From positions 124,001 through 188,000 of the forward strand of contig JABVCE010000019.1 of NCBI GenBank assembly GCA_014905635.1: 64,000 nt of DNA, given 5' to 3'. The position numbers and the translations under genes are program-made. Below, in pieces: positions 1-64,000 of this stretch (positions within the stretch are counted from its first letter, which is position 1; each line of letters begins with the position of its first letter). This DNA is from Scenedesmus sp. PABB004. Taxonomy: Eukaryota. Below the pieces are notes generated by a model, which worked only from the letters and a program-made list of their open reading frames with translations, was not told the DNA's origin and did not search any database.

Positions 1-2490
1 GGGGGGGGGGGGGTGAGCATTGCTGGGTGGCGCGCACGACACATGGCGCCACGCGCTGCGCATGCTCACCACCGTCGAGCACACGCTGTTCACACAGTTG
101 CCAGACGAGCAGTCGCGGTCGAGTGTGCACGGCTGCTGGAGCGGGCAGGGGCGGCAGCTGACGCCGCCGCAGTCCGTGCCTGCGATCAGGCAGCGGCCAA
201 GCGTGAGGCCAGGCCGGCTGTCAGGGTAGCACCACAAGGCGGTGCGCAAGGCTGCTGAGGGGGCGCCGACCGCCCCGCACCCGTCTCGTCCTGGTTCTTG
301 ATGCCATCGGAGCACGTGGGCCAGGCCCCGCTGCACGTGCCCTGCACGCAGTTGCCCGTATCACAATCGGTTGCCGCCAGGCATGTGGTGCCAGTGGAGC
401 AGGCGCGGCAGGCGCTGCCACCGCAGTCTACGCCCGTCTCCAGACCGTTCTTGATGCCATCGGAGCAAGTTGGGTGCTGCGGGGTGTCAGCAATGAGGCA
501 GGTGAGACACCAGGAGCAAGGGGCTTGAGACGCAGCTCGCTGCATCCGCCCTTGCGCGTGTGCGCTCACCGGTTCGCCGCAGGAGCCTCCCTTGCAGTAG
601 TCAGAGCCGCAATCGGAGTCCACCTTGCAGGCGGCATGGATGGTGAGGCACGGGAGGCACGAGCTGCCTCCGCAGTCCACGTCAGTCTCGTCACCGTTCT
701 TGATGCCGTCAAAGCAGGTCGGCTCCTGTGTCTTGCACACGCCGTTGATGCAGTTGGCGGACGTGCAGTCATACGCGGTTGTACACTTACCGCCGACTGG
801 GCATGCCGGGCAAACGCCGCCGCAGGTGGTGCTAGAGCAGGACGGCGGCTGCGCGTTCCGGGCAGCAGCAGCAGCGCAGCGAGGGGGTTGAGCGCTGCTG
901 CACAGAGTGCCGCGCACACCCGCCGTGGCTGCGCTGCGCGCGCTCACCTTGCGGGCGCAGAAGCTGCCCCTGCACAGCAGGCCAGCGCCGCAGTCCGAGT
1001 CAAAGGTGCAGCGCGTTCCTCTGCGGCACTTGGGGCAGTTTGGCCCGCCGCAGTCGACGTCGGTTTCGTTGCCATTCCAGATGCCTGTGCGGTGCGCCAG
1101 CGGGGAGGGGATCGGGTCGTGCTGCAACCGCTGGCGAGAGCGCAGCGGCGGTCGCTGCCGCATGCTGCGGCCCAGCAGGGGGCGGGTGTGGTGCGCGCGC
1201 ACCGTCGTTGCACGTGGGGATCTGGGTGACGCAGCTGCCCTTGTTGCAGTTGCTGGATGCGCAGTCAGAGGGCCGCTCGCAGCGCTGCCCCGTGCCGCAC
1301 GGAAGGCAGCTCGAGCCGCCGCAATCCACACCTGCGAGTGCAAGAGCGTGGCGCAGCACATCGGCACCCAACGGCGCCTGCGGCAGATCCCCCCCTCCTC
1401 CCCGTGGGCGCGGGCCACCAGCCCCACCTGTCTCGCCCGGGCTCAACAGGCCGTCCTGGCAGGATGCAGACAGCACGGCGCAGAAGCCACCCTTGCAAAG
1501 ACCATCTGTGCAGTGCGCAGAGTTGGAGCACTGCTTGCCGGTCGAGCACGTAGGGCAGCTCCCGCCGCAGTCCACGTCTGCGTGCGTGTGCGTGTGCGTG
1601 AGGCGGCGGCAGCGGATCAGGCGGCGTCGTGCGGCAGCGCCCGTAGCGGGCACCCCGTGCGCTGCGCGGCACACCCGTCTCGTCACCGCTCTTGACGCCG
1701 TCCGTGCAGTGGGCCGGGGTCACCTGCGCGCGCACACACAGCGATGGGTCGGTCCACAGGGCCCAACAAGCCGCCCCCTCGCTCCCCCGCTCGCGCGCCC
1801 CGCTGTGCGTGCGTGCGCGCGCCACTACTCACCACACCGCCGGTGACGCACTGGCCGGCGCTGCACGCGCCCCCGGTGCAGGCCGCGCCGTCAGCCTGGT
1901 TCCTCCAGTAAATCATGCCCGTGTTGGCGTCGCACCCCAGCGGCGCGCGGCACTGCTCGGGCGGGGGCCGCACGCATGCGCGGCATGCCGACGTGCCGCC
2001 GGGCGACCAGGCGCCCGCCGCGCACTTTGTGCAGGTGGGGCCGCGCGCATAGCCGTAGCCGGGCACACAGACTGCGGCAGCGTGAGGTGTGAGGGGAGGC
2101 GAGAGCGCGCGCCTTGGTCCGCTTGCTACGCGTAGCGGGCCGCGCACCGTCACACGACTTCGAGTTGTGGCCGACGGTGGTGAAAGGGAAGGGGCAGCGG
2201 TTGCAGCCTCGCTTGGAAGTGGTGAGTGTGTAGCCTGGGCTTGAGCACAGGCAAGTCGGCGGCGAGCCAGGGGTGCAAGCCGCGCAGCCCGGGATGCCGC
2301 AGCCATGCAGGGCCGCGCTCGGCGGCAGCTTGACACCGCACTTATTCTCCGCCGCGGCAACAGTCGCGGGGACTGCCGCATGTGCGGCCGTGGCAGCGGC
2401 AAGCATCAGCGCGAGAAACGTGGCAAGGGCGGGGCGGCGCCCTTGCACGCAGAGCTCCGATGAACGTGGGTACATGTTTAGCGACTTCAT
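1..2490 (-). CDS. Secreted Cys-rich repeat protein, copy A (5' portion; continues off the left edge); multi-exon
   Basis: ATG at 2490 (MKSLNMYPRSS...LATFLALMLAAATAAHAA, signal-peptide-like). Followed by a GCC2/GCC3-like CAAGAWSPGGTSAC module and repeated CxDGxKNGxETDVDCGG modules in exons bounded by GT-AG. Paralog of 4609-12661. Confidence 0.85.
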
Positions 2491-2720
2491 GAGAAAACGT
2501 GAGAGCCCGCAAACTGCTCCCGGCAGCGCTCGATCGGCCGGAAACGCATAGCGTAGCTCACTCTTTGGCGTTCACTCGGAAGGGTTATATGACAACTTTG
2601 TGACAGTGAAGTGGTGCGCGCCAGCGCTGCCGCTGGCTGCCTTGGCGCTGAACAAAACGGGCGGCAGGCGGTGGTCTGGGCAGTCTTTCTCGCACGAACG
2701 AAAGGCAGCGGCTGGGTCTG
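1..2720. repeat. Tandem segmental duplication, copy A (copy B at ~10177-12880)
   Basis: Position 13 aligns to 10189 and the ORF track repeats at offset 10176. Virtually identical to ~1975/12150, then visibly diverged. Homology resumes at 3466-3830 vs 13325-13728. Confidence 0.95.
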
Positions 2721-2825
2721 AGCAGCCGCACCACCTCGCGCCGCCCCCCCCCGGCGTGCTGCCGCCGCCCGCGCGCGCCCGCGCCCGCGCACGCGCGCAC
2801 ATGCATGCCACGGCGGAGTCCGGGT

Positions 2826-2977
2826 ATGGAGCCACCGGGTATGAGTGCCAGGCGCAGGCGCAGCGCCTGCGCGGGGTGCGGGTGCTGCAGCAGCAGGCCG
2901 GCCAGCAGCCCGCTGAACAGCTCATCGCCGCCGACGCCCACGACGCCGTCGAGCTCCGCGAGGCGCTCGAGCGCCAT
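2826..2977 (-). pseudogene. Isolated fragment of a DAG-kinase-catalytic-domain lipid kinase (sphingosine/ceramide kinase-like)
   Basis: ALERLAELDGVVGVGGDELFSGLL...HPHPAQALRLRLALIPGGS resembles the GGDG and lxxIPxGS motifs. It matches 14305-14400 on the opposite strand. Confidence 0.7.
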
Positions 2978-2979
2978 AA

Positions 2980-3318
2980 CGCGTCGTGGCGGTCACCGAG
3001 CAGCAGGCGCTTCATGCTCTCGTAGGTTCCCCACGACACCGCGGCGGTAGGGCTGTTGAACAGCACGCGCGGCTTCACACCGCGCCAGATCGCGGCCAGG
3101 CCCTCCTCCGCCACGATGCGGCGCAGCACCGGCAGCTGCGCGAGCGGATGAGAGATTGGGAGGGGGGCAGGGCTCAGCCGGGCGGCAGCGCGGCAGCGCA
3201 GCGCAGCGCCGCAGGCGCGAGCGCGCACCACCGCGGTGGTGCCGTTGCGCTTGGGCGCGAGCACGCCCTCCGTCTGCAGGCGCGTCTTGACCACGTCCAG
3301 CGGCGTCGTCACCGCGGC
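2980..3318 (-). pseudogene. Mitochondrial carrier (SLC25, mitoferrin-like) third-repeat fragment retaining one intron
   Basis: AVTTPLDVVKTRLQ (PxDxxKxRxQ signature), an intron, then LRRIVAEEGLAAIWRGVKPRVLFNSPTAAVSWGTYESMKRLL. No N-terminal repeats are present. Confidence 0.8.
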
Positions 3319-3373
3319 GCGGGGGTCTGCTGAGGCGGCCGCTCCTGTGGCGGCCGCCCAGGTGCGAGCTGCG

Positions 3374-3459
3374 CCTGTGGCTTGATGCGTGTGGCTTGAT
3401 GCACCTGTGGCTTGATGCGTGTGGCTTGATGCGTGTGGCTTGATGCGCCTGTGGCTTGA
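3374..3459. repeat. Minisatellite, TGTGGCTTGATGC core, 14-16 bp unit, ~6 copies
   Basis: Directly visible tandem gtggcttgatgc units. Confidence 0.9.
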
Positions 3460-3688
3460 TACCATCCGGGCTTGGCGTCGCCGTGGGCGATGCTGCGCGC
3501 CGTGAGCTGAGCGCTGAGCCGCGTCGGGGCCGATCCGGCCTGCCTGCACGGCCACCGCGGTGCTGCGTCAGCAGCCGTGGCGTGCGCAGACCTCCGCCGG
3601 CCGTGGTGCGAGCAGCGCGCCAGGGGCAGGCAGCCGGCGGCCCGCCGCCACGCGGAGCAGCGCGCCGCGCGGTGCGCGTGCTGCCGCG

Positions 3689-3827
3689 ATGTGGCTCGGC
3701 CGCCGCCGCGTGAGCGTGGCAGGCGACGAGCAGGGCCTGCTGCTAGAGGTATCGCCGCCGGAGCGGCGCTGCTACTGCCCGTCGCTCTGGAGCCGCAGCG
3801 GCCCGCCGCGCAGCGAGCTGCGATACG
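3689..3827 (+). pseudogene. 5' exon remnant of the lipid-kinase gene (paralog of 13551-13728)
   Basis: MWLGRRRVSVAGDEQGLLLEV...RSELRY is homologous to the start of the kinase pseudogene at 13551. No continuation follows. Confidence 0.6.
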
Positions 3828-4608
3828 GTGTCGAGGGCGCAGCGGGCGCGGGCGGCGCAGGGGGCACGGGCGGCGCATGCCGCGGGTGTGCCGGCAAGGC
3901 GAGGCGGCGTGCCTGGGTAACGAATGGGCTGGCACGCGAGCCGGGCGTGGCGCTGTTGCCGTGCGCCACATGCTCACGGCGGCAGCGCCGCGATGGTGGC
4001 AAAGCCGAGCAGCGCCGGGATGCCGTGCTCGCGTGCCTCGTCTGCCAGCGCCGTCGTTCTACCACCAGCCCCGGCCCTGGTGCGCAGCCCGCCTCGAACG
4101 TGCAGCACCTTGGCCAGGCAGTCCCTCTCTCTGGATCTGCAGCACATAGTCCTTGCTCACATGCGACGCGGCAGCGCCGTAGAACAGGCACGGCAGGTGG
4201 GCGGGCGCTTGCTGTCGCTGGGTTTTGCCGAAATCGCCACCGCCACGCCCAGACGCACACTAGGTGGGTCTTTACCTCAAGCAAGTCTTTCCGTAAAACG
4301 ACGTTCTGTGCGATGCGCTTAGCAAGGCTGGTTGCACCAAACGGGACCCCACACCTTTCCTTGTCTTGCCTTTGCCGCCGGGCTGCTGACCATGGCAATG
4401 CCGACCAGCCCTCGCGCCTGCGCATTCATCAGGACAGGGCACAAAGCCGTCAGGCCAGCTCAGTAGTGTGCCAGCCCACCTCCCCGAGTCCCTCTCCTTC
4501 ATCTATCTCCCTCCTTGGCCTGTTCACGGCGAAGCTGGGAAGGGGCCAGGCAGGGACGGACGAGGGTCATTGCTGAGCAGGCTCGCCGCTGCGGACTGGC
4601 AACAGCAA

Positions 4609-7600
4609 TCAACAACCGCGCCAATCCATCAGCGCACCTGGTGCCACGTAAACCCAGCGCTGGTTGGGGTCGTTAGCATCACACGGCGCCGTTGAGACAT
4701 CTCCGATAAAGTTGCAGTAGCTGCTGACCGCTGGGCAGGCCAACAGGCACTTTCCAGAGTTCACTGATTTCAGCAGGCGGCCGCCATTGGCCTCAGCTGT
4801 GGAGGCCCAGTACCAGCGCTGGTTAGACCCGTAATGGCACCCATATTGAATGACTGCGGCAGCGCGCGGAGGGCGGCGCATTGTCAAGCGGCGGAGGGCA
4901 CGCACTGTCTGGCGTCTCCTAAAGTTTCAGTGACTTACTGTTGCCCTGTGCAGAACCGCAGGGGGCGCTGTTGCAGATGTCAACACAGTTGGGGCCCGTC
5001 GTCTCCAGCGCAAACTCCTGTCCATTGGTGGTGTTGGCCCGGTAGTTGGGGCGCCACGCGGGCACGTTGGGCGTGTCGGCAGGCACAGAGTAGATGTTCC
5101 GTTCTCCGCTCTTCACCCAACCCTGGCATGCCGCCGTCTGGCATGTCTGCATCACTTTGTAGGTGTCAGGATTGTAGAAGCCCTCGAGCGCCGCAGCTGT
5201 GACGAACCGGCAGCGGCGCGGTGCAGCAGGGCGTGAGCGCGCGCGCCGACACCCGGCGCATTGAGCACAGCGCTCCCATGCTCCCAGCTTACGCAGGCAG
5301 GACTTGGAGATCGGGTCCCACACAAAGGCCGCAGTGCAGTTGCACGTGTAGCCTGTGTCAGGCGCTGCCATGTCGGCACAGGTACCATTGATGGTGTTGG
5401 GTGTGCCGTCGCATGGGTTGCCCGTGCAGCCATCAATGTCTGCGAGCAGCGTGCCATGACTGTGACCCCAGGGTGGGCCCAGGCAGCCCAGCAGCACAGC
5501 AGTACAGCAGCGGAGAGCTACTGTCAGGGCAGCCCAACGACGACGAGCGCTGGCACACCCACCTGCGCATGTGTTGGCTGTAGCATCATATGCACGGCCC
5601 GAGGCGCAGCCGCACACGTACCCGGTTCCCGGGGCAGGCACGTCTGTGCAGCTGCCGTCCGAGTTGGCAACAGCGGCGCACGTGTTGTTCACACAGCCGT
5701 TGATGTCTGCGGGCAGGTGAAAAATGGGTGTCAACACAGTTGACACACATATTTGCCAAAAACCATGAAAACATGCAGCCAGCTACAAACCTTGGCAAGA
5801 TGTGGTGTTCCAGAAATATCCAGATGAGCACCTGCGAGATTGGTCAGGGAATTTGTTGCTGGTTTGTGTGTGATGGTTGGTTGGTGGTCGAGAGCAGCAG
5901 CAGCACCCCCTCCCCCTGGGGCACGGCGCGCACTCACTGGCACGTGAAGCCAGTGCCAGGAGCTGCCACGTCGGCACAGGTACCATTGATGGCGTTGGTC
6001 GTGCCGTCGCATGGGTTGCCCGTGCAGCCATCAATGTCTGCGGGCAGAGCACCATGAATGTGACCCCAGGGCCGGGCAGCCCAGCAGCACAGCAGTGGAG
6101 AGCTACTGTCAGGGCAGCCCAACGACGACGAGCGCTGGCGCACCCACCTGCGCATGTGTTGGCTGTAGCATCATATGCGCGGCCCGAGGTGCAGCCGCAC
6201 ACGTACCCGGTTCCCGGGGCAGGCACGTCTGTGCAGCTGCCGTCCGAGTTGGCAACAGCGGCGCACGTGTTGTTCACACAGCCGTTGATGTCTGCGGGCA
6301 GGTGAAAAATGGGTGTCAACACAGTTGACACACATATTTGCCAAAAACCATGAAAACATGCAGCCAGCTACAAACCTTGGCAAGATGTGGTGTTCCAGAA
6401 ATATCCAGATGAGCACCTGCAAAGTTGATCAGTTTTGTTGGTTTGGGCGTTTGTTAGTGGCTTTAATGGTTGAGAGAGCAGCACGCCATCCAACCCCGCC
6501 CCCCGGGCACACCCCGGGCACGGTGCACTCACTTGCACGTGTAGCCGGTGCCAGGCGCTGCAACGTCGACGCACGAGCCGTTCATGGCGTGTGGGACGGT
6601 GCCACATGGGTCGTTGCGGCACCCATCTGTGTCTGCGAGACAGGGAGAGAGAGGGAGAGAGAGAGGGAGCCGAAAACATTGGAGGTGTGGAAGAGCGAGC
6701 AAGCAGCGCAAGGCCTTCTCATGCCCTACCTACCTTTGCACTGCTTGGCGCTCTTGCTCCAAGAGTACCTGCAATGACACAGGCAGACAGGTGAGAGGGG
6801 TGGTGGCTGTTGCAGCGCATGAGCATTTCTTGCAGCGCTTGAGCATTTCTTGCAGCAAAATGAGCATTTCTTGCAGCAAAATGAGCATTTCTTGCAGCAA
6901 AATGAGCATTCCTTGCAGCAAAATGAGCATTTCTTGCAGCACAATGCATTCCCATTCCCTCACCCTGTGCGACAGGCGCAGCTGTAGCCATTTCCAGGAG
7001 CCTGAGTGTCGATGCACGTACCATTGGCGTTGGTCACATTGGAGCACGGGTTGCCCAGGCAGCCGTTGGTGTCTGCGATTGACAGCAAGGGTGTAAGGTT
7101 CAGCATTTAATGAATTCAAGCCCACTCTGTTTGCGCAAATACAGCCTCCACCCACCGATACATTTGTTGGCGGATGCATCATAGGAGAGGCCGGCGCTGC
7201 AGGCGCACGTGTAGCCTGTACCGGGCGCTGGAACATCGATGCACGTGCCATTGCTGTTTCCTGGAACAGCACCACAAGTGTTGTTGACGCACCCGTCCAC
7301 ATCTGCAGGCAAAAACAGCGGGGGTTGAGCATGTACGTGGCAGCAGCATGAGGCAGCGGCGGCAAACCTGCGTTTTGCTCACCGACACACGCGCCAGAGA
7401 CCCACTGCGCGCCATTGATGCAGCCACACACAAACCCACTGCCAGGCGCTGGCACGTCCGTACAGGCACCGCTGGCGTTGGTCATGTTGGAGCATGGGTT
7501 GCCCAGGCACCCATTTGTGTCTGCAATGGGGGGCATTGGTTTGGAAATACTCAGGACTGGGCAGCCCTATCGCGCTCAGCGTCTGCCGCCGACGAGCGAG

Positions 7601-10600
7601 GCAACTTCCCGCAACGGCAAACATTCCCAGTAGCACAATCATGTTGTTCACACCCACCCACCTTTGCACTTGAGGGCAGCGGTGTCCCAGCTGTAACCGG
7701 TGTCGCAGCCGCACACGTAGCCCGTGTTTGGCGGAAGCACATCAGAGCAGCGGCCGTTGGAGTTGGCCACACTCTTGCATGGCGCGTTGGTGCAGCCGTT
7801 GGGATCTGCGGGCAGGCAGTCTTAGCAACGCCCTTTGGGCTCGCGGAAGCACAACACGCAACACTGAACACGCAACACTGAAATGAGGTCACTCACCTAC
7901 GCACTGCCTCGTTGGCTGGTTGAACTCATACCTGCGAGCGGGCGACCGCGTGACGCAGACTGTCAGCTCGCAGTTCAATGCAGGTAATGCATTGAGGTTG
8001 TGCACATTTCAGACAAGACAAGAGCTCACCCAGGCTTGCAGCGACATGTGTACCCGGTGTCTGGGGCGCGCACGTCCGTGCAGCTTCCAATGACGGCGTT
8101 GGGGTCGGCATCACAGGGGTTGGACGCACAACCATTGGTATCGATGCATGTGCGCAACGCAGCACTCCAGCTGAAGCCGGTGCTGCACCCGCAGCTGTAC
8201 TGCATGCCCGGCAGGCTGGAGCACACGCCGTTCGAGAACGGCAAACCCTGGCATGGGTTGGTGACACACGCGTTTGTCGCTGTGCACACCTTGGCAGCCG
8301 CCGCCCAACCGTAGCCTGGTTGGCGCAGCAAGAGGGGGCGCGCGTGCGTGAGCGGCGGCGTGAACGCTGCAGGCACGCCTGTCGCTGGTCACCTCGCAGC
8401 CTCCCAGCCCATCCGCCCACCACCCACCTGGGTTGCACTCGCAAGTGAAGCCAGTGCCAGGCGCAGGCACGTCGTGACAGACACCATTAGCATTCGCAAT
8501 GCCAGCACACGGCTTGTTGGCACAGCCGTCCTCGTCTGTGTATTGGCAGCGAGCAAGGGCGAGGGGTGGTGAGCGGGGGCAGCGCGCAGCGTGCGGCGTG
8601 CAGCGTGCAGAGGCAAGTCCCGGCTCTCCTGCGACGCACCTTGGCACTTGCGCGTCATAGCGTTGAAAACAAAGCCGGGATTGCACGTGCACGTGTAGCC
8701 GCTGTCGGGCGCCGGGACGTCCTTGCAGCTGGTGGCATTGGCGTTGGGGTCGGCCTTGCAAGGATTGCCGGCACAGCCGTCCGTGTCTGCGCAGGCGCAG
8801 CAGGCGGGCGAGCAAGTTGGGCGGGCGAGGGTTGGTGAGACGCTGGCACGCTGCAGGGCGTGACGCCCGTTGTCACGGTGCAGCATGGCCATGCTTACCT
8901 CTGCACGCGCCGGCGCTGGCAATCCACGTGTAGCCTGGGTTGCAGCCGCAGGTGTGGCCCGCATTGGGCAGGTCAGAGCAGAAGCCGTTGGAGTTGGCGA
9001 CGTTGGCGCAGGGCTTCAGCACGCAGTCGCTTGTCGCTGCAGTTCACGGCAGGCGGGGGGGACAGGGGACAGGGCGTGCGTGTGAGAGAGGGTTTGACGG
9101 GCACACGGACGCTTGCAGCAGCGCGCGCGCAAACCCACTTGTGCACTGCTTGGTGGCAGCATCCCAACCGAAGCCGTTGGTGCAGTCACACATGAAGCCG
9201 CTGCCAGGCGCAGCGACGTCGTGGCAGGTGCCGTTGGAGTTGGCCACCTTGGCGCAGGGGTTGCCGCCCGCGGGGGCGCAATCGTCCTTGTCTGCGGGCA
9301 GCACAAGAGCCCCGGGGCGGCAGCTTGAGCTCAGGCCTAGACTGCGAGCGCGCCCCGTTCAGCGGAGCCCGCTGGGGCACGCACTCACCGATGCACTTGC
9401 GCTGCGACGCGCTCCACGCCAGGCCGCGAGTGCAGCCGCAGCTGAAGCCGCCGCCCGCGGTGTTGGAGCACGCGCCGTCCGACCCGACGACAGCAGCGCA
9501 GGGGTTGTTGACTGGGTCGCACGTGTTGTTGTTTGCTGCGACGGCGAGCGGGCAGGGCCGGAGTGTCGACAGAAGATGGCGCACAAGGGGCACAGAGGCA
9601 CACAGACGCACACCCCGTCACTCACCCGGGCTCGGGCTCGGGCTGGGCCTGGGGACAGGGCTCGGGCTCGAGGGGCTCGGGCTCGATGGGCTCGGGCTCG
9701 ATGGGCTCGGGCTCGAGGGGCTCGGGCTCGAAGGGCTCGGGCTCGGGCTGGGCTTCTGTGCCGGGGTGGTGCACGTGGACGTGGCCGGGTTGCAGGAGAA
9801 GCTCGCGCAGTCGCCATCCGAGTTGCACGACTTGTTCTCGCCGCAGAGGGCGCACGAGCTGCCGCCGCAGTCCACGCCGCTCTCGTCGCCGTTCTTGACA
9901 CCGTCGGTGCAGGTCGGCTCCTGCAGTGGGCAGCCGGCATCATGCCGATGGTCGGCATCAGCTTGCTGCTAATCTGAGCGGTTTTGCCGAGCGAGCGCGG
10001 GCAGGCACAATCACGCACCTTTGTCGCGCACACGCCGCCGACACAGTTGGTGGACGCGCAGTCAGACGAGGTGGTGCACTTGCTGCCGGCTGGGCATGCA
10101 GGACAGGTGCCACCGCAGGTGGTGTTTGAGCAGGACGGCGCCTGCGCGTTTCAGGCAGGTGGCGGAGGCACAGCGAGGGGGGGGGGGGGTGAGCATTGCT
10201 GGGTGGCGCGCACGACACATGGCGCCACGCGCTGCGCATGCTCACCACCGTCGAGCACACGCTGTTCACACAGTTGCCAGACGAGCAGTCGCGGTCGAGT
10301 GTGCACGGCTGCTGGAGCGGGCAGGGGCGGCAGCTGACGCCGCCGCAGTCCGTGCCTGCGATCAGGCAGCGGCCAAGCGTGAGGCCAGGCCGGCTGTCAG
10401 GGTAGCACCACAAGGCGGTGCGCAAGGCTGCTGAGGGGGCGCCGACCGCCCCGCACCCGTCTCGTCCTGGTTCTTGATGCCATCGGAGCACGTGGGCCAG
10501 GCCCCGCTGCACGTGCCCTGCACGCAGTTGCCCGTATCACAATCGGTTGCCGCCAGGCATGTGGTGCCAGTGGAGCAGGCGCGGCAGGCGCTGCCACCGC

Positions 10601-12661
10601 AGTCTACGCCCGTCTCCAGACCGTTCTTGATGCCATCGGAGCAAGTTGGGTGCTGCGGGGTGTCAGCAATGAGGCAGGTGAGACACCAGGAGCAAGGGGC
10701 TTGAGACGCAGCTCGCTGCATCCGCCCTTGCGCGTGTGCGCTCACCGGTTCGCCGCAGGAGCCTCCCTTGCAGTAGTCAGAGCCGCAATCGGAGTCCACC
10801 TTGCAGGCGGCATGGATGGTGAGGCACGGGAGGCACGAGCTGCCTCCGCAGTCCACGTCAGTCTCGTCACCGTTCTTGATGCCGTCAAAGCAGGTCGGCT
10901 CCTGTGTCTTGCACACGCCGTTGATGCAGTTGGCGGACGTGCAGTCATACGCGGTTGTACACTTACCGCCGACTGGGCATGCCGGGCAAACGCCGCCGCA
11001 GGTGGTGCTAGAGCAGGACGGCGGCTGCGCGTTCCGGGCAGCAGCAGCAGCGCAGCGAGGGGGTTGAGCGCTGCTGCACAGAGTGCCGCGCACACCCGCC
11101 GTGGCTGCGCTGCGCGCGCTCACCTTGCGGGCGCAGAAGCTGCCCCTGCACAGCAGGCCAGCGCCGCAGTCCGAGTCAAAGGTGCAGCGCGTTCCTCTGC
11201 GGCACTTGGGGCAGTTTGGCCCGCCGCAGTCGACGTCGGTTTCGTTGCCATTCCAGATGCCTGTGCGGTGCGCCAGCGGGGAGGGGATCGGGTCGTGCTG
11301 CAACCGCTGGCGAGAGCGCAGCGGCGGTCGCTGCCGCATGCTGCGGCCCAGCAGGGGGCGGGTGTGGTGCGCGCGCACCGTCGTTGCACGTGGGGATCTG
11401 GGTGACGCAGCTGCCCTTGTTGCAGTTGCTGGATGCGCAGTCAGAGGGCCGCTCGCAGCGCTGCCCCGTGCCGCACGGAAGGCAGCTCGAGCCGCCGCAA
11501 TCCACACCTGCGAGTGCAAGAGCGTGGCGCAGCACATCGGCACCCAACGGCGCCTGCGGCAGATCCCCCCTCCTCCCCGTGGGCGCGGGCCACCAGCCCC
11601 ACCTGTCTCGCCCGGGCTCAACAGGCCGTCCTGGCAGGATGCAGACAGCACGGCGCAGAAGCCACCCTTGCAAAGACCATCTGTGCAGTGCGCAGAGTTG
11701 GAGCACTGCTTGCCGGTCGAGCACGTAGGGCAGCTCCCGCCGCAGTCCACGTCTGCGTGCGTGTGCGTGTGCGTGAGGCGGCGGCAGCGGATCAGGCGGC
11801 GTCGTGCGGCAGCGCCCGTAGCGGGCACCCCGTGCGCTGCGCGGCGCACCCGTCTCGTCACCGCTCTTGACGCCGTCCGTGCAGTGGGCCGGGGTCACCT
11901 GCGCGCGCACACACAGCGATGGGTCGGTCCACAGGGCCCAACAAGCCGCCCCCTCGCTCCCCCGCTCGCGCGCCCCGCTGTGCGTGCGTGCGCGCGCCAC
12001 TACTCACCACACCGCCGGTGACGCACTGGCCGGCGCTGCACGCGCCCCCGGTGCAGGCCGCGCCGTCAGCCTGGTTCCTCCAGTAAATCATGCCCGTGTT
12101 GGCGTCGCACCCCAGCGGCGCGCGGCACTGCTCGGGCGGGGGCCGCACGCACGCACGGCACGCCGAGGTGCCGCCGGGCGACCAGGCGCCCGCCGCGCAC
12201 TTGGTGCAGCTCGGGCCGGGCGCGTAGCCATAGCCAGGCACACAGACTGCGGGAGCGTGAAGTGTGAGGTGAGGCGAGAGCCGCGCCTTGGTGCGCTTGC
12301 TGCGCGTAGCGGGCCGCGCACCGTCGCACGACTTAGAGTTGTGCCCGACGGTGGTGAAAGGGAAGGGGCAGCGGTTGCAGCCTCGCTTGGAAGTGGTGAG
12401 CGTGTAGCCTGGGCTGGAGCACAGGCAAGTCGGCGGCGAGCCAGGGGTGCACACCGCGCACCCCGAGATGCCGCAGCCATGCAGGGCCGCGCTCGGCGGC
12501 AGCTTGACACCGCACTTGCTCTCCGCCGCGACAACAGTCGTGGGGACTGCCGCATGAGCCATGGCTGCGGCAAGCATCAGCGCGATAAACGTGGCCAAGG
12601 CGGGGCGGCGCCCTTGCACGCAGAGCTCCGATGAACGTGGGTACATGTTGACACGCTTCAT
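4609..12661 (-). CDS. Giant secreted modular glycoprotein, copy B: signal peptide, GCC2/3-like module, ETDVDCGG Cys repeats, SP-rich linker, ~15 EGF-like repeats, C-terminal ricin-B-type lectin-like domain; multi-exon
   Basis: ATG 12661 with a hydrophobic leader. Exons encode CxDGxxNGxETxVDCGG repeats, (SSPSP)n at ~9626-9752 and DxxGCxxNPC...CxDVPAPGTGYxCxC EGF-like units. Terminal QYGCHYGSNQRW...SGKCL...CDANDPNQRW carries QxW motifs. Stop at 4609-4611. Confidence 0.85.
5343..6420. repeat. Intragenic tandem duplication of ~585 bp including exons and introns
   Basis: 5728 aligns to 6313 (offset 585). The intron sequences are near-identical too. Confidence 0.9.
6818..6943. repeat. Intronic 21-bp minisatellite GCAGCAAAATGAGCATTTCTT, ~6 copies
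   Basis: Directly visible tandem units. Confidence 0.9.
9626..9752 (-). repeat. Coding 15-bp repeat encoding an SSPSP linker (hydroxyproline-rich-glycoprotein-like)
   Basis: ORF 9618-9875 reads KPSPSPSPSSPSPSSPSPSSPSPSSPSP. Confidence 0.85.
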
Positions 12662-13550
12662 AAGAAAACTTTCGAGCCCGCAAACTGCGCCCGGCAGCGC
12701 GCGATCGGCCGGAAATGCGTAGCGTAGCTCACTCTTCGGCGTGTCACTCGGAAGGGATATGTGACAAGCGGTGCGCGCAGCGCCGCTGGCTGCCTTGGTT
12801 CAGCCCTGACTCCACCGGGTGAGCAGTCGATGTTCTGGGCAGTATTTCTCACGTGAACGAACGTGCAGCAGCGGCTGTGGGGCTGGCGATGCTAAGCAGC
12901 GCGCGGGTACTCAACGGCCTGCTGCCTTTCGGTCGTGCCAAGAATACCAACGGTAAAGGTCGTTTTCAGCCGCCGTCAGCCATCAGGCAGCACCGGGGCA
13001 CGCCCACCGCTGCGCGCGGCGCGGCCGCCCTGAGCCCAGCAGTCGCGGCGCGGCGCAGCCAAGATGCTCGTCCAGGCCCGCCTCACCCACCCGCCTCACC
13101 CACCGCCTCCCCCGCCCCTGGTGCAGGTCCGGGACGCGCTGGACTGAGCGCGGCGACGACGCGACGGTGGCGTGCCGGCGGCGGCAACCCTGAGCGTGGT
13201 CCACCGGCTCCGCGCGCACTGACCCGCTCGCATGCCTCAGCACCCCCGCGCGAGTGCAGCACCGACCCGCCCGCCGCGCGGAACGCAGCCCGCCGCTGCC
13301 CCGCTGCGCCGCGTGTGATCACGCTCGGGCTTGGCGTCGCTGCGGGCGGCGCTGCGGCGCCGCGCGCTGAGCGCCGGGCCGCGTCGGGGCCGAGCCCCCC
13401 CCCCCCCCCGCACGGCCACCGCCCCGCTGCACCAGCCGCCGCGGCGTGCGAGCACCCACCAACACCACCGCCTGGGCACGCGCGGCGCGCCAGGGCCAGG
13501 CAGCCGGCGGCCCACCGCCGCCCGGAGCAGCGCGCGCGTGTGCTGTCGCG

Positions 13551-14402
13551 ATGTGGCTCTACGGGGTAAATGACCTTGACCTTGACCTTGGCTCGGCCGC
13601 CGCCGCGTGAGCGTGGCGGGCGACGAGCAGGGCCTGCTGTTGGAGGTGCAGCCCCGGGAGCGGCGCTGCTGCTGCCCGCCGCTCTGGCGGCGCGGCGGCG
13701 TGCCGCGCAGCGAGCTGCGATACGGTGCGTAGGGGCGACTCCCGGCGGGGCCCGGTGGCTGTGCTACCGCCATGCGCTGGCGCCGACGCTCTGGGCCGCG
13801 CCCGCCCCATGCTGTCACCGCCGCCCGCGCGCAGTGCCGTTTGCTGAGGTCGCCTCGCTGCGCTGGCCGGCCCCGGCCCACGGCGCGCGCTGTGCGCTGG
13901 AGCTGTCGGTGCTGCAGCGCGCGTCGCGGTGGCCCTGGCTGTGGGGCCTGGCGACGCTGGCGCTGAGCGGCGACGCGCGGGAGGTCGAGGCGCTGGCGGC
14001 GCGCGTGCGGGGCGCGCTGGCGGCTGCGCCAGGGCGCCCCCGGCGACTGTTGGTGCTGATCTACCCCATTGGAGGCCGCCGCACAGCGCAGCGCACGTGC
14101 GCCGCCGTCGCGGCGCCCGCGCTGGCGGCAGCGGGCGTGCAGTGCGACGTGGTTTGCACCACGCACCAGGTGCGCTGCGCGCCGCGGCCGCTATGCGCGG
14201 GCGGCCGCCCCGAGCCCGGTCGTCACGACGGGGCACAGCCGTCCCCCGCCGCCTCGGCCGCCCCTGGTGCAGGGCCACGCGGAGGCGGTGGTGCGGGGCC
14301 TGGCGCTCGAGCGCCTAGCGGAGCTCGACAGCGTCGTGGGCGTCGGCGGGGACGTGCTGTTCAGCGAGCAGCTGGCCAGCGTGCTGCAGCACCCGCACCC
14401 CG
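13551..14402 (+). pseudogene. Sphingosine/ceramide kinase-like (DAGKc) pseudogene, 3'-truncated
   Basis: RRLLVLIYPIGGRRTA (canonical NPxGG altered to YP), AAGVQCDVVCTTHQ, an intron, then GHAEAVVRGL...VVGVGGDVLFSE (GGDG altered to GGDV). A frameshifting insertion lies near the start. Confidence 0.75.
13554..13594 (+). mobile_element. 29-bp insertion with a (TGACCT)3 tail and a 6-bp target-site duplication TGGCTC
   Basis: TGGCTC-TACGGGGTAAATGACCTTGACCTTGACCT-TGGCTC. The paralogous site at ~3692 is empty (single TGGCTC). Confidence 0.7.
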
Positions 14403-14740
14403 CGTGCACGTGTGCGCGCGCGGGGGGGCGCTGTGCATCGACGTGCCCGGCGTCTGCGAGACGTGGGAGGGCCCGCTGCCGCGCCCCGCGGCTGCCTGGC
14501 TACACCTAGAATTGGGCAGCTGTGTGCGGACGGGCAAGGCGGCGGCGTCGGCTTCTTTGCGGCAGGCGCGATTGCGCCGCTCGTTACGGCCCACCACCCC
14601 CTACACCTCGCTGAGTCGCTGAAGCTGGAGCTGCGCGGCGCACCTGCGGCTGGTGCGTCAGTTGCTGCGGCTGCAACTGTGCGTTGCCGAGCAAGGGTGT
14701 TCTCGGGCTCTCTCGGGCGCGCGCGATCACAAACCTCGCG

Positions 14741-15600
14741 GGCCGTGGCTCGGTGGCGCTGCGCTACCAGGAGGCCTTTGGCAGCGGCGCCTTCTCTTCT
14801 CGCTCGTTCACGCGCCGCGCCGGCGTGCCTTGCGCCCGGGGCTACCTGGGCTGGCTTTGTGGTCCTGCCGGCCCGCGGCGTGGCAGGGCGGCGGAGCTGC
14901 TCATGCGCCTGCGCATTGAGTGCCTCCCGCTGCGTGCTGCCCATGGCGGCACGCGTCGGGGGGAGTCGCCTGCGCAGCAGGCGGAGCGGAAGCGCTGCCC
15001 TGCTGCACTGGGCGTGCGCCCGAGTCGACCGCGCACTTTCTCTTTGACTGCACCGCGCCTGGCCGCCCTGCACGCCTCGCTGCCCTGCTCGCGAACCTCG
15101 GTACGCATGCTGCCATGATGGTTGCTGGCACAATGGCTGCGCGCCTGCGTTCGGCTGGCGTTCCTGTGGTGGCGCCCCCTGGCGCTGGCATCGGCGGCAA
15201 CCTGGACCTGGAGCCTGGGACTGGAGCCGGCGGCAGCGGCAGCGGCAGCGATCCCGGCGTCTGGCTGGTGCGGCGGCCCCCTGGGCTGCTGACGCCGGTG
15301 CGGCGGTAAGCATCAGCGACAGCGACATCGCGGCTGGTGCGGTGGTCTCTCAGGCCACTGATGCCGCTGCGGCGGTCAGCGTCAGCAGCGTCGATGCTGT
15401 TGCGGTGGCCCCTCGGGCTGCTATTACAGGCGCGGCGGGTCGGAGTGCAGCGCTGGAGCTCGCGCAGCGCTATCTGCTTGGCGATCTGCTGCAGGATCAG
15501 CTTGCAGTGCACTCGGTGGCGGATTATGTAATGGATATTTACAATATGCGGGACACCGCCCTTAAGGGGCGCGAGGTCAATGGGCGCGAGCCTGAGATGT
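14741..15600 (+). mobile_element. 5'-truncated non-LTR retrotransposon, 3' end, copy 1 (degenerate)
   Basis: Homologous to 16403-17136 and 17160-17408. Encodes CPAA...PESTAHFLFDC (CCHC-like) and the terminal YVMDIYNMRDTALKGREVNGREP. Confidence 0.8.
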
Positions 15601-15772
15601 CTTTTTTTTAAACCTCATCGCAAATGGCCGCCATTAGCTGACAGGTATTGCACCGCGTGTAATTCATTGATTCACCCCGCATCTGCAGCCGCACCACGTT
15701 GGCGCCATGGACCACACGCCGAGCGCCCTCAGCGCACCCTTCCGAGTCATTCGCTGACATTGAATTGCTGGA

Positions 15773-17428
15773 GTGGCCTACCAGTGGTCGTGGGGCGCGG
15801 AGCAGGTGCCGCGCATCACTGGGTACAAGTACCTGGGCGCGTGGCTGACGGCCGACCGCAGCGCCCGCGGCTGGGACGCCCACCTGCAGCGCCGCAAGGC
15901 TGCTGCGGACAAGGCGTTCTGGGCTCAGTCGGCGGTGCTGCGCGAGCGGCGCCTGCCGCTGCGCCTGCGCCTGTTCACGCTCACGGGCGTGGTGCAGCCT
16001 GTGTTGACGCACGCGGCCCAGGTCTGGGCCCGCCCCACGGTCGAGCGCCGCGCGGAGCTCGACTCGTGGCAGGCGGGGCTGGTGGCGCGCATGACCGGGT
16101 GCCCGCCCAACGTGTCGCACGCGTGCCTGCAGCAGGAGCTGGGCATCACCCCGCTGCATGTCGTGTGCGACACCCTCATGCTGCGCTACTGGCACCGCCT
16201 GCGTGCCCTGCCAGCCGACCGCCTGCTGCGCCGCGTTGCCGACGCCTGGCCCGCCACGCCGTGGTGGAAGGGCGTGGGCGGCCTCCTGCAGGACTACGGC
16301 GTCGATGTTGTGGCTACTGCTGGCATGAGCCGCAACGAGTTTGCTGCCCACCTTTGCGACCTTGCTGGCGACCACATCGATGGCGCCTGGGAGGCCGCCG
16401 CCGGCCGCGGCTCGGTGGCGCGGCGCTACCGGGAGGCCTTTGGCAGCGGCGTCTTCTCTACTCGCTCCTTCACGCGCCGCGCCGGCGTGCCGTGCGCCCG
16501 GGATTACCTGGGCTGGCTCTGCAGCCCCGGCGGCCCGCGGCGCGGCCGGCCGGCGGAGCTGCTGATGCGCCTGCGCGTGGAGTGCCTCCCGCTGCGCGCT
16601 GCCCGCAGCCACGCGCGCCGGGGGAGTCGGTCGCGCAGCAGGCGGAGCGGGAGCGCTGCCCCTGCTGCGCGGCGCGCGCGCCCGAGTCGGCCGCGCACTT
16701 TCTCTTTGAGTGCGGCGCGCCCGGCCGCCCTGCGCGCCTCGCTGCGCTGCTTGCGGACCTCGGTGCCAGCGGCGGGGGCGTGCATGCTGGCGCGCTGGCT
16801 GCGCACCTGCGTACGGCTGGTGTTGCGCTGGCGGCCAGCGGCAGCCAGGAGCTGGAGGCTGGAGCTGGCGGCGGCGGCAGCGGCAGCGTCAGCGACCCCG
16901 GCGTCGTGGCTGGCGCGGCGGCCCCTCGGGCTGCTGACGCAGGCGCGGCGGTCAGCATCAGCGACAGCGGCGTCGCGGCTGATACGGCGGCACCTCGGGC
17001 TGCTGGTATCGGCGCGGCGGTCAGCGTCAGCAGCGTCGCTGCTGGTGCGGCGGCCCCTCGGGCTGCCGCTGCCGGCGCGGCGGGTCGGTGTGTAGCACTG
17101 GAGCAGGCACGGCGCTATCTGCTTGGTGACTTGCTGATAAAGATAAATATAAAGATAGTTACACCACAGGCTCGCGCCCATTGGTCCCGCGCCCCTTAAG
17201 GACGGTGTCCCGCATCTTCCAGATGTCCATCACATAATCTGCCACGGAGTGAACAACAAGCTGATCCTGCAGCAGGTCACCAAGCAGATAACGCCGAGCC
17301 TGCTCCAGTGCTTCACACCGACCCGCCGCGCCGGTAACTGCAGCCCGAGGGGCCGCCGCACCAGCAGCGACGCTGCTGATGCTGACCGCCGCGCTAACAT
17401 CAGCAGCCCTTGCTGCAGGATCAGCTTG
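15773..17428 (+). mobile_element. 5'-truncated non-LTR retrotransposon (RTE/RTEX-like), copy 2; interrupted by an inverted copy
   Basis: RT C-terminal YKYLG motif and RLFTLTGVVQPVLTHAAQVW. After a frameshift near 16620 comes the zinc knuckle CPCC...ESAAHFLFEC. The sequence resumes (CAGGATCAGCTTG) at 17416 after the nested insert. Confidence 0.85.
17137..17408 (-). mobile_element. Short 3'-terminal copy 3 of the same retrotransposon, inverted, with a microsatellite tail and 7-bp TSD
   Basis: Minus strand reads RRYLLGDLLQDQLVVHSVADYVMDIWKMRDTVLKGRGTNGREPVV*, then CTATCTTTATATTTATCTTTAT. Flanked by CTTGCTG at 17130-17136 and 17409-17415. Confidence 0.85.
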
Positions 17429-18426
17429 CCATTGGTCCCGCACCTGCCCGGGGCCGCCTGGCGGTGCGCGCGCTGAGGGCGTGGGGCCGCAGTGCAGGCT
17501 CGGCTGGAGCGCTGGACAACCTTGCGCGCAGCCGGTTGGGGGCTTGCTGCGGGCGTGCTTGCCTGGGACGCCCGGCGCTTTGCCCAGCACATCGCACATC
17601 GCGCGGGAGCGTGCATCAGTGCAGCGTGGCAGCGCGGGGCGCAGCTGGCACACCAGCGGCATTGCAGCACGTAGCACGCGGGCTGTTGGCCCTGGCGCGC
17701 GCCCCCCGCGCTGCGGCGCCCAGCGCCCGCCGCACCGCGCGCGCCGCGCGCTGCGCCGCAGGAGGTGAACGCGCTGGACGGCGAGGTGCGGAAGCGGCTC
17801 CCTTTCTGTATCAAGGTCAAGGTATCACCGGCAGCGACACCGCGCCGACCAAATGCACGCGCGCTGCCCCGCCCGCTGCCCCGTCCGCTGGTGCCACGCG
17901 GCGGCGCTGCCACCGGCTTGTACGCCAGCGCCGCTGGTGGCTGATCGGCGCCGACGGCAGGTGCTTGCGGAGGCGGCATTGCTGCTGACGCTCGCGCTGC
18001 CGCTTCCTACGTAGATACGAGGTCGACACGGTGTCAACGCAGCCCGGCCGCGCCAGTCGGGGCCGCGGCGCTGCCTGCTTGGTGCTGTTCTTGTCCAGCC
18101 GCAGAGCCACTGGCAGGGCGCGTTCTGGTGGTTGTGGGCCACGCGGCGCCTTCAAGTTGGGGCGCAGCATGGTGAATTTTGGTGTGTTGCAGGCCGCCCC
18201 GTTGGCTCGCCTTGTTGGTTACACAACAAGGCGCCTGAGCCCGCCCCGGGGTCCAACGGGATCTCCAGACAATTTCCTACCATTTTCTGGGCACATATTT
18301 TGCGAAACGCGAAAACCGTGTATTTAAGCGTCAGCGTACATATCTGCATAGCTGCCCGGACGACGCATCTCATCCTAAACCGACCACTCCACCCGGAGTG
18401 AGGCGTCATCTTCCCTTGCACTGCAA

Positions 18427-18499
18427 GGTCCTATGGCCAAATGGATAAGGCGTCGGTCTACGGAACCGAAGATTCCAGGTTCGACCCCTGGTAGGATCA
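18427..18499 (+). tRNA. tRNA-Arg (anticodon ACG)
   Basis: 73-nt cloverleaf: GGTCCTA/TAGGATC acceptor stem, TCGGT-CTACGGA-ACCGA anticodon arm, GGTTCGACCC T-loop. A TTTT Pol III terminator follows. Confidence 0.97.
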
Positions 18500-19548
18500 C
18501 TTTTGCAATCAGGCCCGAAATGCGCGCCCCCTGTTGCTGCGAGGGTCTCCCAGCGGCGCCTGCGCCGCCGGGGCGCCGCCGGGGCGCTGCGGGCGCCGGC
18601 CGCGCGCTGCGGCAGCGCCGCTGCCCACGGGCGGACGCAGCCGCGGCCGCGGCGGACCTCCTTGGCGGGTGTGTGGGGGTGCACCAGACACCGCGCGGCG
18701 CGCCCCCGGCTGCGGCGAGCGCGCCGCGCCGCGGTGCGCGCCGCCGACGCCGCCCGGCGCGAGCGCGGTGCCCAGCGGCGGCCAGGCTCCGGCCGCCGCA
18801 CGGCGCGCGGCTGCGGCGCGCGCCTGACCGCGGGGTGGAGAGTCTGGCCACCAGCACGCACGCCGCGGGCCGGTCCTCGCCCCGCGGCGCCGGCCGAGAG
18901 CGCGCCGCGCCGCCGGCGGCCCGAGCCAGGCCCCGGGCGCTGCGCCGCCGCTCCCGCGCGCGCGGCGGCCGGCGGCCGGCGGGCTGCCGTGGTGCGCGGG
19001 CCGTGAGCGCTCACTCTCGCGCACTCGCTGGATCGCAGGCGTCCTGGGGGGTGGCGTGTGGCGCCTTGTGCAACGGCCCCGGCGCCCGCTTCGCGCAGCC
19101 CCCAGCCCGCGGCGCGCCCGGCTCGGAGGGCGTGCAGTCGGGCTTCCCCAACCTGCTTGGCGGGCGCGGAGGTGAGGCGATGCCGCGTCGCGCGGGGGAG
19201 GGCGGGCGCATCATCAGTGGGCGGGCGGCAGCTGCCGGGCGCTGCGTGCGGCTCACCCTTTCGGGCCAGCCCGGCCATCGCACCAACTGGGGCGCCCTCT
19301 CGGCAACCAGCATCACCAGACGCACGGTGGCAGTGCGGGCGCGGCGCAGCCGGCAGCAGCGACAGCTCGCGCCCGCCAGCGCCCGCCGCCGCCGCCAGCA
19401 GGCAGCGCCTGCGAGGTCCGCACGGCCGGGCGGCCCCAGCTGACAGGTGACCCAGCCGCACTCATCGCCACTCTCGCCGCCGCAACTGCCGCCGCAGGCC
19501 ACAGGCGCGCGGCCAGCCCGCGCCTGGGCGTGGCGCCGGCCGGCAGCC

Positions 19549-22500
19549 ATGCGCGCGGCGGCGGCGCTCGCCGCCTGCTGCTGCTGCTGCCTCGCCGCGG
19601 CGGCGGCGGCCGCGGCTGCGGCGGCCACGGCGCCCTGGGCGGGCGACCTGGAGGGGCCCGAGCAGCTCGCCGCGTACGTGGCGGGCCTGCACGCCAACAG
19701 CACCGTGCTGCCGGCGTCGCTGCTCGCGGAGCCGGCGCTCGGCCTGCGCGGGCGCGCGCTGCTCGCGGCGGCGCAGGACGTCGGCGCGTGGCAGGCCAAG
19801 GGGCGCTACGTGGTCATCCAAAACCCCAGCATGCCGGGTGCGGCGCGGCGCGGCAGCGCGGCGCGCGCCGGCCTCGGCCGGCGGCGCAGGTCGCCCCGCC
19901 GCCGCGCGCCGCGCCGCGCCAACCCACCAACCCGCGCCGCGCTCGCGCGTGCCCGCCCGCGCGCGCCGCAGACCGGCGCAGCAGCACCGGGCAGGTCGCG
20001 ATCCACTCGGTGCTGCTGCCGGGGAGCTACCGCATTCTGCTCTTTGGCCGCAACCTGCCCAAGGCCGGGCCGAAGTCGACGCCCGAGCCGCGCGTCGGTG
20101 GCAACGTCTCGACCGTCTACGACGTGCGCACCGGCGACTACGTGGTGCGCAGCGGGGTTGAACCGGGCACCTTGAGGGCGCGCAGCTGGGGGGCAGCGCC
20201 GTGCGGGCCTGCCGCTGCCGCCCGCGTGCGCGCAAGGCCCGGCCGCCGGCGCGCACGCCCCCCCCCCCACCCCGCCCCCGCAAAACCCTGGGCGCACCCG
20301 CCCCCCGCAAAACCCTGGGCGCGCCAGGTGACGCCCAACTACGAGACCCTCTTCTGCGCGGGCCACACGACGCTCAGCGACGGCACCGTCGTCGCGGCGG
20401 GCGGGGACATGGGCTTTGGATACGACTGGATGCGCGAGGGCCGCGACGTCGTACGCCTCTTCCACCCGTGCGCGCGCCGCCGCCGCCGCCGCGCCGCTCG
20501 TTTGTGCGCCGCGCCGCCCGTGTGTGTGTTTGTGTCGCCGCGCGCTGCTCGTTCAAGACGCCATCGCTGCCGGTGGCCCAACGACGCCCCGCCCCGCCGC
20601 CGCCGCCGCCGCAGGGACACCAACACGTGGGAGACGCTGCCGGGCGTGAAGCTCAGCGAGTTCCGCTGGTACCCCACGCAGGTGCGGCGCGGCGGGCGGG
20701 GTTTTGCGGGGCTCCCAAAACCCCAGGCGGGCTGTTTCGGCGCCCGGCGCGGCGAGCCCCCCCCCCCACCACCACCACCACCACACACACAGCCCCCCTG
20801 CCGTCGCTGCTGGGCCCCGCACGGCCTCGCGTCAACCCTTGAAACCCCAAACCCCAAAACCCTCGGCCCCTGCCGCCGCCGCCAGGTCAACCTGCCGGAC
20901 GACCGCGTGATCATCGTGAGCGGCTTTCTCGACGACCCCGCCCGCCAGACGGGCAAGCCGGCGCCGAGCATCGACGTCTACGACCACAAGTCACGCAGGT
21001 GCGTTTGTGTTGGTTGCTGGTTGTGTGTGTCTGTGTTGGTTGTGTGTGTCTGTGTTGGTTGTGTGTGTTTGTGTTGGTTGTGTGTGGTGTGTGGTGTGTG
21101 CTGTTGCGGGCTGTTGGGGGGAGAGGGGGGGGGGGGGGGCTTGGCCCGACCCACCCGACCCGACCCGACCTGACCCCGCGTGCGGGCGGCGGCCAGGCTG
21201 CGTCGGGAGGGGCCGTTTGGGGCCGCCCCCGCGCCGCGCGCGGCGGCTTATGTGCGGCGCAGCGCGCACCCCCTGCACGCTACGTCCACACCACCACGAA
21301 AGCACCCGATCCCATCAGAACTCGGAAGTTAAACGTGGTTGGGCTCGACTAGTACTGGGTTGAGGGATCACCTGGGAACCCCGGGTGACGTAGTGTGCTT
21401 CTTGTGTTTTCTGGGTTGAGGGATCACTCACCCTGAGTTTTGCTTCTTTTTGATTTCTTTTCCTAAGGGCGGTGTGTGGTGCGTGCGTGCGCGCGCGCGT
21501 GCGTCTCCCCTCCCACTCCCGCCCCTCAACCCTCACCCCCCCCCCCGGCACCCCTCACCGCCGCGCGCGCCCGCAGCATCGTGCTGCGCCGCAGCCGCTA
21601 CGAGCTGGGCAAGTCCTTTTTCACCAATATCACCCCCGGCTACCAGCTCTACCCCGCGGTCTTCCTCATCAACTGGGTCGACCCGGCCAAGCCGGGTGCG
21701 GCGACGCGCGGGCTGCGCTGCGTTTGCGCCGTTCGCAGCCGGGGGGGGGGGGGGGTGTTGCGCGCGCGCGCCGCGCGTGCGTGTTCGCTGTGTCTGGGTT
21801 GTTCCAGCCCGACGGGGGCGCCCCGCGGCTCTGCGCGCCTCAACACCGCTCAAACCCCGCCGCCCCGCTGAACCCTCCCAAACCCTGCCGCCCCTCCAAA
21901 ACCCCCTCCAAAACCCCGCCGCCTGCGCAGACGACTACTTCCTCTTCATGTACACCTGCCGCACCGGCCAGGTCGTGCGCTTCACGTCCGGCGGCGACTT
22001 TGTCCCGCTGCGCAACCTGCCAGGCCTGCCGATCGAGAACCTGTGCACGAGCTTCAGTGCCATGGGCAGCGCGGCGGTGCTGCCGCTCAAGCCCAAGAGC
22101 GACTACGCGTTTGAGGTCGCCATCTTTGGCGGCGGCACGCAGGCGCGCGCGCGGCGCGCGCGGCGCGCGGCGCGGCGCGCGGCGCGCGGCGTGGCGCGCG
22201 GCGCGCGGCGCGGGGAGGGCGGGCGGGAGGGCGGGAGGGGCGGCGCGCAGGCGAGCGCGGCGCGCGGCGCGACGCAGGGAGGGAGGCAGGGAGTGGAGGA
22301 GGGAGGGAGGGGCGGCGCGCCGTGCGCAGCACCAGGGCCGCCGCGCCGTACGCTTGCGCTCACGCTCGCGCACGCCCGCGGCGCGCGGCGGTGCACGCAG
22401 GGCAAGGGCATGGACTGCAAGGGCGTGTGCAACGCCCCCGCCTCCAACACCATCTTCCGGTGCGGGCGCGGCGGTGGCCGCGCAGCGCGGCTCGGCTCGG

Positions 22501-23680
22501 GCCCAGCACGGCGCAGGGCGGCACGCGCGCGCCGCCGACGTGCCGGCGCTGATCGCCGCCGCCGCCGCCGTGTCCGCGACCCCTGCCGCCGCCGCCGCAG
22601 CTTCAAGCTGCCGACGCTGGCGGCCGCGCTTGCGGGCAACTGGCCGGGCGACTGGCAGTGGAGCGGGGGGCGCAAGTGGGAGGAGATGCCGCTGCCGCGC
22701 GTGTTTGCAGACGCGGTGCTCCTGCCCAACGGCCAGGTGGGTGTGTGTGTGTGTGGGGGGGGGGGGGGGGTTGTGCGACGCCACGCGCAGCTCGCCGCCG
22801 CGCACGGCTGGCCGCACGCCCCCGCGCCGCGCGCAGCTCACGCCCCCCCCCCCCCCACACACACACACACGCACACAGATCGTGATCCTCAACGGCGCGC
22901 AGCGCGGCGTGCCCGGCGGCGGCATCGACGGCGGCTCGACCGCCAAGACGGGCGCCTACACCGCGCTGCTGTACGACCCGGAGGCCCCGGCCGGGCAGCG
23001 CATGACCGAGCTCGCCACGAGCGGCATCCACAGGCGCGCGCGCGCGCGCCCCTCTGGGCGGCGTGTGGGCGGCGCGCGCGGGGGGCGCGTGGGCTGCGGG
23101 GCGTGGGTGGGGGCTGCCCCGCACCACCGCACGCCCCGCACCCACCCATTCACTCACTCAATTGCTCACCCTCCACACCCTCCACACACACCACACACGC
23201 CCCGCGCTTAGGTACTACCACTCCAACGCCCTCCTCCTCCCCAGCGGCGACGTGTGGGTCGCGGGCAGCGAGCAGGGCGACTGCGTCGACGACTGCGCGT
23301 CCGGCGGCAAGGCGCCGCCCGACCAGGAGTACCGCGCCGAGCTGCTGCAGCTGCCGTACGCGTTCCGGCCGCGCCCCGAGATCACGGGGCTGTCGTCCGA
23401 CGCGTTGAAATACGGCGGCAGCGTCACGATCACCTACGCGCCGGCGTCGACCTACATCGAGACCGCGGTGCTCATCCCGCCGGGGGCCAACACGCACTCG
23501 CTCAACATGATGCAGCGCGCGGTGTTCCTCAAGGTCACCGCGCGCGCGGTGGGCAGCCTGACGGTCGCGATCCCGCCGTTCTCCGCGCGCCTGCTAAACC
23601 CCGGGACCTACATGCTTTGGATCAACACCCCCGGCAAGGTGCCCTGCAAGGAGGCGCGCTGGGTGCGGCTCGGGCAGTGA
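19549..23680 (+). CDS. Secreted copper-radical oxidase (glyoxal/galactose oxidase-like, CAZy AA5); multi-exon
   Basis: Signal peptide; AIHSVLLP, LFCAGH (Cys), RWYPT (Tyr), RYYHS (Tyr-His), NTHSLNMMQR (His, C-terminal Ig-like domain). Stop at 23678-23680. Confidence 0.9.
21003..21100. repeat. Intronic GT-rich compound microsatellite
   Basis: Repeated TGTGTTGGTTGTGTGTGT-like units. Confidence 0.85.
21277..21396 (+). rRNA. Complete 5S rRNA gene (120 nt) inside an intron of the oxidase gene
   Basis: ACGCTACGTCCACACCACCACGAAAGCACCCGATCCCATCAGAACTCGGAAGTTAAACGTGG...GGGAACCCCGGGTGACGTAGTGT matches the chlorophyte 5S pattern. The ends pair (ACGCTACGT/ACGTAGTGT). TTTT at 21407-21410. Confidence 0.96.
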
Positions 23681-24306
23681 TGAGCCGCTGCGAGCCGCTG
23701 CGAGCCGCGGCGAGCCGCGGCGGCGGCGCGCGGTGCGCGCGCGGCACGGAGCGGACGCGCGCAGGCGCGGGCGGCGCGCGGCGGCAGCCGCGCGCCCCCG
23801 CGGCGCGGCGCGGCGCGGCGGCGCTGCTGCGAGCGCAGCGAGCCGCCTGCGCCCGGGGGCGCCAGGGGTGGCGGCGAGCGGTAGCGGTGGTGGTGGCGGG
23901 GCCTTGAGCGTGGGCGTGACCAGCGCACCTACTTGACCAGTGCAGTGAGAATGGAGGGGGGCTGCTGGTGGGAGGCCTGCTGCGCCGGGCAGCGGACGCA
24001 TATATCACGCCGCCTGTGCGCGTGCTTTGTGCACTGTCCGCCGGGCGGGCCGCGCGCGCTGGCGGCGGTCCACTTTCAGTTCAGCGAACCCCGCAACACC
24101 ACATTCGATTCACTTGAGCGCTGAACTCTGGGCCGAGGCGGCGGCGGCGGCATGAACCGACGGGGCGGAGGCCGGCGGGGCACCGCCTGTAACCGCGGCG
24201 TGCCTGAACCCGCCCGCGCCCTGGCCGCCGCGCGCCGCGCTGCCGCCTCACTCCTGCGGCCCGGCCGACCTCGCGGGCGGGAGGCGGCCGCGAGGCAGCG
24301 AGCGCC

Positions 24307-31679
<7,373 letters not shown>

Positions 31680-32763
31680 GCGCGCGCGCGCGCGTACGTT
31701 GGCAGCGCGTGGGGGCGCTGCCCTGCCGCGTCGCCGCTGCTGCGCCGGCGCTCGCGTGCGCGCGCGGTTGTCGCGGAGCTGCTGCAACTCCCCTCGGCGC
31801 TGGCTGCCGCCCGCCCAGCTGCGGCGCGCTGCGGGGCATGCGTTGGTTACTCGGTCCGGCCGGTGGAGTTGCACCGGCCAGCAGTGCCGCCGAGTGCCGC
31901 GCGCCCGCCAGCACCAGCCGCGCGCACGGCTGGCAGGCAACGCACCGCCAGAACCCGCGCTAGCGCGGGTTCTGGCGCGCGCGTGTGGGAGCGCTGCCAC
32001 ACGCGCGCGCGCCGCGGCGGCGCTCCCGCCCCGGCCACGCGCCCGCGCGTGCAGCCGCCCACTAGCCACGCACAAGTGTGCTGCAATGCCAAGAGCCAGC
32101 CGGGGCGCGGAGCAGCCCTCTTCCCCCAGCCGCGCAGAGCTCGCGCGGGGTCTTGCGTTGAGCCGCAGCACGCTGAGCGCGGCGCGACCTGATAGCCTAG
32201 TAGAGCACCCCCTCGCAAAAGCAGACGTCGCACAGAAACTTGTCGCCAGGCTCTATGCCGAGCGTGCGCTTGACCAGGCAGGGAAGGCGCGCGCACGGAG
32301 CAGGGGCTTGGGAAGGCTGAGGCTGAGAAGCCCGCGCGAGCACACATGTCCGTCAGTCATGCAGAGCTCGGGCGAGGCTGAGCCGCAGCGCGCGCGTGCG
32401 ACACACAGCTTGGCAGACGCGTGCGGCGTGCGAAAAGCTTGCCCCCCATCCAGCTGCACGCAAGTCGTGCAAGCGCGCACAGCCTTTCGCTCCCCTGGTG
32501 GCCAGCGGGGGCCACCGCGCGTCAGTCATGCAGAGCTCGCGCCGGCTCTCGTGCCGCGTCGCAGCGCGCACCTGCAGGTGCGCGTCAATGAAGCTGACCG
32601 CACGCTGGCTTGCGCGCCTTGGCTTGTGCGCCAACTATCGTGCACACTTTGGTGACTAGTCAAGCAGGGCGCGCACGGGGCGGCCCGGCAGCTGGGGCTT
32701 GGGAGGCAGTGCACGTCTAACGCAATAACAATGGCAGACACAGCAGCCCGCGCACCACACACA

Positions 32764-35700
32764 TCAATCAACAAGCAGGGGTGTCGCGCTGAAGTTGAGA
32801 CCAGCAGCACTGGTGCTGCCGAGCTCGCCGTCAAACGCGCTGCCCCAGCACTGCGCCCGACCGTCCACCAGCACAGCACAAGTGTGGTAGTTGCCTGCAG
32901 TTATGGTGCGCACGGCGCTGCCCAGCCCCGTCACCGGTCCCGGCAGGGCGTAGGCGGTGGCGCCGCCGTTGCCGAGCTGGCCACCTCTGTTCGCGCCCCA
33001 GCAATGAATGGTGCCGTCATCTAGCAGTGCGCACGTGTGGTAAGCGCCAGCAGCCAGCGCCGTGGCAGGCCGCGGCAGGGGCACAGATGTCGGGGCCGTG
33101 CCGTCGACAAGCGCTGGCTGTCCCGGGCCTTCCGGGTCCACGCCGAGCCGGGCCAGCCCGTTCCACCCCCAGCACCGGGCGCCACCGCTGACCAGCGCGC
33201 ACACGTGTGACTCTCCCACAGCAATGCTCGTGATGCCGGTGAGGCTCGACGTGCGCGTGGGAGGCAGGTTTGTGTGAATGAAGAGAGCGGGGCTTTGGGG
33301 GTTGGTGCCGACGTACGACACGGTGCCCCAGCAGCGGTCCGTGCCGTCGCTCAGCACCGCGCACGTGAAGAGAAACTGGGCGTCCACGGCCACCGCGCCG
33401 CTCACGCCGGGGACGAGGCGCGGCGTGGCGCTCTGCCGCACCGTGCCGGGGTCGACGCCCAGCTGCCCGTTGCCGTTGTCGCCGGCGCACGACACCTCCT
33501 GGCTCGCGTCCAGCATGCAGGTGTGCATTCCGCCCGCGGCGATGCTCTGGATTGGGCTGCCCAGCTGCACCACGGACCGGCCGTTGGCGCCCAGCACGCC
33601 GCCCAGTTGGCCATAATGACTGTAGCCCCAACACTGTGCGCTCCCGTTGCGCAGCAGCGCGCATGCGTGGTTGTCGGCGGCGGCCAGCGCGACCGCGCCG
33701 GTGAGCCCTGGCACATCCAGCGGCGCCGCACTACTGGCCTTGGCGGTGCTGCTGACGCCCAGCTGGCCGTAATCATTGAGCCCACTGCACCGCGCAGTGC
33801 CGCCGCCCAGGAGCCAGCAGCTGAAAGCATAGCCCGCGGCTGCGGCCACAACCGCTGCCGCCGGCGCCGTGCAGCATTGGCGTTGCGCTTCTGCGACGGT
33901 TTTGTTGCCAACGTCTGTGTTGTTGCCGGCGTTGGCCTTGTCGGTGCCATCACCTGCAAGGGAAGGAAGAGAAGGGGTTGCATGAGGGGGGGGGGGGGGC
34001 GAGGGGTGCTGCACTGCGGTGGCGCGGAGTGCGGCAGCGCTCACATGCGACCCAGTCGCCCGCAACACGGTCGCCGTTGGCGTCTGTGCAGGTCGCGCCT
34101 GGTGGGTACGCCTGCGAGCAGCGGCAGCGGCGGCGAAACGTTGGGTAGGCGCAGCGCCCCGCCGAAAGGCGCAGCCAGCCATGTTCTTGCTTGCGCGCTC
34201 ACACAGCAGACTCCGGGCGTGGGCGGTGTGTCTGGCAGCGGCGCTGGTGACGCAAGTTGGGTCCCAGTTGGGCAGGTGAAGCCAGCGTTGATGGTGCACG
34301 TGCGCTGCGAGCGACGGCGCGAAGGAGCAGGGCGGTGTTAGGGGAAGCCAGCTTGCTTGATGCGCACAGCCGGCGCTGACCACGCGCCACTTACGCAGCA
34401 TGTGCCGGCGTCAGAGCCCAGCGTGCCGCCGGGCATGGCCACGCCAACGTTGCACGCAAAGTCCCCACATGTGTCCGCGCCAGATGTGAAGACTGGGGGG
34501 CTGGCTGCCACGCCAAGAGTCCCGTTGCCCAGTTGCCCCTGCACCCCACCACCCCAGCACTGCGATCGCCCATCGACCAGCACGGCACAGGTGTGTGTGC
34601 TGCCTGCCGCAAGGGCAGACACAGCGCTTGCAAGCGGCACCAGCAGAGGCGCACGCGAGTCGGCACCGGCACCGCCGCCCAGCTGCCCAGCTTGGGCAGC
34701 ACCCCAGCAGTGTGTGGTGCCATCGCTGCTCAGCAGCGCACACGTGTGCTCGCTGCCAGCCACGACGGCGCTGACCGGGCCAGGCAGGTCCACGGGCAGC
34801 CAGGAGTTCTGGTTGATGTAATTGAGGGTGAAGCCCGCACCCAGCTGCGCGCGGCCGTTGGAGCCAAAGCAGCGCACCGTTGAGGCGGCCGGCAGCGACC
34901 AGCACACGTGAGCGCTGCCAATTGCAATGCTCGCGGCGCCGCTCATGCTTGCCACAGGTGCAGGGGCGGCGTTGACAAAGAACTGCCCAACGCTTGAGGG
35001 GAGGTCGGCGGCGATCAACGTGCCCCAGCACCACACCGTGCTTGAGCTGCCCGCGCACGTGAACGCGCCTCGCGCGGCAATGCGGTCGATGCCGGGGCCC
35101 ACACCCGCAACCTTGACAGGCTGCGTGCTGTTGAGTAGTGTGCTGCGCAGGATGCCAAGCTGTGCACGGTCGTTGAGGCCCCAACACCACGCCTCGCCGC
35201 CCGCAATCGCACACGTGTGTGCGCTGCCAGCAGCGACCGCATGGATTGGACTGCCCAGTCGCACGACCGCGCGGTGGCTGGTGCCCGGAGCGCCGCCCAG
35301 CTGGCCAGCGTCGTTCCGGCCCCAACACTCGGCGGTGCCATTGCGCAGCACGGCACAGGTGTGGTACTCGCCCGCAGCGAGTGCGACCACGCCCGTGAGC
35401 CCAGGCCCCCGCACGGGGGTCGCACTGCTGGGAGTGGTGGTGCTGCTGATGCTCAGCTGGCCGTAGGTGTTGTCCCCGCTGCACCGCGTCGTGCCGTGCA
35501 GCCAACAGGTGTGAAGCGTTCCAGCCGCCACGGGGACCGCCACAGGCACCGTGCAGCACGTTTGTTGCGCCTGCGCCAACGTTTTGCCGGCGATGGGCGT
35601 GGCAGTGCCGACATTGCCCTTGCCGGTGCCGTCGCCTACGCCGTGCAGTAGCAGGAGCAGCAGCAGCAGCGGTGCGTGAGAAGGCATGGGCTTGGCGGCG

Positions 35701-37505
35701 GTGCGTCAGAGGGCCCCGCGGGGCAAGCCCTGACACCCGTCACGAGCAGCACACAGCGCGGGCCGGGGCGCTCACGACGCGGGTGCTGCCAGAACTGCTG
35801 CCGTCAGCAGTTATGCACGTGGCGCCAACAGGGAAGGCCTGCGGCAGGGTGCAGCAGGGCCGGAGTCAACTGCAGCCGCCGCGCAGCGCACAGCGCACCG
35901 CTCACCGCTGGCGGCCTCGCAGGCGGAGCCGCTGACACTCCAGGTGCCGTCGCTGCCGCAGGTGGCCGTGCGCGTGCCAAACCCAGAGTCGCACACGCCC
36001 GCGCACACGTCGCCCGTCAGCGCGCCGGCGCAGCGAATCGGCCAGTTGACGCCGAGCGTGGCCGGCTCAGAGTCGCAGCGCGCGACCGTCACGACTGCGG
36101 GGCGGAGCGGCACAGCAGGGTCAGGCCGCCGGTCGCGACGCGGGACCATTCAAGGCTCCGGCGGGCACCTTGGACGAAGCCCGTGCCGGCCGCGGGCGCG
36201 CTGAACACGCCGGTCCCGCCCGCCGCGTCGATCGCGCCGTTGATGGCCTGCACCAGCCGCGCCACGGCGTCGGCGGACGCGTCGGCGTACGCGGCGTTCA
36301 GACGGGCCACGACGTCGCTCACGCTGAGCACCGCGCCCGTGTCGGCGACGCCCAGCGCCGCCGCGAGCGCCCGGGCGGCGTCCAGCGCCTGGCTGGCGTT
36401 GAGGTCGGGCCGCGTGGTGATGGCAAAGGTGTAGCTGGACCCGCCGAGCAGGCGCCGCCGCCCGGCCGGCACGCAACCACTCGGCGCGCTCTCGAGCAGC
36501 GCGGCTCGCTCCGGCGGCAGCCCCGCGGCGAGCTGGGCCAGCAGGGCACGCGCCAGGGTGGCGGCTGCCGCCGCGGCCGCGCCGTCGCAGCTTGCAACCG
36601 GCACGCCCAGGCTGGCGAGGGGGCGCTGCAGCACCGGGACCTGGCAGCACACGGGCATGGTCGCCTCTGCCACGCTGTCGAGCTGTGGCGGGGGGCTGCG
36701 CCGCGGCGAGCCACCGCAGTCGACCGCGGCGCACGCGTCCTGCGGGCGTCGCAGCCAGAGGCGCGGTGAGCGGCGCGCGCTCACGCTGTTGCCCGCAGTG
36801 CAGCGGGCCGCGCCGGCGACCTACGCAGCAGGTGGCAAAGGAGGGCGTGACGCCCAGCAGCAGGTCTGGGAGTGGAGAGCGCAGCGGGGCGGGAGCGCAC
36901 GCGAAGCCGCGGCACGTCGGGGCGGGGCAGGCGCGAGGCCCGCCGCTCAGCAGCGTGATGTCTGCGGAGGGCGGCAGGCGGAAGGCAGTGGGCGCCGAGT
37001 CAGCGCGTCAGCACGTGCGGTGGACTCGCCAGCCAGCGGCGAGCTGCGCTCCTTACCGACGCTCGTGACGGTGGCGCTGAAGGGGGATGCCGCAGCGCTG
37101 AAGCCGGTGTTGACCAGCAGCGCGCACGCGGCCCGCTCGTCTGCTGCAGCTGAGCCGCCCCTGGCTGGCGGCCGTCCAAGCAGCTGCAAGCTAAAGCGTG
37201 CCGCCGCGCCGTCCTGCGGGCGCAGGCCGGTCAGCCAGGTTGGCCCCGATTGTCCCCCCCCCCAAACACACACAGCCGTGCCTGCCCCAAGCTCACCGCA
37301 TTGCAAGCTGCTCTCTTGACCTCGATGCCTGCGCCCAGGGCCGACTGCGCCCTCTGCACAAACGTGTCGTGCAGGCGCTGGTTGCAGCGCCCGGTCGCGC
37401 GCACGGTGAGGTCGGCCACGAGCGGCGGGCCTGCCGCCTGCGCGCCCGCGCCGCGCGCCAGCGCCAGCAGCAGCGCCCCAGGAGCGCCGCCAGCAGGGGT
37501 CTCAT
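32764..37505 (-). CDS. Secreted protein with a Sushi/Cys-rich module and two RCC1/BLIP-II-like beta-propeller blocks; apparent 1-bp frameshift in exon 1
   Basis: Repeated aGxxHTCAll..G...CWGxNxxGQLG in two ~1.2-kb exons (34392-35642, 32764-33953). A signal-peptide-like start at 37505 needs one extra base in the C4 run at 37476-37479. Confidence 0.8.
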
Positions 37506-39289
37506 GGCGACTGGCCGGCTTGGAGGCGGGCTGGGAGGAGGAGAGGCGGCGACCCTGCGAGCGGCGGCGGCGGCACCGCGGTGAGCTCGTCGGCCGCGGT
37601 CCCTTTCACCGTCCTGCGCCACTCAAGTGCGCTGCCGCGGCTCGCTGGCGGTCCCAGACGCGCCAGGACGGCTTTTGACCGGCTGTGCTGGCGGGTGAGT
37701 GCGAGCCCAGGTGGGGTCGCCGCCCGCCCTGCGCGCACACGCGCTGCCACGCCCGCAGCGGCCCGGATCCAGCGTTTGCATGCCCGCAGAGGCCTCCCAG
37801 CGCCCCCGCACCTGCTGGGGCGGCGTGGCCGAGCGAGCAAGGGGGCGGGCTGGAGGCGTGCAGGCTCCTGGCGGGCTGGGGGAGCCGGCCCCAATCGCTG
37901 GCTTGGCCGGAGAGGGTGTGGGCGGGCGGGCGGCGCGGGGGAAAGCCTGGGCGCGCGCCAGGGGGCATCTGTGCATTTTTCGGTCAAAAAGCCCCCACAA
38001 ATCAGGCGCGCGCCCGGCCGCCCTGGCGAGGCGCGGGACGTGAGCCTGGCAACCATCCGCTCCCTCTCGGCCGCCCAGGACGGTTTTTTGTTGCTTGGAC
38101 GTGCGGGTGCCATTGGTGCCGCCGCCGCTGCCGGGCAGCTGCCGCGCGGCGCAGCCCTCGCTGGTCGCCAAGCGCGCGCGGCCTGGCCAGAGCGTCAGGG
38201 GCGGCAAAGGCAGCCCGGAGCAGGCGCGGGCGAGCTCTGGATGCTCGCCGCCGGGCGGTGCTGGCGGCCGCTGCCGGGCAGCTGCTGGCGCGCCTTGCGG
38301 GCGGTCCTCGCGCCGGCGCGCGGGGCCTGCTGCGCGTCAGACACCACACACAGATGTCTCACCCCGGGCAGAAGGAGGCCTCTCGTGCTCAGGCGCGCCG
38401 CCGGTGCATCCACCTGGTCGCGGCCGCCGCGCGGTGTGGCTGCCGCCGGCGGCGCGGACGAGCGCCACGGGGCGCGGCTCAGCCGCTGCTGCCGGCGCCT
38501 GCAGCTCGTGCTGGCCAGCGTCCAGGTCGCGGCGCCGCCGGGCGACTTTGCGCGGCCAGCGCCGGCGGCGGCGCGGGCAATTGCAGTGGCAAGCGCCACT
38601 GAGCGCGCGCGTGTGTCCGCAGCGTGCGGGCGCCCTCTGCCACTGCCGCGCCGCCGCTCGCGCGCGCGCCGCGCCGCTGTGCTGGAACTCCCGGTGCCGG
38701 CGGCCCGCCCGAGTCGCGCCGGCTGGCCACGCCGCACGCCCGGCCCGGGGCTCGCCGCCGCCAGGCCCTGGCGCCGCGTCGCCGCCCAGCCGCGCCACCG
38801 CTGGCAGCCCCACCATCGCCACCGCAGCCACACAGACACCAGGAGGTCCGCGCAAGCTGACCGCCCTCCACCCCGGGCCGCGCCGGCGGCGGCGGCAGCA
38901 GCGGAGCGCCCGCGCCGCGGCGTTGTTCGGGGCCCAGGCCGTGCCAGCAGCTCGGTATCGGGCCCTGCCGCTCTGGAGCAGCGTCCACGGCCGGGCCGCG
39001 CGGCCTGACGCGGGCGCAGCCGGCGGTGGGGGCATCGCCCGCATCGCAGGCCCGCCCCCGCGCCAGGCGGCCCGGGCGCGGGGCCTGACGGCCCGGCCGT
39101 GAGGCCGGGACGGTGCAGGTGCGCTGGAACGCGGGCGGCGGCCGCCGGGCAGCGCGCTGCGGCGGCGGGCGCAGCAGCAGCAGCGGGCGAGCGCCGCTGC
39201 TGCCGCCGCGCGCAGCAGCGACGGTCTCCGGCCAGCCAGACCGGCGCTCCCACGCCAGGCCCGCTGCCTTGCCGGCGCAGGGGCGCGCC

Positions 39290-41834
39290 ATGACGGCCGC
39301 CGGCGCGGGCGCAGCGGCGCCGCCCGCGGCGCCGGCCGGCCGCGGCATCGCGGCGGCGGGAGCGATGTACGGCCTCGCCGGCCTGCTCTGCCTGCTGTAC
39401 GCGTCGGACGCGATACTCATCTCCTTCTACTCCCGCGCCTACGCCGACAACCCGCCCGGCAGCAAGCTGGTGCTGCTCGGCGAGGTCGCCAAGCTGGCCA
39501 TCTCCCTCGCGCTCATCTACGCCGCGCCGAGCCCCGGCGGCGGTGGCGCCCCCGGCGCCGGCGCCGGCGGCGCGGCGAGTGGCAAGCCGGCGTACAAGCA
39601 GCTTGACGCCGGCGGCGCCGGCGAGGCGCCCGCGGGCGGCGGCGCGTCCGCGCGGCCGCCGCCCGGCCGGCGCGGCGGCGCAGGCGCTGGCGGCGCGCTC
39701 GCCGGCGCGCTCGCCGCGCGCGCGTGGGCGGCCGCGCCGCGCTGGGCGCGCGCGGCCGCGCAGTTCAGCGTGCCCGCGCTCTGCTACGCGGCGTCGAACA
39801 ACCTCAGCATCCACGCGCTCTCACTGCTGCCAGCCTACACCTACACGCTGCTCTGCAACCTCAAAATCATCACCACCGGCCTCCTCGCGCGCGCGCTGCT
39901 CGGCCACGCGCTCAGTGGCGACAGCCAGTGGAGCCTCGGCATGCTCTTCTTCGGCATCTGCCTCGGCCAGTGGGCGAGCATGCGCGGCGGCGGCGGCGCC
40001 GCCGCGGGCTCTGCCGCGAGCGCGGCGGGCACCGCCGGCACCACCGGCGGCCTCGCGGCGGCCGCGCTCGCCGCCGCGCCGGGCGTGGGCGTGATGGTCG
40101 TCGTCGCGACGCTGAGCGCGACCGCGAGCGTCTACACCGAGTGGCTGAACAACCACTCGTCCTTTGCGCACGAGTCCATCAACGTGCAGAACGCGCGGCT
40201 CTACGCCATCGGCTGCGTGCTCAACGGCACGACGTACCTCCGCGCCGCGGCCGCGCGCGGCGCCGCGCGCGGCGCCGCCGGCGGCGGCCTGCGCGGCGCG
40301 CTGTCGCTGTCCGACCTGCGCCCCGTGCACTGGGCGGTCGTGGGCGTGTTTGCGAGCATGGGCCTCGCGACCGCGGCGCTCATAAAGTTCCACGGCAACA
40401 TAATCAAGGTCTACGCCTCGGCCCTCGCGATGCTCTTCGCCGCGTGGGCGAGCCAGCTCCTGCTCGCCGACCCGCCGCCGCTGCTGTTCTACAGGTGCGG
40501 GCGTGGGTGGGTGGGCGGGTGGGTGGGTGCGTCGGTGGGTGGGCGGGTGTGGTGGAAGGTGGGTGGTGGGTCAAGGGCAGGGCGACGAGGCGCAGCCACC
40601 GAGAGCGGCAGCGACTTGACCCGCCGCACCTCGGCCCCGCCGCAGCGGCGCCGCGCTGGCGGGCATCGCGACGGTGCAGCTCCACCATGCGCGCGCCGCG
40701 GCGCCCGCGCCCGGCGGCGGCGGCGGCAAGCCCGGCGGCGCCAAGGCCGGCGCCGGCGCTGGCGCCGGCGGCGGCGGCGGCAGCGCGGCGCTTCACCGGG
40801 CGTCGTACGCGATACTGGCGGTCTCGGCGCTGCTGGTGCTTGCGGGCGGCGGCGGCGGCCCCGGGGGCCCTGGCGGCGGCGGCCCCGGGGGCCCTGGCGG
40901 CGCCGGCGCGAGCGTCAGCGGCAGCGGCGCTGGCGGCGCGCAGCTGCAGCCGCTGCGCAGCTACGCCCTGTCTGACTTCCCCACGCTGCCAGCGGACGCG
41001 GCGCCGCCGCCGCCGGGCGTCGCCGCGCTGCGCTGCGGCGACGGCGGCGGCGGCGGCGGCGGCGGGGCCTGCCCCGCGCTGCGCTGCGCGGACGGGCCGG
41101 GCTGCGCGCCGGGCAATTCGAGCTGCTGCGCGCACCTGAACTTCAAGGCTCTGGCCTTCCTGTCGGCCTTTTTTGACGCCCAGGGCCTGGCCAACGACTG
41201 GGTCGTCGCTCACGGCACGCTGCTCGGCGCGCTGCGCGACGGCGCGCTCCCGCCGGCCGCGCCGCGCGCCGACGTCGCCGTGACCGGCCGCGCGCTGGCC
41301 GCGCTCGAGGGCCCCGCGGCGCGGGCGGCGCTGCACCGCCACGGCTACGCCGCGCTGTGCGCGGGGGGCCGCTGGCGGCTGTGCCCGCACGCGCAGCACC
41401 CGGACGCCGACTTTCGCGCTGCGATGGCCCCCGGCGGCGGCGGCCAGGCGCCGCCGGAGAGCAGCCGCGGCTACGTCGCGATGCACCTCCTGTGGGCCGA
41501 CCGGCCGCCGACCGGCCTTCGCGGCCGCCTGCGCTGGCTGCTTCCAGGCGGCGGCGGCGGCGGCGGCGGCGGCGCGGCCGCCGCGAGCTGGCGCGTGTGC
41601 CCCGGCGCGGCGGCGCTGCGGCTGAGCTTCGCGCGCTCCGCGCGCGTCGCCGACCTGCGCGTGGCGGTGCCGGACGACGCGGAGGCGGTCCTGGCGCGCG
41701 AGTTCGGCCAGCGCTGGCGCGCCGCCGCAGGCGCGGCGGCGAGCAGCAGCAGCAGCAGCAGCCCCGAGCGCGCGGCGCCCGCGTGCGAGGCGGCGACGGC
41801 GGAGCTGCTCGCCAGCCTCGCGGCTGGGGCATGA
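39290..41834 (+). CDS. SLC35A-type nucleotide-sugar transporter fused to a LicD/fukutin-like nucleotidyltransferase-fold domain; 2 exons (39290-40494, 40646-41834)
   Basis: Transporter motifs GEVAKLAIS, FSVPALCYAASNNL, YTLLCNLKIITTG, SVYTEW, NVQNARLY, IKFHGNIIKVYA. An in-frame splice (TAC AG|C GGC) leads to an extra TM and HGTLLGALRDG...ADVAV, VAVPDDAEAVLAREFGQRW. Confidence 0.8.
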
Positions 41835-42771
41835 GGTGGCGGCAACCGCGGCGCCGCCGCAGCCGCCCCGGCCGGGTGAGCCGCCGGGCTTGCGGGGGCA
41901 TCGTTTTTTGTGGGTCTCGTCTGTGAGCGTGTCGGTTCGGCGGGCACTGCTTCTTTCACGAACGCTGACGCCGGCAGCTGCAGCCGCGCGGGTTGTGTGC
42001 CGCCGGCGGCGCCCCAGCTGGCGGCTGAGAGGGGACCGGGACCGGGCGGAGCGCGAGGCATTCAGGGGCCGTTACGCCTCCGGGCCTGGCTGCAGTTGCA
42101 CAGCCCGGATCAATGTTGGGGGCAGTGCAGAGGCACGAGCAGCAGCAGTCCAAGATCCTCCTAACTGCAACGGAGACGCCGTGCGTGGCGCGCGCCCCGC
42201 CCGGCCGCATGGCCGGGCGGGGCGGCGGGGCGGCGCGCGGGCGGCGGGCGCGCGCGCGCGCACGCGACGCGCCCGCCGCCCGGCCCCGCGGGTGACGCGT
42301 GGGGTGTGTGGCAGGCACGTGGGTATGCCGTGGGTGCTCGCGCCGCGGTTCTCCTTGCGGCGGCCGCCATGGCAACGGATCAGTTGCGCAACTGGCATCA
42401 TGATGTCGCGCGCGGGGCGCGGCGCGCGCGCGGGCGCCGCGCGGCGCCGCGCACGCGCCGGCCCCCCGGCGCAGGAGAGTGCAGGCATGCGTGCCGAGAG
42501 CGCCGTGCGCGTGGGCCCGCGCCGCCCCGACGACGGTCGTCGTCGTCGTTGCAAGAGATTGGGCGCTGCGGCGCGCGTTCGGGCGCGGATCGCCGCCGCG
42601 CCAGCCCCCGCGGCCAGCGCGCCGCCGCCGCCCAGACAAGCTCGCGGCCTGGGCAGCCCCCAGGGCCGCCGCAGCGCCGCCGCCGCAGTTGTGCCCCCCC
42701 CCCCCTCCCCTCCCCCTCCAACGCTTATGAACACACACGCCCGCGCAGCAACCATGGTTGTCGCCCGCGCG

Positions 42772-45700
42772 TCAGACGCGCGCGCCCGCCTCAGCCGCGG
42801 CGGCCGCCTTGCGGATCCCGGCGGTGCACGCGTCGCACGCGTCGCCGGCCGGCGCCGCCGCGTCCGGGGCCGCCGCGTCCGGGGCCGCCGCGGGCTTGGG
42901 CGCGGGCGCGGCGGCGGCCGCGGCCGCCGCCGCCTGGCCCGCGAGCAGCTCCAGCTCGAGCAAGCGCTGGTGCACCTCACGGAACGTGGGCCGGTCAGCC
43001 GGCGCGGGCGCGAGGCACGCCGCCATGAGCGAGCGCGCGCCCTCGGGCAGGCCCGCCGCGGACGGCGGCAGCAGGCTGAGCAGGCGGCCGCTGGTGATGC
43101 TGGAGACGATCTGGGCGTAGTGCATGCCCGCGTAGGGCTTGACGCCGCTCAGCAGCTCAAACAGCAGCACGCCAAAGCTGTACACGTCGGCAGCCTTGGA
43201 GTGCGTCGCCTCGGTGATGACCTCCGGCGCCATGTGCTGCGCGTGGGTGGGCGTGGGTGGGCGTGGGTGGGCACGCAGGCGCGGCGGCGGCGGGGTGTGA
43301 GGGCGGCGGCGTGGGGCGGGTGCTCGCACAGCGGCGCGCGGGCGGCAGGCCCGGCGCGCGGGCGGCGGCGAGGGGCGGCGCGCACCGTGATGGTGCCGTG
43401 CGTGCGCGTGATGATCTTCTCGTTCTCTGCGGGCGGTCAGACAAACGCGCGTGAATTTGTGTGAGTTCGAACATGCGCGAGTCTGTGAGCCGCTGGCCGC
43501 GCCTGGCCGCCGCGCTGCGCGCGCTGGCACCACGCCCCCTCCCCGCGCACCACCACCCCCGCGCGCACACCACCCCCGCGCGCCCGCAGCCGCCGCACCC
43601 GGCGTGAGGAGGCGTGACAGCCCAAAGTCGGCGACCTTGGCGGTGAAGCCGCGCGCGTCGGGCCCGCCCGGCGCGACGGGCACGCCCGCGAGCAGGATGT
43701 TGTTGCCGTTGAGGTCGCCGTGCAGCACGCTCGCGCTGTGCAGGTACTCCAGCGCGGCCGCGATCTCCCGCGCCGTCGCGAGCGCGCGGCGCAGGTTGAC
43801 CTCGCCGGGCACGGGCGCGCCGTCGCGCGCCGACAGCAGCGCGCCGCGCGCGATCGCGTCGCTGAGCGTCCCCCGGTTGCAGTATTCGAGCACCATCCAC
43901 ACCTCCTGCAGCGGGCTGCCGTCGTCGCAGACGTCCACCTCCTGCGGCCAGCCGCAGCGGACGGCGCGGTGCGCGTCAGGCGGCGGGGCGGCGCCGGCGG
44001 CGGCGCCGCGGGCCGTCGCGGCGCGGGCTGCCGCCTTGGCGTGCGCCGCCGCCCTCCCAGCCGCCAACCCACGGCCTCCCAGTCGTCCCGGATGCCGCGG
44101 CGCGCCTGCGTGCAGATGTCAAACATGGCGACGATGTTTGGGTGCGAGAGCCGGTGGTGCAGCAGCGGCTCGAGGCTGCTCCGCGGGTTGGAGTCGCCCG
44201 CGACCTGCTCCAGCACCTTGACCGCGACGAGGCTGCCGTTCCAGTAGCCTGCGGGGCGGCGGCGCGCCGCGGGCCGGCGCAGCGCGCAGCAGGTTCAGAG
44301 GGCGCGCGGGCGTGGGCGCGGGGAGAGGGACGGAGGGAGGGCTGCGCGGCGAGGGGCGCGCCGGCCGGCGCCCGCCGGCGCCGCTGCCGCACCGCGGTGC
44401 ACGCGGCCGTAGGAGCCCCAGCCGAGCAGGCTGCCGATGGTGATGTCGGCAAAGGGGTTGTCCTCTGGCATCAGCGAGAACGTCGCCCGCATCGGCGGCG
44501 CGCCGGGCACGAGGCTGCTGCTGTCGCTGCCGGGGCCGGTGCCGGCGTGCGGCCCGCTGCTGTGGTGGCTGCTCCCCGGCCGCGGCGGGCCGCCGAGCTC
44601 GCCCCCGCCGCCGCCGCCCGCGAGCGGGTCGCCGATGGAGATGCTGCCGCCGCCGCCAAACGGCTGCGTGCCGCCCTCGTCGCCGCCGTACGCCGACGCG
44701 GCGCAGGGGAGGTCTACCATCGCCCAGTAGTAGTTGGCGGCGGACTCGTGGTTTAGCAGCGCGGGCGGGATGGACACGCTCGGCGCCATCTGGCTCTGCG
44801 CGCTGCTGACGCTGCGGAACTGGAAGCGCACGTAGCGCATGCCCGCGCCGCCGCCGGCGCCGAGGCTGCGCCGCCGCGCGGCCGCGGCGGCCGCGGCCGC
44901 GCCGCCGCCGCCGTCGGCGGCGACGCCAAACACGCCGCCCCCGAACGACACGGCGCGGCCGCCGTCGCCGCCGCCGCCGCCGTGCGGCTGCTGCGTCTGC
45001 TGCGTCTGCTGCGTCTGCTGCGTCTGCTGCGTCTGCTGCTGGAGCGTCGGCGGGTGGGCGTCCAGCGAGAAGCGCCCGACGCTGCTGCCGCCGATGCTGG
45101 CGCAGCTGCGGCGCGGCGGCGGCGGCGGCGGCACGGTCGGCGCTGGCGCGTGCGCGGGCGCGGCGCGGCGCGGCGCGGGCCGCACCTGCCGAGCGCGTGC
45201 TGCTCGAGGCCGGTGATGCTGCCGCCGCCGAGGTTGCAGGGGATGCGCATCTCAAAGTTCCGCCGCTGCTCCACCGCGAGCCGGTACGCCTGGACCTGCG
45301 CGCGGCGGCGGCGGCGCGGCGCGGCGCGCAAGGCTCGGCCCGCCGCGCGCACGCGCCGCGCCCGCGTGCACGCGCGCCGCGCAGCCGCGCAGCCGCGCAG
45401 CCGCGCAGCCGCGCAGCCGCGCAGCAGGCACGTGCCTGCGCCGGCGGGGGCGGCTCAAAGAGATCCCAAAAGTGACCGCCCGCCGCCATCTCGCGGCTCA
45501 CGCACGTCACGCGCTGCACGGGCGGCGGCGCGGCGCGGCGCGGGCGGCGGGCGTCTGGTGTCAGGCGCGGCGGGGGCCGCCAAGAGGCAGCAGCGGCGGC
45601 GGCCGGCGGCGCCGCGCGCAACAAACAGCCCAGCAGAACCCTAAACCCACGGCCGGGGTCTGGCGCTTCCAAAGCCCTGGACCCCACCTGCCACGCGTCG

Positions 45701-47412
45701 TTGACCAGGTATATGGCCCACTTGGGCTGGCCCATGTCCAGCAGCATCAGACCCTGCCGGTCGTGCGTGATGCTGTCGCCGCTGCGGGGCGGCGCCGCGC
45801 GGCGGTGCGGGGCGCGGCGGGCGGCGGGTGGGGCACGGCGGGGGCCGCCGCTCGGCATGCCTCGCGCTCGGACCGATTGGCGGGGGCCGGCGCCGGCGCC
45901 GGCGCGGCGCGGGCGCGCACCTCGTGTGGCGCAGCGCGGCGCTGCAGAGCGCGTCGTTCATTGCCCGCTTGCGCTCCACCTCGCGCATGACCATGCTGGC
46001 CAGCTGCGCGAGCAGCGTCGTCGAGTCGGCGCTGAAGTCGGTGCGCGGCTGCAGGTCGAGGATGCAGCTGCGCGGTGCAGCGGGCAGCGGCGGGCGGCGG
46101 GCGGTGAGCTGGGGGCTGGGCGGCGCCCGGGCACAGCGGTTGCGGGCGGGCGCGGCGCGGCGCGCGCGCGGGCGCCGGCGCGGGGCGCGCGCTCACAGCG
46201 TGCCGAGGCGCATGCCGTTTGCGTTGACCAGGGGGCTCGCGGCGTAGAAGCGCACGTGCGGCCAGCCGACGACGACCGGAAAGTCCTGCGGCGCGCCGCC
46301 GGCGACGCGGGCGGCGCGGCGCGTGGGCGGGGTGCTCCGCCCCTGCCCGGCAGCGGCGCCCGGCGCGCCGCCCCGCTGCGCGCGCGTGCGCAGCAGACGC
46401 GGCCGGCGCGGCGGGGCGGGGCGCCGCTGCGGCCGAACCTTGAATCGCACGTCCTCTCGAAGGTCCGGCACCACCAGCGCCTCGGGGAAGCGCGACAGCA
46501 GCGTCCTGCAAGGCGCGCCGGCGCGGCGGCGGGCCTCGGCGGGGCGCGCCCCTCCCTCCGCCTGCTGCCGCCGCCGTCCGCCGCCGCCCGCGCCGCCGCC
46601 GTCCGCGGCGCTCGCACGCGTGCGCACGCGCGCGCCGCGCTCACCACGCGCAGAGCGAGACGCGGCGCTCGACCTGCTTCAGCCCCGACAGGCCCTGCAC
46701 GCTCTTCAGCCACACGCGGTCCTTGTCCACAAAAGTGACCATCGCGATCGGCACCTGCAGCAGCGGCGGTGGCGGCGGCGGCGCGCTGAGCCGGCTGCGG
46801 CGCAGTTGCCGCGGTCGGCGCCAGGCGGCCTCTGCGAGCGCTGCGCGCGCGCCGGGCGGTCGGCGCGCCTTGAACAGCGTCTTGCACAGCTCCGTGATGC
46901 GGTCATACGCCTCCTCCGGCTCCTGCGCGGCGCCGCCGGGCGGGTGTCGGCAGCTGCGGCGGCCGCTGCCGCACGGGCCGCGGCGCGACAATTGTGGCGG
47001 GCGGGTCGCACCGTGTCGAGGATGTTGTATTCCGCGAGCTGATCCCAGCGGTGCTGCTCATCCACGGGCAGCGGCAGGTCGACCTCCTTCCACACGACCA
47101 TCAGCGGCGAGCTGGGCCCGCCGCCGACCGCGGGAGGTTCCGGGGCGTCGGTGCCGCTGTCGGCGCGCGGCGCGGGCGCCTGCGGGCGCGGCGGGCGGGC
47201 GGTGGGTGCCGGGGCGGCCATCGGCACGCGAGACCGGCGCAACTGCGGCGCCTGGTTCTGCGCGGAGCAGCGGATCATCTCACCTTGGACGACACCGAGC
47301 CTTTGGCGCCGCAGGCGCCCGACAGCGAGGCGCCCTTGGCCGTCAGCGGCGCCTTCACGCCCGCTCGCCCCTCCGCCGGCGCATCGGCGGGGCTGCTCTG
47401 CACGCAGCCCAT
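42772..47412 (-). CDS. N-acylated GAF-domain tyrosine-kinase-like (Raf/MAP3K-like) protein kinase; multi-exon
   Basis: Start MGCVQS. GAF motifs YNILDTEPEEAYDRIT, VPIAMVTFVD, VRFYAASPL, GTLCILD. Kinase motifs LGWGSYGRV, VAVK, HPNIV, HGDLNGNNILL, DFGLSR, HMAPE, DVYSFG. Confidence 0.9.
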
Positions 47413-47899
47413 GGCGGGCGTGCCGGGCCGCCCGCAGCGACCGACGGCGCTGTGCCGAGCAGGGCTAGGGCGCCGCTAGCAGCAGCAGCAGCAGGCGCCC
47501 CCCTGCTGCTTCATCTCGCAGCCGCGCACACTCCTGCTGGCCGGCGCCAGGCGCGCCCAATCGCCGAGCGTGGCCGCGAGCTGCGCCCACACGCTCGGCG
47601 CCTGGCCCGCGCAGCAGAAAGTGCGGTGAGGCGAGCACGCTCAGGCGTGCGCCTCCGTGCGGGAGGGTTGGGTTGCGGGCGCGGTGTGGGCCTCACTGCC
47701 GGCGGACCGGCGGCTTGCCGCGCGTGCGCCGCGGGGCGCGCAGCGTCGGCGCGGCGCAGGGTTGAGAGCGGCCAGCGCTCGGCGCCCGGCGCCGGCGGCG
47801 AGCAGGCCCAGCCGCCCGGGCTGCGTGTGCGGTCGACGCTCCGTCGGGCTCGCCGGCCCCACGCCGGCGCCGCACGCCGGACCGCGCCGGCGGTCAACC

Positions 47900-48916
47900 A
47901 TGTGCCTCCGCGCCTGCGCGCGCAGCCCGGCGCCGACGGTCCTGGTGGTGGGTCCCGAGGGCGCCGGCAAGTCGGTGCTGCTGCAGCGCCTCGCCGACCT
48001 GGCGCGCCCGGCGAGCTGCGGCACGTCCGCGACCGGTCGCGTCCACCCACTCGCGCCGCCGCCGACACTGCCGACGGTCGGCACGGAGCTGCGCCGCCTG
48101 CGGCCGTCGCGCCGGCACCTGCCGCGCGGCCTCGTCCTGCGGTGCGCGCCGCGGCCGGCCGGCGAGACGCGCGGCTGTCTCTCTCCATCTCTCACGCGCC
48201 GCCGCCGCCGCCGGCGCCGGCGCCTGTGCCCATGGGCCAGGGAGGTCGGCGGCGCGATGCAGCCGCTCTGGCCCCACTTTTACGCTGAGGCGGCGGCGGT
48301 GCTGTTTGTGGCAGAGCCGGCGGCCGGCGGCCCGCCGTCGCCGCGCGGTGCGGAGCAGTCGGGCGAGCAGCAGCTGTGCCCGCCCGGCAGCGACGGCGAG
48401 CAGCAGCAGCCCAAGAAGCGGCGGCGGCCGGCCAGCGGCGCGGCCGCGTCGGCGGAGCAGCTGGCCGGGGTGCTGGGCCACCCTGAGCTGCGGGTGCGCC
48501 GCATGCGGCGCCGCCCGCGCAGCACTGCTCGCGGCGCTGCTGTCGCCGCGCCTGCCGCCCACGCCGTGCCGCGTGCTGCCGCCGTTCAGGGCAAGCCGCT
48601 GTGCGTGCTGCTGAACAAAATGGACGAGCCGGGCGCGCTGGCGGCCGGCGCGCCGGCTTGGCTCCGGGGCTGCCTGCCGCTTGAGTGCGGGGGGCTGGCG
48701 GCGGCAGCGCAGCAGCATCAGCAGCAGGATCAGCAGGGGCGGGAGCGGCAGACGCGGGCGCAGGAGCAGCAGCAGCTGCCCCTGGTGACGCTGCTCGCGG
48801 GCTCGGCGCTGACCGGCGAGGGCCTGGCCGCGGTCACGGCGTGGCTGCAGGCGGTCGCCCAGCAGCACAGCGCGGCGGCGCCGGCGCGCCTGGCGCCAGG
48901 CGAGGGCTGCGGCTAG
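47900..48916 (+). CDS. ARL16: ARF-like small GTPase, ARL16-like; 3 exons
   Basis: GPEGAGKS P-loop, TLPTVG, REVGGAMQPLWPHFY (ARL16-type RExGG replacing WDxGG), NKMD, SALTGEGL. Confidence 0.8.
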   Translation: MCLRACARSPAPTVLVVGPEGAGKSVLLQRLADLARPASCGTSATGRVHPLAPPPTLPTVGTELRRLRPSRRHLPRGLVLRCAPRPAGETRGCLSPSLTRRRRRRRRRLCPWAREVGGAMQPLWPHFYAEAAAVLFVAEPAAGGPPSPRGAEQSGEQQLCPPGSDGEQQQPKKRRRPASGAAASAEQLAGVLGHPELRVRRMRRRPRSTARGAAVAAPAAHAVPRAAAVQGKPLCVLLNKMDEPGALAAGAPAWLRGCLPLECGGLAAAAQQHQQQDQQGRERQTRAQEQQQLPLVTLLAGSALTGEGLAAVTAWLQAVAQQHSAAAPARLAPGEGCG

Positions 48917-49059
48917 GCGGAGGCGCTGCCGTTGCTGGCGGCCGCCTGCCCGCTGGTGGAGGGCGAGTCAGGCAGCTGAGCTGCAGGGGTGCACCGCACG
49001 GCAACCCGCTCGCAAGGCCACAGCGCGGTGCAATCACCGCCGGCAGCCCGCCGCGCGCC
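48889..49059 (+). repeat. Direct repeat, copy 1 (ARL16 3' end plus 3' flank)
   Basis: Similar to 54390-54641, sharing GGCGAGGGCTGCGGC, GCTGCCGTTGCTGGCGGCCGCCTGCCCGCTGG and CGCGGTGCAATCACCGCCGGCAGCCCGCCGCGCGCC. Confidence 0.85.
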
Positions 49060-49727
49060 TGCAGCGTTGTGCGGCACTCGCGCCGCGCACGCAGCCTGTC
49101 CCAGCCTCCCAGCTCGGGCGCGGGGCGCACGGTCAGGTGTCCCAGCAGCACGGCGAGCACGGCCTCCGGTGATGGCCGCGCGGGTGTGGTGGTGCGCTGC
49201 GGCGCGGCGGACGCCACGCGCGCAGGTGGCTGGGCTCAGCCAGCGTAGAGCGCGGCTGAGCCCCGCTAGAGCGGCAGCCCACCTGCAGCTCCATGCGCGC
49301 GAGCGCCTGGCCTGGGCAGTCACGCCGGCAATTGAAAAGCTCCAAGGATCCTGCAGCGACTTGCCGCCGCCGCCGGCCGCGCCGTCGCCGCCGCTCCCGC
49401 AGCCGCGGTCGTGCGGCGCCGCCGGCTGCGGCGCCAGGCCCACTGCGGCCGCCGCGGCCGCATCGTCCATCGAGGCGGTGAAGCTGGGCACAGGCGCGCA
49501 GCTGGGGTCCAAGAACGCGGCCTTGGACCCGCATGCTGCTGCCCGCAGGTACGAGTGAGAGCATCTGGTCGTCCTGTCGCCGCCTGACTTGTGTGATCGG
49601 AGCCTGCTGTCTCCATTCGGAGCCGCGACCAGCCGGGGGCGCCGTGGTCTGCACGGCAGCAAGGAGTGAACAGCTCTTGCCCTGCCCCGGCCCCCGGGCA
49701 AACGGGAGTCGCGGCGCCACGCGCAGC

Positions 49728-52700
49728 ATGCAGGCCATCCAGCGCCTGTCCGTTCAGCGCGTGCTGAGCACCCGCTGGCTGCGCGATGCCGACCTCTCTC
49801 GCTCCAGCAGCGGCGGGCGCACGACCGACTGGCGCCGCCTGCTCTCGCTCTCCTTTGCCGCCCTGGGCGTCGTCTATGGCGACATTGGCACCAGGTGAAC
49901 AGCTACCGGGCAGCAGCCCCGGCGCACAGCTCCTTCCTGCGCGCGGCGCGGCGCGGCTCAATCGCCGAGCGCCGCCGCAGCCCGCTGTACGTGTTCTCGA
50001 CCATCTTCACCGAGCCGCCGACGCGCGAGGACGTCATCTGCGGCGCGAGCCTCGTCTTCTGGACGATCACGCTGATTGTTCTCGTCAAGTATGTCGCCAT
50101 TATTCTCATGGCGGACGACCATGGAGAAGGTGTGCATGCGCACACGCCCGGCCGGGCCGCGTTGCAGGGCGGCGCGGCGCGCCCAGGAGACCACGCCGCG
50201 CCCTGGCTCGCCCCCGCCCCCTCCCTGCCCGCGCAGGCGGCACGTTTGCACTCTATGCCGCGATCAGCCGCGCGTGCGGCATCCCCGCGGTCAATGCAAC
50301 TGCCATGCCCGCCGACAACATCGTCTACACCGCCTCTGCCAGCGCCGGCGACGGCGACGGCGGCCTGCCGGCCGCGCACGGCCCGTGCTGCGGCGGCGCG
50401 CGCGGCGGCGCGGGCGCGGCGCTGCGCGCGCACCTCGGCAGGAGCCGGGCCGCGCAGCGGGGCCTGCTTTTGGGCGCGCTGTTCATGGTATCGTTCGTCC
50501 TCGGCGACGGCGTGCTGACGCCCGCAATCTCAGGCGCGCGAGCGCGTGGGCGGGTGGCTGGGTGGCCCACGTGTGCGGGGGTGGCCTGCGACTCAACCTG
50601 CCTGCCTGCGCCGCGCAGTGATTTCCGCTGTGGGGGGCCTGCAGACGCACGCGGGCCTCTCGCAGGACGCGACGATCGGCATCACCTGCGGCATCCTGGT
50701 GGCGCTCTTCGCCCTGCAGTCGGTCGGCACGCAGCGCGTGGGCTGCGCGTTTGCGCCCACCGTGCTGCTCTGGTTCATCAGGTGCAGCCCGGCGGGGCGG
50801 CGGGCGCGCGGGCCGATTCGCGCCGCCCTGCCGCCTGGCGGCTGCGCGCGCGCGCGCGCGCCCCACGCGCTTGCCTCACCCCACGCGCATGCTCCCCCTC
50901 CCTCCTCCCCGCGTGCGTGCAGCAACACCGCAATCGCCGTGTATAACATTGTGACCTTTGGGGGCGGAGGCGTGTTCGTCGCGCTGTCGCCACACTGGGT
51001 CGTGCTGTGGTTTGCGCGCCGCGGCGTCGAGGGCTGGAAGGTGCGGCGGCGGGGCAGGGATGCAGCGGCGCCGAGGCGCCGCCAGCTGTGGCAACCAACC
51101 ACCAGTGCGCCCTGCGCACCGGGTGACCCTTGCGCCTCTCGCGCGCCGGCTGGCTGTGCTGCAGGGCCTCGCTGGCGTGTTCCTCTGTGTCACAGGCTGC
51201 GAGGCGATGGCGGCCGACCTCGGCCACTTCTCCAAGGGGTCCGTGCGGGTGCGCCTGCAGGGCACGTGGCTGCCGTTCCTGGCCTGCCTTGCGCGCCGTT
51301 TGTGCTCTGAGTTGCCCCATGCGACTCGCCTGACACGACCACGCGTGCTGCGTGCTGCGCGCCCACGCGCGCGCCCGCCCACAGCTGTCGTTCGGCGCGG
51401 TCGCCTACCCAGCCCTTGTCATGACCTACCTCGGCCAGGCCAGCTGGCTGCTCCGCAACCCCGACGGCTTTGCCACGTGCGTCCGGCCGTGGCAGGCTGC
51501 ACCCGCCCCCGGCCGGCTAGGCCGCCGCCATGAGCCCGCGCGCACGCACTTCGTTTGACTTGCGCATGCCTGCCTTGCCTAATCCCTAACCCTTGCCAGG
51601 GTCTTCTACTCTAGCATCCCTCACCCGGTGTTTTGGCCGATGTTTGTCGTCGCCGTGGCGACGGCGATTGTGGCGAGCCAGGTGCGCCTTGCAGGCAGGG
51701 GCTGCAGGTCTGCGGCCGGGACGCGCGGTTTGGCAGCCCGCCTGCTGGGCGGCGGGGCGCCGCACCGGGCTGTGCGGCGTTGCGCACGGCCTGCCTGCTG
51801 CCCCGCATGCGCAGGCGCTCATCACGGGGAGCTTCAGCATCGTCCGCCAGGCGATGGCGCTCGGCGCATTCCCACGACTGCGACAGGTGCGGCGTGCGCC
51901 TGCCGCGCCCTGCCCTCACGGCGCACACCACACTCTCACCGGCCTGCGTGCCCATGTATGCCTCGCCCGCCTGGCGCTGGCGCTCCCACGCGCGCAGAAG
52001 CACACGTCCGCACACGTGCCAGGGCAGGTGTACATTGCCGAGGTGCGCGCTTGTTGCGCAGCAACCAGCCAGCTGGCTGCGGCGCCAGGCTGCAGCTGCT
52101 CGCACCGTGGCATGGCGTGTGCTGAGCCTACCGCGGCACGGCCCGCGCCCGCAGGTCAACTGGACGCTGCTGGTGCTGTGCGTCGCCGTCGTCGCAGGAT
52201 TCCGCTCCGGCACCGCCATCGGCAACGCCTATGTGCGGCGCGGCGCGCTTGCGCCGCGGCGGCCCGCCCGCCCTGCCCCGCCCTGCCCCGCTCGCCTGCC
52301 CCGCCGGTCCATCCGCCGCGTGCTGAGCCGCGTGCTGCGCCTCCTTGGCCAAACCCTAAGCCCCTCCCGCCGCGTCCCTCCCTCAGGGCATCTCGATCAA
52401 CATCGTCATGGTCGGCACGACGGCGCTGTTCACCATCTACGCGCTCGTCGCGTGGCAGTGCCACGTGGCCGTCATCTCAGCCTTCGCGCTGCCCTTTCTG
52501 GCGATCGAGGGCGCCTTCCTCTCGGCCAACCTGCAGAACGTGCCGCACGGCGGCTGGTTCAGCCTCACGCTGGGCGTGATCATCACGTCCGCGTGCTGCA
52601 TCTGGATCCACGGCACCGCCGCGCGCGGCGCGGCGCTCAAGCGGTGCGGTCCCGCGCGCAGCTGCGCGCACGCTGCCGGAGGGGCCGACCACTGCCCGCC

Positions 52701-54201
52701 AGTGGGCGGCCCGCCACGGCCTGCTGCAGCCAGTGTCACCACCGCCCCTCCGCACGCTCGCCCCTCTGCACGCTGCGCCTGCCCCCTGAACAGGGAGCAC
52801 TGCTCGCTTGGCGACGTCCTCACCTACAAACCGCCATCCGGTCGCGCCTCTGCCGAGGGCGACAGGCGCGGCGGCGGCGGCAGCGTTGGCCTTGCCGCGC
52901 GCAGCTGGCAGCTGTACCGCGTGAGCAGCCTGACGCCATTGCAGCGCAACCCCGGCCTCGCGATTGTATACTCTGAGAGCCCCTTCCAGGCGCGCAAGGG
53001 CGGGCCCAGCGCGGGCGGGCATGGTACCAGCGCCTGACCAGCGCTGCGTGGCCCGGCGCGCCTGCCCCGCAGGTGCCGGCACTGTTCCGTCGCCTCGCCG
53101 ACTCGTGGGGCGTGCACGAGGTGGTGGTCTTCCTTACCGTGCGCCAGGTGCGCGCTGCCAGGCTGCCCAGGGGCGGGCAGGCGTGCCAGCGCGCTGCCCA
53201 GGAGGGAAGGGGGGGGGGGCGTGCTGGCAGCAGCGCGCGGCAGCACCCGCTCGCGTGCTGGCTGGCGGCGCTGCGGCTGATCGCGCGCGACACGGCGCCG
53301 CCGTCGTTGACGGCGGCGGTTCGCGGCTGAGGCCGGCCCGGCGCCCGCCCGCCTGCCACCGCTGCCACGCGCGCCGCCGCCTGCTGACACGCCGCGGCCC
53401 ACCCGCGCGCCAGTTGCCGCTGCCGCACGTGGACGAGGCGCACCGCCTGCTGCTCGCGCCGCTCGAGTTCCGGGGCTTCTTCCGCGCCGTCGCGCGCTAC
53501 GGCTACCTGGACGCCATGGACCAGGCGCGCCGCCGTCCGCGCGCCTGGGCACCTTGTGAACGGGCATCCGTCCGCGCCGCCGCCGGGCCTGGCCCGGCCC
53601 GGCTCGGTGTGTGTTTTCAGCACTGACCGCTGACCGCCTCTGCCGCACGCAGGGCGAGGAGTTTGTGGAGGCACTGCTGGACAAGATTGCTGTGGTCGCG
53701 CCTGGCGCTGCGGCCGGCCTGGTGCCTGCAGCGCCAAAGGACGTGGTGGCCGTGGCGGGCGACGCGGGCGACGCGGGCAAGGCGGCCGAGGCGGGCGAGC
53801 CTGGCCAGCCAGGCGGCGACGCGGCGCCCGACGCCGCCGCCGCCAGCGGCATCGTGGCCGTGACACTTCCCGGCGTCGCGCCGGCGGTCCGCGCCGGCGG
53901 CGCGGACTGCGTGACCGTGACGCTTCCCGGCACGCCGCCGGCGGTCGGCGCGGGCGCAGCGGGGCGCGCGGTGTACGTGGTCCAGCGCAGCGTGCTGCGC
54001 GTGCGCCCGGCCAGCGCGCGCGCTGCTGGCCCGGACGGCGCGCCGGCCCAGCCGGCGCGCCGGCTGGCGTCGGCGGCGGAGGCCGCACTGCTAGAGTATG
54101 TCTACTTGCCGATGTATTCCCTCACCAGCCGCTTCTGGCAGGCCAGCCTGGCGCTGCCGGCGGCGCGCCTGTTTGAGGTGGGCATGGTCGTGGAGCTGTG
54201 A
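49728..54201 (+). CDS. KUP/HAK/KT potassium transporter; multi-exon
   Basis: LGVVYGDIGTSPLYV, DDHGEGGTFALY, GDGVLTPAISV, TGCEAMAADLGHF, YLGQA, AIVASQALITGSFS, GQVYIAEVNW, GNAYG, HGGW, RYGY, EVGMVVEL*. Confidence 0.93.
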
Positions 54202-54389
54202 ACCGGCGGCATGCTGAGCGTTGAGTGTGTGGTGTGGGTGTGTGTGTGGGGGGGGGGGGGGGGCGACGGCCGCATTGGACTTGCACCCTCAGTGAGCGGC
54301 ACATTTATGCCGTTGATTCAGCGTGTTCCCTTTCAAGGCAACACATCTTTGCAACCGACTGTTATTGCTGAGCTTGAGCGGTCAGCACA

Positions 54390-54641
54390 CCTGGCGGCAG
54401 GCGAGGGCTGCGGCGAGGCGGAGCCGCTGCCGTTGCTGGCGGCCGCCTGCCCGCTGGCGGGGGCCGCGTGCGGCAGCTGAGCTGCGGGTGCGCCGCCGGG
54501 CAACCCGCGCGCAAGGACAGCTGCGCGTCACAGCCACCGGCGCGACAGCACCGGCGCCGGTCGCCTCACGCTGCCGGCGGGGGCCCAAACGCTGCAGCCC
54601 GCGCGCGCGGTGCAATCACCGCCGGCAGCCCGCCGCGCGCC
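54390..54641 (+). repeat. Direct repeat, copy 2 (with an internal extra ~75 bp)
   Basis: Matches 48889-49059. The ARL16 stop TAG is GAG here. Confidence 0.85.
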
Positions 54642-54965
54642 CCGCCGCAGGCACACGTCGGCTGGCGCGTGTGCGAAGAGCGCGACGTGCTGCTGGCGCC
54701 GTTACTGCGTGTCTGGAACCACCGCGACCGGCGCGCTTGTGCAGCGGCCGGACCGCCCCCGCCGTGGCCGCGCGCCGCCAACCGCCCCCGCCCGGCATGC
54801 AGCCGCCATCAAAGCACGAGAGAGTCGGGGAGTGCAATGGTGCCTTGAGCCCCTGCCATGTGTTTTATCGCCTGCCCAGTCCCAGTCCAGCCCGTGCGTC
54901 CCGCCCGCCCGCCGCCCTGCTCGACACCGCCCGCGCAGCTCCCCCGCATGCGCCCGGCCCGCCCC

Positions 54966-56366
54966 TCACAGCCCCTGCTCCCGCATCTCCTCCTCAATGG
55001 CCTTGTCCTCGTCGTAGAAGCGCTGCCACGCGAGCACAAAGCCGCACACGAGCATCACTGCGCCGGCACGCCGCGGCGGCGGCGGCGGCGCGGCGGTGTC
55101 GGCCGACCGTTGGCGCGTGGCGCGCGCGCGCTCGCCCTCTGCCTGCCCGGCCAGCAAGCGCTGGTCGCTGCATAAACAAACAACAACAATAATGTCGTTA
55201 ACTCTGTCGACTCACGCGCGCCGATGCCGATGACAAAGGGGTTCTTCGTCGCCGCGAAGAACTCGGGCGGCAGGATGCCGCTGCCGATGAGCATCTCGCG
55301 CTCACGCACCGTGTACTTGTTGGCCGGCAGCTTCAGCAGCTGGCCCTCTGCGCGGCGGTGCGGCGCGGCGCGGCAGGTGGGCCGCCGCCTGTGCAGGAGG
55401 TGCCACCGGCGCCGTCGCCGGGCGCGGCGCTCACTGGACGCCGCGCTGCCGCTGCCGCCGCTGCCGCTGCCGCCGCTGCCGCTGCCGCCCCCGCCGCCGC
55501 CGCCGCGCCGTGCCGCGCCCACCCTTGAGCTTGTCCAGGTTCACGCCGGGGTTCAGCCGCTCCATCTCGGGCCGCGTGATGCTGCGGCGGCCGGTGATGT
55601 CGGCGTAGCGCTCACCTGCGGCGCCGGCGGCGGGCGCGTGGGCGCGCGGCGGTCACGCGCGGCGCCGGCGGCAGGCGGCCGGCGGGCGTTGCTGTCCGCA
55701 GCGCAGCACGGCGCCCCACGCCTGCCTCCCGCCTGCCCGCCTCTCTCTCCAGCCTGATGCCCCGCCCCGCCCCAGCACACACAAAACCCCTGGCCCCAAA
55801 CCGCCCCAACACCTACCCTTGCGCACGGGGTAGACGCGGTACACGGGGCCGATGCCCGCCATGATCTCCCTGTCGCGCGACGAGAGCGTGCCCGCGGGCA
55901 GCAGGATCGTCTGCCCCACCGCCACGGCGTCGGGGCGCACGTCGGGGTTGATCGCGAGCAGCTGCTGCACCGTGAGCCCTGGGGGCGGCGCAGGCGCGGG
56001 CGGGGGCGGGCGGGTGGCGGCGGCGGCGGGTGGCGGCACCTGCGGCTGCGAGCGGCGCGGCGGCGGCGCGGCGGCGGCGGCGCGGCTGCGAGCGGCAGTT
56101 TTCTGCGCCGCGCGCACCGCGCTTCTGCGCGATCGTCTTGATCGTGTCGTCCTTGCGGAGGGTATAGGGCCGCACGCTGACGTCGAACTGGTAGGCCCGG
56201 GGCACCACCGCGCGCCGGGCGGGCCGGGCGGGCTGCGCGCGCGCAGCAGCAGGCGGCGCAGCCGTGATGCTGGGGCCCGCCGGCACTGGCTGCCCGCGCC
56301 CCGCGCGCTGCGTGACCTCACCCGTGACATCCCGAGCGCGCCGGGCGCCCGCGGGAGGAGCGCCAT
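54966..56366 (-). CDS. Predicted plastid-targeted protein with two LysM domains and a C-terminal transmembrane helix; multi-exon
   Basis: Transit-peptide-like MALLPRAPGALGMSR|PARPARRAVVPRA. LysM1: YTLRKDDTIKTIAQKRGLTVQQLLAINP...GQTILLP. LysM2: YPVRKGERYADI...MERLNP...GQLLKLP. TM: FVIGIGA.LMLVCGFVLAW. Confidence 0.8.
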
Positions 56367-56681
56367 GGCCGCGGGGGGCTTGGGGCCGCTCTGCTGCGGG
56401 TCGCTCGCGAGCGCGGGCTGGCCCAGCGGTGCCGGGGCGGCGCTCGTGAGGGCGAGGGCGCGGCGGTGGGCGTGATCTGGAGGGGGCCGGGCATTGCCAG
56501 CCCAGACATCGCAGGCCGGAGCAGCAGCAAAACCCGCAGCCGCTGGACGAGTCCCGGCGCGGGCCCGGGAGCCGCGCGCGCCCCACCTCGCGCTCAGCGC
56601 TGCCGCGCCGGCTGATCAAGCCGGACAGCGCCGACGGCGCATCGCCGGGACGTGCTGCGCGCAGCCTGCTGCTGCTGCGCG

Positions 56682-57961
56682 ATGGAGGCGGCGTTCGTCG
56701 CCTGGCTGACGGAGCGGGGCGGCTTCGTCAACCCCAAGCTCAGCCTGTTCAGCCTGCAGGGCGATGGTGACCGCGGTGTGACGGTGCGGGAGGACGTGGA
56801 GGAGGGGGAGCAGCTACTGCTCGTCCCGCTCTCGGCGACCCTCCACCTCGCGGTGGACGACACCTCCGCGCCGTGAGTGGGCGCATCCGCCGCGGCGCAC
56901 TCACCGCTAGCACCGGCCCCGCGCGGCGGCGACGCGGACCCGCGCACGCGCCGCGGCGCCGTGCGGCGGCTGGCGGGCTGGCGGCCGCCGGGCACGGCGC
57001 GGCGCGGCGTGCGCGGGCCCCCGCCCCATGCCGCCGCCGCCGCCGCCCCGCGCAGCGGCGCCAGGCTGCCTGCTACGTGCCGGCCCGAGCTCGCCGCGTT
57101 CCTGGAGGAGCAGCGGCCGCCGCTGAGCCCCTTCATCGCGACGGCGCTCATGCTGCTCGCTGAGACGGGCAGCAGCTTGCAGGACGGCGAGCTGGGCAGC
57201 GGCGGCAGCGGCGGCGGCTTCGCGCCCTACTTTGCCACGCTGCCCGAGGGCGACACGCACTGCCTGATCAACTGGAGCGACGACGAGCGCGCCGCGCTCG
57301 CGGGTGCGCGAGGCGGGCGACGGAGCACGCGCCAGCGCCCGCCGGCCGGCGCGCCGCCGACGCCGGCCGGCGCGCCGCCGACGCCGCCGCCGCGGCGCCG
57401 GGGCCCGGACCGCAGGCACGAGCCTCGACCTCCCCGGCGCGGCGCCGATCGGCGAGCTGTTTGAGCGCGACATCGCGCCGCGCCTCGCGGCGGCGCCGCA
57501 GCTCTTCCCGGCGCCGCTGCGGACCGCGGCCGCGTTCCGGCGCGCCGCCGACATGGTGCAGACGCGCGCGTTCCACATGGCGAAGGACAACTGGCTCACG
57601 GGCGCGACCGAGGTGAGAGACGCGGGCGCCTGCAGCGGCGCCCTCCCACCGCGCCGCGCGCGGGCCCCGGCCAGGCGAGGCGCTGCCGACCCGACGCGGC
57701 CGCCGCGCCGTGCACGCCGCGCCCGCACGCTTCTCTTGCAGGAGGCGACGGAGGAGCTCTACCTCATCCCTGCGGTCGACATGCTCAACCACGCGAGCCG
57801 CCCGGAGCGCCGCAACGCGCGCCTCGCGCTCCTCCGCGGCGGCGGCGCGGCGGCGGGCGGTGGCGGGGACGGCGACGCGCCGCGCTGCGACTGCTTCACC
57901 ATGCGCGCGGGTGCGCGGCGCGGCGCGGCGCGGCGCGGCGCGGCGCGGCGCGGCGCAGCGC

Positions 57962-58002
<41 letters not shown>

Positions 58003-60648
58003 AGTGACGCCACTCGCCGCGCCGCGCCGCACCGCAGAGCGGGCCATCCCTGCGGGCGGGCAGGTGCTTCACACGTACGGCGACCTGGGCGACGCGCAGC
58101 TGCTGCAGGTGCGCGCCCGCCGGCCTCGCGCCGCGCGCCGCGCCGCGCGCTGGCTGCGGGGGCGCAGGGGCTGCGCCGCGAGCCGCGCCCGCGCGCGCAC
58201 AGCAGGGGAGGGACATGCTTGCGCAGGGCCCTCTCGCGGCCTTAAAACGCTGAGGCGCTCAGCGTCCCTGAACCCCGGCCCCCTCGCAGACCTACGGCTT
58301 CATCGATGCTCCGCCGGTGCTGCCTGGCGCGGCCGGCGGCGCCGCCGCCGCGGCGGAGGAGGCCGGCGAGGCCGGCGGCTGGCTCAACCCGGCGTCGTAC
58401 GTCGTGCTGCCGCTGCGCGCGCTGCTCGCCGCGGCGGACAAAGTGGGGCGCAAGGCGCGGCTGTGGCGCTCCAAGCACGCGCAGGAGGCGCGTGCGCCGC
58501 GCCGCCGCGCCCCGCCACGCCGGGGCGCGGCCGTGCGGCCGGCGGCGCGCCAGCCCCGGCCCGCCCTGCCTGACGCCTCCGCGGCCTGCCCTGCCTGCTG
58601 CGGCCGCCGCCGTGGGTGCAGCTGTTTGCGGCGAAGCTCGCGCTCCTGGCGAAGGAGGGCCTGCTGGCGGGCGCGGGCGCCGGCGGCGGCCGCATCGGCG
58701 ACGCGCAGCTGCTCGTGACCGCGGCCGAGCCGCTGCCGGACGCGCTGCTGACGATCGTGCAGGCGCGGCGGCGGCGCCTGCGCGGGCGCCCCCGGGGCCG
58801 CCCGGGGGCGGCGCGCAGCGCTGCTGCTGCGCCGGCGCCCCGGCTGGCGCGGGGCGGCTGGACACACCCCGACACGCCCGGCCCCCTGGCCGCGGGGCGC
58901 TCGCCGCAGGTGCTGGTAATGACGGCGCCGGAGTTTGAGCAGCTGCTGGAGGCGCAGGAAGAGGCGGCCGCGGAGGAGGCGGCCGAGGCTGCAGCAGCAG
59001 CAGCGGGCGCAGACGCAGCGGACGCAGACGGCGGCGGCGACGGCGCCGTGGGCGACGGCGGCGCCGCGGGCAAGGCGCCGCTGAGCCTCGGCCGCGCCAT
59101 GCTGCGCGGCGAGTTTGCGGAGCGCTGCAGCGCCGTGCTGGTCGAGGTTGCGGCGCGCTGCAGCGCGCGCTACGCGTGGCGCAGCGCCGGCGACGCGGCC
59201 GCCGCGATGGCGGCCGCGCCGTGCGGCGGCCGCGCGTGGCTCGCGGCGGCGCTCGTCGCGGGGGAGCAGCAGCTGCTGGCCCACATACGGCGCGGCGCGG
59301 TGATGCTGATGCTCGAGCAGGTGCGGGGTTAAGGGCGCGCGCCTTGACCGTGCGTCCCGGCGCGCCGTGCCGCGGCGGCACCGGCGACGGCGGCGGCGGC
59401 GGCAGCGTGTGCCCGAGGCGCCCGCGCGCCCGCGCGCCACAGGGCTCTGACGACGACGACTCGGACGGCTCAGACGGCGGCGGCGGCGGCAGCGACGACG
59501 GCAGCAGCAGCAGCTCGGACAAAGGCGAGGACGAGGGCGCGGCTGCGGCGGCGGCCGCCGCCGAGCCGCGGCGGCGGCGGCGCGGCGCGGGCGCGGCCGG
59601 CGGCGACGCCAAGCGCGCGCGGCGGGGCGACGCCGCGGACGGGGCGGCCGGCGCGCCCGCCGGCAAGGGCAAGCACGGCGGCCGGCAGGGCGAGGCCGGC
59701 AGGGCCGGCGCCAGGCGCAGCAAGCGCGGCGAGGCCGGCGGCGCCACCAAGGACAGCCGGCCTCACTACGGCGCGATGACCGGGCCAGAGGAAGAGGAGA
59801 TTTGGCAGAGCGACGACAGCGACAAGGTGCGCCGCGCACGGCGGGGCGCAGGGAGGGCGGCGCGCGGCCTGACGGAGCGAGCGCAGCTCGGGCGGCGGCC
59901 GCCGCGGCGCGCCAGCCCGCGCGTGAGCGCCGCCCGCCGCCCGCCGCCCGCCGCCCGCCGCCCGCCGCCCGCCGCCCGCCGCCCGCCGCCCGCCGCCCGC
60001 CGCCCGCCGCCCGCCGCCCGCCGCCCGCCGCCCGCCGCCCGCCGCCCGCCGCCCGCCGCCCGCCGCCCGCCGCCCGCCGCCCGCCGCCCGCCGCCCGCCG
60101 CCCGCCGCCCGCCGCCCGCCGCCCGCCGCCCGCCGCCCGCCGCCCGCCGCCCGCCGCCACGCCGCCGCGGCCCAGGTCGGCTACTCTTCGGACGACAGCA
60201 GCGACGGCGGCGGCAGCGACGCCGCGCCGCGGCCGCGCGGCGGCGGCGCCGGCGGCGCGCGCCACACGTACGAGGTCGGCGCGGGCGGCGCGGTGCGCGA
60301 GGCGCACGGGCACATGCTCGGCCCCGACGAGGCAGACCTGCTCGAGAGCGACGACAGCGACAAGGCGCGCCGCTGCTGCTGCTGCCGCGGTGGCGGCGGC
60401 CGCGCGCTGGGGCGGGCGCGGGCGGCGCCGCCGCCGACCCGCGCTCCCCTGCCGCGCAGGTCGGTTACGCCGACGAGGGCGACGGCGGCGCGGACGGCGG
60501 CGCGGACGGCGCCGAGGGCGGCGCGGCGGGGGCGGCGGCGCGGCGGCGCGCAGCGCGCGGCGCGGCGCGGGCGGGCGCGCGGCGGCGCGCGGGCGGGACG
60601 GCTGCGGCCAGCCAGCGCCCGAAGCGCGGGCTGGGGTTCAAGCCCTGA
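56682..60648 (+). CDS. SET-domain lysine methyltransferase (SETD6/Rubisco-LSMT class) with an acidic low-complexity C-terminus; multi-exon
   Basis: FVAWL..RGG, GDRGV...DVEEGEQLLLVP, VQTRAF, LIPAVDMLNH, GQVLHTYGDLGDAQLLQTYGF. The 3' exons are less certain. Confidence 0.8.
59930..60157. repeat. Intronic perfect heptamer satellite (CCGCCCG)n, ~32 copies
   Basis: Directly visible; produces RRPPPAA repeats in the ORF track. Confidence 0.95.
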
Positions 60649-60804
60649 GCGGGCGCGCGAGGCCGCGAGTCGTGGCCACAGCAATGTGCACAGCCCGGGC
60701 ACAAGCCGCCTGCGCCGCGAAGGAGGCACCGGCCCTTTGTGGCCAGCGCGAGCAGCGCCGCTGCCGCCAGCGCCCGCCGCCGCAGAGGCCCACGCCGCGC
60801 GGCC

Positions 60805-61471
60805 ATGATCTCAGCGCAACGCGCCGCGCTCGAATTGCCGGCGCGCAGCCGCGCGCGGCCCTGCCGAGCAGCAGCAGCGGGCCGGGCGCGCGCTGCTCTC
60901 GCGCCCCCGCGCGCAGCGGCCTCGTCCTCCCTGGACGCGCGCTGGCCGGAGCTGCCGGACCTCCCGCCGCCGCCCGAGCCGGTCGTGTGGGCCAAGGCGC
61001 TCGCCACGGTCGCGGCGCGGCGCGGCGCCGAGGCGGCGCTCGAGGCGGCCGCAGCGGTGCAGGTGGCCCTGGCGGAGCAGCCCACGCGCCTGCAGGTGTG
61101 ATCCTGGCGGAGCAGCTCGCCGGTGGCCGCCGCGCGCGCCGCACACCGCACAGCGCGCGGCACGCGAGCGCGCCTGTGCAAGCCTCGCACCACTCCCGCC
61201 GCCGCAGGAGTTTCAGGACGAGGTGCGCGCGGTCGCGGAGCGCGAGCTGCGCAGCTCGGGGCGCGCGCTGCTGGCGGCACCCCCGGGCGGAGCTGGCGGC
61301 CGCAGCGGCGGCGACGGCCCGCGCGCGGGCGGCGGTGACGCGCCGCCGCTGCCCGACCTGGAGGCCGTCATCGATGAGCTGCGCGCCGACATCGCGGCGT
61401 CGCGGGCGCTGCTGCAGCAGATGCGTGCGGAGCAGACGGCGGCGGCTGGGGCGCGGCCAGCGTTGACGTAA
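60805..61471 (+). CDS. Small plastid-targeted coiled-coil protein resembling the conserved cyanobacterial/plant At4g13200-like family; 2 exons
   Basis: Transit-like N-terminus, WAKALATVAARRGEAAL, LQ|EFQDEVRAVAEREL, DLEAVIDELRADIAASRALLQQMR. Family assignment from recalled similarity only. Confidence 0.6.
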
Positions 61472-61506
61472 CGCGCACGCGCAGCCGGCGGCGAGCCTGG
61501 AGGCGG

Positions 61507-64000
61507 CTAGCCCGCCTTGATCAGCTGCGCGCCGTCCTGCTGCTGCAGCTCGCCGCTCAGCGCCGGCAGCAGCAGCCCGCCCCCAGACGCCTTCCTGCTG
61601 CCGCCCAGCCGCGCGGCGCCGGCGCCGGTGAGGCTATGGGCGCGCTCCTGCTCCGCCTCCGCCTCCTGCGCGGCCGGCGCGCGGCGCGCGGCTGTGAGCG
61701 GCGGCGGGCAGCGGCGGCGGGGGGGGGGGGGGGGGGGGGGGGACGGGCGACGCCGCACACGCTGCGCCCTCAGCAGCGCCGCGCGCGCTGCGCCCGCGGC
61801 GCCGACCTGCATGTGGCCAGCGATCTGCACGCCAATATCCTCCAGCTGCTCCTCCAGCTCCGCCACCGCCGCCTGCGCCTCGTCGCGCGCGCGCTCGGCC
61901 AGCTGCCGCTGCAGCGCGGCCGCCGCGAGCTGCGCGCGCGCCTGCGGGGCGGCGCGGACGGGGCGCTCGGGAGCGCAGCGCGCGGCCGCGCCGGCGAAGC
62001 TGGCGCAGGCCGCGCGCCCGCCGGCCCGAGAGCGCAGCGTCGCTGCACGCGGCGGCCGCGCCGCACCTCGTCCAGCTGCCTCGCCAGCCCCGCCGCGTCC
62101 GCCTTGGAGGCGGCCAGCCGCTCGCAGAGGTCGGCCTCGGCCCCGTGCGCCGCCGCCAGCTGGCCGCCCAGGCCCGCCAGCTGCGCGGACAGCTCGGCCA
62201 CCTCCGCCGCCAGGCCGCCCGCGCGCGCCGACTCTGCCGCCGCCTGCGCCTGCTCGCGGCCGGCGGGCGCGGCGGCGCACGCGCGCTCGGGCGCGGCACG
62301 CCCGACAGCGGCGGCGCCGCGCGGCCCCGCCGGGCGCCCGGCGCACCTGCAGCGCGGTGGCCTCCTGCTGGTGCGCGAGCCGCGCCGCCCGCGCCGCCGC
62401 GTCGGCCTCTTGCCGCGCGCCGAGAAGCCTCTTCTCCCCAGGAGCTGCTGCTCCCGCAGCTGCGCCTCCAGCGCCGACACCTGGCGGCCGCGGCGGCAGG
62501 CGGGCGCTTAGAAAGCGAGCCACCGCGCGCTGCCCGCCCTCGCCGCAGACCGGCTGGCGCGGCGGCCCACCGCCCGCCGCACCCACCTTGGCCGCGCGCG
62601 CCTCGCTCTCCACGCGCAGCCCCGCCAGCTCGTGCGACGCCTCCTTGAGCCGCCGCCGCAGCCCGTCTGCCTCGCCGCCCGCCGCGCCCGCCGACGCCTC
62701 GGCCTGACAAGGCGGCGCAGGCACGCCGCGTCAGCCGTGCGCGGCGACACCGCGCGGGGGCGGGGCGGCGGCCGGCGGCGCTCCGAGCTGCCCAGCGCAG
62801 CCACCGCACCTTGTCAGCGCGCTCACGCAGCGCCGCGGCCTGGCGCTGCGCCGCGCCGAGCGCCTCGGCCAGGCGCAGCACGTCAGAGCGCGCCTGCGAG
62901 CGGCGGCAGCGGCCGCGACCGAGTGGCGCCAGTGCGCTCGCAGGCGTCGGCCGGCCGCGCCTGCGCGCGGCGCTGCACTGCACGGCGTGCGCACCTGCGT
63001 CTCCTGCCGCGCCAGCGCGTCGCGCACGGCCTGCACAGTGGCGGGCGCGCGCCGCGGGCGCGTGTCAGCGACCGTCAACCGGCCCCGCGCCAGCGCGCCG
63101 CGTAGCGCAGCTCGTCACCGCCGCGCCCCCCGTCCCGGCGCGCGGCTCGCCTGGCCGTAGGTCGTCTTCAGCCACGCAATGAGCTTGGGCCACTTGAGCG
63201 GCCCTCCTACTGACGCTGCATAGTCATCGAGAAACTGAGCCAGCGCCCCAACGCGGTGCGGCGGGTGGCGGCAGTCAGCGGCGGCGGCGTGCGTGGGGCG
63301 CGCGGTCGGCGGACGGGTCGCGCGGGCGGCGCCCCGCGCACGCAGCGCCCGAAGCCCCGGCGCGCGCGCCGCACCCGCGCCAGCGCGTCCGGCAGCGCGT
63401 CCGCCGGCGCGCCGCTAGAGGCTGCCGCGGACAGCCGCGCCGCGCCGGCGAGCAGCAGCTCGTTCGCGGCGGCCGCCGCCTCGGCCAGCCGGCGGCCGCG
63501 CACCTGCGCGAAGCTGCACGGCGCGGCGGTCGGTCGGGGCGGGGGCTTGCCCGGCCCCGCGGCTAGAGCAGCGCTCCGCTGCTAGCTCCCAGCTCGCCGC
63601 CTCCCCTATGCCCGGCCTCACCGCGCGGCGCAGGCGTCCGCATAGCGCCGGCGGTGCGCTGCAACGATGGCCGGCTCGCCGACCGCGACCGCGTCAAACG
63701 CGGCGCCCGCGGCGCCGAGGCAGCGCGCGTGCTCCGCCGCGAGCTCCGCATCCTCGGGCGGCACGTCCTGGCCGCCAGCCCCCCGCGGCGCCGCAGGGGT
63801 TGCGCGCGCGGCGGGGCGGGCGGCGTGAGGCGCGGCGCAGGGGCGGCGCGGCGCGCCCGACGCCGCGCGCGTGCGCCCCCGCGCCGGGGTCACCTCGCTG
63901 AATTCGCGCGCGTACGCCGCCTCCGCCGCGTCCGCCGCGCGCCGGCACTCCTGCTCCGCCACGCCCTGCGCCGCGCGCGGGCGGCGGCGGGCGCGCGCCC
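61507..64000 (-). CDS. 3' part of a guanylate-binding-protein-like (plant GBPL3-like) GTPase with a long coiled coil; continues off the right edge
   Basis: EQECRRAADAAEAAY...PPEDAELAAEHARCL..AFDAVAVG and FLDDYAASVGGPLKWPKLIAWL resemble the plant GBP helical region, followed by coiled-coil exons. Stop at 61507. Confidence 0.7.

Follow-up and report, generated by a model that had tools for sequence, protein, structure and literature searches.

A predicted two-exon gene of Scenedesmus sp. PABB004 that joins an SLC35A-type nucleotide-sugar transporter to an FKRP-like domain

Can a single algal gene encode both a nucleotide-sugar transporter and a domain related to the transferases that use imported cytidine-linked donors? 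The question is raised by a locus in a 64-kb stretch of Scenedesmus sp. PABB004 DNA (the window; all positions are in its numbering, on the plus strand unless stated otherwise), where a first-pass annotation had proposed a one-polypeptide import-and-transfer module. The explanation that we favor, and consider reasonably probable, is that one gene specifies an 11-helix protein of the secretory pathway, consisting of a transporter and a lumenal FKRP-like domain that is non-catalytic in this copy; the lumenal orientation, the donor class, the coupling through CMP and the loss of activity are the inferred parts of that explanation. Both halves belong to known families, and what is new is their joining. 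A literature search that included green algae, Chlamydomonas and the strain name found no description of a transporter-LicD/FKRP fusion.

The gene model has two exons. Exon 1 (39290..40494, 1205 nt, translation P0001) begins with the ATG at 39290 and encodes that part of an SLC35A-type nucleotide-sugar transporter which extends from the N-terminus through TM1-TM9 into the start of TM10 and which carries Gly/Ala-rich inserts. A 151-nt GT...AG intron (40495..40645) splits TM10, and exon 2 (40646..41834, translation P0002) then supplies the end of TM10, a presumably cytosolic loop, TM11, a Gly/Pro-rich stem, a Cys-rich loop, an FKRP/LicD-fold domain and the stop codon, TGA at 41832-41834. The splice sites as read from the sequence are a donor AG/GTGCGG at 40494/40495 and an acceptor CCGCAG/C at 40645/40646. 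Because exon 1 is 1205 nt long, its last two bases combine with C40646 into a Ser codon, and exon 2 stays in frame. The spliced product of 797 amino acids (401 + 1 + 395) is letter-identical to the deposited NCBI protein P0003 of Scenedesmus sp. PABB004, which carries the name 'CMP-sialic acid transporter 1'. The coordinates of the intron with which the first-pass annotation had joined the two halves in frame are confirmed; they are those of the deposited model, and the homologues are colinear with the product.

With a GC content of 0.79, 44 stop-to-stop ORFs of at least 60 amino acids overlapping 38500-42800, and 414 ORFs of at least 100 amino acids in the whole window, an open frame is by itself weak evidence at this locus. 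The proposed frame rises above chance through its GC3 signal, through matches that span the splice junction, and through the homologues of its C-terminal part. GC3 is 0.96 for exon 1 and 0.93-0.96 in the proposed frame over exon 1 and the parts of exon 2, the exception being a 63-nt TM11 segment (0.86); GC3 periodicity is absent from the intron and from the 3' UTR, and by the same analysis the coding frame shifts by one base across the intron. Splicing rebuilds the conserved LLFY-x-G motif at the junction. The Pfam Nuc_sug_transp match, at residues 156-410 of the spliced protein, crosses junction residue 402, so the intron interrupts the transporter domain itself, and the BLASTP alignment with the homologue P0077 also continues through the junction (LLFYSG versus LSFYLG). 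A 555-aa minus-strand ORF at 40404-42071 was considered as a gene and rejected as a mirror image of the plus-strand coding frame in DNA rich in GC; it also failed the GC3 filter. The neighbouring genes, which encode a kinase, a P-type ATPase and a galactose-oxidase-like protein, suggest no functional cluster.

Could the single polypeptide be a modelling artefact, in which an overlooked intron, stop codon or polyadenylation site ends the transporter soon after TM10 and the domain belongs to a separate gene? The linker DNA is GC-rich and of low complexity, and open frames arise easily in such DNA. However, no in-frame Met occurs between residues 403 and 662, which would leave a second gene downstream without an initiation codon before its membrane anchor. 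GC3 moreover continues through the linker at the level of the rest of the gene, save in the TM11 segment, and at least 10 other sequences, including P0009 and P0077, hold both halves in one predicted protein, while the fragments P0008 and P0012 begin within TM9-10 of the transporter and continue into the domain. We therefore regard an artefact as highly improbable. Judged by homology and codon signal, on which the model rests, the two-exon fusion gene is real.

How widespread is the arrangement? The order of transporter, 11th helix, Cys-rich loop and FKRP-like domain recurs in those same 10 or more sequences, and the Pfam nucleotide-sugar transporter (NST) domain stands in one protein with the FKRP-like domain in P0006, P0009, P0037, P0044 and P0076-P0080. 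P0009 is predicted as a single protein on a 3.2-kb contig, P0077 is a full-length fusion, and four fused homologues carry the JGI name 'probable UDP-sugar transporter A4'. The BLASTP comparison of P0003 with P0077 aligned the transporter half and returned no HSP for the C-terminal domain; P0009, a near relative of P0077, matches the C-terminal domain at E 4e-20 with HMMER. P0013 is colinear with the Scenedesmus protein in both halves (E 3e-28 and 1e-8). P0013, P0004 and P0016 are the closest of the degenerate relatives, in which the D-x-D motif discussed below is eroded further and the Pfam NST signature is undetectable. A quick tree of 38 rows, from which 13 of the 49 rows of alignment A1 had been dropped because they covered less than 80% of the core columns and to which P0076 and P0077 had been added, placed the protein beside the very long branch P0049 with no strong support and with a composition warning, and that placement is not relied on. 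As judged from these alignments, the architecture is that of a conserved family, most members of which keep the putative metal-binding Asp residues.

The N-terminal part is, on sequence grounds, a well-conserved SLC35A-type nucleotide-sugar transporter resembling CMP-sialic-acid transporters, in agreement with the first-pass annotation, which had called it SLC35A-like. Nuc_sug_transp (PF04142) matches at 39755..40670, intron included, with 91.9 bits (cut-off 27), covering profile positions 83-310 of 315 (E 5.5e-26 on the spliced protein and 4.1e-26 on exon 1 alone). The best PDB matches of this half are the CMP-sialic acid transporters (CSTs) of maize (E 8.8e-16) and mouse (E 1e-7); both are colinear with the protein over TM3-TM9. 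A simple hydropathy scan of the protein separates only some helices. P0077 is colinear over residues 32-403 at 40% identity by BLASTP.

Which donor might such a transporter carry? In a pairwise alignment with mouse CST at E 1e-7, Lys124, Asn210, Tyr214 and Lys272 correspond to K192, N301, Y305 and K373, and the two lysines thus retained are those to which section 6 of PMC8192872 assigns a role in phosphate binding. PMC8192872 also ascribes the cytidine selectivity of SLC35A proteins to Tyr214 and Ser261, whose counterparts in the UDP-sugar transporters A2 and A3 are Gly and Ala. By the same alignment Tyr214 is kept as Y305, and the Ser261 position is A362, Ala as in the UDP-sugar transporters, so the selectivity residues do not fix the donor class. 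Three pocket residues that are small in SLC35A1 are bulkier here (A184 to V, A253 to F and G256 to M).

The C-terminal half required more sensitive methods. The first-pass annotation had assigned it to the LicD/fukutin type and had named the lack of any LicD or nucleotidyltransferase (NTase)-fold match as a refutation, and the Pfam part of that expectation failed: LicD (PF04991) was matched neither by exon 2 or residues 554-797 up to an E-value of 10, nor by the full-length protein up to an E-value of 1. NCBIfam returned a weak match (E 0.073) to its Mf1 cholinephosphotransferase model over HGTLLGALRDG (41211..41243), a stretch that retains the LicD/FKRP family motif G-[ST]-x-L-G-A-x-R and aligns to GSLLGAARHG of FKRP, the NTase hG[GS] helix-start motif. 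VAVPDDAEAVLAREFGQRW, a further stretch of the domain, was located at 41661-41717. The FKRP_N stem domain of Pfam likewise found no match in this protein.

Counting the protein itself, 68 cluster representatives of the C-terminal part reached E<=1e-3 in an exhaustive HMMER search, 33 of them E<=1e-10; nearly all homologues come from metagenome or run assemblies. Word-indexed searches with the low-complexity query had returned only the protein itself, and a search with the alignment as query gave seven matches. An AF2 prediction from the single sequence of the C-terminal 299 residues reached a pLDDT of only 37; the model built from 49 aligned sequences has a pLDDT of 85.2 and a pTM of 0.86. With Foldseek, all 13 matches of the latter at E<=1e-3 were FKRP chains (best E 8.5e-6, probability 1.00). 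VIA aligned 164-172 residues to FKRP (Z 13.0-13.5, rmsd 3.1-3.7 A; model 8-233 versus FKRP 293-487), the next fold family being ANT(2'')-Ia at Z 8.9. When the family profile was searched against the PDB, FKRP (E 1.2e-5) was also the sole match with E<=10, and the 30 sets that the Atlas comparison returned were all LicD sets (score 0.95). The assignment of the first-pass annotation thus stands in fold and profile, with FKRP as the closest relative, and it escaped refutation only by that evidence. Together, the model and the alignments indicate that the segment from 41130 to 41831, which includes a conserved C-terminal helix (AF2 model, Foldseek, VIA and profile search), is a real and conserved domain with a LicD/fukutin-type NTase fold. 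The homologues make up a distinct FKRP-like branch that bears a Cys loop. Pfam LicD matches 14 of the 36 homologues scanned at E<0.01, over the N-terminal motif of the Pfam model, and only five of the 36 pass the curated cut-off. Since most of these proteins are missed or under-scored in this way, database architecture searches would not reveal the fusion.

On which side of the membrane would this domain lie? The loop between TM10 and TM11 (40683..40805) is Gly-rich with His, Arg and Lys, and presumably faces the cytosol. It is followed by TM11, YAILAVSALLVLAG (40806..40847), and then by a Gly/Pro-rich, low-complexity stem (40848..41069, GC3 0.93 in frame) whose sequence is not conserved among the homologues. 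The Cys-rich loop CPALRCADGPGCAPGNSSCC (41070..41129), with five Cys and one N-x-S sequon, sits where FKRP has its zinc-finger loop; four of its Cys columns are invariant in alignment A2 and the fifth is nearly so. The extra hydrophobic helix after TM10 that the first-pass annotation had noticed is borne out by an equivalent 41-140 amino acids upstream of the Cys motif in 40 of the 45 homologues with enough N-terminal sequence.

A cytosolic FKRP-like domain, using or sensing cytosolic nucleotide donors, would result if the 11th stretch failed to cross the membrane. The stretch is Ala/Gly-rich and its hydropathy peak is modest, just 1.72 in a Kyte-Doolittle 19-mer scan, but the equivalent helix is far more hydrophobic in most homologues (peak 2.0-2.7). 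There are three Lys/Arg in the 25 residues before TM11 and none in the 25 after it, a bias with the same sense in 25 of 40 homologues; in seven the two sides are equal, and in eight the bias is reversed. The conserved Cys residues are no proof of a lumenal location, as the Cys4 loop of FKRP binds zinc and does not form disulfides according to PMC6965139; against a cytosolic site, however, 30 of 40 homologues have an N-x-S/T sequon within their Cys motif, and the relatives FKRP and fukutin act in the Golgi lumen (PMC8192872). Four anchor-only homologues (P0017, P0035, P0061 and P0062), some of them perhaps truncated, also have an N-terminal helix before the domain, which is a type II lumenal layout. 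A cytosolic domain therefore seems distinctly unlikely to us, and TM11 probably turns the C-terminal domain into the lumen.

Is the lumenal domain likely to be an active transferase? The family's D-x-D (FKRP Asp362-x-Asp364) is R609-A610-D611 here (41265..41273), so that the first Asp is lost and the second, Asp611, is kept, as seen both in an ungapped alignment of the homologues and in the FKRP profile alignment; Asp occupies the first position in 35 of 46 covering homologues. A680 (41478..41480), in the strand GYVAMHLLW, falls in a column that is Asp (Y-x-D) in 31 of the 42 covering homologues, and it would be the equivalent of FKRP Asp416 according to strand order and spacing (model strand 141-149) rather than a residue-level superposition. 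The FKRP position Asp360 is Ala here and is Thr, not Asp, even in the 'intact' members, so the family may depart from FKRP chemistry. Among the FKRP mutants described in PMC6965139, D360A, D362A, D364A and D416A have their activity abolished or crippled, D362A and D416A being inactive. Considering that FKRP needs Asp362 and Asp416 and that Arg and Ala replace them here, phosphodiester channelling is doubtful for this gene. Its product is probably a non-catalytic or altered variant, to judge from sequence comparison. The import-and-transfer module of the first-pass annotation accordingly fits the family better than this copy: by analogy, active import and transfer are plausible for intact members such as P0077.

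Perhaps the domain is active despite its substitutions, through a non-canonical site that uses Asp611 with His682 or other residues, so that import and transfer would still occur in one polypeptide. The G-T-x-L-G-A-x-R motif and the Cys loop are kept along with Asp611, as are WRLCPH..HP and the C-terminal PDDAE...FGQRW; the domain has a GC3 of 0.95 in frame, which marks it as still coding under codon bias, and the good conservation of the transporter half, 40% identical to its counterpart in an intact-type fusion, speaks for ongoing selection on the entire protein. His682 is common to the degenerate group, and the x-L/M-H-x-x-W variant carried by a group of homologues suggests a conserved alternative rather than decay; a variant active site with His682 could still work. 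Such activity is nevertheless hard to reconcile with the FKRP mutants, since NTase-fold catalysis relies on these carboxylates, with the conservation of both Asp residues in most covering homologues, and with the further erosion of the motif in P0004, P0013 and P0016. We hold an active domain to be possible but unlikely.

The mechanism that we prefer, with a domain that is non-catalytic in this copy, can be sketched as follows. Residues 1 to about 415 would form an SLC35A-type nucleotide-sugar antiporter, and the basic, Gly-rich cytosolic loop and TM11 would bring the chain back through the membrane, so that the flexible Gly/Pro stem, the Cys-rich loop and the FKRP/LicD-fold domain would face the lumen. 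In intact members, the transporter would import a cytidine-linked donor (CDP-ribitol, CDP-glycerol, CDP-choline or a CMP-sugar), the tethered transferase would place the phospho-alcohol on a lumenal glycan and free CMP, and the freed CMP would serve as the counter-substrate that powers the next import cycle. In the Scenedesmus copy, canonical two-metal phosphotransfer is most likely impossible, and the domain would be a non-catalytic lumenal module that binds donor, CMP or acceptor, or that pairs with an intact paralogue.

A more speculative extension, which we offer only tentatively, is that the single chain of SLC35A-type cytidine-nucleotide transporter and FKRP-like phosphotransferase represents an old, undescribed family of green algae and perhaps other protists, and that in one branch, including this gene, the domain has turned into a non-catalytic lumenal sensor of CMP, donor or acceptor that gates or localises its own transporter. 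If so, the family would serve as a natural 'Rosetta stone' for the way in which SLC35A1/A4 and FKRP/fukutin are paired in mammals, and would imply decoration of glycans with ribitol-, glycerol- or choline-phosphate in algal secretory pathways.

What would the preferred reading, a transporter fused to a lumenal FKRP-like domain, mean more generally? A fusion conserved in another eukaryotic lineage would be independent evolutionary evidence for the partnership of SLC35A1/A4 with FKRP/fukutin. It also suggests a direct coupling, in which CMP released by the transferase feeds the antiporter, and hints that algal glycans carry undescribed phosphodiester modifications. With its degenerate active site, the Scenedesmus protein is also a candidate pseudoenzyme tethered to a transporter.

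The closest known system is human FKRP (PDB 6KAJ-6KAN), the Golgi CDP-ribitol:glycan ribitol-phosphate transferase, which is the best and the only strong structural and profile match. Both have the motif G-[ST]-LLGA-R, the D-x-D strand in the same place, and a CC-ending Cys-rich loop ahead of the catalytic core, whose CC pair aligns in the profile alignment to the FKRP zinc ligands Cys317/Cys318. Sequence identity, however, is only 13-16%; where FKRP has a type II anchor and stem, this protein has a polytopic transporter, TM11 and a Gly-rich stem; and its Cys loop is shorter, fitting five Cys into 20 residues as opposed to the C4 set of Cys289, 296, 317 and 318. The equivalents of Asp360, Asp362 and (as inferred) Asp416 are Ala, Arg and Ala. 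With the wider LicD family (PF04991), which includes bacterial phosphocholine and teichoic-acid phosphotransferases and fukutin, the domain has the NTase-fold core in common, and we take the C-terminal P-x-N/D-x-E...YG..W motif of the algal family to resemble the LicD C-terminus.

The transporter half invites comparison with SLC35A1 and SLC35A4, whose involvement in CDP-ribitol supply, cited in the first-pass annotation, is published: in mammals the two supply CDP-ribitol for FKTN and FKRP, as established in 2021 (PMC8192872). The bulkier pocket residues of the Scenedesmus protein resemble the narrowed pocket of SLC35A4, whereas the Ala at the Ser261 position and the long Gly/Ala inserts set it apart from both. 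The major difference lies in the arrangement, in that transporter and transferase are separate proteins in mammals, while here the transporter and its FKRP-like partner are predicted to be one chain.

Four lines of sequence evidence agree that the transporter and the C-terminal domain are encoded by one gene: the deposited protein, the GC3 pattern, database matches that cross the splice junction, and the lack of an internal Met. On the forward strand, the gene runs from an ATG at 39290, through a splice donor (AG/GTGCGG, 40494/40495), a 151-nt intron (40495-40645) and an acceptor (CCGCAG/C, 40645/40646), to a stop codon at 41832-41834, with a Ser codon split AG/C by the intron. Every coordinate of this anatomy in the first-pass annotation was exact when checked again on the sequence, and the peptides that it cited were located at 40806-40847, 41211-41243 and 41661-41717. 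The spliced 797-residue product is identical, in every letter, to the deposited 'CMP-sialic acid transporter 1 [Scenedesmus sp. PABB004]', a record that is itself annotation and not experiment.

Open frames are cheap in such GC-rich DNA (GC 0.79-0.80 between 38 and 42 kb of the window), so that an open frame by itself is no evidence: 44 stop-to-stop ORFs of at least 60 aa overlap 38500-42800 in all six frames, and the whole window holds 414 of at least 100 aa. In the proposed frame, GC3 is 0.96 in exon 1 and 0.93-0.96 in each sub-part of exon 2, apart from the 63-nt segment for the extra hydrophobic helix that follows the ten-helix transporter (TM11; 0.86). The intron and 3' UTR have a GC3 of about 0.7-0.8 with periodicity absent, and the GC3 phase shifts by one base across the intron, as its length demands. 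The GC3 filter was passed by 14 of the 414 long ORFs, both exons included. A 555-aa antisense ORF over exon 2 (40404-42071, minus strand) failed this filter and most probably just mirrors the sense frame, given the GC-rich DNA. Gly/Ala/Pro-rich low-complexity inserts lie in the coding frame at 39520-39700 and 40848-40905, with high in-frame GC3; the stem insert carries a near-exact direct duplication (GGGGPGGPGG encoded twice), and these inserts swamped word-indexed protein searches.

The intron interrupts the transporter domain itself. With exon 1 alone, the match to Pfam Nuc_sug_transp (PF04142) stops at profile position 293 of 315; in the spliced protein it covers residues 156-410 and reaches position 310, spanning the junction at residue 402. 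A BLASTP alignment with the homologue P0077 (40% identity, 374 columns, E 2e-73) likewise passes through the junction (LLFYSG versus LSFYLG). There is no in-frame Met between residues 403 and 662 of the spliced protein, so a protein encoded separately downstream would lack an initiation codon before the membrane anchor. That the fusion is an artefact of gene modelling, in a region where open frames are abundant, seems to us very improbable.

Parts of other genes appear to lie in the window. Directly downstream, on the opposite strand, a long ORF (42772-44118, minus strand) encodes exons of a protein kinase, with matches to PK_Tyr_Ser-Thr (E 1.6e-33) and Pkinase (E 3.8e-28). Because the match falls in two stretches, an intron or low-complexity insert probably splits the domain. 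Upstream, ORF pieces at 30400-30780 and 31212-31676 (plus strand) match the two halves of Cation_ATPase_C (E 1.1e-17 and 3.4e-17) and are apparently exons from the gene for a P-type cation ATPase. An ORF at 23006-23677 (plus strand), with an early-set domain like that of galactose oxidase (PF09118, E 2.8e-17), may encode a secreted enzyme of the glyoxal/galactose oxidase type.

On its Pfam score (91.9 bits against a PF04142 cut-off of 27) and its closest solved relatives, the CMP-sialic acid transporters of maize (E 8.8e-16) and mouse (E 1e-7), the N-terminal half is assigned as an SLC35A-type nucleotide-sugar transporter. Pairwise alignment to the mouse protein, in whose native numbering K124, A105, Y214, K272 and S261 fell on the expected letters, places Lys124, Asn210, Tyr214 and Lys272 on K192, N301, Y305 and K373. 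According to PMC8192872, the lysine pair holds phosphate; cytidine selectivity goes with Tyr214 and Ser261, for which UDP-sugar transporters have Gly and Ala; and small pocket residues of SLC35A1 are replaced by bulky ones in SLC35A4, which is thereby restricted to small donors, CDP-ribitol for instance. The study protein retains the Tyr214 equivalent but has Ala for Ser261, and at three places in the pocket its residues are larger than those of SLC35A1 (A184 to V272, A253 to F354, G256 to M357). One selectivity residue of the two points the other way and the alignment itself is weak, so this pattern hints, but only hints, at a cytidine-type transporter whose pocket is narrowed.

The identity of the C-terminal domain was less straightforward. 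Read literally, the absence of a LicD or NTase-fold hit, which the first-pass annotation named as a result that would refute its proposal, is nearly what was found: Pfam gives no match for exon 2 or residues 554-797, even at E≤10, and the sole NCBIfam match is to the Mf1 cholinephosphotransferase model (E 0.073, exon 2 residues 184-214). The LicD label thus fails in Pfam, but the fold is recovered by homologue profile and fold searches. An exhaustive HMMER search with residues 499-797 against 1.84 billion cluster representatives settled the question of whether the domain is real, returning 68 proteins, the query itself among them, at E≤1e-3 and 33 at E≤1e-10, with identities of 28-56%. When 36 of the 67 non-self matches were scanned with Pfam, LicD (PF04991) came up at E<0.01 in 14, each time through the model's N-terminal motif, and five (P0009, P0012, P0028, P0031 and P0055) reached the curated cut-off.

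A profile of 49 aligned sequences had human FKRP as its sole PDB match at E≤10 (E 1.2e-5), with the family CC on Cys317/Cys318 and T-x-D-x-D on Asp360-x-Asp362-x-Asp364. Given this alignment, AF2 confidence was high (pLDDT 85.2, pTM 0.86; pLDDT 37 without it). All 13 Foldseek matches of the model at E≤1e-3 were FKRP chains (best 8.5e-6, probability 1.00; next LnuA, 0.05), and VIA-align placed model residues 8-233 on FKRP 293-487 (Z 13.0-13.5, rmsd 3.1-3.7 Å over 164-172 residues; next family ANT(2'')-Ia, Z 8.9). In the ESM Atlas, 30 of 30 feature neighbours were LicD sets (score 0.95), and structural neighbours included an oomycete LicD cluster (TM 0.65) and a chordate FKRP cluster (TM 0.55). 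Profile, predicted structure and Atlas agree, and so identify the domain as a LicD/fukutin-type nucleotidyltransferase fold with FKRP as its nearest solved relative. The likeness extends to a Cys-rich loop at the place of FKRP's zinc-finger loop (Cys289, 296, 317 and 318; PMC6965139).

FKRP is reported to require Asp360, Asp362, Asp364 and Asp416, each Ala mutant losing activity, and to hold its catalytic metal by the last three (PMC6965139). Among those rows of the 49-row alignment that cover each column, Asp362 is Asp in 35 of 46, and in the study protein it is Arg609, a secure placement because the alignment runs ungapped over 95 residues from the Cys motif to the HGYA motif. Asp364 (Asp in most rows, one Glu) is retained as Asp611, and Asp360 is Thr in most rows and Ala607 here. 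The Asp416 column, taken to be that of the Y-x-D strand (Asp in 31 of 42 rows), has Ala680, followed by His682; this equivalence comes from strand order (model strands 72-78 and 141-149) and spacing, and is not secure. Asp is also missing at the Asp362 column in ten further rows, among them P0004, P0010, P0013 and P0016, which lack both residues of the D-x-D pair, and P0018 and P0033, which resemble the study protein. A quick tree groups the 29 intact-type rows (both D-x-D and Y-x-D aspartates kept) in one clade (SH-aLRT 91), outside which the study sequence falls with the degenerate ones, its own placement unsupported and its composition flagged. From these substitutions, the study domain is probably incapable of two-metal catalysis. 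Perhaps Asp611 instead serves an active enzyme with a non-canonical site, a reading we consider unlikely, given Arg609 and Ala680, but deserving some weight.

The fusion recurs. A Pfam-detectable transporter precedes the FKRP-like domain in P0006, P0009, P0037 and P0044, and the pair was also called, from 'PF04142' in a precomputed column and inspection by eye, in P0076, P0077, P0078, P0079 and P0080; the 717-aa P0077 opens with a Met, and the domain in it extends to the end of the conserved region. Shorter matches such as P0008, P0012 and P0005 start within transporter helices 9-10 and continue into the domain, and are thus fragments of fusions. Four fused homologues bear the JGI label 'probable UDP-sugar transporter A4', which is a name rather than a test. 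Metagenome or run assemblies are the source of nearly all homologues, so that 'algal' is for most of them an inference; the one named non-fused relative is oomycete (P0055). P0030, a 521-aa metagenome protein, has GT31 Galactosyl_T (PF01762, E 1.9e-10) ahead of its FKRP-like domain in place of the transporter, on this match a second kind of fusion. P0004, P0013 and P0016 (825-868 aa) have no Pfam transporter at E<0.01, and in this branch both halves are decayed, with x-L-H instead of the D-x-D pair. Despite this decay, P0013 is conserved and colinear with the study protein in the domain (E 3e-28) as well as in the transporter region (E 1e-8), and these may be 'pseudo-transporter plus pseudo-enzyme' proteins.

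SLC35 transporters have ten helices with both termini cytosolic, and FKRP and fukutin act in the lumen. Given that topology, an eleventh helix would place the domain in the lumen, as the first-pass annotation supposed. In 45 sequences the Cys motif is preceded by 60 residues or more, and 40 of these sequences carry, 41-140 residues ahead of the motif, a 19-mer that is hydrophobic (Kyte-Doolittle ≥1.6); Lys+Arg are more numerous before than after this helix in 25 of the 40, equal in 7 and fewer in 8, and 30 have an N-x-S/T sequon within the motif. We infer a lumenal domain; a cytosolic one, to which the 8 sequences with the reverse charge bias might point, appears improbable.

A full-text literature search, with most subscription journals outside its scope, gave no account of any protein that joins a nucleotide-sugar transporter to a LicD/fukutin domain, and none of LicD/fukutin-type enzymes in green algae; the listed papers that name strain PABB004 seemed unrelated, judged by title or abstract start. 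Because Pfam LicD misses or under-scores these proteins, the fusion would stay hidden from architecture look-ups. We take it to be a new architecture from two known families, with one member a probable pseudoenzyme.

The first-pass annotation proposed import and transfer by one polypeptide, and we lean towards keeping that logic for the family, with the study copy as a non-catalytic module. In the family, the transporter would import a cytidine-linked donor, and the tethered lumenal domain would move a phospho-alcohol onto a glycan, freeing CMP. Since CMP is also the usual counter-substrate of CMP-type SLC35A antiporters, product and counter-substrate would be coupled on a single chain. In the study gene, the transporter probably works. 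Its half is far better conserved than in P0004, P0013 or P0016 and shares 40% identity with the transporter half of the intact-type P0077. The domain, on our reading, no longer catalyses and would bind a ligand or an acceptor, or partner an intact enzyme. FKRP crystals soaked in CDP-ribitol and Mg are reported to have retained CMP alone (PMC6965139). The proposed scheme mirrors the mammalian pathway described in PMC8192872, where fukutin and FKRP depend on SLC35A1 and SLC35A4 for their CDP-ribitol.
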